DNA from: Candidatus Eiseniibacteriota bacterium
GTDB lineage: Bacteria; Eisenbacteria; RBG-16-71-46
Direction: 5' to 3'
Assembly (NCBI GenBank): GCA_041483195.1
Contig: JBGPFC010000004.1
Location: forward strand, 64,001-128,000
DNA: 64,000 nucleotides
The translations under genes and the position numbers were made by a program. Under the pieces are notes generated by a model, which saw only the letters and a program-made list of their open reading frames with translations, was not told where the DNA came from and made no database searches. Positions 1-64,000 of this stretch are shown here, one piece after another (positions within the stretch are counted from its first letter, which is position 1; every line of letters begins with the position of its first letter).

Positions 1-528
1 CGAATCGCTCACCCCGAGGTCGAGGTCGGCGAACCCGACCGGCACCTTCGAGTAATCGGGCACCTCGATGCGCTGGCTGGCCGATGAGCCCTCATCCGCG
101 CTCAAGTCGGCGACCGACACCCGCATGTCGTACCGGCCCGGGGGCAGCGCGAAGTCGCGCTTCTCGATCAGCGCCGCGTTCGGGGAGCGCGTCGCCTCGA
201 AGCTGGGGACGGCGATCCGGCGTTCCCACACGTCTCCGTAGCTGCGTCCGCGGCCCTTCGGCTGGAACACGACGGCGAGCTCCACGCCCATCCCATAGCC
301 CCGGTCGAGCCGAATCCACTGGACGTCCTGATAGGGCACGGTCACCGAGACCTGCATGGCGGGACGGCCGGCGGAATCGACCGAGACCGCGATGTCGGCG
401 GTGAAGAAGGGGGCGCGATCCGCGCGCAACTGCGGAAAATCCAGAGCGGAAGACAACGATGGGGTCGCGGCCGGGATCAGGGCCATCGCGAAAACCACCG
501 TCAGGTGGCGAGATACGGTCCGCAACAT
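1..528 (-). CDS. Secreted protein, N-terminal part (runs off window); probably GWxTD-domain family
   Basis: Not in the ORF track because it has no stop in the window. Open frame from ATG at 528 to base 1: MLRTVSRHLTVVFAMALIPAATPSLSSALDF...LPPGRYDMRVSVADL...VGFADLDLG. It has a signal peptide and an Ig-like 'LPPGxYxxxxxVxD' motif also seen in the GWxTD protein at 45857-47821. The GWxTD core itself is not visible. Confidence 0.6.
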   Translation of the reverse strand, partial: MLRTVSRHLTVVFAMALIPAATPSLSSALDFPQLRADRAPFFTADIAVSVDSAGRPAMQVSVTVPYQDVQWIRLDRGYGMGVELAVVFQPKGRGRSYGDVWERRIAVPSFEATRSPNAALIEKRDFALPPGRYDMRVSVADLSADEGSSASQRIEVPDYSKVPVGFADLDLGVSDS

Positions 529-614
529 GGTCTTCCGCACGTTGGTGGGACGCTAGCACAGGGCTTCGGGCTCGGCTAGTCCCGAGGGTCGAACGTGGAT
601 CCGGGAAATGAACC

Positions 615-644
615 CTGACGCCGGCCCCTGGTTCGCGCTATAGT
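615..644 (+). promoter_or_regulatory. sigma70-like promoter of M6 protease gene
   Basis: CTGACG-N18-TATAGT, ending 9 nt before GTG 654. Confidence 0.5.
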
Positions 645-653
645 CGAAGCACG

Positions 654-3521
654 GTGGCCGGGCTTGCGTCACCTACCGGAGTCTCATGGGCAGACGTGCG
701 CTTTCGTAAAATTCGCAGGACGCATCTCGTTCTCGTCGCGTTGCTCGCGATTCGGTTGGGAGCCGTCTCGCCAGCGCTTGCGACAGCGCCTCCGCAGACC
801 GGATCCCTCCCCATCGAGGTCGCGGACGCGTATCAGCGGGGATTGTTCGCGCTTCCCGCCCGCCCGTCCCCGCTGTCGACCAGCGCCGCGCAAACGGTCT
901 GGCGAATTCCCATCATCCTCGTCCAGTTCCCCGACAAGGCGCTCACGTATTCCGCTGCGGACTTCAAGACCGGAATCTTCGACACGACGGGATCGACTCT
1001 GACCGGCTCCGTGTTCGACTACTACCAGTGGGCGTCCGGGGGGCGCCTGCGCGTCGTGGGCGATGTGGTCGCGACCGTCCAGTTGCCGGGTGACCGCACC
1101 TACTACGGAAACCAGAGTTGGGGGCTGTCGACGACCACCACCCCGAACAACATCTATGGGATGGTGCACGATGCGCTCTCGCTATCGACGAGCCAGGTCG
1201 ACTGGTCGCTGTACGACATGGACCACGATGGATACGTGGACATGCTCTGGATCGTCCACGCCGGCATCGGGGGCGAAGGCTCTCCCGACCGCAACAACGC
1301 GTGGTCGATCACGTCGCGCATGTCCGGGGGATGGCGGACCGGCGCGGCGTTTCTCACGAACCAGCTGATTCCGGGCACGAGTTCCCAGTTCTATCGGCTG
1401 GACCGATTCTCGACGCTCCCCGAGCTGTCGACGGTCCACCTGGGGAAACGCTCCGAGATCGGCGTGTACTGCCACGAGTTCGGACATGCCCTCGGGCTTC
1501 CCGACCTCTACGACACCTCGAACCTCGCCGCGGTCTCCAATATCGGCCCGGGAAACTGGTCGCTCATGTCGACGGGCGGACGGGGGGGCGACGGCGCCTC
1601 GCCGCAATACCCGTCTCACCTCGGCGGCTGGTGTTCCCTGTTCCTCGGGTGGAATCCGACGTTTCGTCCCACGACCGATACGACGCTCGTCATCCCACCG
1701 CTCGAGCGGGGTGGACCCGTCGTCGAGCTCTGGTTCCAGGGCGAGTCGTATCCCGAGCACTTCCTCATCGAGAACCGCCAGCGTGACGGGTTTGATCGCA
1801 ACCTTCCCAACGCGGGGCTGATCATCACGCACGTGGACGAGGCGGCCATCGGGCAACGCATCGGGGGCAACAAGATCAACGTGGGCACGACGCCGGGCAT
1901 GTGGCTGCTCGAAGCGGACGGCGACAGCGACCTGGTTGTCGGCCGGAATCGCGGCGACGCCAATGACCCGTTCCCGGGCGCGCTCGATCGCATCGCGATC
2001 GACGACCTGAGCAGCCCGAACACCCGCACGTTCTCGGGCGCGGTCACGAACCTCGGCCTGAGCGACATCCTGCGCACGAATCTCGACGTCCAGGCGCATC
2101 TGCAGGTGCTCGCGCCGGGCTGGCTACCGGCGACCGACCAGACGCTCGATGGGTTTTCCCCCGCCGGATTCTCGGGGCCCGCGCATCGTGCCGTGATCGA
2201 GCCCGACGGCACGATCGATGTCGTCCATAGCGAAATGCGCGGCAGCTACCCGCAGATCGTCCTGCGCTCGAAGCGCCGCTCGGGCTGGCAGCCGCCGCTG
2301 CAACTCAGTGCGTCACCCGAGGCCGCGCTCGATCCCGCGATCGCGTCGCTGCCAGACGGGAATCTCGCCATCGTGTGGAGCGACACCCGGGGGGGGCGCG
2401 CACGCATCCTGTACCGATCGCGATTGCAGGGGGTGTGGAACGGCGAGCAGATCCTCGCGGACGTGCCGGGCGATAATCGTGCCCCGGCGATGGGCGCCGA
2501 TGCCCACGGCCGGGTGGAGGTCGCATGGCTCAACGTGTCCGGAGACGTCCCGCGCCTGTATTTCATGCGCTTCCTCTACTTCGCCCCGTTCGGCCAGCCG
2601 ATCGCGGTGACCGCGCCCGAAGAGATTCCCGGCCGCCCCGCGCTCGAGGTGAGCCGTGAGGGCGTCGGCTACCTGCTCTGGCCGGACGCGTCGCTGAGCC
2701 CGCAACGTTACCTGTTCTCCCGCTTTCATCCGGATTCCGGCCTCTCCCCGCTCCACCTCCCGCTCACGCCCGGAACCGCGAATCCACAGACCGCGATCTC
2801 GGCGGTGGTGGATAGCGCGGGAACGCTGCACTCCCTATGGCAGGTGAGCGGGGCGGGTATCAGCGAACTCCACTATCAGGAGCGTTGGAAGAGCGCTCAT
2901 CCCGCGCCGCGCGATACCACCGTGGAGCTGCGGGGAGCGCCGATCTCCGATGCGGTCATCGCCGCGGATCCACTCGGCAGCCTGCACGTCGCGTTCGCGG
3001 CTACCTCCGCGAGCGGACAACAGATTTACTACAAGCGATGGAGAGCGGGCCTGGGCTGGGATTTTCGCAGCACGCAGGTCAGCTCCCCGCTCGACGGGAG
3101 CGCGGCGAGTCCGATGCTCGCTCCATCGACCCCGGGCAACGTGACCTTGCTGTATGCGGCGTACCCCGCCGGCAGCGCTCGATTCATCGAACGGCTGCGG
3201 CGCCTCGACGGCGCGGATCCGGTCGCGGTGACGCCGGTCGCGATCGCGCCCCGGCCGGTCCTCGAGCTCGGCCCGAATCCGCTGCGCTCCGGGGCGGCGC
3301 TCGAGTTCCGCTGGCGCGGCGCGGCGCCGGCGGCTGTCCCCACCGTCGACATCTTCGATCTCGCCGGCCGGCGGGTCGCGTCCGTTCCGCTCGACGATGC
3401 CGCGGGGATCTGGCGTGGCCGGCTCGGGTCGTCCACCACCGCCGGATGGGCTTCCGGAGTGTATTTCGCGAAATTGAAGGGCGAGCGCGGCGGTAACGCG
3501 CGCCTCGTTCTCCTGCGCTGA
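654..3521 (+). CDS. M6 (immune inhibitor A-type) zinc metalloprotease with beta-repeat region and T9SS/FlgD-like C-terminal domain
   Basis: HEFGHALGLPDLYD zinc motif, DxDxDGYVD, WSLMS Met-turn, HFLIENRQ, LLEADG. C-terminus is PNP...DIFDLAGRRV...SGVYFAKL. Start uncertain. Confidence 0.9.
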   Translation: MAGLASPTGVSWADVRFRKIRRTHLVLVALLAIRLGAVSPALATAPPQTGSLPIEVADAYQRGLFALPARPSPLSTSAAQTVWRIPIILVQFPDKALTYSAADFKTGIFDTTGSTLTGSVFDYYQWASGGRLRVVGDVVATVQLPGDRTYYGNQSWGLSTTTTPNNIYGMVHDALSLSTSQVDWSLYDMDHDGYVDMLWIVHAGIGGEGSPDRNNAWSITSRMSGGWRTGAAFLTNQLIPGTSSQFYRLDRFSTLPELSTVHLGKRSEIGVYCHEFGHALGLPDLYDTSNLAAVSNIGPGNWSLMSTGGRGGDGASPQYPSHLGGWCSLFLGWNPTFRPTTDTTLVIPPLERGGPVVELWFQGESYPEHFLIENRQRDGFDRNLPNAGLIITHVDEAAIGQRIGGNKINVGTTPGMWLLEADGDSDLVVGRNRGDANDPFPGALDRIAIDDLSSPNTRTFSGAVTNLGLSDILRTNLDVQAHLQVLAPGWLPATDQTLDGFSPAGFSGPAHRAVIEPDGTIDVVHSEMRGSYPQIVLRSKRRSGWQPPLQLSASPEAALDPAIASLPDGNLAIVWSDTRGGRARILYRSRLQGVWNGEQILADVPGDNRAPAMGADAHGRVEVAWLNVSGDVPRLYFMRFLYFAPFGQPIAVTAPEEIPGRPALEVSREGVGYLLWPDASLSPQRYLFSRFHPDSGLSPLHLPLTPGTANPQTAISAVVDSAGTLHSLWQVSGAGISELHYQERWKSAHPAPRDTTVELRGAPISDAVIAADPLGSLHVAFAATSASGQQIYYKRWRAGLGWDFRSTQVSSPLDGSAASPMLAPSTPGNVTLLYAAYPAGSARFIERLRRLDGADPVAVTPVAIAPRPVLELGPNPLRSGAALEFRWRGAAPAAVPTVDIFDLAGRRVASVPLDDAAGIWRGRLGSSTTAGWASGVYFAKLKGERGGNARLVLLR

Positions 3522-4684
3522 TTCCGGGCCCGGGCCCGCGCCGTCTCGCCATCCTGCTCGCGATCGGAGCCTCGGCAGTCGGCGCCGCTTCCCCGCAAGC
3601 GCAAACCCATCCGATCGCGGGCGTGTTCGCGATGCGCGCGGGGGACGACCGGCGCTGGGGATGGACCGGGGCCTGGCTGTTTCCGGTGGGCGACCCTCGC
3701 GATTTTCAGAGCCCCGCGCCGGATGGCACGGCGGGGTATCGAGTGAATCGTGGCGTGGGAGATCCCGGGGAGGGCAGCGCGCCGCATGAGGGCGCGGATC
3801 TCGCGAACGGTCGCGGGGGCGGCGTGGTTCGAGCCGCCGCGCACGGGCTGGTCGTGGTCTCCGCGCGGACCGGCTGGCAGGGTGGATACGGGCGCCACAT
3901 CGTGATCGCGCATCGGCTCGAGGACGGCACGATCGCCTTCAGCGTCTACGCCCATCTCTCCCCCGGCTCGGTGCGCCCGCGCACCGGGGAGATCGTCGCG
4001 GCCGGCCAGGCGCTCGCCTGCGTCGGGCGCAGCGGCCGGGCCTCGACCGAGCATCTCCACTTCGAGATTCGAATCGCGGCGGATCCGCAGGCGCGATGGG
4101 AACACGCCCGCGTGGTGGATCCCGTTGCGTTCGTCACCGCGCGCCTGCCGGCGGATCGAGGGGAGAGCGGACCGCTCGCGCCCTACCTCGAGTGGGGGGA
4201 ATGCGGCTCGTTGCTGTCGCCCGATGACGCTTCGGACGCCGGCCTCACGCGTGCGCGCTGGTGGCGCATCCTCGCCCGCGGCGCGCGCCACGGGCTGCAG
4301 ACCATCCCCGGGGATCTCGCGGCGCTCCGCACCGCGCTCATCGGCCAGGGCCTCGTGCCCGGGGCTGAGAGCGAAGCCAGCGACGAAGTCGTTTCATGGT
4401 CCGAGCTCGCGCGCGACCTCACCCGCGTTCGAACCGCCGGCACCCGGCTGGCTCACCCGCCGATGGGCACTTCGGCCCATCGCGCCACCTGCGCGGCCAG
4501 GCTCGGCCTGCCCGAGCCCCGGCGCGGCCTCGATCGGCTCGGCCGCCGCGTCGGGTCGCCGCCGTCGGTCGCCGACGCCTGCGTCGCGCTCGCGGACCTC
4601 TCGGGCACGTGGGAAACCCCGCGCCCGAAGGGGGTCATCCGCCGTCGAGGTGGAGCTCGGCCTGCCGTGGGTAGCGGCGCTTGA
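3518..4684 (+). CDS. M23 family peptidase (peptidoglycan endopeptidase-like)
   Basis: HEGADL, GYGRHIVIAH, YAHL and HLHFEIR motifs. The ORF track starts at GTG 3623, but the frame is open from 3497 and encodes a signal-peptide-like segment, so CTG 3518 is proposed as the start. Confidence 0.8.
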   Translation: MIPGPGPRRLAILLAIGASAVGAASPQAQTHPIAGVFAMRAGDDRRWGWTGAWLFPVGDPRDFQSPAPDGTAGYRVNRGVGDPGEGSAPHEGADLANGRGGGVVRAAAHGLVVVSARTGWQGGYGRHIVIAHRLEDGTIAFSVYAHLSPGSVRPRTGEIVAAGQALACVGRSGRASTEHLHFEIRIAADPQARWEHARVVDPVAFVTARLPADRGESGPLAPYLEWGECGSLLSPDDASDAGLTRARWWRILARGARHGLQTIPGDLAALRTALIGQGLVPGAESEASDEVVSWSELARDLTRVRTAGTRLAHPPMGTSAHRATCAARLGLPEPRRGLDRLGRRVGSPPSVADACVALADLSGTWETPRPKGVIRRRGGARPAVGSGA

Positions 4685-5285
4685 GGTCGAGGACCAGCTG
4701 CGTAAACGCCGGGGTGTCTCCCTGCAGGGGTACGCGATCGGTGTCGATCTCGAGCACCTCGAGATCGTTCCGCGCGCGCGTCATCCAGTCGTCGTAGGCG
4801 CGGTTGAGCCGCTCGATGTAATCGATGCCGATCGCGCGCTCGCTCGGCCGCCCGCGACGCGCGATCCGCTCCATCAGCACCTCGGGGCTGGCCTTCAGGT
4901 AGATGATGAGGTCGGGCCTGCGAAGGAACGAAGCGAGAATCTCGAACAGCGATACGTAGTTCCGGTAGTCGACCTCGCTCATCGAGCCCTGCTGGCTCAG
5001 GGTGCGCGCGAAGATCTCGGCGTCCTCGTAGATCGTGCGGTCCTGGATGAACGGCAGCGAGCTCTTCCCGATCTCGACCTGCGCCTTGAAACGCTCGCTC
5101 AGGAAATAGATCTGGAGGTGGAAGCTCCAGCGCGGCATGTCACGGTAGAACGAATCCAGGTAGGGATTCTCGATGACCGGCTCGTAGTAGGCCATCCATC
5201 CGAGCTCGGCGCTCAGCCGGTTGGTGAGCTCGGTCTTTCCCACCCCGATGTTGCCGGCGATCGCGAGAAAATAGCCCTGACTCAC
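4635..5285 (-). CDS. Deoxynucleoside kinase
   Basis: IAGNIGVGKT P-loop, YEPV, QIYFLSERF, DRTIYED, PDLIIYLKA, RIARRGR. GTG 5285 is preceded by an AGAGGAG RBS. Confidence 0.93.
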   Translation of the reverse strand: MSQGYFLAIAGNIGVGKTELTNRLSAELGWMAYYEPVIENPYLDSFYRDMPRWSFHLQIYFLSERFKAQVEIGKSSLPFIQDRTIYEDAEIFARTLSQQGSMSEVDYRNYVSLFEILASFLRRPDLIIYLKASPEVLMERIARRGRPSERAIGIDYIERLNRAYDDWMTRARNDLEVLEIDTDRVPLQGDTPAFTQLVLDLKRRYPRQAELHLDGG

Positions 5286-5521
5286 GCCACGAGCTCCTCT
5301 TTCTGTCAAGCCAGTGTTCAGACGTGAGGCTTCGGTTGACGCTTTCAGGACGTTTACTTTACGACGATGGACCGAAGGGGATCCGGAATCTACGCCACGG
5401 AATTTTCTCGAACCCGATTTGAACCGCCCGCATCTCGATAGCGCAATTCGCAGTTGGGGGGCTAGTTCGATGACATTCGCGTGCGGCCCGCGATTCTGAG
5501 AACGACGTCCCCCATTTTCTT

Positions 5522-5557
5522 TCACCCCGCGAGGTCTGCGTTCACCTCGCGGGGTGA
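5522..5557. terminator. Perfect 14-bp hairpin (possible terminator or RNA structure) between prsR and dNK
   Basis: TCACCCCGCGAGGT-ctgcgttc-ACCTCGCGGGGTGA. No U-tract on the minus strand. Confidence 0.5.
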
Positions 5558-5655
5558 GTCGTTTCTTCCCGCGAAACCGCGGAGCCCTGCGCGACGGGTG
5601 CGGCCCGCCTCTCGAGCGCGACCCGCTGCACGCTAGCCGCCCCGGATCGAGATCG

Positions 5656-7085
<1,430 letters not shown>

Positions 7086-7089
<4 letters not shown>

Positions 7090-9242
7090 GCCGGCCGCTC
7101 CCGCCCGGGGGCGACGGCCGCGGCCGGCAGACACACCGACACCGTGGTGCCGGCGCCTAAGCGGCTCTCGATCGTGAGCTCGCCGCCGTGCGCCTCGGCG
7201 ATGCTCCGGCACTGCATGAGCCCGATGCCGAGTCCCGCCGGCTTGGTGGTGGAGAACGGCCGGAACAGCGCGCCGCGCATGAACTCCTCGCTCATGCCGC
7301 GCCCGCTGTCGCGCACGGTCAGCGCGAAATCGCCAGCGCCATTCGGACCGGGCCGCACCACGCCCGTCAGCTCGATCTCCCCATCGCCGTCCAGCGCCTC
7401 CCGCGCGTTGACGAGCAGGTTCGTAACGAGCCGCAGCATCTGAGATCGATCGACCTGCACCGACGTCTCGCGATCACACCGCACTTCGACGCGTGCGACC
7501 GGATGCGCCCCGGCGCTCAGTCCCGCCGCCGCGACCGCATCGTCGAAGAGCGCTCCGAGCGCGCAGGGCTCGGGGTGGACCTCGGTGGGCCGTGCCACGC
7601 TCGAGACCTGGCTCATCAGCTCTCGCAGGTTCGCGACGGTGCGCTCCAGCACGGTGAGCGCGTCGCGCTGAAATTCCGGATCGGACAGGTGCTGGCGCGC
7701 GTTCTCGACAACGAGCGAGAGGCCCGACACGTGGTTCTTGATGTCGTGCAGCACGAAGGACGAGAGACGGTGAAGGGACTCGAGCTGGCGAGTCTCGGCG
7801 AGCTGCTCGGCCTGGCGGGCGAAGCCGAGCGCGGCCGCGATCTGGCGCGACACCGCGCCCAGGAACTGAACGTCCTCCGCCGTGTAGTCCTCCTCGTTCC
7901 GCTTCTCGGACAGCCAGATCAGGCCGACCCGATCGCCGCCGATCGTGAGCGAGGCGCAGACCGCCGCGGACACCGCGCGGATGGCCTCGCGATTCTCCAC
8001 GGCGACCGGAATCAGATCGAGGTCCTGCGCCATCTCGCGGAACACGACCGGCGCCCCCGAGCGCTGAAGCTCCTGCACCAGCGGATTCTCCGGCGCGATC
8101 ACGGGCGGCATCGCCGGCGGGCCATACGCGCGGCGGAAGCCGCCGCCGCGCTCGTCCGCGAGGTAGAGCGCGATGCGCTTGGCCTCGAAGATCGTTCCCA
8201 TCAGGGTCTCGATCTGGCGATACAGATCGTCGGGGCGCGCCGAAGGAGCGATGGCATTCGTCACGCGCTCCCACTCACGACGATAGTCGTAGCGATTCGC
8301 GTAGAAATTGCGATCGATGAACCGCTTGACGGCGCGATTCGCGCGCGGGCTGAGCGTCAGCAGCAACCCGCCCCCTCCCGCCAGCAGATAGAACGCGAGG
8401 CTCACGCCCCGCTTCCATTCGGGGGTGAGGATCGGGACCAGCTTCGAGAGCACGGCCATCGTGAGCAGGAACGCGCCCGCCAGCGTGAGCGAAACCGACG
8501 AGTAGTAGATGACCGGCCGGGCGAGCGGAACGCTCATGTCCGAGAGCCGCCGGCGCGCGAGCGCGAACGAGGTCACGACGCCCGCGCCGAACATCGGCGC
8601 GGCGCTCGCCGCGAGCCACGAGACGCGCACGCCGCCGTAGAGCAATCCCCCGGAGACGACCAGCAGCTCGCTCAGGATCCCCACCAGGAACGCGAGAAAC
8701 ATCGGCCGCAGCCGGCGCTTGGAGGCCGCCGGCGCGGTGCGCAGCGTGCGCTCGATGTTCATCAGCACGGCGACCATCACGACCACGAGATACATGAGGT
8801 AGATCTTGCCCATGCCGGCGAGCACGATCACCCCGCGACCGCCCTGGCCCGCCACCTCGCGAACGATGAAGGGAGTTTCGGACGCGGCGGACATCGCGAC
8901 ACAGCCGATCAGGGCGAGGATCAGGTAGGCCGCCGAGTTCTTGATCTGCGACCAGGGATCCGAGCGAGCCAGCACCACGCTCAGGCTCAGCCACAGCCAG
9001 GAGGCGAGGGCGGAGACCTCGGCGAGATAGGTCGCCCACATGCGCGCGGTCCCGGGAGTGGCGGCCTCGAGGATGCCGAGCGTCCCCGCCTGGAATGCCG
9101 CCATCGACAGGAAGGCCGCCGAGAACACCAGGGTCGTCAGCCAGTGTCCCCGCCGCAGCGTGGCGAGCACGCCGATGACCGCGGCGAGCCAGGCGCTCGC
9201 GACCACCAGCGTCACCTGGATCGGCGATGTCGCGAATTCCAC
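7086..9242 (-). CDS. prsK: PEP-CTERM system histidine kinase (PrsK-like)
   Basis: About 9 TM helices, then FIDRNFYANRYDYRREW (PrsK-type segment), a GAF domain, H-box SSFVLHDIKN, and HATPase LFRPFSTTK-GLGIGL. AGGAGG RBS. Confidence 0.9.
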
Positions 9243-9257
9243 TCGTCCTCCTGGCCT

Positions 9258-10787
9258 TCAGTCCTGGCCCAGCCGGGCAGCCGCGGCCCGGGCGCGCTGC
9301 CGGGATCCGGGATCCGTCGCGCGTTCGGCGATGTCACGATACAGCCCGCGCGCGCGGCCGCGATCCACGAGGGTCGATTCGGCGATGCCGGCCGCACGCA
9401 TTCCCGCCTCCGCGCCGGCGGTCGTGCCTGCGTACCGCCGCCAGAGATCCGCGAGCGCATCGCACGCTCCCGTGGAATCGCCGAGCGCGACCAGCAGGTC
9501 GGCTCGCGTGCGCCGCGCCAGCTGCTGCACCTCGTCGTCGCGCTGGGTCGCGATCAGGTAGTCCATGTTTTCGAGCGCCCGCCTCGCTTCCACGCGGGCG
9601 ATTTCGATCTCACCCCGGTGAAGGTGATACCGCACGATGCGCAGCACCGATTCGAACGCGAGCGGATGCGTAGGTCGCGCCGCCGCCAGTGCGCGATACT
9701 CGCTGCGCGCCGCCTCCCACGAACCCGCCGCCTCCAGAATCGCCCCGCGGCGGAACCGCGCTTCGGCCGCCGGATCCTGCGCCTCCGGGCAGGCTTCGAG
9801 CAAGCGGCCGAACGCGGCGAGCGCGGAATCGGGACGATGGCTCGCCTCCCATGCCCGCGCGAGGATCAGCATCGCATCCGCGCGATCCGCCGGCGCGGCG
9901 CCGATCGCGGCCCACGCCGCGTACACGCGTGCAGTGTCGGGGCGCCCCGATTCGAGCGCGGTGCGCGCCAGCGTCATGACGCGCCGGGACGCGTTCGCCC
10001 GGTCCGCCGGCTCGCCCAGAACGCCGCGGAGCGCCGCGAGCGCGCCGTCGCCGTCTCCGCGCGCGGTCCGGGTCGCCGCGAGCGCGAGCCAGAGATCCGG
10101 CGCGGCCCGCGTCCCCCGCGCGCCCGCCAGCCCATCGAGCAGGCGGCGATCCGCGGCGCGCAGCACCGAATCCCGCGCCGCGTCCCGGCCGGCGGCATCG
10201 AGCAGCGCCGCGATGCGGAGCGGCGCATCGAGCACCGCCTGCGACGCGACATGCCGCGCGGGATCGACCGGCGGATAGTCCGCGGCGACGACGCTCCAGG
10301 CGGCGAGCGCATCGGGGCCCCGCCCCAGTTCCGAGAGCAGCTCGGCCCTGGCCGCCGCCGCCTCGACCCCCACCGACCCGAGCGTTCGATAGTCCGAGAT
10401 CGCGCGGGCGTAACCCGCGAGCGCCAGCTTCTCGTGCCCGCGCATCTCCTCGATGCGCGCGCACGCGATCGCCGCGCGCCCCGACACCTCCCCCACCTCG
10501 AGCGCCATCGGTCCCTCGCCGGTCCCGGCCCACACCCCCGGCGGGAACGCCCTGGTGATTTCGCGGAACGCCGCCATCGCCCGCTCGTAGTCCGCGTCCG
10601 TCGCCAGCGCGGGATTGAGCTGGAGCCGCTCCGCGAGGCGACGGGCATGCCAATACGATTTCTCGGCGCGGTATCGGGCCCAGAGCGCCGAATCGCCGCA
10701 GCCGGCGACCGCGATCAGACCGGCGGCCAGCACGCAGCGCGCGACCCGCACCGCCACCCGGCGCCGCGGCCTGCGATCCGCGCTCAC
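9258..10787 (-). CDS. TPR-repeat lipoprotein (positional equivalent of PrsT)
   Basis: Lipobox IAVAGC, Ala-rich TPR-like helical repeats, located directly upstream of prsK. GTG 10787 overlaps the upstream stop. Confidence 0.7.
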   Translation of the reverse strand: MSADRRPRRRVAVRVARCVLAAGLIAVAGCGDSALWARYRAEKSYWHARRLAERLQLNPALATDADYERAMAAFREITRAFPPGVWAGTGEGPMALEVGEVSGRAAIACARIEEMRGHEKLALAGYARAISDYRTLGSVGVEAAAARAELLSELGRGPDALAAWSVVAADYPPVDPARHVASQAVLDAPLRIAALLDAAGRDAARDSVLRAADRRLLDGLAGARGTRAAPDLWLALAATRTARGDGDGALAALRGVLGEPADRANASRRVMTLARTALESGRPDTARVYAAWAAIGAAPADRADAMLILARAWEASHRPDSALAAFGRLLEACPEAQDPAAEARFRRGAILEAAGSWEAARSEYRALAAARPTHPLAFESVLRIVRYHLHRGEIEIARVEARRALENMDYLIATQRDDEVQQLARRTRADLLVALGDSTGACDALADLWRRYAGTTAGAEAGMRAAGIAESTLVDRGRARGLYRDIAERATDPGSRQRARAAAARLGQD

Positions 10788-11638
10788 GGCGCCCACCCGT
10801 CGTCCGGGTTCGCCATCGCGCCCAGGTACACCAGGGTCGCGCTGCCCGCGAGCAGGAACCAGACGCCCAGCGACGCGACCACCTCCAGCGTGACCAGCCA
10901 GCCCACCAGCTCCGGGTCGCCGCGATTCACGAGCAGCGCGGCGCGATCGGAGAGCGCATGCAGCGGGAGCAGCAGCACGAGCGGCGTGAAACCCAGCGCC
11001 AGCCCGGCCCAGAATCCGCGCGCCCAGGTGCGGGGCAGCGCGGCGAGCGCCGAGAGCGCGCTCCTCCGCTCGATCATCACCAGCGCGGCCACATACAGGA
11101 ACAGCGACTGGATCACGACCGGCCCCGCGATCAGGCCGAATTCGAGGAGCCGGCCCGTGAGTCCGCCCCCTCCGCGGCGGAGCAGCCAGCCGTCGAGCAG
11201 GGTGGACAGCCCGACGACCGCGACGTTGAACGGGAGCTGCGCAAGGATGAGCGATCCGCCGCGGCGCAGCGCTTCACGCAACGCGACGCCAGCACGCGGA
11301 CGGCCGCCGCGGAATTGCTCTGCGAACATCACGGTCGCCGCGCCGATCATCACCGAGCCGAGCAGCGTGCCGATCGCCAGATCGACGCGCGAGAACAAGT
11401 CGGGCATCGCGCTCATGAGATTCGGATACCTGAGGACCTCGGCGCCCGCGACGCGAGTGAGTAGCGGCGCCATGAACCACGAGACGGCCGGGTGGGCGAA
11501 GCCCCACAGCAGCGCGACGATCGCGAGCTGCACCGATCCCAGCACCAGCCACGGGACCCACAGCACGGGCTTCGGAAACAGGCGGAGGGTGCGGAGCATG
11601 GCCTGGATCGCGAGCGCGACCTGCTCGAACAGATTCAT
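10784..11638 (-). CDS. Uncharacterised multi-pass membrane protein
   Basis: MNLFEQVALAIQ..., about 6 hydrophobic helices, 4-bp overlaps with both neighbours. Confidence 0.75.
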   Translation of the reverse strand: MNLFEQVALAIQAMLRTLRLFPKPVLWVPWLVLGSVQLAIVALLWGFAHPAVSWFMAPLLTRVAGAEVLRYPNLMSAMPDLFSRVDLAIGTLLGSVMIGAATVMFAEQFRGGRPRAGVALREALRRGGSLILAQLPFNVAVVGLSTLLDGWLLRRGGGGLTGRLLEFGLIAGPVVIQSLFLYVAALVMIERRSALSALAALPRTWARGFWAGLALGFTPLVLLLPLHALSDRAALLVNRGDPELVGWLVTLEVVASLGVWFLLAGSATLVYLGAMANPDDGWAP

Positions 11639-12282
11639 CGCGCCGCCCGGCCCGGAGCGGCCGCCGCCGCGAGCGTGGCGGGCAGCACCGCGGCGATCCG
11701 GGCGGAGAAATCGTCGAGCCTGCGCGCCGCGGCCGCCTCGTCGCCGCCCTGGATCGGAGTCTCGACCCGCACGAACGCTCCCCACGAGCGATTCTCGAGC
11801 GCGCCGCGCAGCGCCATCTGCCGGCGGAACGATGTGACGTCCATGGTGGTGAGCCCCGCGGTGGTCCACCAGTAGCGGACCAGGCGCCGGCGGCGGGGCG
11901 CGTCCGCGACGAAGCTGTTGACCCACAGGCCCTGCTCCGAACCGTCCGCGACCAGCGCCCGCGAGGGGCGCTCGACGACGTAGCCCTGCGATTCGTAGCA
12001 GACGCGCGGGTCGTGCGCCCCGTAGCGCCGGTTCTGATGGAACACGATGCACAGCCAGACCACGTCGCCGCCCCGCTCGTAGCGGCGGATCAGCAGGTCG
12101 TCGGACTGGAGCTCCTCGACGACCGCGTCCTCGAACGACAGCTCGATCCCGCTCCATGCTCCGAACACCGCGGGGACCGAACGCAGCGCTCCCCGCCCCA
12201 CCGCGAGATTGACCGGCGGGTGGAGCCACACGTACGCGCCGGTCGCGGCCAGCATCGCGAACACGATGGCGAAGCGCCTCAT
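11635..12282 (-). CDS. epsI: EpsI family exosortase-associated protein
   Basis: N-terminal TM helix, VPAVFGAWSG, RRYERG, HDPRVCYESQGY (the HxPxxCyxxxGw motif), LVRYWW. Follows the exosortase. Confidence 0.88.
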   Translation of the reverse strand: MRRFAIVFAMLAATGAYVWLHPPVNLAVGRGALRSVPAVFGAWSGIELSFEDAVVEELQSDDLLIRRYERGGDVVWLCIVFHQNRRYGAHDPRVCYESQGYVVERPSRALVADGSEQGLWVNSFVADAPRRRRLVRYWWTTAGLTTMDVTSFRRQMALRGALENRSWGAFVRVETPIQGGDEAAAARRLDDFSARIAAVLPATLAAAAAPGRAAR

Positions 12283-13166
12283 GACCGGGCGATCCTCCCG
12301 GGCGGGCCCGGCTCGAGCGCGGCCCGGACCGCGAACATCGCGAACAGCGCCACGACGTAGAGCAGCACGCCCGAGACGTCGTGGAGCGTCCGCGTCACAC
12401 GCGCGATGCCGGCGTAGTGCGCGACCAGGATGAGCAGGGTGATGCGCATCGCGTTCACGGCGATCGCAACTGGCACCGCCGCGAGGAAGAGCAATCCGCG
12501 CCGCCACCATGTGCCGCGCAGGTGCGCGGCCAGCAGCGCGCCGAGCCCGAGCAGCGCGATCAGCGAGCGCAACCCGCTGCACGGATGCTCGACGCGCAGC
12601 TCGCCGCTCGCGACGAACAGGCTCATGCCGCTGCGCTGAAGCTCCACGCCCAGCATCTCGGCGGCGCGGGTCGCGAGCCCCACCGCGATGTCCTTGAGTC
12701 CGAAGCTGACCTGGTTCACGAGCAGCGGAGGGAAGGTGAGCATGAACACCAGGTAGCCGATGGGAAGGGCGAGCACGCGGGTGCGCGCGGTGCCCAGGAA
12801 CGCGAGCGCGAGCCCGAACAGCATGAGGACGAACGAATCGCCCTGCAGCATGAGCACGTCGGAGCGGATGCCCGCGAGCTGCAGCGCGCAGGCCAGCCCC
12901 ACCAGCGCCACGCCCCGTCCGTCGCCGGCCGCGGGCGCGGCCGCGATCCGATGGCGCCGCATCCACACCAGCGCGAGCGAGACCAGCGGCACCAGCGGGC
13001 CGTGCGAGTAGTTGTCGTTGGTCGTCCACACGCCCCACAGGGCGATCGCGGTGCGGGAGTAGATCGCGATCAGCAGGGCGAGCAGCAGCGTCGCCCCCGC
13101 GGCCCGCGCCGCGCTCACCCCCGCCGGCGCGGCGGTCGCCCCCTGCGCGCCGGCCGTCATGACCAT
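12279..13166 (-). CDS. xrt: Exosortase (EpsH/Xrt family transpeptidase)
   Basis: W..DNYSHGPLVP, HPCSGLRSL (catalytic Cys), NAMRI (Arg), LHDVSG (His); multi-TM. Start at 13166 or 13160. Confidence 0.92.
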   Translation of the reverse strand: MVMTAGAQGATAAPAGVSAARAAGATLLLALLIAIYSRTAIALWGVWTTNDNYSHGPLVPLVSLALVWMRRHRIAAAPAAGDGRGVALVGLACALQLAGIRSDVLMLQGDSFVLMLFGLALAFLGTARTRVLALPIGYLVFMLTFPPLLVNQVSFGLKDIAVGLATRAAEMLGVELQRSGMSLFVASGELRVEHPCSGLRSLIALLGLGALLAAHLRGTWWRRGLLFLAAVPVAIAVNAMRITLLILVAHYAGIARVTRTLHDVSGVLLYVVALFAMFAVRAALEPGPPGRIARS

Positions 13167-13179
13167 CCGCCCCGGTCCA

Positions 13180-13794
13180 TCAGTACACCCCGCGGGACGA
13201 GACGAGCGTGATCGCCGTGCGCAGCATGATCGACAGGTCGAGCCGCCACCCGACGTGCTCCGCGTAATGCCGGTCGAGGCGCACCTTCTCATCGAGCGCG
13301 ATGTCGTCCCGGCCGTTGACCTGCGCCCACCCGGTGACGCCCGGCCGCAGCGCGTCAACCCCCGCCGCGCGTCGCATCGCGATGAGATCGTCCTGGTTGA
13401 AGAGCGCCGGCCGCGGCCCCACCAGCGCCATCTCGCCGCGAACGACGTTCCACAGCTGCGGCAGCTCATCGATGCTGAAGCGCCGGAGTACGCGGCCCGC
13501 GCGCGTCACGTGGCTCGCGCCCGGTCCCATCAGGTGCGAGGCGAGGTGCGGCGTCCCGACCCGCATGGTGCGGAACTTGAAGATCACGAACTCGCGCGAT
13601 CCGCGCCCGATGCGGCGCTGGCGGAACAGAGAGGGTCCTGGCGAATCGAGCCGCACCAGCACCGCGACCAGCGCCATCAGCGGCGAGCACACGACCAGCA
13701 GCGCGAGCGCGGTCGCGACGTCCAGCGCACGCTTCGCCGCGCCGTAGAACCCGCCAGGGCGCGGGACCACTTCGCTCGCACGCGCCCCGCTCAC
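13180..13794 (-). CDS. Priming undecaprenyl-phosphate sugar phosphotransferase (monotopic PGT, Bac_transf)
   Basis: KRALD, FRQRRIG, KFRTM, SIDELPQLWNV, GPRP, PGVTGWAQVNGRD all intact. Confidence 0.93.
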   Translation of the reverse strand: MSGARASEVVPRPGGFYGAAKRALDVATALALLVVCSPLMALVAVLVRLDSPGPSLFRQRRIGRGSREFVIFKFRTMRVGTPHLASHLMGPGASHVTRAGRVLRRFSIDELPQLWNVVRGEMALVGPRPALFNQDDLIAMRRAAGVDALRPGVTGWAQVNGRDDIALDEKVRLDRHYAEHVGWRLDLSIMLRTAITLVSSRGVY

Positions 13795-14828
13795 GACTCC
13801 GCCTCCTGCCCGCCCGCCCTCACCGAGCGGAATGCTGCCGCCACGCGCACCCGCGCGCTCCTCCACAGGGCCTCTGAGGCATTCGCCATCGCCCATCTCG
13901 CCCCGCCCCCCAGCCAGCAATGCATGGCGACCGGCGCGCCCAGCGGCCCGGTCACGTCGCGCTTGAAGAAAGTGTCGCCGCCCCAGTTGAGCCAGCGAAG
14001 GCCGCGATCGCGGGCGCGTCGCGCGGCCTCGTATGCGAGCAGCACGAAGGCCCCGGCGCGCCGCGCCTCGACGGTCGAGGCGGCGGCCCGGCTCTCGATC
14101 AGCGCTCCGGGACCGAGCGCGAAACCGAAACCCGAGCCCACCTCCTCGCCGCGCACCGCGAGCAGCAGCCACATCCACGGCAGCTCCCATTCGCGCCACC
14201 GCTCGCCGGGAGCGGGATCTGCGGCCGGCTCGGTCGCGATCGAGCGTCCATGACGCGCCTGGGTCTCGTGCTGCACGCGCTCGAACTTGCGGAGCCACGC
14301 GAGCTCCGACGTCTCGACGACGCGATAGCCCTCCCGCTCGGCGCGCCGGATGGCGCTGCGCTTGGTCTTGTCCATCGCGCGAATCAGCGCTTCGTCCGGC
14401 CGATCGATCGCGTGCAGCAGCGTCTTGCCCGCGAGGTAGCCCGGAATCCCGCGCGGCGGCGCGCATGGAAGGAAGCAACGCACGCGCTCGCCGCGCGTGC
14501 AGCGGGCGAGATGCGCGAACAGCAGGGCGGCCTCTTCGCTCGCGAGCGCGGCCGCGGGCGGACGGCCGGTCTGCTCGACCGCAACATGCCAGCGCCATGG
14601 CAATCCACTCACCCACACGCCGCGCTCGAATCGCGCGACGATCGCGCCCGTCACGGGCGGCTCGTGGACCAGCACCGCGATCGACGGCGTGCCGTGCCGC
14701 GCCTCCCACCGCATGAGATCCAGCCGCAACGAGTGATTCGCGAAGGGCAGGCGCGCGACGCATGCGTCCCACGCGCTCTCGAACGCCGGCTCCAGCGGCG
14801 TCTCGCTGTGCCAGGAGAGCACGCTCAC
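13791..14828 (-). CDS. GNAT/FemAB-like acyltransferase of the EPS cluster
   Basis: KTKRSAIRRAEREG, GLRWLNWGGDTFFKR; FemAB/Acetyltransf_6-like pattern. Confidence 0.7.
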   Translation of the reverse strand: MSVLSWHSETPLEPAFESAWDACVARLPFANHSLRLDLMRWEARHGTPSIAVLVHEPPVTGAIVARFERGVWVSGLPWRWHVAVEQTGRPPAAALASEEAALLFAHLARCTRGERVRCFLPCAPPRGIPGYLAGKTLLHAIDRPDEALIRAMDKTKRSAIRRAEREGYRVVETSELAWLRKFERVQHETQARHGRSIATEPAADPAPGERWREWELPWMWLLLAVRGEEVGSGFGFALGPGALIESRAAASTVEARRAGAFVLLAYEAARRARDRGLRWLNWGGDTFFKRDVTGPLGAPVAMHCWLGGGARWAMANASEALWRSARVRVAAAFRSVRAGGQEAES

Positions 14829-14901
14829 GCTCGCCTCGCGAATTCGGGGGCGCGCATCATCCGCCGCTTCACGTGCCGCTCACGCGCCGGCATGCCGCTC
14901 G

Positions 14902-16050
14902 TCACCCGAGCCCGTTCGCGTCTCGAGCCCGGACCCCGCGTCGCGCCAGCTCCGCCCGGTACAGCGCCTCGGTCTCGCGCACCATGCGCTCCGCCGTGTA
15001 GCGCTCGGCCCACCTCGCCCGGCCCGCCGCGCCCATCGCATCGGCGCGGGCGCGATCCGAGAGCAGCGCGTGAAGCGCCTCCGCGAGCGCGGTGGCGTCG
15101 CCGGGTTCGACCAGCAGGCCGGTGCTTCCGTCCGCGACCGCCTCGGCATTCCCCCCGGCGCGCGTCGCCACCACCGGTCGCCCGGCGCGCATCGCCTCCA
15201 GCAGCGTGATGGAAAGCCCTTCGCGGCGCGAAGACAGCACGAACACGTCGGCCGCCGCGATCAGGTCGGCGGCGTCGATCCGCGCGCCGAGCAGCCGCAC
15301 GCTGTCGCCGAGCCCGAGGCGCTTCGCCTGATCCGCCAGCGCGCCGCGCAACGGCCCGTCGCCCGCGATCAGCAGGCGTGCATCCGGCAGGCGGGCGCCG
15401 ACGCGGGCGAATGCATCGAGCAGGAGGTCCTGCGCCTTCTGCCGGGTCAGGCTGCCCACGGTGAGCAGCACCGGCTGCGCCTCGCCGAGCAAGAGCCCCG
15501 CGCGCGTCGCGTCACGCGGGCGCGCGCCCGGCGCTGGCGAGATGCCGTTCGCCACCGTCACGAAGCGCTTCGCCGCCCACCGCAGGCGGCGCACGTGGCT
15601 CTCGCGCACAGCATCGCACACGCACACCACGCGTCGCGTCATCGCGGTGGTCACCATCTCCAGCAGCGGATAGAGCCCGGAATGCCGGCCGGCGTAGTGG
15701 ATGCTGTGCTCGGTGCGCAGCACCACCGGCACCCCGGCCCATGCCGCGGCGAGCGTTGCGTAGAGTGCGCCGGTCGGGTTGTGGCCGTTCACAACGTCCA
15801 CCCGCTCCTCGCGCATCAGCCCCGCGAGCCGGCGCAGCGCGAACGCCCGCCGCCCGAGCTTGCCGAGCATGAAGGTGCGCGCGCCCAGGCGTTCTGCCGC
15901 CTCGAGCGCCGGTCCGCCGCGATTGAGGGCGCAGACCATGCTCTCGACGTCCGGGCCAGCGTGGCGCACGTGCTCGACGATCACCGACTCCGCGCCGCCC
16001 ATCTGCATCGCCTCGATCACGTGCAGCACCCGCATGCGGACCGCGCTCAC
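14902..16050 (-). CDS. Glycosyltransferase family 4
   Basis: GGAE, HNP, SLTRQKAQ, FVLSSRREGLSITLLEAM. Confidence 0.92.
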   Translation of the reverse strand: MSAVRMRVLHVIEAMQMGGAESVIVEHVRHAGPDVESMVCALNRGGPALEAAERLGARTFMLGKLGRRAFALRRLAGLMREERVDVVNGHNPTGALYATLAAAWAGVPVVLRTEHSIHYAGRHSGLYPLLEMVTTAMTRRVVCVCDAVRESHVRRLRWAAKRFVTVANGISPAPGARPRDATRAGLLLGEAQPVLLTVGSLTRQKAQDLLLDAFARVGARLPDARLLIAGDGPLRGALADQAKRLGLGDSVRLLGARIDAADLIAAADVFVLSSRREGLSITLLEAMRAGRPVVATRAGGNAEAVADGSTGLLVEPGDATALAEALHALLSDRARADAMGAAGRARWAERYTAERMVRETEALYRAELARRGVRARDANGLG

Positions 16051-17282
16051 GACCCGGCCCCCGCCGGCCGCGCCGCGCGGCCGCCGCCGGCGAACAACGC
16101 GTAGAGCCGCTCGAAATTGCGATCCGCGTCGAAGGCATCGGCCACGCTCGAGCGCGCAGCATCGCTCATCCGGTCGATCCGCGCGGGCTCGCGGATCAGC
16201 GCCTCGATCGCGTCAGCGAGCGCGACGGGATCCTCGGGCGGCACGAGCCAGCCGGTCTCGCCGTGGACGATCGCCTCCTCGAGCCCCGCGGCGCGCGCGC
16301 CGACGCATGGCAGCCCCATCGCCAGCGCCTCGACGATGACGTTCGGAATCCCGTCGCGCCGGCCGTTCGCGAGCACGCGGCTCGGCGCCAGCAGCAGCCA
16401 CGCGCGCCGGTAGAGCGGCAACAACTCGGTCTGAGCGATCCAGCCGCGGATCTCGACCTGCGGCGCGACGCCGCCCTCGCGAGCGAGCCGCTCGAGGCGC
16501 GGCCGTTCCGGCCCGTCGCCCACGAACATCACGCGCGGCCTGATCCCGCGGCGCGCGAGCACGGCAAGCGCCTCGACCGCGAGATCGAATCCCTTGGTCT
16601 CGGCGAGCCGGCCCACCGCGACCAGCAGCGGTTCCGGATCGCGCGCGCGTCCCACTCCGTTGAAGCGCGAGCGATCCACGCCATGGTAGATCCACTCGAT
16701 GCGCGCGCCGTCCCCCGCGAGCGCGCGCAGCATGTCTGCGTTGCCGCGCACGCAGGTCGCGACGAAATCCGCGGCCCGCGCCTTCTGCGCGAGGAAGGCC
16801 TGGGTGCGGTAGAGATCGGAGCCGGCGTGACCCGCCATGCTGAACCTGCACCCGGTGAGCCGCGCGGCGAGATAGGCAACGGTGGCCGGAAAATGCGCCC
16901 AGGCGCCGTGCACGCGCTCCGCGCCATCGGCCTCGATCAGCGTCGCGACCCGCGCCGCTGCGGGCAGGTACCCGAGGTGGCCGGCGAGCGCGTACAGGCT
17001 GCCGCGCGACGCCCACAGCAGGCGCGCGACCTCCGGCACCAGCACCCGCGGGCGGCGCATCAGCCACCCGAGGAGCGCGGCCCACGAGCGCGGATCGAGC
17101 GGCGAGCCGACGCACACCGTGATCGGCAGCAGCGCCGCGTACTCCGGCTGAAAGTTGGCGCGCAGCGGGCGCAGCGTGTAAACGCGCACCGCCACGCCGC
17201 GCCGGCGCAGGCGGAGGATCTCGTTCTCGATGAACGCCGCGAAGGTGGGAAACGTCGTCGTGACGTATGCGATCGGCTTCAC
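16047..17282 (-). CDS. Glycosyltransferase family 4 (WcaL-like)
   Basis: VKPIAYVTTTFP..FIENEI, VGRLAETKG, RDGIPNVIVEALA. GTG 17282 overlaps the upstream stop. Confidence 0.9.
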   Translation of the reverse strand: MKPIAYVTTTFPTFAAFIENEILRLRRRGVAVRVYTLRPLRANFQPEYAALLPITVCVGSPLDPRSWAALLGWLMRRPRVLVPEVARLLWASRGSLYALAGHLGYLPAAARVATLIEADGAERVHGAWAHFPATVAYLAARLTGCRFSMAGHAGSDLYRTQAFLAQKARAADFVATCVRGNADMLRALAGDGARIEWIYHGVDRSRFNGVGRARDPEPLLVAVGRLAETKGFDLAVEALAVLARRGIRPRVMFVGDGPERPRLERLAREGGVAPQVEIRGWIAQTELLPLYRRAWLLLAPSRVLANGRRDGIPNVIVEALAMGLPCVGARAAGLEEAIVHGETGWLVPPEDPVALADAIEALIREPARIDRMSDAARSSVADAFDADRNFERLYALFAGGGRAARPAGAGS

Positions 17283-18409
17283 CGCGCCTCCCCTCCCGCG
17301 GCCCCGATGTAGAACGCCTCGTGAGCGCGCACCATCGCCTCGATGCTGAGGCGCTCGACCACCGCACGGTGCGCCGCGGCCCCGCGCCGCGCCGCCTCGG
17401 CGGGATCGCGCAGCGCGGATTCGATCGCGGTCGCGAGCGCCTCCGGCTCGCCGGGCGGCACCAGCCACCCGGTCACGCCGTCCTGCATCACCTCGGGGGT
17501 GCCGCCCACCGCGGTGGCGATCGAGGGTCGCGATGCGGCCATCGCCTCGAGCAGCGCGTTGGGAATCCCTTCCTCGCGCGAGGAGAGGACGAATACGTCC
17601 ATCGCAGGGAGCAGGCGCTCGACGTCCCCCCGCTCGCCGAGGAACCGCACGCGCGAGCCGAGGCCCAGCGCGCGCGCCCGCGATTCCAGCGCCGCGCGCT
17701 CCGGCCCCTCGCCGACCAGCGCCAGCTCCGGTTCGATTCCGCGCCGCGCGAGCGCGGCCAGCGCCTCCAGCAGCGTGCCGTAGTCCTTGCGCGGCGCGAG
17801 GCAGCCCACGCTCCCGATCACGGCGCCGCTTCCGTTCACGCCGAGCGCGGAGCGATCGGGCGCGGCGGCCGCGAAGCGCGCGGCGTCCACGCCGTTGGGG
17901 ATGACCGTGATGCGTTCGCGCGGAACGCCGAGCGCGACGACGGTCTCGGCCACCGCCTCGCTCACCGCCGTCACGTGGGTGGCGAGCCGGTGCGTGAAGC
18001 GCTGCACCCGGGCCTGGCGCGGCGTCTCGAACGCATCGATGTTGCGCTTCGCGACCGCGATCACGCGCACGCCCGCACATCTTCCGGCGAGCACCGCGAA
18101 CAGGTTGGGTCCGAACAGATAGCCGTGGATCACGTCGGGACGGAAGCTCAGCACGAGGTGGAGCAGGCGCAGGAGTCCGCGTGCGCCCGATGCGTCGTAC
18201 ACGCGCCGCCCGACGCCCAGCACCCGCACCGGCCATCCCAGCGCTGCGACCTCCCCGGCGAACTGGCCTTCGTTGCGGAAGCAGGCGATCTCGACCTCGA
18301 AGCGCGAGCGGTCGATGCGCCGCCAGAGCTCGAGCAGGTGGCGCTCGGCCCCTCCGGCCACGAAATTGCCGACCACGAACAGCACGCGCAGTCGCGCGCG
18401 GGCGCTCAT
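17279..18409 (-). CDS. Glycosyltransferase family 4
   Basis: GGAERHL, VIPNGVD, RKDY, SSREEGIPNALLEAM. Confidence 0.92.
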   Translation of the reverse strand: MSARARLRVLFVVGNFVAGGAERHLLELWRRIDRSRFEVEIACFRNEGQFAGEVAALGWPVRVLGVGRRVYDASGARGLLRLLHLVLSFRPDVIHGYLFGPNLFAVLAGRCAGVRVIAVAKRNIDAFETPRQARVQRFTHRLATHVTAVSEAVAETVVALGVPRERITVIPNGVDAARFAAAAPDRSALGVNGSGAVIGSVGCLAPRKDYGTLLEALAALARRGIEPELALVGEGPERAALESRARALGLGSRVRFLGERGDVERLLPAMDVFVLSSREEGIPNALLEAMAASRPSIATAVGGTPEVMQDGVTGWLVPPGEPEALATAIESALRDPAEAARRGAAAHRAVVERLSIEAMVRAHEAFYIGAAGGEAR

Positions 18410-19419
18410 GGCTGCGGCCCGGTCCCGCGCAGGCGGTCGAACGCGCCGTCGAGCTCCGCGCGCGCCAGCCGCCGCGAGAAGCGCCCGTCGGGGCCGAGGC
18501 ACGCGCCATCCGAGAGGCCGCGCCGCGGGAGCTCGAAACGCGCCGCCGCCGGAGCGACGTCGCCGGCGCGCGTCGTGACCGCGTATTCGAGACCGCGCGC
18601 CCGGGCGATCGCGACGCTCGCCGCGTCGTAGTCGCCCCCGGGATAGGCGAGCCCGCGCGGTCGCACGCCCAGCCGCCGCTCGATCCGATCGATCGAACCC
18701 GCGATCTCGCGATCCTGCGCGGGACGATCGAGCAGGCTCAGGAACGGATGACTCAACGTGTGGGCGCCGAGCTCCATGCCGGCCTCGGCCAGTCGCGTCG
18801 CCTGATCCCAGGTCGCGAGCTCGCACGGCGCCGGGTCGCGCACCTCCAACCGTTCGCGCAGCGCATCGAGCGCCGCGCGCTGGGTGGCCGGTTCGCTCCG
18901 CAGCCCGGGCAGCAGCGCGCGCAGCGCGCGCGCGCGCGACCCCGGATCGCGGAGCGGGAGCGCTGCGGCCCGGCTCCCGCGATCGATCGCGGGAATCTCC
19001 GCGGCGCGCGTCGCCTCGAGCGCGTGCGCCAGCTCGTCCCACCATGGCGCGCGGCGCTCGTCGATGAGCCCGGCCGCGAGGTAGAACGTGGCGCGCGCGC
19101 CGCGCGCGCTCAGCAGCGGCAGGGCGCGCGTGACGTTGTCGGCGTACCCGTCGTCGAAGCTCATCGCGACGCGATGCCCCGGCTCGCCTGCGCCGAGGGC
19201 GGCGAGGCCCTCCGCGACCGTGACCGGGGTCATCCCGAGCGCGACCAGCATGTCGAGCTGCGCCGCGAGCACGCTCTCGCTCACCCCCAGCCGGTAGAGC
19301 GGCCGCTCGCCGTCACCATACACGCGGTGATGGCGGACGATCGTGAGCCGCGGCCCGGCGGCGCCGTTCCGCGCGCGCGGGGCGAGGCTCATGATCCAGC
19401 GGATCGCGCGCCCGCTCAC
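18406..19419 (-). CDS. Polysaccharide deacetylase (NodB-like)
   Basis: HHRV, SFDDGYADN, GAHTLSHP, LAYPGG. Confidence 0.9.
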   Translation of the reverse strand: MSGRAIRWIMSLAPRARNGAAGPRLTIVRHHRVYGDGERPLYRLGVSESVLAAQLDMLVALGMTPVTVAEGLAALGAGEPGHRVAMSFDDGYADNVTRALPLLSARGARATFYLAAGLIDERRAPWWDELAHALEATRAAEIPAIDRGSRAAALPLRDPGSRARALRALLPGLRSEPATQRAALDALRERLEVRDPAPCELATWDQATRLAEAGMELGAHTLSHPFLSLLDRPAQDREIAGSIDRIERRLGVRPRGLAYPGGDYDAASVAIARARGLEYAVTTRAGDVAPAAARFELPRRGLSDGACLGPDGRFSRRLARAELDGAFDRLRGTGPQP

Positions 19420-20858
19420 GCCGCGGATCCTTTCGACTCGTCCACGATGTCGCTCGCGAGGGCGCACAGCAGCCAGAAATTCCCGGTGATGACGATCGGG
19501 AAGAAGCGGTCGCCGAACGCGCAGCAGGCGGCGAGCGTGAGCGTCGCCCCCATCAGGCCCACGCCCAGCTGGCGATCGAACGGCGAAGCCGCGCGCCGCG
19601 CCGCATCGCGCGCGAGCGCGAGACACTTCCAGAGCAGCCACAGGAAGAATGCGAGGCCGAAGATCCCCATCTCGCCGAGGAAGCGCAGGTAGGTGTTGTG
19701 GGCCGAGTCCTTCACCTCCACGCCGAGCGCGGTGCCGGTCTCGGGCAGCACGTAGCCGAGACCCGCGAACCCGACGCCATCCAGCGGGTGGCTGGTCACG
19801 ACCTCGAGGATCGCGCGCCAGGTATCGATCCGCAGCTGCGATGAGGATTCGAGCGTCGTCGCGTCCTCATCGCCGCTCTCGACCTGGGTGTGCAGGATGC
19901 GGTCCTTCACGTAGTCGGGCGTCCAGAGCGGCGAGGTCAGGAGCACGGCGAGCACCACGAAGGTGAGCACGCGCGAGCTGCGGAAGGCGACGAACAGCAA
20001 TCCCACGCCGAGCGCTGCGATCGCGCCCCGCGACACCGTGAACAGCACCGCGACCGTCCCGGCGACGACCGCCCCCGTGATCAGCAGCTTCCCGACCAGC
20101 CGGCGCGTCCCGGGAACCAGCGCGGCCGCGAACACCGTGAAGATCGCGAGGAACGCGCCCAGATCGTTGGACTGCCCGAACGAGCCGGTCGCCCGCCCGG
20201 CATGGCCGCTGCGGCCATAGAGGATCGTCACGATCGCCTCGGCGGCGAGTCCCACGACCACCGCGGCGCTCAGCATGCGTCGATCCTTCGGGCCGCGGGT
20301 CATCGCGTAGCCGATGAAATAGCACATGAACGTCATGCTGGTGCGGAACCACTGGAGGCCCGCGTCGGTCGCGTCGTATCGATAACCGGTGGGAAACGCC
20401 GCGCCGCGCAACACCGCGAGGCCGGTCATGAGGATCAGGCCCGAGAGCAGCAGATCGAGCGGGCCGCGCCGGAAGAACCACTGGCCGCGCGCCACGCGCG
20501 ACACCGCCCAGAACGAGAACACCGAGAACAGCAGCAGGTTCACGGGGTTCACGCCCGGAATCGGCACCTTCGGAATCCAGGGCAGGAACGGGGTGAGCAC
20601 CGGCAGCGCGAACAGTCCGACCCGCGGCCACACCACCATGCCCGCGAGCAGGCCCGCCCCGAGCAGGATCTTCACGAGCCGATGCGCGTCCTGCCCGAAA
20701 CGGTAGTCGAGCAAGACGAAGAGCGCGACGATCGCCACGCCGGCCGCGGAACCGCCCAGCACGATGAACCCGACCGGCATCGCGCGGGCGTGACGGCGCG
20801 CGGTCTCGCGCGCCTCGCGGACGGTGGAGCCGGGTGAGATGGGGGGATCGAGGGTCAT
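19416..20858 (-). CDS. O-antigen ligase/Wzy polymerase family membrane protein
   Basis: About 12 TM helices, RATGSFGQSNDLG, TVSRGA, RIDTW, HPLDGVG, AHNTYL. Confidence 0.88.
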   Translation of the reverse strand: MTLDPPISPGSTVREARETARRHARAMPVGFIVLGGSAAGVAIVALFVLLDYRFGQDAHRLVKILLGAGLLAGMVVWPRVGLFALPVLTPFLPWIPKVPIPGVNPVNLLLFSVFSFWAVSRVARGQWFFRRGPLDLLLSGLILMTGLAVLRGAAFPTGYRYDATDAGLQWFRTSMTFMCYFIGYAMTRGPKDRRMLSAAVVVGLAAEAIVTILYGRSGHAGRATGSFGQSNDLGAFLAIFTVFAAALVPGTRRLVGKLLITGAVVAGTVAVLFTVSRGAIAALGVGLLFVAFRSSRVLTFVVLAVLLTSPLWTPDYVKDRILHTQVESGDEDATTLESSSQLRIDTWRAILEVVTSHPLDGVGFAGLGYVLPETGTALGVEVKDSAHNTYLRFLGEMGIFGLAFFLWLLWKCLALARDAARRAASPFDRQLGVGLMGATLTLAACCAFGDRFFPIVITGNFWLLCALASDIVDESKGSAA

Positions 20859-21874
20859 GCCGGCTTCTCCGCCTCGCGCGATGAACGGAGCACGACGCGC
20901 CGCTGCCGCCCGAGCGGCGCCGCGATTCCCTCGCGCGCCCAGCGCTGCCGGCGGAGCCCCGCGCGCCAGCCGGAAGGCAGCAGGCTCGCCGCCCACGCCG
21001 CGCTCACCGCGACCGCGCGCTCCGGGAAGATCCACGCGAGCTTGAGCCAGCGCCGGCACTCGTCCGCGCGCCCCTCGCGCATCGCCGCGATCGCGAGCTT
21101 GTAGTGCGCGAGCGCCGCGCGTCGCCGCGCGCGGCGGCGCAGCCCGGCCGGGAGCGTCCCGTCATCCGCGAGCCGCCGGAACAGGATGGCGTTCCCGGTG
21201 AGCCGCGCCTCGAGCTGGCGCGTGAGACCGCCCACGCGATGCTGGTAGCGCACCAGCGCGCGGGACGAGCCGGCCGCCGGGCCGCGGCGCGCGAGACGGA
21301 TCCAGAGATCCAGGTCCTCCGCGTGCGTCATGTCCTCGCGAAATCCGTCGAGCGCATCGATCGCGTCCCGGCGCACGATCACCGACGACGTCAGGACGAA
21401 GTTGACCTCGAACAGCTCGGCGAGCGGCGACCCCAGATAGTGCGGATCGAGCACGGCGTAGTGCGCGAGCCAGGATGGCTCGAGCACCCCCTCCAGCGTG
21501 CGGAAGGCGCCGTCGCTGAAGAACCACAGGGCCCGGGGCGCCGCCGCGAGCGCGGCGCCCGCGGTCTCGAGCTTGTCGGGAAACCAGAGATCGTCTGCAT
21601 CGAGGAACGCGACCCACGGCGAGCGCGCCGCGCGCCATCCCGCGTTGCGCGCGGCGGCGGCGGAGCCGAAGCGCCCGCGCACCACGCGCACCCGGTCGCC
21701 ATACCTTCGCTCGACGGCGTCGCCGGTGCCGTCTCCAGAGTCATCGTCCACCACCACCACCTCGGCCGGGGCGAGTGACTGCTCGAGCGCTGAGGCCACC
21801 GCTTCGATCACGTCGGGCATTCCATCGTGCGCCGGGATCACGGCGGCGACGCGAAACTCCGTGGCGGTCGCCAT
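20855..21874 (-). CDS. Glycosyltransferase family 2
   Basis: VIPAHD, VVVDDDSGDGT, AARNAG, FLDADD, EDLDLWIRL. Confidence 0.92.
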   Translation of the reverse strand: MATATEFRVAAVIPAHDGMPDVIEAVASALEQSLAPAEVVVVDDDSGDGTGDAVERRYGDRVRVVRGRFGSAAAARNAGWRAARSPWVAFLDADDLWFPDKLETAGAALAAAPRALWFFSDGAFRTLEGVLEPSWLAHYAVLDPHYLGSPLAELFEVNFVLTSSVIVRRDAIDALDGFREDMTHAEDLDLWIRLARRGPAAGSSRALVRYQHRVGGLTRQLEARLTGNAILFRRLADDGTLPAGLRRRARRRAALAHYKLAIAAMREGRADECRRWLKLAWIFPERAVAVSAAWAASLLPSGWRAGLRRQRWAREGIAAPLGRQRRVVLRSSREAEKPA

Positions 21875-21876
21875 CG

Positions 21877-23415
21877 TTATCCGGCGATCCCGGCCGCCGC
21901 CGGCTTTCGCCCGAACAGCGCCGGCACCATGATGAGCCAGCGTTCGCGCTCGCCCGCGTTCATGCCGAAGCGCCACGCGAACCACGCGAAGACCGCCCAG
22001 CACCCGCCGGTCGCGGCCGCGAGCGGCACCCAGCCGACCGGATGCCAGAGCCACTCCACGGCCAGCGCGGGGATCGCGAACGCGAGGCACGCGAGCCCGG
22101 GGCGGCCCATGCCCTCCCACAGGTAGCGCGAGAACGGCATCTCGAGCGCGTGACAGGCGTAGAGCATCATCGCCATCCCGCTGATCAATCCGAGGGGGAT
22201 CGCCGTCCCCATCGCGACGCCGGTGAGCCCGAACGGCTTCACCCACCAGATCGAGAGTCCCAGGTTGAGCAGCGCGTTGAGCATGGAGAGCGTCACGACG
22301 CCCTTGTGCCGGCTCACCCCGAACAGCAGCGCCGAGGCGGCGGACTGCGGCAGCGAGATCAGCGTGGGAACCGCGAGGATCGCGAGCAGCGATGACGCCG
22401 AGGCATACTGCGGGCCCACCCACGTCACGAGAAACCCGCGCCCGAAGACGAGCAGGCCGGCCAGCACCGGCCAGCTCAACAGCACCGAGTACATCGAACC
22501 CGCGATCAGCATGGCGTGCAGCTTTCCGGTCTCACCCCGGGTCTCCAGCTCGCTCGCGGTCGGCGAAAGCACGTAGGTCGCGGAGTGCACGATCGCGCGG
22601 ACGTTTTCGACCAGTCCGGCCGCGAGCGCGAACGGCGTGACCGCGGCGGCGCTCATGAACGCCGTGATGACCAGCGCGTCGGTCTGGAACGTGATGCTGG
22701 TCGCGAGCGCGCCCAGGATCGCGATGCCCCCGTACGACCCGATCAACGAGACGTGGTCGCGCGTGACGAAGCGCAAGCCGTAGCGAAGGCCGGGGAGCAG
22801 GCGGCGCACCGCGATCCACGAGAGCAGGTAACCGATCAGGCTCATCGCCAGCGAGGCCCACGCGAGCCCTACCAGTCCGCCGCCGAGACGCAGCACCGCG
22901 ACGAACGCGAGCGCGCGCACGATGGCGACCGCGATGCCGATGCCGTTGCCCAGGTCGTAGCGCTGGAGGCCCGAGAGCACCGCGCCGTACACGCCGAGCG
23001 GAAACCCGACCGCCACCGAGCCGCCCGCCACCAGCACCACGGTGGAGGCGACCCTGGCGTTCGCCGGGTCGATGTGAAACCAGTGCACGAACCGCGCGGC
23101 CACCACCGCCGTCACCCCGAGCGCGATCAGGCCCACCACCGTGAACAGCGCGATGGCGGTGTTCACGGTGCGCTCGAGGCCCTCACGGTCGTCGCGCGCG
23201 TGATCGCGCGAGATGTATCTCACGAGCGAGGGACGGATGCCCTGATCGAAGAGCCCGAAGTAGCCGGTGAACGAGAACACCGTGACCCACAGCCCGTACG
23301 ATCCGTCGCCCATGACGTGGACCATGATCGGGGTGATGACGAGTCCGATCAGCCCGCCCATGATGAAGCGCAGGTAGTTGGTGACGACGTTCTTGAATAC
23401 GCGAATGCTGCGCAC
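21877..23415 (-). CDS. wzx: Polysaccharide flippase (Wzx/MOP family)
   Basis: About 14 TM helices, YGLWV..FDQGI, QTDALVI; located within the EPS cluster. Confidence 0.85.
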   Translation of the reverse strand: MRSIRVFKNVVTNYLRFIMGGLIGLVITPIMVHVMGDGSYGLWVTVFSFTGYFGLFDQGIRPSLVRYISRDHARDDREGLERTVNTAIALFTVVGLIALGVTAVVAARFVHWFHIDPANARVASTVVLVAGGSVAVGFPLGVYGAVLSGLQRYDLGNGIGIAVAIVRALAFVAVLRLGGGLVGLAWASLAMSLIGYLLSWIAVRRLLPGLRYGLRFVTRDHVSLIGSYGGIAILGALATSITFQTDALVITAFMSAAAVTPFALAAGLVENVRAIVHSATYVLSPTASELETRGETGKLHAMLIAGSMYSVLLSWPVLAGLLVFGRGFLVTWVGPQYASASSLLAILAVPTLISLPQSAASALLFGVSRHKGVVTLSMLNALLNLGLSIWWVKPFGLTGVAMGTAIPLGLISGMAMMLYACHALEMPFSRYLWEGMGRPGLACLAFAIPALAVEWLWHPVGWVPLAAATGGCWAVFAWFAWRFGMNAGERERWLIMVPALFGRKPAAAGIAG

Positions 23416-23524
23416 CCGCGAAGCCCTCCCTGCCGGATGAGACGCGAGGCCGCGATCTACCCGGTGCGTGGATCCCGGACGGCGGGCCCGGTCCGCGCGT
23501 GACCCGAACGGCCGATGGGCCGCG

Positions 23525-25765
23525 TCAGGACTCTCCCCCGGCCACTTCCGTGGTATAGCCGTAGGTGTTCGAGCGGTAACCGTAGTACTGCGGAAGAATC
23601 TCGCCGGCGTCGTTGAGCAGCACGCCCAGCACGTTGTCGCGCGCCTCGCGCTGCACCTTGACCCCGTACTCCGCGGCCTTGCGCACCGTGCTCCCGGCCT
23701 TGATCACGTAGAGCACGCCTTCGACCGCCCGGCCCAGGATGAGCGAATCCGGCACCGCGAGGTTGGGCGCGGAGTCGATCAGCACCAGCGGCCAGCGAGA
23801 CGAGGCCTCGCGCACGAACCAGTCCACGCTCTCCGAGTCGATCAACTCCGAGGCCGGGCGCTCGCTCTTGCCCGCCGGAAGGAAATCGAGGCCGGGCAGC
23901 ACCGTCTGCCGCACGAAGCGCTCGTCGAAGCTGCGCTGCTTCAGCATCTGCGCCAGCCCCCAGCTGCTGCTCGGCACGCCGAGGGCGCGGTGCAGCGCGG
24001 GGCTGCGCAGATCGAAGTCCACCAGCAGGAGTTTCTCGTGCGCCTCGCGGGCGAGCGTGATCGCGAGGCAGGCCGTGGTCGTGGTCTTGCCCTCGCCGCG
24101 GGTCGCGCTGGTGATGAGCAGCGTGCGCGGCAGCGTGCGCCCGCGCGACTTCGCGAGGTTGAGGTAGATCCGGCGGAACTCGAGACCCAGCGGACTCTCG
24201 ACCTTGAGGCGGTGCAGCAGCCCGCCGTCGCGCGCGGCCGGCAACCCGGGCGCGGAGGTCGTGATCGGGCGCGCGCGCCGCGACGAACGCTCGAGATCCT
24301 CCACCCGGGGAATCGCGCCCAGCACCGGGAGCCCGAGCAGATTCTCCACCTCTTCGGCGTTCTTCATGGACTGGTCGTGCTGCTCGACGACCAGCACGGT
24401 GCCGATCCCGATCAGCCCGCCCACCAGGAAGGCGAGCACCACCAGCAGCGGCCGGTTCGGCTTGCCCGGCGCGCGCGGCAGGTTGGCGGGTTCGAGCACG
24501 CTGAAGCGGCCGCTCAGCTTCGCGTTCTCGAACGCCTCGGAGATCTGCGCGGCGGCCGACTGCTGGAGGAACGAATTGTAGAGCGCCTGATTGTTGTCAA
24601 CTTCCTGCTGGAGGCGGGCGAGCGCGAGGTCGCGATCGGGAGAGGCCACGGCGGTGCGTTCGAACTGCGCGACCTGGTCCGCGAGATAGACGCGGCGCGC
24701 CTGGCGCGCCACCAGATCGGACTGCGCCATGCGCAGGCGCACCAGCAGGTCGCGCACGTCCGCCGGGAGCGCCGGCAGCGCGATCGCGGCGCCGCGCTGA
24801 TAAGCCGCATCGAGCTCCGAGGACTTGCGCGCCAGCGACGAGCGGATCGCCGCGCCCTGGTCGCCGGTGGCGTCGGTGAGCAGCGCGGCGGCCAGCTGGC
24901 GCTCGAGCGCCACGACCTGATCCGCGAGGTTCGAGGTCTCGGCCGTTGTGAGCAGCCCCGCGTCGTTGTCCCGCACCTTGCCGGTGAGCTGGGTGCGGAT
25001 GTCCTCGACCCGCTGGCGCTGGCTCTCGATCTCGAGGTCGGCCTGATCGGCCAGCCCGCGGGCGCGCACCAGGTTGTTGGGCGTCACGGCGGCGCCCGAG
25101 ATGGTGTTCGCGATCGACGCGCGGCGCGCCGCGTCGAGCCGGGCCTGGCTCTCGTCCAGCTTGTGCTTGTAGATCTGCTGCTGCTCGACGCTGAACTCCT
25201 GGGTCGCGCGCACCGCCTCGAGCTGGGCGGCCTTCGACGAGAGCACGAACTGATTCGACACCGCCTCCGCGAATCGCCGCGCCCGCTCACGCGTGTAGTC
25301 TCCGACCGCGATCTGGAACACGTCGCCGCGATTGCGGCGGATCGTGATCGCGTCCCGCAGGTGGTCGATCAGCGCGGCCTCGATCGTCTCCTCCGCGGTC
25401 TGGCCGGGATCGGGGCGCCGCGACTTGAGCGCCCACGCGCGGGTCTCGAGGTCGCTCATCATGCCGGACGCGGTGATGACGGTGCGCAGGAACAGGCTAC
25501 TCTGCACCTGCTCGCGCATGATCTCGGCCTGCTGGTCCGCCCCGCCGCCCCCGCCCACCATGCCGCCGAGCGGGCCCGAGAGCTGGGTCGGATGCTCGAG
25601 CAGGAGCGTCACGTTGCTGAAGTAGATGGGCTTGAGCAGCAGCGCGGCGGCGACCCCCGCCAGCGTGGCGATCGTCCACGGCGCGATCAACAGCCACTTG
25701 CGGCGCGCGACGATCCGGAGGATGGCGCCCGGATCGATCGAAGGAGCGGATGGCGTTTCGGTCAT
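23525..25765 (-). CDS. wzc: Polysaccharide co-polymerase/BY-kinase (Wzc-like)
   Basis: Two TM helices flanking a coiled coil, P-rich PGKPNRP, Walker A TSATRGEGKTT, DFDLRSP, IDSAP, C-terminal Tyr cluster QYYGYRSNTYGY. Confidence 0.92.
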   Translation of the reverse strand: MTETPSAPSIDPGAILRIVARRKWLLIAPWTIATLAGVAAALLLKPIYFSNVTLLLEHPTQLSGPLGGMVGGGGGADQQAEIMREQVQSSLFLRTVITASGMMSDLETRAWALKSRRPDPGQTAEETIEAALIDHLRDAITIRRNRGDVFQIAVGDYTRERARRFAEAVSNQFVLSSKAAQLEAVRATQEFSVEQQQIYKHKLDESQARLDAARRASIANTISGAAVTPNNLVRARGLADQADLEIESQRQRVEDIRTQLTGKVRDNDAGLLTTAETSNLADQVVALERQLAAALLTDATGDQGAAIRSSLARKSSELDAAYQRGAAIALPALPADVRDLLVRLRMAQSDLVARQARRVYLADQVAQFERTAVASPDRDLALARLQQEVDNNQALYNSFLQQSAAAQISEAFENAKLSGRFSVLEPANLPRAPGKPNRPLLVVLAFLVGGLIGIGTVLVVEQHDQSMKNAEEVENLLGLPVLGAIPRVEDLERSSRRARPITTSAPGLPAARDGGLLHRLKVESPLGLEFRRIYLNLAKSRGRTLPRTLLITSATRGEGKTTTTACLAITLAREAHEKLLLVDFDLRSPALHRALGVPSSSWGLAQMLKQRSFDERFVRQTVLPGLDFLPAGKSERPASELIDSESVDWFVREASSRWPLVLIDSAPNLAVPDSLILGRAVEGVLYVIKAGSTVRKAAEYGVKVQREARDNVLGVLLNDAGEILPQYYGYRSNTYGYTTEVAGGES

Positions 25766-25771
25766 GGCGTC

Positions 25772-26740
25772 CTAGGGCGTGCTGCGATGCTTGATCGCGT
25801 CGCTGATCAGGATGATGTTCGCGACGTCGCGCGAAACGGCGAGCAGTTGCGTGAAGCCGCCCCAGGTGCGGGCGAAGCCGCTTGCCCCGGTGGGCGTCAC
25901 GACGATCACGTCGCCGCGCTGCACGAGGGTCGGGGCGCCGCCGCCGTGCTGGAGAATTTCCTTCAGGTTGAGCGACGTGACCTGCTGACCGTCGGCGCTC
26001 ACCTTGATGACGCGCACCTTGGTCAGGTCGCCACGGCCCGTGATCCCACCCGCCTGAGCGAGGAGCATCCACAGGTTCATGCCTCCGCTCACCGAGTAGA
26101 GCCCGGGCTTGGCGACCTCGCCGATCACGGCGGCCGCGTCTCCCGGCACCGCCCCGAACGCGCCGGCGAAGGATGGAACGACGATGGTGTCGCCGGGCTT
26201 GATGTCCGGCAGACCGCCGCCTGTGCCCTCGCGCAACGAGGTCGCGACGTCCGCGATGATGATGCGGCGCGCATCGCCTTCCTTTCGCAGGATCTGCACC
26301 CGCGTGAGGTCCGCGCCCGGCACGCCGCCGCCCGCGCCGTTCAGCACGTCGACCAGCCCCGGGATGCGCTCGAACCCGTAGCGTCCGGGCGCGCCCACCG
26401 CGCCCTGCACGTAGACGCTCTGGCTCATGTATTGCGCCACCGTCACGGTGACGGTCACCGTCTCGCGCAGGTAGGACGACAGCCGGTCCGCGATGCGGTC
26501 GGAGAGCTGCGCGGTGGTGATCCCCGCCGCCTTCAGCGATCCGATCGGAGGGAAGATGATGTTGCCGTCGGAGTCGATGGCGACCTTGCGCTCGAGCTCC
26601 GGGTGACGCCAGACCGAGAGCGCGATCACGTCGTCGGAGCCGAGCACGTAGTCCGCCGCCCGCGCGGCGATCGCCGCGGGTCCGCCGAGCAGCAGCATCG
26701 TCAGCGCTCCGCACTTCAGCCAGCGCAGCCCTCGCCTCAT
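25772..26740 (-). CDS. wza: Polysaccharide export protein (Wza/Poly_export with SLBB domains)
   Basis: YVLGSDDVI...DGNIIFPPIG...AAGIT, two SLBB repeats (GAVGAPGRY; GEVAKPGLY). Confidence 0.9.
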   Translation of the reverse strand: MRRGLRWLKCGALTMLLLGGPAAIAARAADYVLGSDDVIALSVWRHPELERKVAIDSDGNIIFPPIGSLKAAGITTAQLSDRIADRLSSYLRETVTVTVTVAQYMSQSVYVQGAVGAPGRYGFERIPGLVDVLNGAGGGVPGADLTRVQILRKEGDARRIIIADVATSLREGTGGGLPDIKPGDTIVVPSFAGAFGAVPGDAAAVIGEVAKPGLYSVSGGMNLWMLLAQAGGITGRGDLTKVRVIKVSADGQQVTSLNLKEILQHGGGAPTLVQRGDVIVVTPTGASGFARTWGGFTQLLAVSRDVANIILISDAIKHRSTP

Positions 26741-29355
26741 CGTGTCACTCCTTTGACTGCGGGCGGATTGCCCGCGATGGCCGGTCCGGGCCGCTCCGCG
26801 GCCGCGTGTGCCGGAAGCCGCCGCGGGCGCCGGAGCACGACCCCCACGGTGCGCAGCAGCGTGCGAATGTCGAGCACCAGAGAGCGGTGCTCGATGTAGT
26901 GCAGGTCGAACTGAACGCGCCGCCCGATGCGCCCGGAATCACCGTCGGAATATTCCGCGATCTGGGCCAGCCCGGTGATGCCGGGCAGCACCGTGAAGCG
27001 GCGCTCGTATTCGGGCAGCACGCCCTTCCAGCGCAGCACCATATCTTCTCTCTCGGCGCCCGGTCCGACCAGCGCCATTTCGCCGCGCAGCACGTTGAGC
27101 AGGAACGGCAGGGTGTCCAGCCGGCGGCGCGCCGTCCAGCGGCTCACCGGGCCGAGGTCGCTGCGGAAGCGCGCGCAGTGAATGGGCGTTCCGAGCAGAT
27201 CCTGGGTCCTGCGCTGGATGCTGCGGCGATCGATGGCGGGTAGATCCCGCTGCCCGCGCCGCTCCAGGGCGCGGCGGGTCCTCCCGATTCGCGTCTCGCG
27301 CAGCAGGATGTCGCGGGCTCCGCGCAGCCTCCCCTCGACCACGAGCAACGCCCACAGCGGCGAGGCGAGCGCGAGCAGCGCGAGCGCCAGCGCCCAGTCC
27401 AGCGCGCCGCGCGCGGTCGCGCGCAGGTCTCGCGCGGTCGCGTACGCCCGCGGACGCTGGGGGACCGACACCGGGAGCTCGATGACCGCGCTCGCGGGCG
27501 GCGGCGCTGCCGCGTCGATCCGCGGCTCCCGGTAGTCGGGCACCAGCCGGTGGAGTTGCCGCTTCACCGCCTCGCGATCGCCATTCTCTGCGATCGCGAT
27601 GAGCTCGACGACCTCGGAGAGCAGGCCCGCCTCGTCGCGCGCGTCCAGCTCCCACATGATGATGCGCTCGTGGCGCGTGAGGCGGGTGCGCTCGGCCGCG
27701 GAGTGCAATTCCTCGTAGAGTTTCTCGCCGGGCCGCAGCCCGGTGTACACGATCTCGATGTCATCCCCCTCGCGCAGCCCCGACATCCGGATCAGCTGTC
27801 GCGCGAGATCGACGATGCGCACCTGCTCACCCATGTCGAGCAGGAAGACTTCGCCCCCGTGTCCCATCGCGCCGGCCTGCAGCACCAGCCGGACCGCCTC
27901 GGGAATGGTCATGAAGAAGCGACGGGCCTCGGGGTGGGTCACCGTGATCGGCCCGCCGCGATCGATCTGGCGCTGGAAGAGCGGGATCACCGACCCGTCG
28001 CTCCCCAGCACGTTGCCGAACCGCACCGCCATGAACCGGGTGCGGCTGTGCTGGGAGCGGCTCTGGAGGATCATCTCGCAGACGCGCTTCGATGCGCCCA
28101 TCACGCTGGTGGGGTTGACGGCCTTGTCGGTCGAGATCAGGACGAACTTGTCGACGCCGAAGCGATCGGCGATGTCGACCAAGAAGCGCGTGCCCATGAT
28201 GTTGTTGAGCACCGCCTCCCGCGGGTTGGCTTCGAGCAGCGGCACGTGCTTGTGGGCTGCGGCATGGAACACGACCGTGGGGCGGAAGCGGCGAAACGCG
28301 ATCTCGAGCCCTTCCGCGTCCTTGATATCCGCGACCACCGCGTTCAGCGTGAGCCCGGGGTGCTCCGCGTCGAGCTCGTTGTGAACGTAGTAGAGGCCGT
28401 TCTCCGCGTGATCGAGCAGTATCAATTCGGCGGGCTCGAACCCCGCGACCTGGCGCGCCAGCTCCGAGCCGATCGAGCCGCCCGCGCCGGTGACCATCAC
28501 ACGCTGGCCCCGCAGGAATTCCGCGAGCTCTCCCATGTTGAGCTGCACCGGCTCGCGCCCCAGCAGATCCTCGATCCGCATGTCGCGCATCTGCGAAAGC
28601 GCGGTGCGCCCGTGCTGCATCTCGGAGAGGCCGGGCAGCGTCTTCACCCGGACGTTGGCCTCCGCGCAGAAACGCGCGATCTCGCGCACGACCTTCGCGG
28701 GAACGCCGACGTCCGAGATGATCACCATCTCCGCGCGCTGATCCTCGAGAACCCGCGGGAGCTCTGCGATCGTGCCCCACACCCGCACCCCCTCGACCAG
28801 GTGACCGGTGAGGCGGCCGTCGTCGTCGATGAACCCCACCGGGTTCAGCGTCTCTGCGCCGTCGTGCGCGCGCCGCATCTCCTGGATCAGGTGGACGCCG
28901 GTGTGATCGGCCCCCACGATCAGCGTGCGCAGCGCGCGGCTCGGCATCGGGCCCAGCACGCGCTCGCGGGAGAGACGCCATGCGAAGCGGGTCCCCCCCA
29001 GCAGCACCAGCTCCCAGATCCAGATCATGACGATCAGGCTGCGTGGGAACAGCGGCTCGGGGGTGAACAGCATGATCCCCACCAGCGCCGCGGCGGAGAG
29101 CGTGACGCCCTTGAAGACCTGGAAGAGCGTCACGGTGCTGGCGTATCGCCACAGGCCGTGGTACAGACCGGATGCGAAGAATCCCGCCAGCGAGAGCGCC
29201 GTGAACCAGGGGGTGGCGAGCAGGTATCCGTGCCAGTATCGCGCGGGGATGTCGCCTTCGAATCGCAGCAGCAGCGAGACCAGGAAGCAGGCCTGGAGCA
29301 GCACGGAATAGCCGACGGTCAGCAGGAAGAACCGCGGCGCTTTCTTCAGTCCCAT
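26737..29355 (-). CDS. CapD/PglF-type UDP-sugar 4,6-dehydratase fused to a C-terminal sugar-transferase-like (PGT) domain
   Basis: 4 TM helices, CoA-binding-like domain, EDLLGREP, TGAGGSIGSEL, HAAAHKHVP, STDKAVNPTSVMGASK, RFGNVLGS, GLRPGEKLYEEL. The last ~200 aa are Bac_transf-like (NVLRGEMALVGP, PGITGLAQI, DLHYI). Confidence 0.9.
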   Translation of the reverse strand: MGLKKAPRFFLLTVGYSVLLQACFLVSLLLRFEGDIPARYWHGYLLATPWFTALSLAGFFASGLYHGLWRYASTVTLFQVFKGVTLSAAALVGIMLFTPEPLFPRSLIVMIWIWELVLLGGTRFAWRLSRERVLGPMPSRALRTLIVGADHTGVHLIQEMRRAHDGAETLNPVGFIDDDGRLTGHLVEGVRVWGTIAELPRVLEDQRAEMVIISDVGVPAKVVREIARFCAEANVRVKTLPGLSEMQHGRTALSQMRDMRIEDLLGREPVQLNMGELAEFLRGQRVMVTGAGGSIGSELARQVAGFEPAELILLDHAENGLYYVHNELDAEHPGLTLNAVVADIKDAEGLEIAFRRFRPTVVFHAAAHKHVPLLEANPREAVLNNIMGTRFLVDIADRFGVDKFVLISTDKAVNPTSVMGASKRVCEMILQSRSQHSRTRFMAVRFGNVLGSDGSVIPLFQRQIDRGGPITVTHPEARRFFMTIPEAVRLVLQAGAMGHGGEVFLLDMGEQVRIVDLARQLIRMSGLREGDDIEIVYTGLRPGEKLYEELHSAAERTRLTRHERIIMWELDARDEAGLLSEVVELIAIAENGDREAVKRQLHRLVPDYREPRIDAAAPPPASAVIELPVSVPQRPRAYATARDLRATARGALDWALALALLALASPLWALLVVEGRLRGARDILLRETRIGRTRRALERRGQRDLPAIDRRSIQRRTQDLLGTPIHCARFRSDLGPVSRWTARRRLDTLPFLLNVLRGEMALVGPGAEREDMVLRWKGVLPEYERRFTVLPGITGLAQIAEYSDGDSGRIGRRVQFDLHYIEHRSLVLDIRTLLRTVGVVLRRPRRLPAHAAAERPGPAIAGNPPAVKGVTR

Positions 29356-29497
29356 GGCGTCGATCCTGGCAATCCGGAATTCCCCCGGCCCTCGAGGGCC
29401 GGAGGACGAGGCTGATTGAGATGGCTGCTGGCAAACGCCGGCATGGGATGCCGAATGCGAAGCGACCCGGCAGCGTCCGAAACGCCGGCGCCCATGC

Positions 29498-29513
29498 AGC
29501 GACGTCCGTGCCC
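29498..29513 (-). promoter_or_regulatory. Candidate sigma54 (-24/-12) promoter of the EPS/exosortase operon
   Basis: Minus strand GGGCACG-GACG-TCGCT versus consensus TGGCACG-N4-TTGCW. The operon encodes a sigma54 activator. Confidence 0.5.
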
Positions 29514-29647
29514 GAGCGATTGGCACCCGCCCGCGACCCAGCACCGGAGTCGATCCCGGCACCGGAATTCGCCCGGTCGTACTTAAGGTCGGCAGGTACC
29601 TCCATCCGGGTGAGCGTTTCCCCCGGCCGCGCGCTTCGCCGGAAGGC

Positions 29648-29677
29648 ATTCTATTTGGCTGTGGAGAATACTGTCAA
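29648..29677 (-). promoter_or_regulatory. sigma70-like promoter facing the EPS operon
   Basis: Minus strand TTGACA-N18-TAGAAT in an AT-enriched patch. Confidence 0.7.
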
Positions 29678-29831
29678 GAAAAGCGACTGTAAGGCTTTAG
29701 CGTCGCGTGCGTGTGCATCTTGCGAGGTCGCGTTGCAAATCGCGCTGCGCCTCGGTCCAGGCAGCGCGCACGCTCGCTCGGGCCCCGAGGCACCCCGGGT
29801 CCGGGCTCACCTTCACGCGGGAGAATGATCG

Positions 29832-30320
29832 ATGGAAACGGCAGGATCCACCACGCCGGATTTCGGGACGCGCCTCGCACATCTCGAACGGCGCAACCTC
29901 ACGCTCTCCGGTGTGGTCGCGATGCTCGGAGTCCTCGTGCTGGTGATGATCGCGTGGCGGATGCTGCCCGCCCGCCGCACCCTCGACGTCGAACAGATCG
30001 TGCTGCGCGATCGCGAAAACCACGCCCGCGGCGAGCTCGCGGTGGGGTCCGACGGAACCGCGGCGCTGCGGCTCAACGACGTTCGGGGCAAGGCCCGCGC
30101 GCTCTGGCGGGTCATGGCCGACGGCTCGGTCTCGATGCACTTCCGTGACGAGCGCGGCGTTTCGCGCGCGGAGCTCGCGATCGATCCGGCGGGGGTGCCG
30201 AGCCTCGCGCTCACCGGCGCGGACGGTCACACGCGCACGTGGCTCGGCCTGGTCGAAGCGAACGCGGCCGGCATCACCCTGCGCGATCCATCGAACACCA
30301 CGGTGTGGCGCGCGCCATGA
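29832..30320 (+). CDS. Membrane-anchored protein with tandem 23-aa beta-repeats, function unknown
   Basis: GGAGA RBS; short coiled segment plus one TM helix; repeats of pattern LxDxxGxxRxxLxxxxdG. Confidence 0.75.
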   Translation: METAGSTTPDFGTRLAHLERRNLTLSGVVAMLGVLVLVMIAWRMLPARRTLDVEQIVLRDRENHARGELAVGSDGTAALRLNDVRGKARALWRVMADGSVSMHFRDERGVSRAELAIDPAGVPSLALTGADGHTRTWLGLVEANAAGITLRDPSNTTVWRAP

Positions 30321-30332
30321 GCCCGCGAAACA

Positions 30333-31916
30333 CTATGGCGATGGGCCGCGATGGAGCGCGGCGCTGTCCGGCGCGCCGTCCGGCGCCCGCAGGTAGGCGA
30401 TGATCGTGGGCGAGACCAGGAGCCCGGCCGCGAGCCGCGCGTTCGAGGTCGGCCGGAATACGAGCGGACCGAGATAGCGCCCCGCGGGGGGCGGCGCGTG
30501 GAGCGGATCCCACCACGCCGCGCGCGCGACGGAGTCGGAACGGAAGAAGTACTGATCGAGCGTGGAGAGCAGCACGACGTCCCCGCGGGGCGCGTGCGGG
30601 TCGCTTCGCAGCGAATCGGGCGACGTGTAGAACACCGCGGCGCCGCGCGGCGGGCGCGCCTGAAAGCGCGGATTGCCCGCGACCTCGACCGTCGCCCCCG
30701 CTGGCAGGTGCGAGTCCAGCCAGCGGCCGGCCGCGTAGCGCGGATCGCCCAGCATCAGCGCGTCGAGATTGGGCCCGCCGAGCAGCGCGAGCCCCGCCAC
30801 CGCGACCCCGAGCGCGGCGCGGCGTTCGGGAAACGCGGCCCAAGCTGCGCTCCATCCGCGGGCCGCGAGCGGGAACGCGATCAGCACCAGCGGGAGCAGG
30901 AATCGCGGGTACACGTACCCGACGGCGCCCACGAATCCCACCAGGTAGAGCGCGAGCGCGAGCGCACGCGAGCCGAGGCCCTCCGGCCGCACCCGCAGCG
31001 CCGCCGCCCATCCGATCCCGGCGATCGTGAGCCAGCCCAGCACCACCGGCAGCTCGGCGAGGCCGTGCGCCGCGAGCGCCGCGAACCCGCGCAGGGTCGC
31101 CGGGTAGTCGCGGTCGTAGCGCGCGACGTGGAGGATGAAATCGTGGTGCGCGCGCCACCCCGCAAGATTCCAGGGCAGCTGCCACGCCAGCGCGTAGGCG
31201 GCCGCTCCGGCGAGCCCGACCCAGGCGACCGCCCCCGCGCGCCCTGCTCCCGCGTCGAGCCGCGATGCTCGCCACGCCGCGAGCGCGAGGATCACGACCG
31301 CGATCGGCGCGGCCTGCTCCTTCGAGCACACCGCGAACGCCGCGGCGACCGAAGCCCCCGCGAGCTGGCGCAGCGTGGGCGCCGGGCGTTCGGCGAGGTG
31401 CATGCCGAGCCACAGCCAGAAGAGGTACTGCAGATCGACGTTCGAGGTCCGCGCGTAGTAGACGAACGTGGCCGATCCGAGCGCGAGCAGCGGGAGCAGC
31501 CACGCATCGCGCCGCGCCGCGCCGCGGGCGTGATCGCGCACGGCGAGCCAGACCACTCCGAACGCCATGAGCGCCGTGACGAGTCGCGCGAGCACGATCA
31601 GGGCGAAGATCGAGCGCTCGGGATGCGCGAAGCCCCAGGGATAGGCGGCCTGCGGCGTTCCGATCTCTCCTCCGAGACGCATGGCCGCGAGCACCGGAAG
31701 GTACGCGGCGCCGGTGAGCAGGTACGGAACGGGACCGTACGAAGAATGCCAGCCCGGCCCGTAGTGGTCGGCGATCGCCCGCAGCACCGAGCCCGGAGCG
31801 ATGTTATCCGGGTCCCACGAGTACGGCTGGTGCGCGCCCCACCCGATCGGCGCGAGCACGACCACGATCAGCGCCACCCACGCCGCCGTGAGAGCGGGTT
31901 CGCGGCGAGCAGTCAC
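30333..31916 (-). CDS. GT-C fold (PMT/ArnT-like) lipid-carrier-dependent glycosyltransferase
   Basis: First TM helix followed by WDPD acidic motif, about 11 TM helices, YYARTSNVD, YPRFLLP, C-terminal periplasmic domain. Confidence 0.7.
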   Translation of the reverse strand: MTARREPALTAAWVALIVVVLAPIGWGAHQPYSWDPDNIAPGSVLRAIADHYGPGWHSSYGPVPYLLTGAAYLPVLAAMRLGGEIGTPQAAYPWGFAHPERSIFALIVLARLVTALMAFGVVWLAVRDHARGAARRDAWLLPLLALGSATFVYYARTSNVDLQYLFWLWLGMHLAERPAPTLRQLAGASVAAAFAVCSKEQAAPIAVVILALAAWRASRLDAGAGRAGAVAWVGLAGAAAYALAWQLPWNLAGWRAHHDFILHVARYDRDYPATLRGFAALAAHGLAELPVVLGWLTIAGIGWAAALRVRPEGLGSRALALALYLVGFVGAVGYVYPRFLLPLVLIAFPLAARGWSAAWAAFPERRAALGVAVAGLALLGGPNLDALMLGDPRYAAGRWLDSHLPAGATVEVAGNPRFQARPPRGAAVFYTSPDSLRSDPHAPRGDVVLLSTLDQYFFRSDSVARAAWWDPLHAPPPAGRYLGPLVFRPTSNARLAAGLLVSPTIIAYLRAPDGAPDSAALHRGPSP

Positions 31917-32017
31917 GCGAATGGAGACACGATCGACGGCGGGGCCAGCGCGGAAACACGGGGAGCGGGCGACGTCGGTGCACGCCGGGCCGCGGCGCGG
32001 GGCCGCGCACCCGGAAA

Positions 32018-32093
32018 TGGTAGCGCTACGGGGATTCGAACCCCGGTCTGATGGCTGAGAACCACCTGTCCTGGACCCCTAGACGATAGCGCC
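32018..32093 (-). tRNA. tRNA-Glu(CTC)
   Basis: GGCGCTATCGTCTAGGGGTCCAGGACAGGTGGTT-CTC-AGCCATCAGACCGGGGTTCGAATCCCCGTAGCGCTACCA; cloverleaf, TTCGAAT T-loop, encoded CCA. Confidence 0.96.
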
Positions 32094-32135
32094 ACGAGGC
32101 TGCGCGCCGGGTCGGGCGCGAAAGAAGCGGCGCGC

Positions 32136-32165
32136 AGTCTAGTCTCGCCGCTGGAAATCGGTCAA
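32136..32165 (-). promoter_or_regulatory. sigma70-like promoter of tRNA-Glu
   Basis: TTGACC-N18-TAGACT followed by a GC-rich discriminator. Confidence 0.7.
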
Positions 32166-32221
32166 GCGTGCGGCATGCGGCGGGTGCGCGTCGCGCGGAG
32201 GCGCGCCGCGCGAGGAAATAA

Positions 32222-32295
32222 TGGCTGCCCGGCAAGGATTCGAACCTCGACTAACTGGTCCAGAGCCAGTCGTGCTACCGTTACACCACCGGGCA
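32222..32295 (-). tRNA. tRNA-Gln(CTG)
   Basis: TGCCCGGTGGTGTAACGGTAGCACGACTGGCT-CTG-GACCAGTTAGTCGAGGTTCGAATCCTTGCCGGGCAGCCA; U1-A72 pair, encoded CCA. Confidence 0.96.
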
Positions 32296-32311
32296 ACACA
32301 GGCGGGGCGAA

Positions 32312-32341
32312 AATCTAGCAGAGCCCTCTCCGCCGAATCAA
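32312..32341 (-). promoter_or_regulatory. sigma70-like promoter of tRNA-Gln
   Basis: TTGATT-N18-TAGATT with extended -10 TG. Confidence 0.65.
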
Positions 32342-32357
32342 CCGCGGCGCCCGCCCC

Positions 32358-33830
32358 TCACACCCGCGCCCGGGGCGATTCCCCGCGCCAGCGCAGCGCC
32401 ACCTGCCGGAGACGCTCGAGCGTGCGCTCGCGTCCCAGCAGCCACATGACGTCGAAGATCCCGGGGCTCACCCGGCGTCCGGTCAGCGCGGTCCGCGCGA
32501 GGCCGATCAGTTCGCCGGCCTTCATCCCGTGCGCCTCCGCGAGGCCGCGCGTCTCGCGCTCGAGCGCCTCGATGGTGAACTCGGGGAGCGCCTCGATCCG
32601 GCTCGCGAGCGCCTCGAGCCGGGGGCCGACGTCCTCGCGGTCACGCAGCTCGGCCCACGCATCGGGGTCCATCTCGAGCGTGTCGCTCACGACGAAGGCC
32701 ACGTAGCGCTCCGCGTCCGCGAGCGTCTTCATCCGGTCGCCGATCGCGCGCACCAGCGCCGCGCGCCACTCGGGCGAGCGTCCCGTGAAGTCGGCGCCCC
32801 GACCCGCGAGATATCCGACCACCTGCCGCACGCGCTCCGATTCGGGCAGCAGGCGGAGATGCTGGCCGTTCATCCACTCGAGCTTCTCGACGTTGAAGAC
32901 CGCGGGGTTCGAGCCGACGCGCTCGAGCTCGAACTTCTGCTCGAGCTCCGCGAGCGAGAACAGCTCCTGCCGGCCGTCGTACGACCATCCGAGCAGCGCC
33001 AGGAAATTGACGATCGCCGAAGGCAGGAACCCCAGATCGCGATAGGCCTCGACCGAGGTCGCGCCATGGCGCTTCGAGAGCCTCGAACCATCGCTCCCCA
33101 GGATCGTTGGCACGTGGGCGAAACGTGGCTCGTCCCAGCCCAGCGCGCGGTAGAGCAGGAGCTGGCGCGGCGTGTTCGAGATGTGGTCGTCGCCACGGAT
33201 GACGTGTGAGATCTCCATCTCGTGATCGTCCACCACGCACGCGAAGTTGTATGTGGGCAGCCCGTCCGAGCGCATGGCGACGAAATCGTCGAGCACCTCG
33301 TTCTGGAAGGCGACCCGCCCGCGCACCACGTCGTCCCATGCGGTCTCGCCGGGGCCCGGCAGGGCGAACCGGATCGCCGCGCCACGCCCCTCTGCTTCGA
33401 ACCGCGCGCGCGTCCCGGCATCGAGCCCGCGGCAGCGGCCGTCGTAGCGCGGCGCCTCTCCGCGGGCAGCCTGGGCCGCGCGCCGTATCTCGAGCTCGGA
33501 GGCGGTGCAGTAGCAGGGATACGCCTTGCCAGCCGCGCGGAGCGCGGCCGCATGCAGGCGGTAACGATCGCGCCGCGCGGATTGCACGTAGGGTCCGCGC
33601 TCCCCCCCCACCTCCGGCCCCTCGTCCCACGCGAGTCCCAGCCACCGCAGGCTGTCGAGGATCGCGCGCAACGAGGCGTCGGTGGAGCGCCCGGCGTCGG
33701 TGTCCTCGATGCGCAGCACGAACGTTCCCCCGTGACGGCGGGCGAAGAGATAGTTGTAGAGGGCGGTGCGCGCCCCGCCGACGTGGAGAAACCCGGTCGG
33801 GCTGGGAGCGAAGCGGACGCGGACGCTCAT
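32358..33830 (-). CDS. gltX: Glutamate--tRNA ligase
   Basis: RFAPSPTGFLHVGGARTAL, LRIEDTD, CYC...YDGRC, VIRGDDHISNT, LSKRHGA. Confidence 0.97.
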   Translation of the reverse strand: MSVRVRFAPSPTGFLHVGGARTALYNYLFARRHGGTFVLRIEDTDAGRSTDASLRAILDSLRWLGLAWDEGPEVGGERGPYVQSARRDRYRLHAAALRAAGKAYPCYCTASELEIRRAAQAARGEAPRYDGRCRGLDAGTRARFEAEGRGAAIRFALPGPGETAWDDVVRGRVAFQNEVLDDFVAMRSDGLPTYNFACVVDDHEMEISHVIRGDDHISNTPRQLLLYRALGWDEPRFAHVPTILGSDGSRLSKRHGATSVEAYRDLGFLPSAIVNFLALLGWSYDGRQELFSLAELEQKFELERVGSNPAVFNVEKLEWMNGQHLRLLPESERVRQVVGYLAGRGADFTGRSPEWRAALVRAIGDRMKTLADAERYVAFVVSDTLEMDPDAWAELRDREDVGPRLEALASRIEALPEFTIEALERETRGLAEAHGMKAGELIGLARTALTGRRVSPGIFDVMWLLGRERTLERLRQVALRWRGESPRARV

Positions 33831-33872
33831 CGGGTGCTTGCTCCTCGAGATCGGTGATGGGTCGAGTGCGGC

Positions 33873-33901
33873 ACACTACGAACCGCGGTCGGCACGGTCA
33901 A
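33873..33901 (-). promoter_or_regulatory. sigma70-like promoter of gltX
   Basis: TTGACC-N17-TAGTGT; GAGGAG RBS downstream. Confidence 0.6.
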
Positions 33902-34001
33902 GCCCCGGGGACTCCCGCGCGCCGGGGACCCTGAATCGCCCGTGAACGCCGGGCGGGCGAGCCCGCGCCGCCGGGCCCGCCCGCCGCGCCAGCGTCGCGG
34001 C

Positions 34002-37000
34002 CTAGTGAACGACCGCGACCTTGCGTGAGTGAATCACGGAGCCCAGCGTGTAGCGCACGAAGTAGACTCCGTTGCCGACCGGCGCATCCTGCCCGTCGCG
34101 CAGGTTCCACTCCACCGCGAACCGGCCCGCACGCGCCGTGCCCCGCTCCAGCGTGCGCAGCTTGCGCCCGGAGAGATCGAACACCGCGATCTCGAATGGC
34201 GAGCCGGCCGCGGCGGCGGGCACCGCGTACCACAGCACGCTGCGCGCGCGCGCCGGATTGGGGGAAGGCGGCGCGAAATCGGGCGTGAGCGCGGGAGCCT
34301 GCTCGGGACTCCCATCCTCGACCCCCACGATCGTGAATGCGGGATTGGTGCTGAGCCCGCTGCGCGCGGCGTCGTGGTGGAACTGCGGCCAGGGCGGAAC
34401 CTTGCCAGGCGAGAACGGGAAGTCGTAGTCCCACACGTAAAGACTGCGGTCCCAGCCGGAGAGCACGATCTCGCTCATCCCGTCCCCGTCGCAGTCGCAC
34501 AATCCCGCCGCGCCGCGGATCTCGGCGTTCAGCACGATCGGGAACCCGGGCAGCATGGTCCCGTTGCCGCTCAGAGCGGACAGCCTCTGATCCTCGTCGC
34601 CCATCACGACGTCGGGCTTCCCGTCGCCGTCGATATCCGCGACCACCGGGCTGCTCTCGGACGCCGAGTTGGTCAGGCTGCTGTATCGGATGTTCAGCCA
34701 CGGGAAGACGAGCCCCCCGTTCCGGTCGTACACGTAGATGCCGCCGCCGGTGCTCGCGATGACGATGTCGACGAATCCATCGTTGTTCATGTCGGCGAGC
34801 GCGGGCGAAGGCGTCTTGCTCGTGCCGCTGGCCTTGATCCACGTGGGGAAGCCGGGCCGGCGGGTTCCGTCCGCACGGATCACGTAGAGCGAGTCCAGGC
34901 TCGAGACGACGACGATGTCGAGCTGCGTATCACCGGGACCGTCGAGATAGCCCACCGCGGCCGAGGCGGTGATGCTCCCTCCCAGGTCCAGCGGGAAGCC
35001 GGGCAGATCGGTCCCGTTCCAGCGCCACGCGTAGAGCTTCCCATCGAAGGACCCATAGATGATGTCCAGCTTGCCGTCGCCATCGAGGTCGGCCAGCGAG
35101 GGGGTGCCATAGTTGAATATGTTTCCGAGCACCTTGAACACCCCGACGGTGGCGGGATTGTCGTCCCCGTCGAGCAGCTCCGTTCCATCGGAATGGAAAG
35201 CGTACAGATTGAGGCCGTTGGATCCGAACACGATCTCCTTGTTGCCGTCGCCGTCGACATCGCCCAGCGCGGCCGATGACCAGACGGAATTGGCGAGCGC
35301 ACGCGGCCAGCCGGGCTTGACGTTGCCGAGCCGGTCGAACACGAACACGAACATCGAATCGCCGGTCAGCCCGGGATTGGGCTGAGTGCCCCACGACAGG
35401 CCAACGACCTCGGGCGATCCGCCGTCGAGATCGGCGATCGACGGCCCGGCCGCGTAGTACGTCCCGCGTCGCGTGAAGTCTCCGCTCGTGCTTCCGGCCC
35501 CGTCCGCGTCCACCGGTGCTGTGCCGTCCGGGTGCCACGCGTAGAGCACGTCGGACCCCGCGACGATGTCGAACAGGTAGGCGGGCGAGAGGTGGTCGAT
35601 CGCGACCGAAGACGGGGTCTCGCGCCCCATCGGGATCGGGAAGATCGCGTGGAGCGGAGGATTGGTGCTCGCCGAGGCCGAGCTCGACTGGCTCGACTCG
35701 TTGCCGGAGGTATCGACCGCCGACACCTTGTAGTAGTAGCGCGTGAGCGGCGTCAGCCCTTCGTCGGTGTAGGTCGCGATGCGGTCGGTCGGCACGAGGT
35801 TGACGCGGGTGTAGGGCCCCGAGGACGCGAGGCTCCGGTAGACGATGTAGCCGAGCAGGTCCGGGGCCGCGTTCCTCGTCCATGTCACCTGGACGCTGGT
35901 CGCCCGGCCGATGCCCAGCACGCCGGAGGGCGCCGCGGGGACAGCCAGGTCGAGGGTCTGGGTGAGGAGCACGCCGCTCGCCTCGGAGACCTGGAGCTGC
36001 AGGGTGGCGTTCGCGCTGGACGGAACGAACACCAGCGCGTCCGCCTGCTTCTCCTCTCCCGGTGCGATATCGCCCCAGGTCGCGGTGCTGTCGTAGACCG
36101 TCGCGAGCCCGTCGAGGTTGCGGAGCTTGCCGGTCACTCCCTGTGCGATGCCGGTTCCGAGATTCCGCAGCTTGATGTAGTAGCTCACGGTTTCACCCGG
36201 ATCGGCGCGGCCGTCGCTGTTGCCGCCCTGATCGAGGACCGCGTGAAAGAAGTGATGCAGTTCCGGCGCGCGCACCACGAGCTGGAACTGCGCCCGGTAC
36301 CTGCGGGCCGCATCGTCCGTCAGCGAGAGATCAAACGGTACTTCACGCTGATCGGGGACGGTGTAGGGGACGACGATGCGGAAATGGGGCGAGGGGTTCG
36401 AGGTTGTATGCGCCGCGAGGCTGCCGTAAGCGCCGGTCGGAACCGAGATGGTCACGTTCGGGTCGGTGGTCGTGAGCGTCCCGACGATGCCGGTCGCGGA
36501 GCTGCCGCCGTTGTTGCGGAGCGGAATCGTCAGGTCGACGGTCTCGCCCGCCTCCACGACGCCGTTGCCGTTGCCGATCGTCCCTCCGATCGCGTCGTCG
36601 TCGATCGCTGGGGAATCCGCGCTCATCACCGGGAGGCTGCTGCTGGCGATCGGCACGCTGGCCTGATACGGCACGCAATCGAATCCGGTGACGGTGAGCA
36701 CGAAACTGCCGACGCTGTCCGGCCGGAATGGAACGAGCGCGTTTCCCGCCCCGTCGGTGGTGGCGATGCCGTAATCCACGTCCGCGCGGTAGGCGATCAC
36801 TCGTGCGCCGTAGAGCGGAGTGCCTCCGGTCTCGACGTGCACGGCGAACGTCGACTCGTCGGCGGCCATGCTCGCATTGCGCGTCACGGCGAGCGTGCGC
36901 GGCGTTCCGGTGAAGATGTGGAGCTCCGGGTCACCCAGCAGCAGCAGGGTCATCTCGGTCCAGCGATTGACGCCGTCGTACGTCGAGAACCCGATGAACG

Positions 37001-38726
37001 GCAGCTTGGCGCGCGCCTGCGCCTCGCCGACCGCCGTGACGCTGTCCTGGTAGACGAGCCGGAAGTATTCGTCCTCGTACGCACGCCCGGCGGTCGGATA
37101 GTCGAAGTTGGTCGAGCCGATATTGGTGACCGCGCCCCCGGTCGGGTTCAGGATGAAGGCCTCGCCGATCGACGGGAAATCGATCGCGTTCGAAGTGCAG
37201 TCGATCGCGTAGAGGTTGATCAGGCGACTGCCGTTGGAGAGCGTCGAGGCATCGGAGTTCTCGAGGTTCCCGTCGCCGACCGACATGACGTTGCGATAGC
37301 CGTGGCCGACGTGAACGGCGATGTTGTATCCGCGCCGGAGTGAATCCAGCACCGCCTGGCGCGTCTCGGGAAGGGCCCCGGGCGTGCGGGTGGTGTCGCT
37401 CCAATCCTCGTAGAGTCTCGCGAGGTGGATGCCCGGATTCGTCTGGATGTAGGGCATCGCTTCCTCGACCAGCTCGGCGCCGTCGAAATACTTCGGGGAG
37501 CCGGGAATCCACGGTTGCGGGAACAGCACCTCCGCGAAGAAGAGCAGATTGGTCATGTAGTCGGTGACCGGCGTCTTCTCGTAGAACAGCGTCTTGTCGA
37601 CGAAGAGCTTGGCCTGCGCCGTGGTGACACACGGCGCCCGCCCGACGTACACCTCGGGCAGGAGATCCGCGTCGTCGCCCGGATCCTCGTCGTTGAAGAA
37701 CCCCTCGCCGTAGGTGCTGTCGCCGTCGGCGTCCCAGTTGCCGTCGAGACACGAGAAGTAGAGGTCGCTCGCGATGTAGTTGCCGCTGAAGAAGACCGTG
37801 TACGGGAACCGCGTGGGGAGCACGTCGGTGTCTCCGCCCAGCAGCACCCACTTCGTGCCCCAGCGGGCGTATGCGTCGCGGATGAACGAGCGCATCCGCT
37901 CCGCGTCGTCGGCCCCACCCGGATACTGCTGCTGGATGAACGAGAGCGTTCGCACCACCGCCGGTACGCCGCTCTGCGTCTTCCAGTCCGCGAGCCGCTG
38001 AAACTCGGGGGCCATGGCCTCGTCGGTGATGATCAGGTACTCGACCGGGCTTCCCATCACGGAGGGCAATTGGGTCGGGCTGAAGCGCTCCGGGCGACGC
38101 GGCCGCGGGCCGCTGGCGCCGGGCTGGCCGTCGCCCGCCGGTCCTTCCCAAGCTTCGACCACCCGGTCGCGGGTGAGCGGGCGCGCGGCCGACGGCCCGA
38201 GCGTGAGCCGCACCCGGAGGCGCGTGATCGCCTCGAGGCGCCCGCCTTCGGGATCCCAGCGCACCGGGCTCACGTTGACCCACGCGACGCCCGCGCCCCG
38301 CTCGAAGCCTTGCCCGCCGAGCTCCGCGGGGACCGCGGGGAGGAACCCGCGGGTGGAAAACGTCGCGGGATCCGGCGAGCTCCGCGTGACCGGTCCCAAT
38401 CCGGGTTGCGGGATCACCGCGCTCGCGAGCCGCACGCCGCCGGCGAGCGGCGCGGATTCGATACCGATCACCTCGACGCGGATGAGCCGCTGCCCCGCGG
38501 GTAGCTCGATCCGGCGGCCGACCCAGGGCAGGTCCGGCTGCCCCGCACGAAATTCGCGCGTCGCCCCTGGGAACGCGATGTCGGTGATCCCGTCGTGCGT
38601 CGCGATGCGCACGCTGGCTGGATCGAACGACAGCTCGCGCTCGAGGGTGGTGGCCGCGCCCGCCGCGCCGCCGGCAACGAGGGCGATGGCCGTGACCGCG
38701 AGCGTCGTGAGGATGCGAGGTGTCAT
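34002..38726 (-). CDS. C25 (gingipain-family) cysteine peptidase with propeptide, FN3, FG-GAP/VCBS repeats and T9SS/FlgD-like C-terminal domain
   Basis: Signal peptide from ATG 38726 (GGAGA RBS); YLIITD, WVLLGGD, SDLYFSCLDG, VGRAP, catalytic GHG and DCTS, LLGDP; FN3 YYYKVSAVD; DxDGDG repeats; C-terminal PNP...VFDLSGRKL...W...NGVYFVR. Confidence 0.9.
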   Translation of the reverse strand: MTPRILTTLAVTAIALVAGGAAGAATTLERELSFDPASVRIATHDGITDIAFPGATREFRAGQPDLPWVGRRIELPAGQRLIRVEVIGIESAPLAGGVRLASAVIPQPGLGPVTRSSPDPATFSTRGFLPAVPAELGGQGFERGAGVAWVNVSPVRWDPEGGRLEAITRLRVRLTLGPSAARPLTRDRVVEAWEGPAGDGQPGASGPRPRRPERFSPTQLPSVMGSPVEYLIITDEAMAPEFQRLADWKTQSGVPAVVRTLSFIQQQYPGGADDAERMRSFIRDAYARWGTKWVLLGGDTDVLPTRFPYTVFFSGNYIASDLYFSCLDGNWDADGDSTYGEGFFNDEDPGDDADLLPEVYVGRAPCVTTAQAKLFVDKTLFYEKTPVTDYMTNLLFFAEVLFPQPWIPGSPKYFDGAELVEEAMPYIQTNPGIHLARLYEDWSDTTRTPGALPETRQAVLDSLRRGYNIAVHVGHGYRNVMSVGDGNLENSDASTLSNGSRLINLYAIDCTSNAIDFPSIGEAFILNPTGGAVTNIGSTNFDYPTAGRAYEDEYFRLVYQDSVTAVGEAQARAKLPFIGFSTYDGVNRWTEMTLLLLGDPELHIFTGTPRTLAVTRNASMAADESTFAVHVETGGTPLYGARVIAYRADVDYGIATTDGAGNALVPFRPDSVGSFVLTVTGFDCVPYQASVPIASSSLPVMSADSPAIDDDAIGGTIGNGNGVVEAGETVDLTIPLRNNGGSSATGIVGTLTTTDPNVTISVPTGAYGSLAAHTTSNPSPHFRIVVPYTVPDQREVPFDLSLTDDAARRYRAQFQLVVRAPELHHFFHAVLDQGGNSDGRADPGETVSYYIKLRNLGTGIAQGVTGKLRNLDGLATVYDSTATWGDIAPGEEKQADALVFVPSSANATLQLQVSEASGVLLTQTLDLAVPAAPSGVLGIGRATSVQVTWTRNAAPDLLGYIVYRSLASSGPYTRVNLVPTDRIATYTDEGLTPLTRYYYKVSAVDTSGNESSQSSSASASTNPPLHAIFPIPMGRETPSSVAIDHLSPAYLFDIVAGSDVLYAWHPDGTAPVDADGAGSTSGDFTRRGTYYAAGPSIADLDGGSPEVVGLSWGTQPNPGLTGDSMFVFVFDRLGNVKPGWPRALANSVWSSAALGDVDGDGNKEIVFGSNGLNLYAFHSDGTELLDGDDNPATVGVFKVLGNIFNYGTPSLADLDGDGKLDIIYGSFDGKLYAWRWNGTDLPGFPLDLGGSITASAAVGYLDGPGDTQLDIVVVSSLDSLYVIRADGTRRPGFPTWIKASGTSKTPSPALADMNNDGFVDIVIASTGGGIYVYDRNGGLVFPWLNIRYSSLTNSASESSPVVADIDGDGKPDVVMGDEDQRLSALSGNGTMLPGFPIVLNAEIRGAAGLCDCDGDGMSEIVLSGWDRSLYVWDYDFPFSPGKVPPWPQFHHDAARSGLSTNPAFTIVGVEDGSPEQAPALTPDFAPPSPNPARARSVLWYAVPAAAAGSPFEIAVFDLSGRKLRTLERGTARAGRFAVEWNLRDGQDAPVGNGVYFVRYTLGSVIHSRKVAVVH

Positions 38727-38867
38727 CGAGCGATCTCCAGGGTCCTGTGCCGAAGGTGCACGTCGGGTGATGGTCGGCGCGGTGCCCCGTCGGGGGGAAA
38801 TCGGAACGGGCCTCACCGCATACGCCGACCTGAGGACATCTCCAAGCTGGCCTGTTGAGATCCTCTA

Positions 38868-38896
38868 AAGATAGAGAGCGGGCGAAGCGCGGTCAA
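38868..38896 (-). promoter_or_regulatory. sigma70-like promoter of the C25 peptidase gene
   Basis: TTGACC-N17-TATCTT. Confidence 0.6.
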
Positions 38897-38900
38897 CGGA

Positions 38901-40448
38901 TTAACGGCCACTGCCCTCGAGGGTGACCCGGGCCGTGGCTTCTGGCCCGAAATGCGGGTGAAAATGCACGCCCGACAGCTCGCGGCGTTCCACCCAGGTC
39001 CAGGCCAGGTCGGCCACCGGGAGGGCGATGATCTCCTGTTCGAGCCGCGCCTGCGCCGCCGCCGGATCGAGGGCCGGGGGAGCCCGCCTCGGCCTGAGCC
39101 ACGTGTCGAACTCCCGGGTGCGCCAGCCGGTCCGGACCGCGCCCACCGCCGGGCCCCGCAGCGGCATGACCAGGTACGCCAGCTGCGCGGCGGCCGCGTC
39201 GAGCGGCGGCTGCCATTCCACCAGAGCCAGGTGTGCCTTCGAGCCTCGCAACAACTCGCTCTCGAGCGCCTGACCGCGCAACGGCATCAGGTCCACGTAG
39301 AGTCCGAGCCGCGACCACTCACCCTGCATCGCCCGCGCGATCGCGGCTCCCGCCCCGTCCGCGTCGTACGCCATGACCGCGTGAAAGGAGTGCGGCAGGT
39401 CGCCACGGTCGAGCCAGCCTTCGACCTCGCGCGCGTCGAGCCTCGGAAACTCGAAGGGCGGCGCGCCCGCGAGCCACGCCCCGCCTTCATGCGCCCCCGG
39501 GCCCAGCAGCTTCACCAGCTCCGAGCGATTGATGCCGTGCGCGAGTGCCGCGCGGGCGGCGGGCCTCGTGGTGGGAGGCAGATCCGCACGCATCACGAGC
39601 ATCAGCCGGCGCGGAGGCACGGCGGGCTCGATCGACAAGCGGTACGCCGCGGGCAGCGGCTCCCCGGCCAGACCCGGGGGCAGCGGCCACACGATGTCGG
39701 CGAAACCCGATCGGAGCAGGGAACGGGCGCGGGCGAGGCCTCCGCCGAACCGGATGACGAGGGTGTCGGCGCCCGGCGCACGCGTGGCGCGCGCGAGCAC
39801 GAGCCGACGGCCGGGCTCCTCGGCCCGCACGCGATACGGACCGAGCCCCACCGCCGCGCGCCAGCCGTCCGCCGGCGCGCGCGCGACCCACGGGCACGCG
39901 ATCCCGGGAAGCGCGAGCTTGCGCAGCAGCAGCGGATCGGGCCGCGCGAGGCGCAGCACCAGCGTGGAATCGTCCGGCGTCTCGATACCCAGCGCGGGGA
40001 GCGGGCGCCCGGCGCGGACCGCGTCCACGCCCTTCACCGCGCCCAGTGCCCACGCGGCCGTCGCGTGATCCGCGCGCTGCAGCCCGGCTTCGACCGCCGC
40101 GCGAAACGCCTGGCTGCGGCAGCGACCGCCGTCGGTGAAGCGCAGACCCGGGCGCAGATGAAACGTGATGGCGAGGCTGTCGAACGAATACGCCCAGCGG
40201 ATCGCGCCGGCCGGAATCAGCCGGCCCGAGGAGTCCTCGTCGACCAGCCCGCGCGTGAGCAGACGCTCGAGCGACCAGCGCATCGGATCAGGCGGCCCAT
40301 CGGGGTCGAAGCGCGGCGCGCTGTGCGCCATCCACCAGGTGAGCTTCGCGGCGGGCGCCGGGGGGCGCGCGCAATTCGCGGTGGCGAGGCCCGCCACGGC
40401 GAGCGCCGCACACCACAGCCGGGTTCGCCTCCCTGCGAGCGCACGCAT
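38901..40448 (-). CDS. ABC-type substrate-binding protein family 5 (peptide/nickel-like), no permease nearby
   Basis: Signal/lipobox LATANC; FDP..GLVDEDSSG..P; TFHLRPGLRFTDG; DDSTLVLRL; GLGPYRV; RAALAHGINR. Confidence 0.8.
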   Translation of the reverse strand: MRALAGRRTRLWCAALAVAGLATANCARPPAPAAKLTWWMAHSAPRFDPDGPPDPMRWSLERLLTRGLVDEDSSGRLIPAGAIRWAYSFDSLAITFHLRPGLRFTDGGRCRSQAFRAAVEAGLQRADHATAAWALGAVKGVDAVRAGRPLPALGIETPDDSTLVLRLARPDPLLLRKLALPGIACPWVARAPADGWRAAVGLGPYRVRAEEPGRRLVLARATRAPGADTLVIRFGGGLARARSLLRSGFADIVWPLPPGLAGEPLPAAYRLSIEPAVPPRRLMLVMRADLPPTTRPAARAALAHGINRSELVKLLGPGAHEGGAWLAGAPPFEFPRLDAREVEGWLDRGDLPHSFHAVMAYDADGAGAAIARAMQGEWSRLGLYVDLMPLRGQALESELLRGSKAHLALVEWQPPLDAAAAQLAYLVMPLRGPAVGAVRTGWRTREFDTWLRPRRAPPALDPAAAQARLEQEIIALPVADLAWTWVERRELSGVHFHPHFGPEATARVTLEGSGR

Positions 40449-40455
40449 GGGGCCG

Positions 40456-40531
40456 ACTGTAGAGAGCCCTCGCGTCCGCGGCAAGGTCGCGGGTCCGGGC
40501 GTTGACCGTGTTTTCGCACGCGTGCTAGCGT
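40456..40531. promoter_or_regulatory. Back-to-back divergent sigma70-like promoters, both leaderless
   Basis: Minus: TTGCCG-N17-TACAGT-7 nt-ATG 40448. Plus: TTGACC-N18-TAGCGT-7 nt-ATG 40539. Confidence 0.6.
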
Positions 40532-40538
40532 GCGATGC

Positions 40539-41645
40539 ATGGCGGCCGGACCGATGACGAGCATCTCGACCAGGCTCGATCGCGTGCGCGAGGCGCTCGC
40601 GCGCGATGGCGCGGACTGGCTGCTGATTCCCGCGTCCGCCGATTTCCGCTGGCTCACCGGCGCGGTGTCGCGAAACACCGAACGGCTGATCGCGTTCGGT
40701 CTGCCCGCCTCCGGAGAGGCCTTCTGCGTCGTGCCGCGCCTCGAGGCGGAAGCACTCGCCCGCGCCAGCCCGTGGCTCGCGCTCGAGGTGTGGGAGGATC
40801 ACGAGGACGCCTTCGCGCGGCTCGCGGAGCGGATCGCGCTCGAGCGCAAGCCGCGCCTCCTGATCGGCGAAGGCATGCGGGTCGCCCCGTTGCTGAGGCT
40901 GGCCGCACACGCGGACTGCCGCCCCGCACAGCTGCTGCTCGCGCCGCTTCGCGCCAGCAAGGACGCCGGGGAGATCGCGGCGCTGTCCGAGGCCGCCGGC
41001 CATGCCGATCGCGTGGTCGAGGCCACCGCCGACTTCATGCGCGCGGGAATGAGGGAGCGCGAGGTCGCGCGCTTCGCGCTCGAGCGCTTCGAGTCGCTCG
41101 GCGATTCCGAGGGCTGGGCGATCGTGGCCTCCGGCCCGAACGGCGCGCTTCCCCATCACTTCACGTCGGAACGCAGGCTGCAGGAGGGCGACGTGGTGGT
41201 GCTCGACCTCGGCGCGTACACGCGGGGCTACGGGTCGGACATCACCCGCACCTACTGGCTCGGCTCGCCCCCCGACGACGCGCGGCGGGTCTACGACGTC
41301 GTGAACGCCGCGCGCGCGGCCGGGATCGCGGCGTCGCGCACCGGCGCCGCGCCCGGGCAGGTGGATCGCGCGGCGCGCGGCGTGATCGAGGCCGCCGGCC
41401 TCGGCGAGCGGTTCGTCCACCGCACCGGACACGGCGTCGGTCTCGAGGTGCACGAGCCCCCGTGGATCGTGGCGGGCAACGATGCCCCGCTCGCGCGCGG
41501 CATGGTGCACAGCGTGGAGCCCGGCATCTATCTGCCCGGGCGATTCGGGACGCGGCTCGAGGACCTAGTGGTGGTGGAAGACGGCGGCGCGGTTCGGTTG
41601 AACCAGGCGCCGTTCGACCCACGCCCGCCCCGGCTGCGGTCGTGA
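40539..41645 (+). CDS. Xaa-Pro peptidase (M24B)
   Basis: Creatinase_N-like start; ALPHH, DLG..GYGSDITRT, HRTGHGVGLEVHE, SVEPGIY, RLED. Start at 40539 or 40554. Confidence 0.93.
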   Translation: MAAGPMTSISTRLDRVREALARDGADWLLIPASADFRWLTGAVSRNTERLIAFGLPASGEAFCVVPRLEAEALARASPWLALEVWEDHEDAFARLAERIALERKPRLLIGEGMRVAPLLRLAAHADCRPAQLLLAPLRASKDAGEIAALSEAAGHADRVVEATADFMRAGMREREVARFALERFESLGDSEGWAIVASGPNGALPHHFTSERRLQEGDVVVLDLGAYTRGYGSDITRTYWLGSPPDDARRVYDVVNAARAAGIAASRTGAAPGQVDRAARGVIEAAGLGERFVHRTGHGVGLEVHEPPWIVAGNDAPLARGMVHSVEPGIYLPGRFGTRLEDLVVVEDGGAVRLNQAPFDPRPPRLRS

Positions 41646-44596
41646 GCGCTGCGCCGCTGCCCGCGCAGGTCTCGAGCGCCGACGAGATACTCAGCGGATT
41701 GAACGACGAGCAGCGGCTCGCCGTGACGCACGGCGACGGCCCGCTGCTGATCGTCGCGGGGGCGGGCACCGGGAAGACGCAGGTCATCACGCGGCGAATC
41801 GCGTGGCTGATCGCCAGCAAGCGGGCGCGTCCCGAGGAGATCCTCGCGCTCACGTTCACCGACAAGGCCGCAGCTGAGATGGAGGCGCGGGTGGACGTGA
41901 TGGTGCCGTACGGTTTCGTCGGCGCGACCATCTCGACCTTCCACGCCTTCTGCGACCGCTTCGTGCACGACCACGCGGTCGAGCTCGGCATGACCTCGCA
42001 GCTCAAGGTGGGCACGCGCGCCGACATGCTGGTCTTCATGCGAGAGCGGCTGTTCGAGCTCGGCCTGCGGCGTTACCTCCCGCTCGGCGAGCCGGACCGC
42101 CATCTCGACGCGCTGCTCTCGGTGTTCGACCGCGCGCGTGACGAGGACGTCTCGCCCGAGCAGTATCGCGACTTCGCCGAGGCGCTCGCCCGCGAGGCCG
42201 GAGACGACGCGGAGCGCCGCGACCGCGCCGAGGCCGAGCTCGAGAAGGCGCAGGCTTTCGCGGCGTACCAGCGCCTGCTGCTCGAGCACGGCCGCGTGGA
42301 CTTCGGATCCCAGATCGGGCTCGCGCTGCGGCTGCTGCGCGAGCGCGCCTACCTGAGGCGCGAGGCGCAGGATCGTTTCCGCTACGTGCTGGTCGACGAA
42401 TTCCAGGACACGAATCACGTCCAGTTCGAGATCATCCGGCTGCTCACCGGATCGCGCCGGAATCTCACGGTGGTGGGCGACGACGACCAGAGCATCTACC
42501 GGTTCCGCGGCGCCAAGGTCGAGAACCTGCTCGGATTCCTCGAAGCGTTTCCCGGAACCCGCGTGCTGCTGCTGCGCAACAACTATCGCTCCGGTCAGCG
42601 GATCCTCGACCTCGCGCATCGCATGGTGAAGTTCAACGACCCCGATCGCCTCGAGGCTCGAGACCCGGTTCGATTCGAGAAACGCCTGATCGCCGCGCGC
42701 GGCACCGAGGGCGAGGTGCTGGAGCTGGGCTTCCAGACCGGGAGCGACGAGGCCGAGGCGGTCGCCGGCGAGATCGCGGCGACCCTCGAATCCGGGGCGC
42801 GGGCCGCCCGCGAGATCGCGGTGCTCGCGCGCACGCACGCGGACCTCGACCCGGTCGCGCTCGCGCTCAAGGTGCGCGGCGTGCGCTTCCAGCGCGCGAA
42901 CCAGCGCGGCCTCTACCAGCGTCCCGAGGTCATGCTGTGCCTGAACCTGCTGCGGACGATCGCGGATCCGGACGACGGCCCGTCGGCGTACGGCGTGCTC
43001 GGCGACCCGCTGTTCGGGGTCGAGCCGCTCGACCTCGCGCGGCTCGCCGCGGCTTCGAGACGCACGCACCGCGGGCTGCTGGCCCTTTCGGCCGAAACCG
43101 CGGGCCGCGCGTCCGATGCGCTGTCTCAGGTCTCGCGCGAGGCCGTTCGCCGCTTCATCGATCTGCACCGCCGGCTCGCCGCGAGCGCGACCCGGCGCCC
43201 GACCTCGGAGGTGCTGTACGAGTTCGCGAGCGAGAGCGGGTTGCTCGCGCGGCTCTCCGCCGACGAGAGCGCGGAAGCCGCGGAGCGGGTGCAGAACCTC
43301 AACAAGCTGTTCGGCATCATCGGCCGGGTGGGGCCGCTGCTCAAGAGCGACCGCGTGCAGTATTTCATGGCGCACCTCGACCTGTTGATCGATGCCGGCG
43401 ACGACCCGCAGGCGGCGGTGGTCGAGACGGAAGAGGATGCCGTTCGCCTGCTCACCGCGCACAACGCGAAGGGTCTCGAGTTCGCGGTCGTCTACATGGT
43501 GCGGCTGGTCGAGGGCAGGTTTCCGTTGACGGCGCGATCCGCGCAGCTCGAGTTCCCGCCCGAGCTGCGCGGCGGCGGCGACCTTCGGGCCGAGTACGAG
43601 CGCGAGGAGCGCCGGCTCTTCTACGTGGGGATGACGCGCGCGCGCGACCGGCTGCTCCTCACCCACGCCGAGGACTACGGCGGGCGCCGCACGCGAAAGC
43701 TGAGCCGGTTCGTGGTGGACGCGCTCGCCATGCCCGCGCCCCCCAAGACCCGCAAGCAACCATCGGCGCTCGAGTCGATCGCGCGCTACGCGCCGGCGGC
43801 CGAGCCGGCGCCCGCCGCGATCCTGCCGCTCGGTGACGACCGGCCGCTCGAGCTCTCGCACGGGCAGATCGACGATTACCTGACCTGTCCGCTCAAGTAC
43901 CGATACGCGCACGTGGTGCAGGTCCCGCTCGGCAGCGATCCGCGCGTCATGTACGGCATCGCCGTGCATCACGCGATCCGCGTGTTTCACCAGCACCGCA
44001 TGAAGGGGCTGCCCATCACCGCCGACGACGTGATCGCGGCGTTCGACGGCGCGTGGTCGAGCGAGGGATTCTACTCACGCGAGCACGAGGAGCGCCGTCT
44101 CGAGGAGGGCCGGGCCGCGCTGCGCCGCTTCGTCGCGCGCGAGGAGGCATCGGGCCGCGTGCCGCTCGCGATCGAGCTCGAATTCAAGTTCAGCATCGAC
44201 CGCGACGTGCTGAGCGGCCGCTGGGATCGCATCGACGATGCCGGCGGCGAGATCACGCTGGTGGACTACAAGACCGCAGACGTCGATGGGGACGAGAAAG
44301 CGGAGGAGCGCGCGCGTCAGAGCCTGCGCGATGGCCAGCTGGGCCTCTACGCGCTGGCTTATGCGAGCACGCGGGGCGTCGTCCCGCGGCGCGTTCAGCT
44401 CAACTTCGTGGGCAGCGGCATCACCGGCGAGGCCGAGGTCGAGCAGGACCATCTCGATCGCGCGACCGAGCGCGTGAAGCAGGCGGCCGCGGGCATCCGC
44501 AGCGCGGCGTTTCCGCCGAAGCCCGACCAGCGCAACTGCGGATACTGTCCGTTCTCGCGCTTCTGCGTCCACAGCGCGGCGCGGGGCGGCGGGTGA
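41642..44596 (+). CDS. UvrD/PcrA-family helicase fused to a RecB-like PD-(D/E)XK nuclease (AdnA/B-like)
   Basis: AGAGTGKT, TFTDKAA, VDEFQDTN, GDDDQSIYRFRGA, NYRS, AHNAKGLEF, EERRLFYVGMTRARD; nuclease GRWDRID, VDYKT, QLGLY; Cys TCP...CGYCPFSRFC. Confidence 0.92.
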   Translation: MSAAPLPAQVSSADEILSGLNDEQRLAVTHGDGPLLIVAGAGTGKTQVITRRIAWLIASKRARPEEILALTFTDKAAAEMEARVDVMVPYGFVGATISTFHAFCDRFVHDHAVELGMTSQLKVGTRADMLVFMRERLFELGLRRYLPLGEPDRHLDALLSVFDRARDEDVSPEQYRDFAEALAREAGDDAERRDRAEAELEKAQAFAAYQRLLLEHGRVDFGSQIGLALRLLRERAYLRREAQDRFRYVLVDEFQDTNHVQFEIIRLLTGSRRNLTVVGDDDQSIYRFRGAKVENLLGFLEAFPGTRVLLLRNNYRSGQRILDLAHRMVKFNDPDRLEARDPVRFEKRLIAARGTEGEVLELGFQTGSDEAEAVAGEIAATLESGARAAREIAVLARTHADLDPVALALKVRGVRFQRANQRGLYQRPEVMLCLNLLRTIADPDDGPSAYGVLGDPLFGVEPLDLARLAAASRRTHRGLLALSAETAGRASDALSQVSREAVRRFIDLHRRLAASATRRPTSEVLYEFASESGLLARLSADESAEAAERVQNLNKLFGIIGRVGPLLKSDRVQYFMAHLDLLIDAGDDPQAAVVETEEDAVRLLTAHNAKGLEFAVVYMVRLVEGRFPLTARSAQLEFPPELRGGGDLRAEYEREERRLFYVGMTRARDRLLLTHAEDYGGRRTRKLSRFVVDALAMPAPPKTRKQPSALESIARYAPAAEPAPAAILPLGDDRPLELSHGQIDDYLTCPLKYRYAHVVQVPLGSDPRVMYGIAVHHAIRVFHQHRMKGLPITADDVIAAFDGAWSSEGFYSREHEERRLEEGRAALRRFVAREEASGRVPLAIELEFKFSIDRDVLSGRWDRIDDAGGEITLVDYKTADVDGDEKAEERARQSLRDGQLGLYALAYASTRGVVPRRVQLNFVGSGITGEAEVEQDHLDRATERVKQAAAGIRSAAFPPKPDQRNCGYCPFSRFCVHSAARGGG

Positions 44597-45399
44597 GCGC
44601 GGAAGACCCGCTCGAGCTTCGCGACGCCGCGATCGCGTTCGCGCGCGAGGCGGGCGCCGTGGTGCGCGCGGGATACGGTTCGATCCACGCGCCGGAGCGC
44701 AAGGGGCGCATCGACCTGGTCACCGAATACGATCGGCGTTCCGAGCGGCTGCTGCTCGATCGCATCGGCGCGCGATTCCCCGGCCACGCGGTGCTGGCCG
44801 AGGAATCCGGCACCCACGCCGGGTCCCGGGTGCGCTGGTTGATCGACCCGCTCGATGGCACCACGAACTTCGCGCATAACTATCCGTTCTTCGCGGTCTC
44901 GATCGGGGTGGAGGTCGAAGGCGAGCTGGCGGCCGGCGCGGTCTACGACCCGGTGCGCGACGAGATGTTCTCGGCGGCGCGCGGGGCGGGCGCCGCGTTG
45001 AACGGCGAGCCGATCCGGGTCTCGAAGATCCCGGAGATCGAAGCCGCGCTGCTCGTCACCGGCTTCCCGTACGACGTGCGCGAGCGCCCCGAGCGCGTGC
45101 TGCCGGCGTTCGAGGCGTTTCTCTCACGCGCCCAGGGCATCCGCCGCGACGGATCCGCCGCGCTCAATCTCTGTTACGTCGCGATGGGGCGGTTCGACGG
45201 ATTCTGGGAGGCCGCGCTCTCGCCATGGGATACCGCGGCGGGCACGCTGCTGGTGCGCGAGGCGGGTGGCCGCGTCACCGACTACGCGGGCGCCCGTTTC
45301 ACGCCAGGGCCCGGCTCGATCCTCGCGACCAACGACCGGATTCACGAGCCGATGATGGGCGTGCTGGCCGCCGCGCTGCGCGGCAGGCGCCCGGGATGA
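44593..45399 (+). CDS. suhB: Inositol monophosphatase
   Basis: DLVTEYD, LAEE, WLIDPLDGTTNFAH, RRDGSAAL, PWDTAAG. Confidence 0.93.
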   Translation: MSAEDPLELRDAAIAFAREAGAVVRAGYGSIHAPERKGRIDLVTEYDRRSERLLLDRIGARFPGHAVLAEESGTHAGSRVRWLIDPLDGTTNFAHNYPFFAVSIGVEVEGELAAGAVYDPVRDEMFSAARGAGAALNGEPIRVSKIPEIEAALLVTGFPYDVRERPERVLPAFEAFLSRAQGIRRDGSAALNLCYVAMGRFDGFWEAALSPWDTAAGTLLVREAGGRVTDYAGARFTPGPGSILATNDRIHEPMMGVLAAALRGRRPG

Positions 45400-45420
45400 A
45401 CGGCGCCCGGCGCGCGCGAC

Positions 45421-45819
45421 TCAGGCCGCGGCGCGGCCGGACTGAATGCGGAGCTTGTCGCGAATGAGCCGGACCAGGTCCGACATCTCGTAGGGCTTGC
45501 TCACGAAAGCGTCGGCGCCCATGTCGAGCGCGAGCTTGCGGTCGGGTTCCCCCGAGCGCGCGCTGAGCACGACGATCGGCATGTTGCGATAGCGCTCGTC
45601 GTACTTGAGCGCGCGGCACACCTTGTAGCCGTCGAGCTTCGGCAGCATCAGGTCGAGCACCATGAGATCGGGCTTGTCGCGCTGCGCGCGCCGCAGCCCC
45701 TCCTCGCCGTCGGCGGCGTCGATCACCGTGAAGCCCTCGATCTCGAGGCCGATGCGAAGCACGGAGACGAGATCGGACTCGTCGTCAACGATCAGAATGC
45801 GGGGCTTGCTCTCGGACAT
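45421..45819 (-). CDS. Stand-alone response regulator receiver protein
   Basis: ILIVDDE, LDLMLPKLDG, LSA, KP; no output domain. Confidence 0.92.
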   Translation of the reverse strand: MSESKPRILIVDDESDLVSVLRIGLEIEGFTVIDAADGEEGLRRAQRDKPDLMVLDLMLPKLDGYKVCRALKYDERYRNMPIVVLSARSGEPDRKLALDMGADAFVSKPYEMSDLVRLIRDKLRIQSGRAAA

Positions 45820-45856
45820 CGTGTCCCTCGGCGTGGGGCGTAATCCCTCGCGCCGG

Positions 45857-47821
45857 TTATCGGTCTGGCGCGCCGCGTTCTAGAGCGTTTTTTGGAGTCG
45901 CGGGCGTACCCTCGCGCGTGAATTCCACGCTGCCGGTGGCGTCGCCTCCCGCGATCAGATCGCGAACCCGGATTTCGAGCCGGTAGCGTCCCGCGGGGAG
46001 CGCCTCGATCGGGACGCTCACGAACTGGCGGCGCAGCGCGCCCTCCTGCTCCTCGGCACGGGAGGCCGAGATCAGGGGAAGTCGCCGCGGTCGCGGCTGC
46101 AGCGCGCGCTGGATCCAGACCCGCCGGTCGCGCTCCGCGGTGCTCACGGTGTACACGTACTCGAAGTGCGCGCGCCCGTCGGGACCCGCGGCCAGGTGAT
46201 AGATCTCGAAGTAGGCCGTGAGCGGATCGCTCCCGCTCACGCGCGCCGCCGGATTGGGCTCGAGCCGCACGGCCGGCGCGCCCGAGGCCAGGCTGCCCGG
46301 GAACGGCAGTCCGCAGGAGACGACGACGTCGCTGAGGCCGAGCGCCGAGTCGGATCGCGCGAGATCGGCGGATGCGCGGAACAGCCCGCGCCGCCCCTCG
46401 CGATCGCGCACGGTGAGCCCGACGACGTAGTGCCCGGGGGGAAGCTCGGCCGCGAAGTCTCCCACCTGGGCTTCCGCGGGATCGCACGCCGACGGGATGA
46501 GCACGCGCGCGGCGCGTGCGACCTCCGCGCGCGCCGAGTCGAGCACCACCCACTCCGCGCTGAGGCTGTCGCCCGGATCGCCCGCCGCCTCGAGCTGCGC
46601 GAGCAGTCGCGGTCCGCCCTCTCCCTCGAAGCGGGCCAGCGCCCCGTCGATCGGCCGGGGCTTCACCCCGGGCGGCAGCATGGGAAACACGCCGCGCCCC
46701 CCCGCGGTCGCGATCGCGTCGCCGCGGCTCGCGAGCGAGTCCGGGTCGGGCGCCGGATCGGGATCTTCGTACAGGTCGATCGGGAGCTGGAAGTATTCGG
46801 AGAGCAGGCGATCTTGAAGCGCGACCCGCATGCCGAGCGTCGGCCATTCCCACAGCAGGATGTTCGCGGGGAACGCGCGGCCGAATGGCGACGTCACGTA
46901 GAGCTTCTCCCCGACCGGGTTGTAGTCGGCGGTCTCGGGCGCGCCGTAGCGCACGTAGAGTTCCCCCCGCTCGTCCCATGCGCGCCGCTTCGGGTCGAAG
47001 TAGAGGAAGTAGGCATGGCTCACGCGCGACCAGTACTCGAGCAGCGCCTCGTTCTCAGGGGTCGCGAGGTCGGGATCGTGCTCCTTCCAGAATTGCCGCA
47101 CGAACTTCGCCTGCTGGGCCTGCGAGAGCCGGTGGAGCACGAACGTGTCGCGCGCGGTCGCGACCGGAGCGATGTCGTCGAACAGCTCGCGCACCGAGCG
47201 CCGCAGCCGCGGGACCGCGACCGCGAACAGGCTGTCCGCGCGCGCGACCCGCCCGAGCCGGTACGCGGTGTAGGCCTCCTCGATCAGCGCCTCGGGGCGC
47301 GACGGATCGGCCTCGGCCGCGCGGGCCGCCGCCGCCGCCGCGGCTTCGAGCTTCTTCTGCTCCACCAGCAGCGGGACGATCGTCAGCCACGCATCGATCC
47401 GATCGGGATCGAGCCGCGCCGCGATCGAGAGCTGATCGACCGCCCGCGCGAGGGAGGTCTGGTCCAGGTACTTGAGCCAGTCGCGGCGCCACACCTGCGC
47501 GAGGCCGATGCGCGCCTGCGCGTCGGAGGGCTCGAGCCGCGCGACGCGCTCGAACCGTTCCCGGGCCAGGCGCAGGAATCCGGCCTCGTAATAGATGCGG
47601 GCGAGCGTGATCTCGTAGGTGGCGCTCCCCGGGGCCAGCCGAGTCGCCTCCTCGAGCGCTTCGATGGCGAAGCGACGGTCGTCGATCGTGTTGCGCCGCA
47701 GGTGCGCGAGCGCGCGATCGAACAACACCTGCGCTCGAGGCGGGGCCGCGCCCGGCGCGGCCGGCGCCGAGGCCGGCGCGAGCAGCAACAGCACGGCGAG
47801 CAGCGAAGTGGATAAGCGCAA
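45857..47821 (-). CDS. TPR + GWxTD-domain secreted protein
   Basis: FWKEHDPDLATPENE...R..AY...AWDERGELYVRYGAP core and Ig-like PG.Y domains. The track start (TTG 47881) coincides with a -35 box, so TTG 47821 after GGAGG, which gives a clean signal peptide, is preferred. Confidence 0.85.
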   Translation of the reverse strand: MRLSTSLLAVLLLLAPASAPAAPGAAPPRAQVLFDRALAHLRRNTIDDRRFAIEALEEATRLAPGSATYEITLARIYYEAGFLRLARERFERVARLEPSDAQARIGLAQVWRRDWLKYLDQTSLARAVDQLSIAARLDPDRIDAWLTIVPLLVEQKKLEAAAAAAARAAEADPSRPEALIEEAYTAYRLGRVARADSLFAVAVPRLRRSVRELFDDIAPVATARDTFVLHRLSQAQQAKFVRQFWKEHDPDLATPENEALLEYWSRVSHAYFLYFDPKRRAWDERGELYVRYGAPETADYNPVGEKLYVTSPFGRAFPANILLWEWPTLGMRVALQDRLLSEYFQLPIDLYEDPDPAPDPDSLASRGDAIATAGGRGVFPMLPPGVKPRPIDGALARFEGEGGPRLLAQLEAAGDPGDSLSAEWVVLDSARAEVARAARVLIPSACDPAEAQVGDFAAELPPGHYVVGLTVRDREGRRGLFRASADLARSDSALGLSDVVVSCGLPFPGSLASGAPAVRLEPNPAARVSGSDPLTAYFEIYHLAAGPDGRAHFEYVYTVSTAERDRRVWIQRALQPRPRRLPLISASRAEEQEGALRRQFVSVPIEALPAGRYRLEIRVRDLIAGGDATGSVEFTREGTPATPKNALERGAPDR

Positions 47822-47851
47822 GTGTTCTCGGGCCTCCGTTCGGGCGGCGGA

Positions 47852-47881
47852 AGTATGGCGGCGACCGGGAGAGCCGGTCAA
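47852..47881 (-). promoter_or_regulatory. sigma70-like promoter of the GWxTD gene
   Basis: TTGACC-N18-CATACT. Confidence 0.55.
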
Positions 47882-47927
47882 CGTGACGGTGCCGCGCGCC
47901 GATGCCGAGCCCGCCGCCGCGCGGCGC

Positions 47928-47988
47928 TTGACGGGGCGGGTTCGGCTCGGACAATATGCCGACGCATGAACACTTCCTCAAGTATTCA
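47928..47988 (+). promoter_or_regulatory. Promoter plus ArsR/SmtB-type operator palindrome
   Basis: TTGACG 47928 with -10 GACAAT/CAATAT at about 47950-47957. Inverted repeat TGAACACTT-cctc-AAGTATTCA (8/9 match) at 47967-47988, just before the arsR start. Confidence 0.65.
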
Positions 47989-47999
47989 ATCTCGCTGAC

Positions 48000-48452
48000 G
48001 TGTCAGCGCACGCCACCCTCACGCGCGCCCGCGCGCCCGCGCGCCGCGCGCACCGCGCGGAGCCGCGGCCGGAGCCCGCTGGCGTCCGCGCCCAGCGCGT
48101 GCGACGCGCTCTCGAGGACCACGCTCTGGTCGAGCGCCTGTCGCGCACGTTTCGGGCGCTGGGCGATCCGACGCGCAGCAAGCTGGTGTTCGCGCTCTCG
48201 CTCGCGGAGCTGTGCGTGAGCGATCTCGCGCACGCGCTCGGCGCCTCGCTGTCTGCCACCTCGCACCAGCTTCGAATCCTGAGAGACCTCGACATCGTGC
48301 ACGTGAGACGCGAGGGCAAGAGCCAGCTGTACACGCTCAACGAGAAGGCGTTCGGATTCTGCGCGCCGCGGGTGTGCCGCGCGTGGAAGCAGACCCTCGA
48401 AGGCGACGCCGAGCGCGGCGAGGCGCTGGTGCGCTTAGGCCCCCGCCGCTAG
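48000..48452 (+). CDS. ArsR/SmtB family metalloregulator
   Basis: FRALGDPTR, ELCVSDLA, SATSHQLRILR, RREGK..Y; extra C-terminal FCAPRVC. Confidence 0.92.
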   Translation: MSAHATLTRARAPARRAHRAEPRPEPAGVRAQRVRRALEDHALVERLSRTFRALGDPTRSKLVFALSLAELCVSDLAHALGASLSATSHQLRILRDLDIVHVRREGKSQLYTLNEKAFGFCAPRVCRAWKQTLEGDAERGEALVRLGPRR

Positions 48453-48468
48453 CGGGAGACGCACGCCC

Positions 48469-49737
48469 ATGTTCGAAGCCCTGGTCATCACGTTGCGGGA
48501 AGGCGTCGAGGCGGCGCTGGTGCTCGCCCTCGCGCTCGCGCTGCTCGAGCGGCGCGGACTCGGCGTCCTGCGCGGCGCCCTGTTCGCGGGCGCCGGCGTC
48601 GCGCTCGCGGCGTCGGCCGGCATCGCGCTGCTCGCGACCCGCATCACCTGGAACGCCGAGCTGGCCGAGGGTTTCGCGATGCTGGCGGGCGCCGTGCTGG
48701 TGCTCACGCTGGTCGCGTGGATGTGGCGGGCGGCGCCGCGCATGAAGGAGGAGATCGAGGGCGGGATCACGCGCGCGACCGGCGGCGCCCGCGGTGGCGC
48801 GGCCGGCGTGTTCCTGTTCGCGTTCGGCATGGTGCTGCGCGAGGGCGTCGAGACCGCGCTGTTCCTGTCCGCCGCGAGCTTCAACAGCCAGGGCCTCGCG
48901 CTGTGGCTCGGGGCCGCGATCGGTCTCGCGCTCGCCGCGTGCTTCGGCGTCCTGTTCGTGCGCGGCACGCTGCGCGTTCCGCTCAAGCCGTTCTTCTCGC
49001 TCACTTCCGCGGTGCTGCTCCTGATCGCGGCCCAGCTCCTGGTCGGCGGGCTGCACGAGCTGTCCGAGGCGGAGCTGCTGCCATCGAGTCGCGCGGAGAT
49101 GGCGCTGATCGGCCCGCTCGTCAAGAACGAGCTGCTGCTGTTCACCCTCACGGTCGCGCTCGCGGCGGGCTGGCTGCTGTTCGGGCCGATGCGCCGCGCG
49201 GCGTCCACCGGCGCGGCATCCGGAGAGGCGGCGAGCGGCCCCGAGGCCCGGCTGCGGCGCGCCGCGGCGGCCCGCGACGCCGCGCGGCGCCGCTGGACCG
49301 GACTGCTCGCGATCATCGTCGTGGCCTTCCTCGCGACAGCGTTCGCGCAGAGCGCCCGCGTTCCCGATCGCCCTCCCGCGACGCCGCTCGCGGTGGAGGC
49401 GGGCGAAGTGCGCATCGATCCCGCGCCGCTCGACGATCGTCACGCGCACTTCTTCGAGGTCTCGCTCGACGGCGCGACCACCCGGATCTTCGCGATCTCG
49501 GTGGGCGGCGAGCTGCGCACCTGCTTCGACGCATGCGAGATCTGCGGCGACCGCGGATACTTCGAGTCGGGCGGCTCGATGCTGTGCCGCAACTGCTCGT
49601 CTCCGATCGCGCTGTCCACCATCGGCCGCGGCGGCGGCTGCAATCCGATTCCGATTCCGCATCGCATCGAAGCCGGCCGGCTCACGATCTCGGAAGCCGA
49701 CCTGCGCGCCGGACTGCCGCGGCTCAAGGGGCGCTGA
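48469..49737 (+). CDS. FTR1-type iron permease fused to DUF2318 (FetA-like Cys-rich) domain
   Basis: Two REGVE motifs, GLHEL; C-terminal CFDACEIC...CRNC...GGCNPIP. Confidence 0.9.
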   Translation: MFEALVITLREGVEAALVLALALALLERRGLGVLRGALFAGAGVALAASAGIALLATRITWNAELAEGFAMLAGAVLVLTLVAWMWRAAPRMKEEIEGGITRATGGARGGAAGVFLFAFGMVLREGVETALFLSAASFNSQGLALWLGAAIGLALAACFGVLFVRGTLRVPLKPFFSLTSAVLLLIAAQLLVGGLHELSEAELLPSSRAEMALIGPLVKNELLLFTLTVALAAGWLLFGPMRRAASTGAASGEAASGPEARLRRAAAARDAARRRWTGLLAIIVVAFLATAFAQSARVPDRPPATPLAVEAGEVRIDPAPLDDRHAHFFEVSLDGATTRIFAISVGGELRTCFDACEICGDRGYFESGGSMLCRNCSSPIALSTIGRGGGCNPIPIPHRIEAGRLTISEADLRAGLPRLKGR

Positions 49738-49741
49738 GACC

Positions 49742-50998
49742 GTGTTCGCGCGACTGCTCGGCGCATCGTTGCGCGCACGCCGCGGGCGGCTCGCGCTCGC
49801 GCTCACGGCGGTGGCCCTCGGGGTCGCGGTCGCGATCTCACTCGCGACCCTCGCGCTCCAGGTGGGCGACGATCTCGCGCGCTCGCTGCGCGCCGCCGGA
49901 CCGAACTTCGTGGTGCTCCCGGCGGGCGCGCGAATGAGCGTCGATCTCGGCGGTCTCGCCATCGAGCCGGCCCGCGCGGGGCTCACGCTGCCGGAGGCCG
50001 ACGTCGCGCGGCTCAAGGATTCGTTCTGGAAGCACAACGTGCTGGATGCCGCTCCCGAGCTCGCGGTGACGGCCGGCATCGGAGGCACGCCCGCGCGCCT
50101 GATCGGCACCTGGTTCGACCGCGCGATCACGAGCGCCGACGGGCCGTGGAACACGGGGCTCATGCGCCTCCATCCCAACTGGAGCCTCGCGGGACGCTGG
50201 CCGCGCGATGGCGAGGACGAGATCGCGCTGGGCCGCGAGCTCGCGGCTGCGCTCGGCGTCGTCGCCGGCGCTCGCGTCCGCGTCGCGCTCGGCGGGCACG
50301 AAGCACAGTGGCGGGTCACGGCCGTGGTCACGGCGGGCGGGCTCGACGACCGCCGCGCGTGGGCGCCGCTCGATCGGGTGCAGGCGCTGGCCGACCGCCC
50401 GGGCGCGGTCGACCGCATCTGGCTCTCGGCGCTGGTGCGGCCGGCATCGCGCGAGATCGCGCCCGATCCGAAGCGCGATCCGCGCGGCTACGAACGCTAC
50501 ATGTGCACGGCCTATCCATCGGTGGTCGCCCGCGAGCTGGAGGAGCGCCTCGGGGCGGTCGAGGTGCTGCCCATGACCGAGGTCGTGGCGGGCGAGGCCA
50601 GCGTGGTCGAACGCCTCAACCTGCTCATGCTGCTGCTCGCGCTGGCGGCGCTCACCGCATCCGTCCTCGGCCTGCTCTCGACCACGACGGCGGCGGTGGT
50701 CGAGCGCAGCGTGGAGCTCGGATTGCTGCGCGCGCTCGGCGCGTCCGCGGGCCAGATCGCGGCGCTCCTGCTCGGTGAGACGATCATCGTCTCGCTCGCG
50801 GGCGGCGCGCTGGGCTTCTGGCTCGGGAGCCTGGGCGCTGCCGCGATCCGCGGGCAGACGTTCGGCACGGCGGCGCCGATCCAGCCGTTGCTGCTCCCAC
50901 TCGCGCTGATCCTCGCGCTCGCGGTCGCGTGCCTCGGAACGCTCGCGCCGCTGCGACTCGCGTTGCGCCTCGATCCCGCCGCGGTGTTGCGTGGCTAG
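49742..50998 (+). CDS. MacB/FtsX-type ABC permease (Fet-type)
   Basis: TM1, periplasmic domain, then 3 TM helices; FWKHNV, YMCTAYPS, ERSVELGLLRALGA, LDPAAVLRG. Confidence 0.88.
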   Translation: MFARLLGASLRARRGRLALALTAVALGVAVAISLATLALQVGDDLARSLRAAGPNFVVLPAGARMSVDLGGLAIEPARAGLTLPEADVARLKDSFWKHNVLDAAPELAVTAGIGGTPARLIGTWFDRAITSADGPWNTGLMRLHPNWSLAGRWPRDGEDEIALGRELAAALGVVAGARVRVALGGHEAQWRVTAVVTAGGLDDRRAWAPLDRVQALADRPGAVDRIWLSALVRPASREIAPDPKRDPRGYERYMCTAYPSVVARELEERLGAVEVLPMTEVVAGEASVVERLNLLMLLLALAALTASVLGLLSTTTAAVVERSVELGLLRALGASAGQIAALLLGETIIVSLAGGALGFWLGSLGAAAIRGQTFGTAAPIQPLLLPLALILALAVACLGTLAPLRLALRLDPAAVLRG

Positions 50999-52124
50999 CC
51001 CGCGCGCGCGCATGGAGCGCCGGCTGCTGCAGGCGGCGTTGTGGCGCAAGCGCAGCACCGTCGCGCTCGCGATCGTCGCGGTCGCGATCGGGGCGTCGGT
51101 CGCCTCCGCCCTGCTGCATGTCTCGGGCGACGTCTCGCGCAAGCTCACGCGCGAGCTGCGCGCGCTCGGGCCGAATCTGATCCTGGTCTCGAGCCCCGAA
51201 GCCGGGGCCGGCGCGGCCGCGACCGCTTCCGGGTTTCTCGATGAAGGCGTGGCGCGCGAACGCCTGGCCGCGGCCGGCATCGAAGGCGCCGCCCTGCTGG
51301 TGGTGATGGCCCGCGTCGGCGATCAACCGGTGCAGATCGTGGGCGCGGACCTCGCGGCGCTCAGGCGCCTGCACCCGTCGTGGCGGATCGCCGCCGGCGC
51401 GCAGGGTTCGCTCATGGGCGCTCGGCTCATGAAGCGGCTCGCGGTGCGCGCCGGCGATTCGCTCACCGTCGCGTTCGCGGAAGGCGGCAACGTGCTGCGG
51501 CTCCCGGCCGGCGCGCGGCTCGAGGCCGGCGGCGCCGACGACGAAGCCTGGTGGATCCCGCTGGCCGATGCCCAGTCGCTCGCGGGTCTCGAGGGACGCG
51601 TGAGCCTGGTCGAAGCGCGGATCGAGGGCGACGCCGGCGCGGCGGCCGGCACGGTCGCGTCGCTCGAGCGCGGCGGCGGCACGCACGCGCTGTTGCTCCA
51701 CGCGCTCTCCGCGACCGAGGCCGGGCTGCTCGCCCGCATGCGCCGCCTGATGGCGATGGTCACCATCGCCGCGCTGGTGGCGGCCGGGCTCTGCGCGTTC
51801 GGCACCCTCACCGATCTCGCGCTCGAACGGCGCCGCGAGATCGCGCTCATGAAGGCGCTCGGCGCCTCGCGCCGTGAAGTCGTGCGGCAGCTCGTCACCG
51901 AGTCGCTCGCGATCGGGTTGATCGGCGGCCTCTGCGGGTGGCTGCTCGGCCTGTTCTTCGCGCAGGTCATCGGCCGCGAGGTGTTCCACTCCGCGATCGC
52001 CGTGCACTGGCAGGTGCCGCCGTTGGTGCTCGCGCTCTCGCTCGCGATCGCGGGGCTCGCGAGTCTGGGTCCGGTGCAGCTCGCGCTCGCGATCGAACCC
52101 GCCGCCGCGCTGCGGGGGGAATGA
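50991..52124 (+). CDS. MacB/FtsX-type ABC permease (second Fet-type)
   Basis: ELRALGPNLIL, ERRREIALMKALGA, IEPAAALRGE. Confidence 0.88.
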   Translation: MASPRARMERRLLQAALWRKRSTVALAIVAVAIGASVASALLHVSGDVSRKLTRELRALGPNLILVSSPEAGAGAAATASGFLDEGVARERLAAAGIEGAALLVVMARVGDQPVQIVGADLAALRRLHPSWRIAAGAQGSLMGARLMKRLAVRAGDSLTVAFAEGGNVLRLPAGARLEAGGADDEAWWIPLADAQSLAGLEGRVSLVEARIEGDAGAAAGTVASLERGGGTHALLLHALSATEAGLLARMRRLMAMVTIAALVAAGLCAFGTLTDLALERRREIALMKALGASRREVVRQLVTESLAIGLIGGLCGWLLGLFFAQVIGREVFHSAIAVHWQVPPLVLALSLAIAGLASLGPVQLALAIEPAAALRGE

Positions 52125-52125
52125 G

Positions 52126-53211
52126 ATGGCGGCCATCCGGGTCCGACTCGACGGCGTGTCGCGCCACTACGGAAGCCTCAAGGCGCTCGACCGCGTCGAC
52201 CTCGAGATCCGAGCCGGAGAATGGCTCGCGGTGATGGGGCCGTCGGGCTCCGGCAAGAGCACGCTCGTCAATCTGCTGGGCGCGCTCGACCAGCCTACCG
52301 CCGGGCGCATCACCGTCGACGGGATCGACATCACGGCGCTGGGCGAGAGCGAGCGCGGCCGATTCCGGCGCGAGAAGGTGGGCGTGATCTTCCAGCAGTT
52401 CCACCTCTTTCCGTATCTGGACGCGGTCGAGAACGTGATGGTCGCTCAGCATTTTCATTCGGTCGCGGACGAGGGCGAGGCGCTCGAGGCGCTCGCGCGA
52501 GTGGGCCTCGCGGATCGCGCGCGTCATCTGCCCTCCCAGCTCTCGGGCGGCGAGCAGCAGCGGGTGTGCGTCGCGCGCGCGCTCATCAACGCGCCGCGCC
52601 TGATCCTGGCGGACGAGCCCACCGGCAACCTCGACGCCGAGAACGAGGACCGTGTGCTGCGGCTGCTCCAGTCGCTCCACGCCGAAGGCCACACGCTGGT
52701 CACGGTGACCCACGCGGCCAAGGTGGGGAACCTCGCCGATCGCCGCGTCGAGCTGCGGCATGGCGCGCTCGCCGATCTCACCGTGCCCAACGAGGAGATC
52801 GAGCGCCGCTACGACGAGGTGCTGGTGCAGATGTGGACTCTGATCGAAGACCGCCGCGTGCCGGACGCCAACCGGGTGCGCGTGCCCGACGTCGTGGACA
52901 ACCGCCGCACGCTGCTCGGCATGGTCGAGAGCGGCCTCATCCAGCAGGACGGCGCGTCGCTCGACTTCACCCCGCGCGGGCGGATCGCGGCGCGGGACCT
53001 GGTGCGCCGCCGGCGGCTGGCCGAGGTGCTGTTCTCCTCAGCGCTGCATCTCTCGGCCCCCGAGGTCGAGAACGTGGCCTGCCGGATGGAGCACATCATC
53101 GATCCCGAGGTCACGAACTCGATCTGCTCATTCCTCGGACATCCGCGTCAGTGCCCGCACGGCAAGCCCATCCCCTCCGGCCACTGTTGCGAGCTGCCGA
53201 TCATCTCCTGA
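52126..53211 (+). CDS. ABC ATPase (LolD/MacB-type) fused to a DtxR/IdeR-like metal-binding domain
   Basis: GPSGSGKST, FQQFHL, LSGGEQQR, ADEPTGNLD, VTH; C-terminal FTPRG...RRRRLAEVL...ACRMEH...LGHPRQCPHGKPIP..CC. Confidence 0.9.
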   Translation: MAAIRVRLDGVSRHYGSLKALDRVDLEIRAGEWLAVMGPSGSGKSTLVNLLGALDQPTAGRITVDGIDITALGESERGRFRREKVGVIFQQFHLFPYLDAVENVMVAQHFHSVADEGEALEALARVGLADRARHLPSQLSGGEQQRVCVARALINAPRLILADEPTGNLDAENEDRVLRLLQSLHAEGHTLVTVTHAAKVGNLADRRVELRHGALADLTVPNEEIERRYDEVLVQMWTLIEDRRVPDANRVRVPDVVDNRRTLLGMVESGLIQQDGASLDFTPRGRIAARDLVRRRRLAEVLFSSALHLSAPEVENVACRMEHIIDPEVTNSICSFLGHPRQCPHGKPIPSGHCCELPIIS

Positions 53212-53221
53212 GCGCGCGACC

Positions 53222-54058
53222 ATGATCGCCATCGGCTCGCGCGACCTCCCCGCGCTGCGCGCGCCTTACGCCGTGCTCGACGTGCGCGACGACGAAGCCT
53301 TCCGCCGAGGCCACCTCGAGGGGAGCGGCCACGTGCCGGCCGCGGCGCTTCGCGAGCGGCGCGCGGAGCTGCCATCGCGCGAGGCTCCGCTGCTGGTGGT
53401 CGCGGATCTCGGCGCGCGCGCGGCGGCGGCCGCGGCCGACCTCGAATCGCTGGGCTACTCGCGGGTCGCGTGGCTCGACGCGCCGCTCGACGCGGTCGGC
53501 GGCGGGCTCTCGGACCGAGCGCCGGCCGTTCCGCTGTGGCGGCCCGCGCCGTTCCTCGAAGAGGTCCTGCCCCGCCTCCCACGCGCAGGCAAGCCGCGCG
53601 CGCTCGACGTCGCGGCGGGAAGCGGACGGGACTCGGTGTACCTCGCGCTCAACGGCTACGCCGTTGAAGCATGGGACCGCGACGCCGAGGCCCTCGCGCG
53701 GGCCTCCGCGCTCGCCGCTCGCCACGGCGTTTCGATCGAGACCCGCACCATCGATCTCGAGCGCGAGGGGGTGGCGCTTCCCGCCGGGCGCTACGCGCTG
53801 GTGGTCTGCTTCCGCTACCTGCATCGTCCGCTGCTGCCGTCGATCGAGCGCGCGATCGCGCCCGGCGGACATCTCGTGCTCGAGACCTTCCGCGCGGGGC
53901 AGGAACGATTCGGGAAGCCGCAGCGCGAGCGATTCCTGCTGCGGCCCGGTGAGCTGCCGAGCGCGTTCGCGTCGCTCGAGATCGTCCAGTACGCCGAGCT
54001 GGAGCCGGCCGGCGGCCCCGTCACGGCGCGCCTGCTCGCGCGCAAGCCATCGGGCTGA
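53222..54058 (+). CDS. Rhodanese-like domain fused to class I SAM methyltransferase (TehB-like)
   Basis: VLDVR...GHLEGS; ALDVAAGSGRD, FRYLHRPL, PGGHL..ETF, FLLRPGEL. Confidence 0.8.
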   Translation: MIAIGSRDLPALRAPYAVLDVRDDEAFRRGHLEGSGHVPAAALRERRAELPSREAPLLVVADLGARAAAAAADLESLGYSRVAWLDAPLDAVGGGLSDRAPAVPLWRPAPFLEEVLPRLPRAGKPRALDVAAGSGRDSVYLALNGYAVEAWDRDAEALARASALAARHGVSIETRTIDLEREGVALPAGRYALVVCFRYLHRPLLPSIERAIAPGGHLVLETFRAGQERFGKPQRERFLLRPGELPSAFASLEIVQYAELEPAGGPVTARLLARKPSG

Positions 54059-54169
54059 GGTGCGCTCCCCGCCTGAACCAGCGGCCGTCGCCCGATCGAC
54101 CGCGCTGGTCGCGAGGCGATCGGGACGGCGTGCATCCCGGGCCGCACAACGGGTATGCTGCCCCACCCC

Positions 54170-55291
54170 ATGAACCGTTCGCCCTCTCCGATCACGGTGA
54201 CGACCGCCGCGCGCAGGCTCGCGGCGCCGCTGCTCGCGTTCGCCATCGCCTCCTGCGCCAAGGGCGGAGCGCGCGGGCCCGGCGGATTCGCCATGCCGCC
54301 CACTCCGGTCGAGGTCGCGGCGGCCCGGTCGCAGTCCGTGCGGGACCAGTTCCGCGCGCTCGGCAGCATCCAGTCCGACGCCACCATCCAGATCGTCAGC
54401 GAGCTGAGCGCGACCGTGACCTCGCTGCCGTTCGAGGAGGGTCATGCGGCGGCCGAGGGCGCGCTGCTCGCGCAGCTCGACGACCGCGAATTTCGGGCCG
54501 AGGCCGAGCGCGCCGAGGCCCAGCGCGATCAGGCGCGGGCCAACTACGAGCGGGCGCTCAAGCTCGCCGCGCAGAACACCATCTCGCCCCAGGAAGCCGA
54601 GGACGCTCACACCGCGCTCAAGGTGGCGGAGGCCGACGCCGCGCTCGCGGGTGCGCGGCTCGAGAAGACCCGGATTCGCGCGCCGTGGCCGGGGCTGGTC
54701 GGCGTGCGCCGCGTCTCCTCCGGCGCCTACCTCAAGGCGGGTGACGTCATCACCGAGCTCACCCGCGTGGACCAGATGAAGGTCGTGTTCTCCGCGCCGG
54801 AGCGCTACGCCTCGCTGCTGCGTCCCGGGGTCGCGGTCGTCATCACCACCCCGCCCTACCCCGACGAGTCGTTCGCCGGCGACGTCAGCGCGGTCAATCC
54901 GGTCGTGGATCCGCAGTCCCGCTCGATCCAGGTGGTCGCTCGCATCCGCAACGCCGCCGGCAAGCTGCGTCCCGGCATGTCGGCCGACGTCGCGGTCACG
55001 CTCGCCGAGCGCACGCGGGCGCTGGTGGTCCCGGACGAGGCGGTGTTCGCGGAGGGCAATCAGAGCTTCGTGTACGTCGTGAAGGACGACAGCACCGTGA
55101 CGCGCACCGCGGTCGTACTCGGCACGCGCGACTCCTCCCAGGTCGAGATCGTCCGCGGCCTCGCAGCGGGAACCCGGGTGGTGCGGGCCGGATACCAGAA
55201 GCTCTACGAGGGCGCGCACATCATGCCGGTGGCCGAGGCGGGCGAGCCCGCCCCGCGGGGCGGCGGCGCGCCCGCGAAGCACGGCCCATGA
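54170..55291 (+). CDS. RND efflux periplasmic adaptor (MFP) lipoprotein
   Basis: Lipobox AIASC, lipoyl halves, IRAPWPG, LRPGM, VVPDEAV. ATG 54155 lies inside a TATGCT -10 box, so 54170 is preferred. Confidence 0.9.
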   Translation: MNRSPSPITVTTAARRLAAPLLAFAIASCAKGGARGPGGFAMPPTPVEVAAARSQSVRDQFRALGSIQSDATIQIVSELSATVTSLPFEEGHAAAEGALLAQLDDREFRAEAERAEAQRDQARANYERALKLAAQNTISPQEAEDAHTALKVAEADAALAGARLEKTRIRAPWPGLVGVRRVSSGAYLKAGDVITELTRVDQMKVVFSAPERYASLLRPGVAVVITTPPYPDESFAGDVSAVNPVVDPQSRSIQVVARIRNAAGKLRPGMSADVAVTLAERTRALVVPDEAVFAEGNQSFVYVVKDDSTVTRTAVVLGTRDSSQVEIVRGLAAGTRVVRAGYQKLYEGAHIMPVAEAGEPAPRGGGAPAKHGP

Positions 55292-58200
55292 AGCTGAGCG
55301 AGACCTCGATCCACCGTCCGGTGCTCGCGACGGTGATGAGCCTCGCGATCGTGTTGTTCGGCGCGCTCGCCTTCACGATGCTGCCGGTGCGCGAGTACCC
55401 GGACATCGACTCGCCGGTGGTCTCGGTCTCGACCTTCTATCGCGGCGCCAATCCCCAGGTGGTCGAGACCGAGATCACCGACGTGCTCGAGGAACAGCTC
55501 TCGACCATCGAGGGCGTGAAGCTCATCACCTCCTCATCGCAGGAGCAGTTCTCCAACATCACGATCGAGTTCAATCTCAATCGCGACGTCGACAAGTCGG
55601 CCAACGACGTGCGCGACCGGGTGTCGCGGGTGCGCAGCCAGCTCCCGAGCACCTCCGACGAGCCGGTGGTCGCGAAGCAGGACGTCAACGCGCAGCCCAT
55701 CGTGTGGCTCGCCCTCTCCGGGCAGCGGTACTCGACGCTCGAGATCGCGGACGTCGCCAACAACATCCTCTCGGAGAAGCTGCAGCGCCTCGAGGGCGTC
55801 GGCGCGGTGTTCGTGGGCGGCAACCGGCGCTATGCGATGCGCATCTGGATCGATCCCCAGCGGCTCGCCGCCTATGGCCTCACCGTCTCCGATCTGGAGC
55901 GCGCGCTGCGCGCGGAAAACGCGGAGATTCCATCGGGACGCGTCGAGGGCCGCGGCCGCGAGTTCGCGGTGCGCACCCGCGGGGACCTCACCACCCCCGA
56001 GCAGTTCGCGGCGATCGTCGTCTCCCAGCAGGGCGACCGACCGGTGCGCCTCGGCGACATCGCGGTGGTGAAGCTGGGCGCCGAGGACGAGCGCACCATC
56101 GCGCGTTACAACCGCGCGCCGGCGGTGGGCCTCGGCATCGTCAAGCAGCAGAAGGCGAGCACCGTCGAGGTCGCTGACAACGTGCGCAGGGCGCTGCCCG
56201 GGCTGCGCGCGCTGCTGCCCGCCGGGATGGCGCTCGAGGTCGCGTACGACTCTTCGACCTTCATCAAGGACTCCATGCGCGAGGTCGCGCTCTCGCTCGC
56301 GGTGGCGGTGCTCCTGGTGTTCATCGTCATCTTCGTGTTCCTGGGCAGCCTGCGCGCCACGCTGATCCCGGCGGTCGCGATCCCGGTCTCGATCATCGGC
56401 ACCTTCACCGCCACCTACTTCCTCGGCTTCAGCCTCAACATCCTGACGCTGCTCGCGCTGGTGCTCGCGATCGGGCTGGTGGTGGACGACGCGATCGTCA
56501 TGCTCGAGAACATCTACCGCCACATGGAGATGGGCAAGCCGCGGATGCAGGCCGCGCTGGAGGCCGCGCAGGAGATCGGCTTCGCGATCGTCGCGACCAC
56601 CGTGGCGCTGGTCGCCGTGTTCGTGCCGGTGGCCTTCCTCACCGGACGGATCGGCCGGCTGTTCAACGAATTCGGCGTGGCGGTGGCGATCTCGGTGCTG
56701 ATCTCGGGTTTCGTGGCGCTGACGCTCACCCCGATGCTGTGCTCGCGCATCCTGAGGCGGCACACGCTCGGCCACGCGGCGGACGTGCCGGACGATCCGG
56801 AGGCAACGGTCGCCTCCGATGACGCCGGGTTTCCCGCGCGCGGCTGGCGCGCGGCATTCGACCTCGCGTGGGGCCGCTTCGAGCTCGCGTACGCCTCGAC
56901 GCTGCGCTGGGTGGTCCACCACCGCCGCACGGTGCTGGTCGGCGCGCTGGGGGTCACGGCCTCGATCGCCCTCCTGTTCCGCATGCTGCCATCGGAGCTG
57001 GTGCCCAGCGAGGACCGCGGGCTGATCTTCAACATCCTGTTCGCCCCGGAGGGCTCGACGCTCGAATACACGGACCGCTACATGCGGGTCGCGGAGGCCA
57101 TCTACGACGGCGTGCCGGAGAAGGAGAGCATGTTCACCGCGGTGGGGCTCTCGGGCGGCGGCGGCGGCCGCGTGACCGACGGCTTCATGTTCGTGCGGCT
57201 CAAGCGGCCCGATCAGCGCAAGCGTTCGCAGCAGCAGATCGTGACCTCGCTGTTCCCGCGCATGCTCGGCATTCCGGGCGTGCTCGCGATCCCGATCAAC
57301 CCGCCGAGCCTGGGCGGCGGGTTCGGACGGCCGGTGCAGTTCGTGCTGCAGGCCGAGACCTACGACCAGCTCCAGAGCGCGGTCGGGATCATGATGGCCG
57401 AGGCGCAGAAGCTGGGCTACCTGCTCAACCTCGACACCGACCTCAAGCTCAACAAGCCACAGCTCGAGGTGCAGATCGACCGCGACCGCGCGGCCGAGCT
57501 CGGGGTCTCGGTGGCCGACATCGGAAACACGCTCCAGACGCTGCTCGGGGGGAGCCAGGTCACGCGCTTCAAGCTCGGCAACCACCAGTACGAGGTCATG
57601 CTCCAGCTGCCGCCCCGTGACCGCTCCAGCCCCTCGATGATCGACGGGCTCACGGTGCGCGGGCGCGAGGGGCTGGTGCAGCTCGCGAGCGTCGTGAAGG
57701 TGGTCGAGAAGGTCTCGCCCCGCGAGCTCAACCACTTCAATCGCGTGCGCTCCGCGACGCTGGTCGCGAACCTCGCCCCCGGCGTCACCATCGGCAAGGC
57801 GCTCGACGATCTGCGCGGCGTCGCGCGCCGGGCGCTCCCGGCCGGGGTCCGCACCGATCTGGCGGGCGAGTCGCGCGAGTTCGCGGAGTCGAGCGGCGGC
57901 CTCTACTTCCTGTTCGTCATCGCGCTGGTGTTCATCTTCCTCGTGCTCTCCGCCCAGTTCGAGAGCTTCGTGCACCCGCTCACCATCCTGCTCTCGGTGC
58001 CGCTCGCGGTGTTCGGCGCCCTGGTGTCGCTGTACGCGCTCCACATGACGCTGAACATCTACTCGCAGATCGGGCTCATCATGCTGATCGGGCTGGTGAC
58101 GAAGAACTCGATCCTGATCGTCGAATACGCCAACCAGCGGCGCGCGCGCGGGATCGAGCTGATCGAGGCGGTGATGGGCGCCGCGCGCGTCCGGTTGCGT

Positions 58201-58476
58201 CCCATCCTCATGACCACGCTCTGCACGGTGTTCGGCGTGATGCCGATCGCCCTCGGACTCGGCGCCGGCGCAGAGTCCCGCAAGCCGATGGGCGTCGCCG
58301 TGGTGGGCGGCATGCTGTTCTCGACGTTTCTCACGCTGGTGGTGGTGCCGGTGGTGTACACGCTGCTCGCGAGGTGGGCGGGCGCGCCGAAGGCGGTGAC
58401 GGCTCCGGCCCGCGAGACGCCGGACGCTCCCGCCGCCGCCGCCGCGCTTGCGCGCGGCGCGGCCGAACCCTTCTAG
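55288..58476 (+). CDS. RND efflux permease (HAE1/AcrB family)
   Basis: RPVLATV, REYPDID, GLVVDDAIVMLENI, TKNSILIVE, RLRPILMTT. Confidence 0.95.
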   Translation: MKLSETSIHRPVLATVMSLAIVLFGALAFTMLPVREYPDIDSPVVSVSTFYRGANPQVVETEITDVLEEQLSTIEGVKLITSSSQEQFSNITIEFNLNRDVDKSANDVRDRVSRVRSQLPSTSDEPVVAKQDVNAQPIVWLALSGQRYSTLEIADVANNILSEKLQRLEGVGAVFVGGNRRYAMRIWIDPQRLAAYGLTVSDLERALRAENAEIPSGRVEGRGREFAVRTRGDLTTPEQFAAIVVSQQGDRPVRLGDIAVVKLGAEDERTIARYNRAPAVGLGIVKQQKASTVEVADNVRRALPGLRALLPAGMALEVAYDSSTFIKDSMREVALSLAVAVLLVFIVIFVFLGSLRATLIPAVAIPVSIIGTFTATYFLGFSLNILTLLALVLAIGLVVDDAIVMLENIYRHMEMGKPRMQAALEAAQEIGFAIVATTVALVAVFVPVAFLTGRIGRLFNEFGVAVAISVLISGFVALTLTPMLCSRILRRHTLGHAADVPDDPEATVASDDAGFPARGWRAAFDLAWGRFELAYASTLRWVVHHRRTVLVGALGVTASIALLFRMLPSELVPSEDRGLIFNILFAPEGSTLEYTDRYMRVAEAIYDGVPEKESMFTAVGLSGGGGGRVTDGFMFVRLKRPDQRKRSQQQIVTSLFPRMLGIPGVLAIPINPPSLGGGFGRPVQFVLQAETYDQLQSAVGIMMAEAQKLGYLLNLDTDLKLNKPQLEVQIDRDRAAELGVSVADIGNTLQTLLGGSQVTRFKLGNHQYEVMLQLPPRDRSSPSMIDGLTVRGREGLVQLASVVKVVEKVSPRELNHFNRVRSATLVANLAPGVTIGKALDDLRGVARRALPAGVRTDLAGESREFAESSGGLYFLFVIALVFIFLVLSAQFESFVHPLTILLSVPLAVFGALVSLYALHMTLNIYSQIGLIMLIGLVTKNSILIVEYANQRRARGIELIEAVMGAARVRLRPILMTTLCTVFGVMPIALGLGAGAESRKPMGVAVVGGMLFSTFLTLVVVPVVYTLLARWAGAPKAVTAPARETPDAPAAAAALARGAAEPF

Positions 58477-59108
58477 TCGCGCTTCAGACGGCGGCCGATC
58501 ACGTCGACCACGACGTAGAGCGCGAGCATCACCGTGGCGGCCGCGACGAACCACAGCAGCTTCGTGCGCATCAGGTGGCCCAGCGCGTCCGGGTTGTCGA
58601 GCAGGCCCGGCTGGTCCGCCAGCACCCGCGCGCCGAACCACGCGAGCACCGTCGACCACAACCCGGAGCCGATCAGCGTCGTCACCGAGAAGCGCGCGAA
58701 AGGCATGCGCGCCGCGCCGGCGGGCAGCGACACCAGGTGCCGCACCACCGGGAGCAGCCGCGCGAAGAAGATCCCCGCCGTCGAGTAGCGGTTGATCCAG
58801 CGCTCGGCGAGCATCCACTTGCTCTCGGGCACGAGGACGAAGCGCCCGTAACGCAGGATGAGCGGGCGCCCCACGCCGCGCGCGACGCCGTACGAGAGCG
58901 AGGAGCCGGCCCAGGATCCGAGCGTCGCGGCGATCACGACGCCCCAGAAATTCATCTCGCCATGCGTCGCCCAGTAGGCGGCGGGCGGAACCACCAGCTC
59001 GCTCGGGAGCGGCAGCACGGTGGACTCGATCGCCATGAGCACGAAGATTCCGGCGTAGTGCCAGTCACGGATCAGGTGAAACCACTGGGCGAACAGGTCG
59101 TGGAACAC
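58473..59108 (-). CDS. DedA family protein
   Basis: MAIESTVLPLPSELVVPPA, FFARLLPVVRHLVSLPAG. Confidence 0.92.
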   Translation of the reverse strand: MFHDLFAQWFHLIRDWHYAGIFVLMAIESTVLPLPSELVVPPAAYWATHGEMNFWGVVIAATLGSWAGSSLSYGVARGVGRPLILRYGRFVLVPESKWMLAERWINRYSTAGIFFARLLPVVRHLVSLPAGAARMPFARFSVTTLIGSGLWSTVLAWFGARVLADQPGLLDNPDALGHLMRTKLLWFVAAATVMLALYVVVDVIGRRLKRD

Positions 59109-59120
59109 GCCGCCTCCGGG

Positions 59121-60020
59121 TCAGGGGGTGGACGACGCGCCGCGCTCCGCGCCGGCCGCCTTCGCGGCGAGCGCGGGCCGCGTCTCGTCCCATGCGAAAT
59201 CGTCGCCGTCTGCGACCGGACGCGCGAGCGCGACGTCGGGATCGTGCTCGAGACAGATCCACGCGCGCTCGCGGCACGCCCGCTCGAGCAGCTCGCGCTT
59301 CTCCGCCATGGTCTCGATGGCCGCGACGTCGTAGCCCATCACGTACGGAATGCGCACGTGCGAACGGGTGGGAATGAGATCGGCGACGAAGTAGAGAACG
59401 CCCTCCGGACCCGAGACGCGCACCAGCTGCTGCCCGCGGGTGTGACCGTCGGCGGTGAAGAGCTCGATGCCCGGCCATGGCGCCTGCGGGCCGTCCCAGA
59501 GCGTGAGCACGCCGGCGTCCATGAGCGGCACGTAGTTCTCGGGCAGATAGGACGCGCGCTCGCGCGGGTTGGGCGATCGCGCGTTTTCCCAGTTCTTTCG
59601 CTGCACGTAGTAGCGCGCGCGCGGCAGGCGCGGCACCAGCCGCTCGCCATCGCGGCGCGTCGAGCCCCCCGCGTGGTCGAAGTGCAGGTGCGTCAGCAGC
59701 ACGTCGGTCACGTCCGCCACCCCGAGCCCGAGCGCCGAGAGCGAGCGTTCGAGGGTGTGCGGCTCGAGCTCCACGCGATAGATCTCCCCGAAGCGCGCCG
59801 GGAACTTGTCGCCGATTCCGTCGTCCACCAGCACCCGCCGGCCCTCGCCATCGAGCAGCAGGCACCGCATCGAGAGCCGGATGCGGTTCCGCTCGTCGGG
59901 GGGATTCGTCCGGCTCCACAGGGGCTTCGGGACCGAGCCGAACATCGATCCGCCATCGAGCCAGAGGCCGCCGGTCTCGAGCGTGTGCACCTGCCAGCCA
60001 CCAAGCGTGAGATGAGCCAT
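59121..60020 (-). CDS. MBL-fold metallo-hydrolase (YtnP-like)
   Basis: LDGGSMFGSVPKPLW, THLHFDHAGG, GHTRGQQ, ADL, MGYD, EHDP. Confidence 0.92.
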   Translation of the reverse strand: MAHLTLGGWQVHTLETGGLWLDGGSMFGSVPKPLWSRTNPPDERNRIRLSMRCLLLDGEGRRVLVDDGIGDKFPARFGEIYRVELEPHTLERSLSALGLGVADVTDVLLTHLHFDHAGGSTRRDGERLVPRLPRARYYVQRKNWENARSPNPRERASYLPENYVPLMDAGVLTLWDGPQAPWPGIELFTADGHTRGQQLVRVSGPEGVLYFVADLIPTRSHVRIPYVMGYDVAAIETMAEKRELLERACRERAWICLEHDPDVALARPVADGDDFAWDETRPALAAKAAGAERGASSTP

Positions 60021-60026
60021 GGCGGC

Positions 60027-60055
60027 AGAATCGCCGAAGGGCGATGGACCGTCAA
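60027..60055 (-). promoter_or_regulatory. Leaderless sigma70-like promoter of MBL gene
   Basis: TTGACG-N17-GATTCT-6 nt-ATG; no SD. Confidence 0.5.
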
Positions 60056-60178
60056 CCACCGCGGCTCGCGCCGGGTCCGGACGGCGCCACGACCCGCATT
60101 CCCCCGTGGAGCGGCGTCCGCACGGCTCCTCGTGAGGGACGGAGCGTGCGAACGCCGGCGGCAGGGGCGGGAGGGAAA

Positions 60179-60937
60179 CTAGCGGTAGCGCGCCTTCAGG
60201 GCGCCGAACGTGAGGGGAATGGTGGGCGTCGCGCCGAACGCCGTCACCTCGAATACGAAATCGTTGAAGTCGTTGTCGGTCGGAGTGCAGCAGGGCGCGG
60301 GATTCGCGCCGGTGTCGAGATCCTCGAAGCACACCAGCCACGTGTTGGGGGAGGTCCAGCGCGAGATGTCGAACACCAGCGCCTCGACATCCCCGTCGAA
60401 CGGGGCATGCACCGCGCCGCTTCCGTCGGGACCGCGATCGTTATATAGGCGGTTGGTGAAGAACTTCTCCGGCTCGGGAGCATTGATCGCGTCCCCGGGA
60501 CCGTTCGGATTCATGTAGAACCCGAACCGGGTCATGGTGTGCGGAAAGATGACCACTCGAGTCGTGCCGCTGCCGGCTGGGCCGTCGAACACCACCCCGT
60601 CGTCCACTCCATCGATCACCGGCGGATGGCCGTTCTCGAGATACCAGCCCACCACGTTCCGATTCGCGTTGCCCGCGATCTCCCGCAGCAGCAGCGCGGA
60701 AAACTGGTTGTCCACCCAGAACCAGGGATCGGGGTCCCCGGGGTGCGCCCCGATGTAGTCGTGAGCGACGTCGATCCTTCCGGGGCCGTAGACCGAATCG
60801 ACGATCTTCTGCAGGGTGTTGGTGGGCCCGTCCCAGCTTTGTCCGAAGACCACCGGGACGATTGCGTGGGCGGGAGTCGTCAGGCAGGCCGTCGCGGCAA
60901 CGGACAGCATGACGAAGGTTCTCGCGCAATTCCTCAT
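60179..60937 (-). CDS. Secreted DUF4114-like protein with C-terminal TFGALKARYR tail
   Basis: GGAGAG RBS, signal peptide ending PAHA; EIAGNANRNVVGWY; FEDL...DNDFNDFVFEV; tail ATPTIPLTFGALKARYR. Confidence 0.75.
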   Translation of the reverse strand: MRNCARTFVMLSVAATACLTTPAHAIVPVVFGQSWDGPTNTLQKIVDSVYGPGRIDVAHDYIGAHPGDPDPWFWVDNQFSALLLREIAGNANRNVVGWYLENGHPPVIDGVDDGVVFDGPAGSGTTRVVIFPHTMTRFGFYMNPNGPGDAINAPEPEKFFTNRLYNDRGPDGSGAVHAPFDGDVEALVFDISRWTSPNTWLVCFEDLDTGANPAPCCTPTDNDFNDFVFEVTAFGATPTIPLTFGALKARYR

Positions 60938-61007
60938 GGGAACGCTCTCCGGTGGTGCAGCGCAATAGCTGTCTTGTCTCGGAGGGGACCTCACGGGATT
61001 GGCGCCC

Positions 61008-61099
61008 CGCAGGTTCCGCGCCCAGGAGGGGGGTACAAAGGGCGGGCGCAGAAGTCCGAATGCGCGAAAATTCTACCAGTGCGGATTGCCGAATGACAA
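61008..61099 (-). promoter_or_regulatory. Tandem sigma70-like and sigma54-like elements upstream of the DUF4114-like gene
   Basis: TTGTCA-N18-TAGAAT with extended TG (61070-61099); GGGCGCG-GAAC-CTGC (61008-61023). Confidence 0.5.
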
Positions 61100-61195
61100 G
61101 CGGATTTCAAGTCGAACCGGGGCGGGCGCGACGCGCCCCGGCCCCGAATGCGGTTCGCATTGCGAATCGCACGGTGGGTACCCGAAAGGTCACCC

Positions 61196-62593
61196 CTAGA
61201 TCTGGATGGAGCGGCCGGCCACGGCGAGCGCGGCCTCCTTGACGGCTTCGGGCAGCGTCGGGTGGGCGTGCACGGTGCGCGCGAGGTCCTCGGCGCTCGC
61301 GCCGAGCTCCATGGCCAGCACCAGCTCGGCGATGAGATCGCTCGCCCGCGGCCCCAGGATGTGGGCCCCCAGCACGCGATCGGTGCGGGCGTCGGCCACG
61401 ATCTTGACCTGCCCCTCGCGCTCGTTCATGGCCCGGGCCCGGCCGTTCGCCAGGAATGGAAACGTGCCGATCTTCACCTCTTCGCCCCGCACTCTGGCCT
61501 CTTCTTCGGACAGTCCGACGCTCGCGAGCTCCGGCCACGTGTACACGACGTTCGGAATGCACTCGTACGCGACGTGGCCCGCCTGCCCGGCCATCCGCTC
61601 CGCGGCCGCGATCCCCTCCTCCTCCGCCTTGTGCGCCAGCATCGGCCCGGGAATGACGTCGCCGATCGCGAAGATCCCGGGCACGGCGCTCCGATAGTCG
61701 CGGTCCACGACGATGCGGCCGCGCTCGTCGAAGCGGACGCCGGCGGCCTCCGCCCCCAGTCCCTCCGCGTACGGACGGCGGCCCACCGCGACCAGCAGCA
61801 CGTCGCAGGTCTCATCGCGCGCCGCGTCCCCGGAGCGCAGCGTGACCACGACGCGGTCGCCTTCGACGCGAGCGCCCTCCGCCGATGTGCCGAATCCGAA
61901 GCGGATCCCCTGGCGCTCCAGCGAGCGCTGCAGCAGCCGCCCGCTCTGCCGGTCCATCCCGGGCACCACGCCATCCATGAATTCATATACGGTGACGTCG
62001 CTGCCGAGCCGCCGCCACACCGAGCCGAGCTCGAGCCCGATCGCTCCCGCCCCGATCACGATCAACCGCTTCGGCACCTCGGGGAGCGCGAGCGCGTCGG
62101 TCGAGTGCACGATGCGCCGGCCGTCGAACGCGATGCCGGGCAGCGCAGCGGGCTTGCTGCCGGTCGCGATCAGGATGCGCGGCGCCCGCAGCGTCTGCCG
62201 CGCGTCGCCGCTCGCCACCTCGACCTCGCCGGGAGACACGATGCGGGCCGTGCCGCTCACCCGCTCGACCTTGTTCTTGCGGAACAGCCCTTCGACGCCG
62301 CGCGTGAGATCGCGCACCACGCCATCCTTGCGCTTCATCATGGCCGCGAGGTCGAGCTTCACCGTGGCAATCACGCCGTGCGCCGCCAGCCCCTCGCGCG
62401 CGTGCGCGTAGTGCTCGCTCGAATCGAGCAGCGCCTTGCTGGGAATGCACCCGACGTTGAGGCAGGTGCCCCCCAGCGACGGGTACTTCTCCACGCACGC
62501 GGTCCTCATCCCGAGCTGCGCTGCGCGAATCGCGGCGACGTAGCCCCCGGGGCCGGAGCCGATCACGATCAGGTCGAATCCCGGTTCGCTCAC
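61196..62593 (-). CDS. lpdA: Dihydrolipoyl dehydrogenase (E3)
   Basis: GSGPGGYVAAIRAAQLG, GGTCLNVGCIPSK, GAGAIGLE, HAHPTLPE. Confidence 0.97.
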   Translation of the reverse strand: MSEPGFDLIVIGSGPGGYVAAIRAAQLGMRTACVEKYPSLGGTCLNVGCIPSKALLDSSEHYAHAREGLAAHGVIATVKLDLAAMMKRKDGVVRDLTRGVEGLFRKNKVERVSGTARIVSPGEVEVASGDARQTLRAPRILIATGSKPAALPGIAFDGRRIVHSTDALALPEVPKRLIVIGAGAIGLELGSVWRRLGSDVTVYEFMDGVVPGMDRQSGRLLQRSLERQGIRFGFGTSAEGARVEGDRVVVTLRSGDAARDETCDVLLVAVGRRPYAEGLGAEAAGVRFDERGRIVVDRDYRSAVPGIFAIGDVIPGPMLAHKAEEEGIAAAERMAGQAGHVAYECIPNVVYTWPELASVGLSEEEARVRGEEVKIGTFPFLANGRARAMNEREGQVKIVADARTDRVLGAHILGPRASDLIAELVLAMELGASAEDLARTVHAHPTLPEAVKEAALAVAGRSIQI

Positions 62594-62614
62594 GAAGCGC
62601 CTCCGCCGGGGGCG

Positions 62615-63877
62615 CTACACATCGAGCAGCATGCGCTCGGGGTCCTCGAGGCGCTCCTTCACGTGCACCACGAAACTCACCGCCTGCTCGCCGTCCACGA
62701 GGCGGTGGTCGTAGGAGAGCGCGAGGTACATCATCGGTCGAATCGCCACCTGATCGTCGATCGCGATCGGGCGCTTCTCGATCTTGTGCATGCCCAGGAT
62801 CCCGCTCTGCGGCGGGTTCAGGATCGGGGTGGAGAGCAAGGAACCGTAGACGCCGCCGTTCGAAACGGTGAACGTGCCCCCGGACAGCTCCTGGATGGTG
62901 AGGGTCCCTTCGCGTCCGCGCTCCGCGAGCCGCGCGATCTCGCGCTCGATCCCGGCGAAGCTCATGCGATCCGCATCGCGCACCACCGGCACCACCAGTC
63001 CGCGTCCGGTCTGCACCGCGATGCCCATGTGGACCCGCCTGCGGTAGACGATGTCGCTTCCGCGAATCTCGGCGTTGAGCTCCGGGACCTCGGCGAGCCC
63101 GAGGACGGCCGCGCGCGTGAAGAAGCTCATGAAGCCGAGCCGCACGCCGTGGCGCTTCTCGAAGCTCTCGCGGTAGCGGGCCCGGAGCGCGAGCACCGCG
63201 CTCATGTCGACTTCGTTGAAGGTCGTCAGCGTGGCCGTGGTCTGCTGCGAGCGCACCAGCCGCTCCGCGATGCGGGCACGGATGCGGCTCATCGGCACCA
63301 CGCGCTCGTCGTCCGCCGCCTGCTCCGGGGCGGCGGGCGATTCGGGCACCGGGGCTGCGGGAGGCTCCGCCCCGGACGCGTCGGGGCCGGCGGATGCCGC
63401 ACGCTCCGCCGCGGCCGGCGCGGAAGCCTCCGCCCCGCCGGACGCGCCGCGCTCGAGATGCTGGAGCACGTCCTCCTTCAACAGGCGCCCGCCCTTTCCG
63501 CTCGCGGGGATGCTCGCCGGATCGAGATGGTGCTCCTCGACCAGCCGCCGCACGGCGGGGCTGAGCGCCGGCGCATCCCGCGCCGTGCCCTCGCCGTTTC
63601 CGGCGGGCGCCTCGACCGGAGGGGCGGGTGACGGTCCCGCCGACGCCGCGTCGATGCGCGCGAGCAGGTCGCCCACCACGACGCGGTCGCCGGGCTGGCG
63701 CGCGTGACGCAGCACGCCGGCTCCCGGAGATGCGAGCTCCATCGCGGCCTTGTCGGTCTCGAGCATCGCCACCGGCTCGTCCGCGCGCACCGCGGCGCCG
63801 TCGGGCTTCAGCCACTCGACCAGCACCGCGTCCGAGATCGACTCCGCGAGCCGCGGCACCGTGAGCTCGAGGCTCAA
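62615..63877 (-). CDS. sucB: 2-oxoglutarate dehydrogenase E2 (dihydrolipoamide succinyltransferase)
   Basis: Lipoyl ETDKA, E3-binding [44 protein letters not shown]. Confidence 0.96.
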
Positions 63878-63999
63878 GTTGCGCCTCCCACGCGCCGCGC
63901 GCGGAGCGGCGCGTCTCCCGCCAGGCGCTCGACGATCCTCGGATCGGGCGCCGCGAACGCGGCCTCGAGCAGCGCCTGTTCCTGGTCGACGTGCATCTG
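63874..63999 (-). CDS. sucA: 2-oxoglutarate dehydrogenase E1, C-terminal end (partial)
   Basis: [15 protein letters not shown]...GGAT*, the SucA-type HxxxQxxLxxxAF ending. Stop overlaps the sucB TTG. Confidence 0.75.
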
Positions 64000-64000
64000 G

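What the first reader, a model, noticed from the sequence alone, without database searches (positions are those of the whole stretch)
52126..53211. ABC ATPase fused to a DtxR/IdeR-like metal sensor that appears to have lost DNA binding: a transporter with a built-in metal switch?
Seen: after a complete ABC ATPase (~220 aa) the frame continues ~140 aa (about 52798-53211) with TLLGMVESGLI..FTPRGRIAARDLVRRRRLAEVL...ACRMEH...LGHPRQCPHGKPIPSGHCC. Known: DtxR reads ...LTxxG...MRKHRLAE...ACRWEH...PxGNPIP. By-eye alignment keeps the Glu83 and Cys102/Glu105/His106 ligand positions, while His79 becomes Arg and His98 becomes Glu. The HTH region (DRRVPDANRVRVPDVVDNRR) is shortened and lacks the SxPTV recognition helix, and the domain carries five Cys. 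Inference: a repressor's metal-binding dimerisation module has been repurposed as a cytoplasmic regulatory domain on the ATPase dimer. It could give feedback (trans-inhibition) by Fe/Mn or an Fe-S cluster, analogous to the regulatory domains on MetN or ModC. I do not know of a characterised example.
Basis: partly seen in the sequence, partly recalled or inferred. Interest (0 to 1): 0.85.

Follow-up and report, generated by a model that had tools for sequence, protein, structure and literature searches.

The report
Iron-transport ATPase with built-in DtxR-type sensor
The ATP-burning subunit of a compact iron-uptake operon in an uncultured soil bacterium ends in a complete but DNA-blind copy of a DtxR-type metal sensor, a conserved and undescribed design that probably lets the transporter measure the cell's own iron level.

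Summary
ORF 52126-53211 (+, 361 aa) is a MacB/LolD/FtsE-type ABC ATPase followed in frame by a DtxR/IdeR-like module (Pfam Fe_dep_repr_C, E 4.5e-24). It is not an artefact. One open frame spans both parts in 33 of 36 related genome loci and 50 of 75 metagenome loci, always in an FTR1::DUF2318-FtsX-FtsX operon. The module is more than the dimerisation domain: it is DtxR domains 1+2 (AlphaFold pLDDT 90.8; Foldseek TM 0.75-0.80 to two-domain IdeR/DtxR), without the SH3 domain. Its helix-turn-helix is degenerate: no PF01325 hit, no helix 2 in the model, and 3 residues fewer than IdeR. The primary-site ligands (E231, C319, E322, H323) are invariant; two ancillary ligands are replaced. The five Cys are not special to the fusion. 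They mark a wider clade whose HTH-degenerate members sit next to feoB and carry that locus's only detected FeoA domain. Both fusion clades have a separate regulator gene at the operon head (ArsR-type here, Fur in acidobacteria). Best reading (about 0.6): a metal-sensing regulatory domain on the ATPase dimer, comparable to MetN or ModC. Metal binding, dimerisation and the effect on ATPase are untested. I found no published description. It is a new variant of a known kind.

The parts
48000..48452 (+). ArsR/SmtB-family regulator gene at the head of the operon. The true start may lie further downstream.
   Evidence: Pfam HTH_5 E 3.3e-14. Nearest solved relative is SmtB 1r1t, E 3.7e-14. Conserved upstream of FTR1 in related loci.
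48469..49737 (+). FTR1 iron permease fused to a FtrD-like/DUF2318 Cys-rich domain (FetM+FetA equivalent)
   Evidence: Pfam FTR1 residues 1-204, E 3.9e-27, and FtrD-like residues 322-416, E 1.3e-24. Two R-E-x-x-E motifs can be read in the translation.
49742..50998 (+). FtsX/MacB-type permease 1 (FetB-like)
   Evidence: Pfam FtsX E 6.8e-15 and MacB_PCD E 1.9e-9
50991..52124 (+). FtsX/MacB-type permease 2 (FetC-like)
   Evidence: Pfam FtsX E 1.1e-18. It ends 1 nt before the ATPase start.
52126..52779 (+). ABC ATPase core (residues 1-218) with Walker A, Q-loop, LSGGE signature, Walker B D163-E164 and H-loop H196
   Evidence: Pfam ABC_tran. The motifs are invariant in alignment A2. The last strand is 214-218 in the full-length model.
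52792..52971 (+). Module domain 1 (residues 223-282): DtxR helix 1, a Pro-rich loop in place of helix 2, a short helix 3, and the wing. This is a degenerate winged HTH.
   Evidence: AF2 secondary structure. No PF01325 hit. Gap-free 44% alignment to the feoB-adjacent stand-alone protein. All gaps against canonical DtxR fall in this part.
52972..53208 (+). Module domain 2 (residues 283-361): DtxR metal-binding/dimerisation domain with a Cys/His-rich end
   Evidence: Pfam Fe_dep_repr_C E 4.5e-24. Foldseek match to IdeR/DtxR.
53080..53094 (+). Codons of C319, R320, M321, E322 and H323. C319, E322 and H323 are the equivalents of the DtxR primary-site ligands; with E231 (52816-52818) they make the presumed sensing site.
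   Evidence: HMMER alignment to IdeR. 100% conserved in 107 close fusions and in 3 distant ones; invariant in A2.
53125..53190 (+). Extra Cys/His cluster: C334, H339, C343, H345, C354, C355
   Evidence: Invariant or >=90% conserved in 88 sequences of A1 and in A2. No solved structure carries it.
53222..54058 (+). Rhodanese + TehB-like SAM methyltransferase gene, 11 nt downstream on the same strand; loosely linked to the operon
   Evidence: Pfam. Found downstream in 30 of 36 related loci, my count from the table.

Best explanation
The gene encodes the ATPase (FetD-like) of a stripped-down Fet-type iron-uptake system: an FTR1 permease fused to DUF2318, two MacB-type permeases, and this ATPase. 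Its C-terminus carries a DtxR-derived two-domain module that no longer reads DNA. I propose that the module acts as a cytoplasmic metal sensor, most likely for Fe2+. Helix 1 of the module starts about 4 residues after the last strand of the ATPase core and contributes E231 to the DtxR-type primary site, together with C319, E322 and H323 of domain 2. Metal binding would fix helix 1 against the dimerisation domain. Because each ATPase in the dimer carries a module, this would constrain how the two ATPase cores can open and close, so that ATP turnover, and with it FTR1-dependent uptake, follows cytoplasmic metal level. That is feedback of the MetNI/ModBC kind. Shown here: the fusion, its conservation, the fold, ligand conservation, the degenerate HTH, separate regulator genes at the operon head, and the kinship with feoB-adjacent sensors. 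Inferred: metal binding, which metal, dimerisation, and the direction of the effect (inhibition when metal is high).
For: Fusion and context. One open frame spans ATPase and module in 33 of 36 genome loci and 50 of 75 metagenome loci; nearly all the rest are cut by contig ends or are stand-alone relatives. FTR1+DUF2318+FtsX+FtsX lie upstream wherever the contig reaches, including 15 of 15 metagenome loci with more than 4.4 kb upstream. A second large clade is labelled Acidobacteriota/Polarisedimenticolia.

Selection. The module is as conserved as the ATPase: mean identity to the column's commonest residue is 0.85-0.88 against 0.85 in 107 sequences.

Fold. pLDDT 90.8; TM 0.75-0.80 and rmsd about 2 A to two-domain IdeR/DtxR.

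Ligands. C319, E322 and H323 are invariant even in fusions only 40-45% identical; D230 is invariant and E231 is >=90% conserved.

Not a classical repressor. No PF01325 hit; only 2 of 88 subfamily members have one. The model has no helix 2. The genome holds two canonical DtxR paralogues with intact recognition motifs.

Separate regulator genes. An ArsR-type gene heads the operon here. A Fur gene takes that place in 15 of 15 acidobacterial-type loci.

Kin. The nearest relatives are feoB-adjacent proteins that carry the only FeoA domain my HMM detected in the locus, in 9 of 9 genome loci and 9 metagenome loci. In 3 of these loci they sit beside a separate canonical DtxR.

Topology. The module sits at the C-terminus of the ATPase core, like the regulatory domains of MetN and ModC (review PMC10710835, passages read).

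Background. In C. jejuni, fetB, fetC and fetD are each needed under iron limitation (PMC10783030, passages read).
Against: There is no experimental datum of any kind. The full-length model gives no confident domain packing (pTM 0.59) and models residues 324-361 poorly with the shallow alignment. The ancillary DtxR site is largely gone in this clade (H79 to R296, H98 to E315) and the SH3 domain that completes it is absent, so activation may differ from DtxR. PgMntR, a DtxR-FeoA protein, does bind DNA (abstract), so kinship with feoB-adjacent proteins does not prove loss of DNA binding. The ex-HTH stretch P254-T262 is about 100% conserved in this clade, which means some surface function persists there. 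The operon head here is an ArsR/SmtB-type regulator; on recalled knowledge these are usually de-repressed by metal excess, which fits an uptake system less obviously than Fur does. The substrate and role of Fet-type ABC units are unknown (PMC10783030), so the direction of any regulation is a guess.
Confidence: 0.6

Rival explanations
1. The module is still a DNA-binding, metal-dependent repressor, so the ATPase doubles as a membrane-tethered transcription factor that autoregulates the operon or an iron regulon.
For: A counterpart of the whole DNA-binding domain, including wing and helix 3, is retained. R260, R261 and T262 at the start of helix 3 are 90-100% conserved. The genome has no Fur at 96.8% completeness. 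PgMntR shows that DtxR-FeoA proteins can bind DNA.
Against: No PF01325 match. The model has no helix 2, and the HTH is 3 residues shorter than in IdeR, 2 of them between IdeR's D35 and G38 in the printed alignment. D255 and D258 occupy positions which, on recalled DtxR-DNA knowledge, contact the DNA backbone. The ex-HTH stretch is poorly conserved in the acidobacterial clade. Two canonical DtxR paralogues are present, and a dedicated regulator gene heads the operon in both clades.
Confidence: 0.12
2. The sensed signal is an iron-sulfur cluster or thiol redox state held by the conserved Cys/His cluster (C334, H339, C343, H345, C354, C355), not a free metal ion at the DtxR primary site.
For: Four extra Cys and two His are invariant or nearly so across 88 sequences. 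No solved DtxR has them. The partner domain DUF2318 is also Cys-rich and proposed to be redox-active or Fe-S-binding (PMC6083913, PMC10783030). A rhodanese gene follows.
Against: The same motif occurs in canonical HTH-bearing two-domain DtxR proteins (L044, L045), so it predates the fusion and may be a structural Zn site. To my (recalled) knowledge the spacing C-x8-C-x10-CC matches no Fe-S motif. The classical primary-site ligands are also invariant.
Confidence: 0.15
3. The module has no sensing role. It is a passive dimerisation or scaffold domain that holds two ATPase subunits together or docks another protein.
For: The ancillary site is degenerate and the SH3 domain is lost. In this clade the ex-HTH surface is highly conserved, as a protein-protein interface would be.
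Against: The primary-site ligands are invariant across clades that share only 40-45% identity in the module, which a mere scaffold would not require.
Confidence: 0.1
4. The fusion is an assembly or gene-calling artefact.
For: Three related loci (L015, L029, L091) have the two parts in different frames.
Against: 83 independent loci have one open frame. 120 of 120 listed protein clusters carry both Pfam domains, in each of two searches.
Confidence: 0.01

Closest known systems
MetN (C2 domain) of E. coli MetNI and ModC (TOBE-type domain) of M. acetivorans ModABC: trans-inhibited ABC transporters
   Same: An extra domain follows the ATPase core at its C-terminus. In the known cases it dimerises under the ATPase dimer, binds the cytoplasmic ligand and restricts ATPase closure (review PMC10710835).
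   Different: The fold is a DtxR two-domain core, not ACT-like/NIL or TOBE. The transporter is MacB/FtsX-type, not a type I importer. The ion sensed would enter through a partner permease (FTR1), not through the ABC unit itself. Nothing has been tested.
DtxR / IdeR (iron-dependent repressors; PDB 1fx7, 2isy, 1bi0 and others)
   Same: Domains 1+2 match by fold (TM 0.75-0.80) and by profile (E 5e-32). Three of four primary-site ligands are identical.
   Different: No recognisable HTH (no PF01325 hit), no SH3 domain, two ancillary ligands replaced, an extra Cys/His cluster, and covalent attachment to an ATPase.
FetD (Cj1663) of the C. jejuni FetMP-FetABCDEF iron-uptake cluster
   Same: An ABC ATPase partnered with two FtsX-like permeases, a DUF2318 membrane protein and an FTR1 permease. 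fetD is needed under iron limitation (PMC10783030; PMC6083913).
   Different: The passages I read describe FetD as an ATP-binding protein and mention no sensor domain. Here P19 is not found in the genome, no thioredoxin genes lie in the operon, and FTR1 and DUF2318 are fused.
feoB-adjacent DtxR-like + FeoA proteins (uncharacterised); PgMntR of P. gingivalis as the nearest studied DtxR-FeoA protein
   Same: Nearest sequence relatives of the module (44% identity, no gaps), with the same Cys/His motif, the same degenerate HTH and a link to an iron transporter.
   Different: They are free proteins with a FeoA/SH3 domain and no ATPase. PgMntR binds DNA (abstract). I did not test whether PgMntR belongs to this Cys-rich clade.
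FbpC of Neisseria gonorrhoeae (ATPase of a ferric-iron ABC importer with a C-terminal regulatory domain)
   Same: An iron-transport ABC ATPase with an added C-terminal domain (PMC2896483; search listing and start of abstract only).
   Different: That abstract describes a domain-swapped C-terminal regulatory domain and does not mention a DtxR fold. No metal-sensing ligand set is known to me.

Membership tests
ABC ATPase, MacB/LolD/FtsE-type | ABC_tran HMM above cut-off, with Walker A, Q-loop, signature, Walker B and H-loop present | tested here: met
   PF00005 E 1.7e-36. Motif residues are invariant in A2. Best NCBIfam rows are MacB, LolD and FtsE, all below their equivalog cut-offs.
DtxR/IdeR/MntR family | Metal-binding/dimerisation domain (PF02742) above cut-off | tested here: met
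   84.7 bits against a cut-off of 27
DtxR/IdeR/MntR family | N-terminal winged-HTH DNA-binding domain (PF01325) with its recognition helix | tested here: not met
   No hit at E<=1; 2 of 88 in the subfamily. No helix 2 in the model. The fold-level counterpart of the domain is present.
DtxR/IdeR/MntR family | Primary metal site (DtxR M10, C102, E105, H106; numbering recalled, alignment) | tested here: met
   C319, E322 and H323 are identical and invariant. M10 is replaced by E231, a plausible ligand.
DtxR/IdeR/MntR family | Ancillary site (H79, E83, H98 plus SH3 ligands) | tested here: not met
   R296, E300, E315; no SH3/FeoA domain
DtxR/IdeR/MntR family | Homodimer through domain 2 | tested here: inconclusive
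   No usable computational result; see Tried and rejected.
DtxR/IdeR/MntR family | Metal-dependent operator binding | not testable with these tools
   Needs EMSA or footprinting.
Fet-type (FetMP-FetABCDEF) iron uptake system | FTR1 permease, DUF2318 protein, two FtsX permeases and an ATPase in one cluster | tested here: met
   conserved synteny
Fet-type (FetMP-FetABCDEF) iron uptake system | Periplasmic P19/FetP iron-binding protein | tested here: not met
   PF10634 gives 0 matches in the 96.8%-complete genome.
Fet-type (FetMP-FetABCDEF) iron uptake system | Thioredoxin-like FetE/FetF | not tested
   None lies between 48000 and 54058. The genome was not searched.
Trans-inhibited ABC transporters (MetNI/ModBC kind) | Extra domain directly after the ATPase core | tested here: met
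   Helix 223-241 follows strand 214-218.
Trans-inhibited ABC transporters (MetNI/ModBC kind) | Ligand binding to the extra domain lowers ATPase activity or transport | not testable with these tools
   Needs biochemistry.

The most novel reading that the evidence does not exclude
A whole branch of the DtxR family gave up DNA binding and became transporter-attached iron sensors. It reaches its target in two ways: through a FeoA/SH3 domain that docks on FeoB, or by direct fusion to the ATPase of FTR1-linked MacB-type ABC units. If so, fast post-translational feedback on iron import, possibly read through a Cys4/His site that holds Fe-S or Zn, would be widespread in uncultured soil and sediment bacteria and archaea. 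The fusion would have arisen once and then spread across phyla.
Probability: 0.35. Interest if true: 0.8.

Novelty: new variant of a known kind. Interest (0 to 1): 0.62.

Why it matters
Feedback on iron import is known almost entirely at the level of transcription (Fur, DtxR). A DtxR-type sensor welded to the motor of an uptake system would be a direct, fast brake. It would add a new fold to the short list of ABC regulatory domains (MetN C2, ModC and MalK-type domains). It also offers a handle on the unsolved role of the FetBCD-type ABC unit. In this four-gene system the sensor shows which cytoplasmic signal the motor listens to, and ligand mutants should give clear phenotypes. The link to feoB-adjacent relatives suggests the same sensor is used on the Feo transporter, whose regulation is poorly understood.

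Tried and rejected
Homodimer of the module (complex prediction, residues 215-361, two copies, alignment A1). The verdict was 'no answer': score 0.03 against a mark of 0.42, and controls were not run. This is no evidence either way.

Full-length AlphaFold model. pTM 0.59, and residues 324-361 fall below pLDDT 50 with the shallow alignment A2. It was useless for domain packing and I used it only for the length of the linker.

ESM Atlas look-up of the module. Best score 0.83, only generic Fe_dep_repr_C clusters, nothing learnt.

Earlier-notes look-ups by place and by sequence returned nothing.

Inverted-repeat scan upstream of the operon. It returned mostly GC-rich chance pairs. By eye I saw no palindrome resembling the DtxR/IdeR operator as I recall it; the AT-rich patch looks ArsR/SmtB-like, also from recall. 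I did not follow this across loci.

Tree backbone. It is unresolved, so the order of events (loss of SH3, fusion) cannot be read from it. The AU test only fails to reject one origin.

Taxon labels other than Eisenbacteria on some close loci (Udaeobacter, Saccharimonadaceae, Limnocylindria, Methylomirabilota, Verrucomicrobiia). At 68-81% identity these could be mis-binned contigs. I did not treat them as evidence of wide transfer.

Literature. Searches found no description of an ABC-DtxR fusion. Only open-access texts are covered, and I did not open supplements.
Full report
**What is there.** The window holds a tight run of genes on the + strand.
- An ArsR/SmtB-type regulator, 48000-48452.
- An FTR1 iron permease fused to a FtrD-like/DUF2318 domain, 48469-49737.
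- Two FtsX/MacB-type permeases, 49742-50998 and 50991-52124.
- The gene in question, 52126-53211, which starts 1 nt after the stop of the second permease.
- A rhodanese-TehB-like methyltransferase gene, 53222-54058, 11 nt further on.

The 361-aa product matches Pfam ABC_tran (residues 21-166, E 1.7e-36) and Fe_dep_repr_C (282-350, E 4.5e-24, 84.7 bits against a cut-off of 27). It has no match to the DtxR DNA-binding domain PF01325 even at E<=1. By NCBIfam the ATPase is nearest MacB, LolD and FtsE, and the tail is nearest DtxR and MntR, all below the curated cut-offs. No curated family covers the fusion or its free relatives.

HMMER aligns the tail with IdeR residues 43-134 (E 1e-10). A profile of the subfamily aligns with IdeR end to end (residues 4-229, E 5e-32). 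Read against the DtxR ligand numbering (recalled), the correspondences are:
- C319, E322 and H323 correspond to C102, E105 and H106.
- E231 takes the place of M10.
- E300 corresponds to E83.
- R296 replaces H79, and E315 replaces H98.

The tail has five Cys. The profile alignment shows the HTH region 3 residues shorter than in IdeR, two of them between IdeR's D35 and G38. 'Shortened' is therefore true but modest.

**Not an artefact, and conserved.** A search with residues 215-361 found 292 protein clusters at E<=1e-3. All 120 listed carry both Pfam domains, and most are 361 aa. In one-genome-per-species contigs, 45 loci encode a relative.
- 36 loci are close (68-87% identity). Most are labelled Candidatus Eisenbacteria MAGs.
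- Of these 36, 33 have one open frame across ATPase and module, 2 have the parts in different frames (L015, L029) and 1 is cut by the contig end.
- The gene order ArsR, FTR1::DUF2318, FtsX, FtsX, fusion recurs wherever the contig reaches.

In a sample of 201 genomes of the phylum, 51 have a module match at E<=1e-30. That is 39 of 86 in the window's own family plus the window's genome, and 21 of 121 among genomes at least 90% complete and at most 5% contaminated. The tool flags one of the 51 (G014) as unpublished. The trait is therefore common but patchy.

**A second clade.** Representatives at 41-50% identity to the module also carry both domains by Pfam: P0128, P0132, P0135, P0149, P0151 and P0194, 6 of the 18 I scanned. 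Searching with the P0149 module gave 2152 clusters at E<=1e-3. The 120 listed all carry both domains, and the named ones are Acidobacteriota/Polarisedimenticolia MAGs.

A metagenome scan returned 75 loci.
- 50 have one open frame over both parts.
- 1 has the parts in different frames.
- In 1 (L097) an ATPase hit below my identity threshold lies directly upstream; I did not score it.
- 10 are stand-alone relatives.
- 11 have the module at a contig end.
- 2 end before the module.

All 15 fused loci with more than 4.4 kb upstream show FTR1, DUF2318 and both FtsX genes. All 15 also have a Fur-family gene directly before FTR1 on the same strand. In the window's clade an ArsR-type gene holds that place, and the window's genome (96.8% complete) gave no Fur match at all.

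**What the module is.** AlphaFold2 on residues 215-361 with an 88-row alignment gives pLDDT 90.8 and pTM 0.85. The model has:
- a long helix 1;
- a Pro-rich loop where DtxR has helix 2;
- a 10-residue helix 3;
- a two-strand wing;
- the three helices of the dimerisation domain.

Foldseek places it on two-domain IdeR and DtxR over 130-147 columns (TM 0.75-0.80, rmsd about 2 A). The tail is thus DtxR domains 1+2 entire, minus the SH3-like third domain, and not only the 'metal-binding dimerisation module'. In the full-length model the last strand of the ATPase core (214-218) is followed after about 4 residues by module helix 1 (223-241). That model says nothing reliable about domain packing (pTM 0.59).

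**Conservation.** Across 107 full-length close relatives the module is as conserved as the ATPase (0.85-0.88 against 0.85).
- C319, E322, H323, E300, C334, H339, C343, H345 and C355 are 100% conserved, C354 99%, and D230 and E231 99%.
- The same residues hold in three distant fusions and are invariant or at least 90% conserved in A2.
- R296 is always Arg in this clade but His in most other members.
- Position 234 is Val here and Glu in most others.

On recalled MntR numbering, these are the two positions that supply MntR's second metal site (E11, H77). This clade seems to have kept only the mononuclear DtxR-type primary site. That is inference.

The ex-HTH stretch P254-T262 is 90-100% conserved in this clade but poorly conserved in the acidobacterial clade. 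I cannot explain the difference. It argues against a shared DNA-reading role and for a clade-specific contact.

**The Cys/His cluster is inherited.** Alignment A1 combines 16 fused modules and 72 free proteins. It shows a large subfamily sharing the cluster C334, H339, C343, H345, C354, C355, in addition to the primary-site Cys/Glu/His. No solved structure carries this motif. Only 2 of the 88 match PF01325, while 88 match PF02742 and 52 match FeoA.

Free members lie directly beside feoB in 9 of 9 genome loci (L037-L045). By an HMM I built from their SH3 columns, they hold the only FeoA domain detected in each locus. Nine more metagenome loci show feoB directly upstream; a tenth (L113) is too short to tell.

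In L043, L044 and L045 a separate canonical two-domain DtxR (PF01325+PF02742) sits in the same cluster. In L044 and L045 that canonical protein also carries the Cys/His motif. The motif is therefore older than the loss of the HTH.

The window's module aligns without a gap to the feoB-adjacent protein of L044 (44% over 129 residues). Against the canonical neighbour it aligns at 32% with 15 gap positions, all in the N-terminal two-thirds and 14 of them in the HTH and wing.

**Tree.** On a 61-row tree (quick IQ-TREE search), a branch with 97% SH-aLRT support separates all 56 HTH-degenerate rows, fused and free, from the canonical ones. The window's clade (99) and the acidobacterial clade (96) are each single groups, and the backbone is unresolved. 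Holding all 23 fused modules together gives a tree 17.3 log-likelihood units better than the free quick search, with p-AU 0.74. One origin of the fusion is not rejected, but it is not shown either.

**The genome's other regulators.** Besides the fusion, the genome has two Fe_dep_repr_C genes. Both translate with canonical recognition-helix motifs of the S-x-P-x-V/L kind. One has an SH3 domain and Glu at the C102 position. The other keeps the Cys/Glu/His primary-site ligand triad. Ordinary DtxR-type transcription factors are thus available, and the operon has its own ArsR-type regulator, whose nearest solved relatives are SmtB, CzrA and CadC.

**How it most likely works.** The operon is a reduced form of the C. 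jejuni FetMP-FetABCDEF system. There fetA (DUF2318) and fetB, fetC and fetD (the ABC unit) are each needed for growth under iron limitation, and the substrate of the ABC unit is unknown (PMC6083913 and PMC10783030; passages read). Here P19 is not found in the genome.

The module sits where MetN and ModC carry their regulatory domains. Those domains pair beneath the ATPase dimer and hold it open when the ligand binds (review PMC10710835, passages read). In DtxR (recalled), the primary site joins helix 1 to domain 2.

Here helix 1 is almost directly continuous with the ATPase core. A metal bound by E231, C319, E322 and H323 would therefore couple the sensor's state mechanically to the ATPase. 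I propose feedback by cytoplasmic Fe2+ on ATP turnover, and so on FTR1-dependent uptake. The sulfur ligand, the Fur-headed sister operons and the iron permease point to iron. The metal, the dimer and the sign of the effect are all inferred.

**Rivals.**
- *Retained DNA binding* (0.12) is disfavoured by the degenerate HTH, the separate regulators and the poor conservation of helix 3 in the sister clade. It is not excluded, because PgMntR, a DtxR-FeoA protein, binds DNA (abstract).
- *Fe-S or thiol-redox sensing through the Cys/His cluster* (0.15) is open.
- *A passive scaffold* (0.1) fits badly with invariant ligands.
- *An artefact* is excluded.

**Prior knowledge.** Five literature searches found no description of an ABC-DtxR fusion. 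The 2023 review of post-translational transporter control lists no such domain in the passages and table rows I read. These searches cover open-access texts only.

Earlier notes of this scan describe the same operon in acidobacterial genomes and DtxR-FeoA partners of FeoB in other genomes. They agree with this reading but are not independent evidence.

**Verdict.** This is a real, conserved and apparently undescribed variant of the 'ABC ATPase with a C-terminal regulatory domain' theme.

Noticed in passing
L037-L045 (matches near 7001-7440; L041 near 892-1179) and L110, L111, L114-L120: Free Cys-rich DtxR-like proteins with a degenerate HTH and a C-terminal FeoA/SH3 domain lie directly next to feoB in 9 of 9 genome loci and 9 metagenome loci. 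They carry the only FeoA domain my HMM detects there. They may be the FeoA subunit with a built-in metal sensor.
   Followed up: partly
L044:7642-8067, L045:7624-8049, L043:4420-4854: Canonical two-domain DtxR genes (PF01325+PF02742) sit in the same feoB clusters as the degenerate ones. Those of L044 and L045 also carry the Cys/His end motif, so the motif predates the loss of the HTH. No solved structure has it.
   Followed up: partly
window 48469-49737: FTR1 permease and DUF2318/FtrD-like domain are fused in one ORF (FetM+FetA equivalents). No P19/FetP (PF10634) is found in the 96.8%-complete genome, so this Fet-like system lacks its usual periplasmic iron-binding protein.
   Followed up: partly
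window 48000-48452; L049-L103 upstream of FTR1: The regulator gene at the operon head differs by clade: ArsR/SmtB-type here, Fur-family in 15 of 15 acidobacterial-type loci. The window's genome gave no Fur match at all.
   Followed up: partly
window 47967-47988 and 47994-48007: In an AT-richer patch before the ArsR-type gene there is an imperfect TGAA...TTCA inverted repeat (ArsR/SmtB-operator-like, from recall) and a perfect 6-2-6 palindrome (GCTGAC GT GTCAGC) that overlaps the listed GTG start at 48000. The true start of the gene is probably further downstream, since tblastn matches to relatives begin at residue 3 at the earliest and mostly at 13-38.
   Followed up: no
window 53222-54058: A rhodanese + TehB-like SAM methyltransferase gene follows the fusion by 11 nt. 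It is found downstream in 30 of 36 related loci (my count), sometimes after an insertion of about 1.8 kb. In the acidobacterial clade it appears in only 3 loci, about 3 kb away.
   Followed up: no
window 52885-52911 (residues P254-T262): The ex-HTH stretch is 90-100% conserved in 107 close relatives, but the equivalent stretch is poorly conserved in 107 acidobacterial-clade fusions. This is unexplained; it may be a clade-specific protein contact.
   Followed up: partly
G000 C16:85412-85621 (-) and C20:46360-46530 (-): Two stand-alone DtxR-family genes with canonical recognition-helix motifs. One has an SH3 domain and Glu at the C102 position (Mn-type by recalled rules). The other keeps the Cys/Glu/His primary-site ligand triad and has a Cys-rich tail. 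They are probably the genome's metal-responsive transcription factors.
   Followed up: partly
L015, L029, L091: In three related loci the ATPase and the module lie in different frames. This may be a frameshift from low-coverage assembly, or a pseudogene.
   Followed up: no
window 54155-58476: An RND efflux pair (a membrane-fusion-protein-like ORF 54155-55291 and a 1062-aa ORF 55288-58476) lies downstream on the same strand. I named them from the translations only and did not scan them.
   Followed up: no
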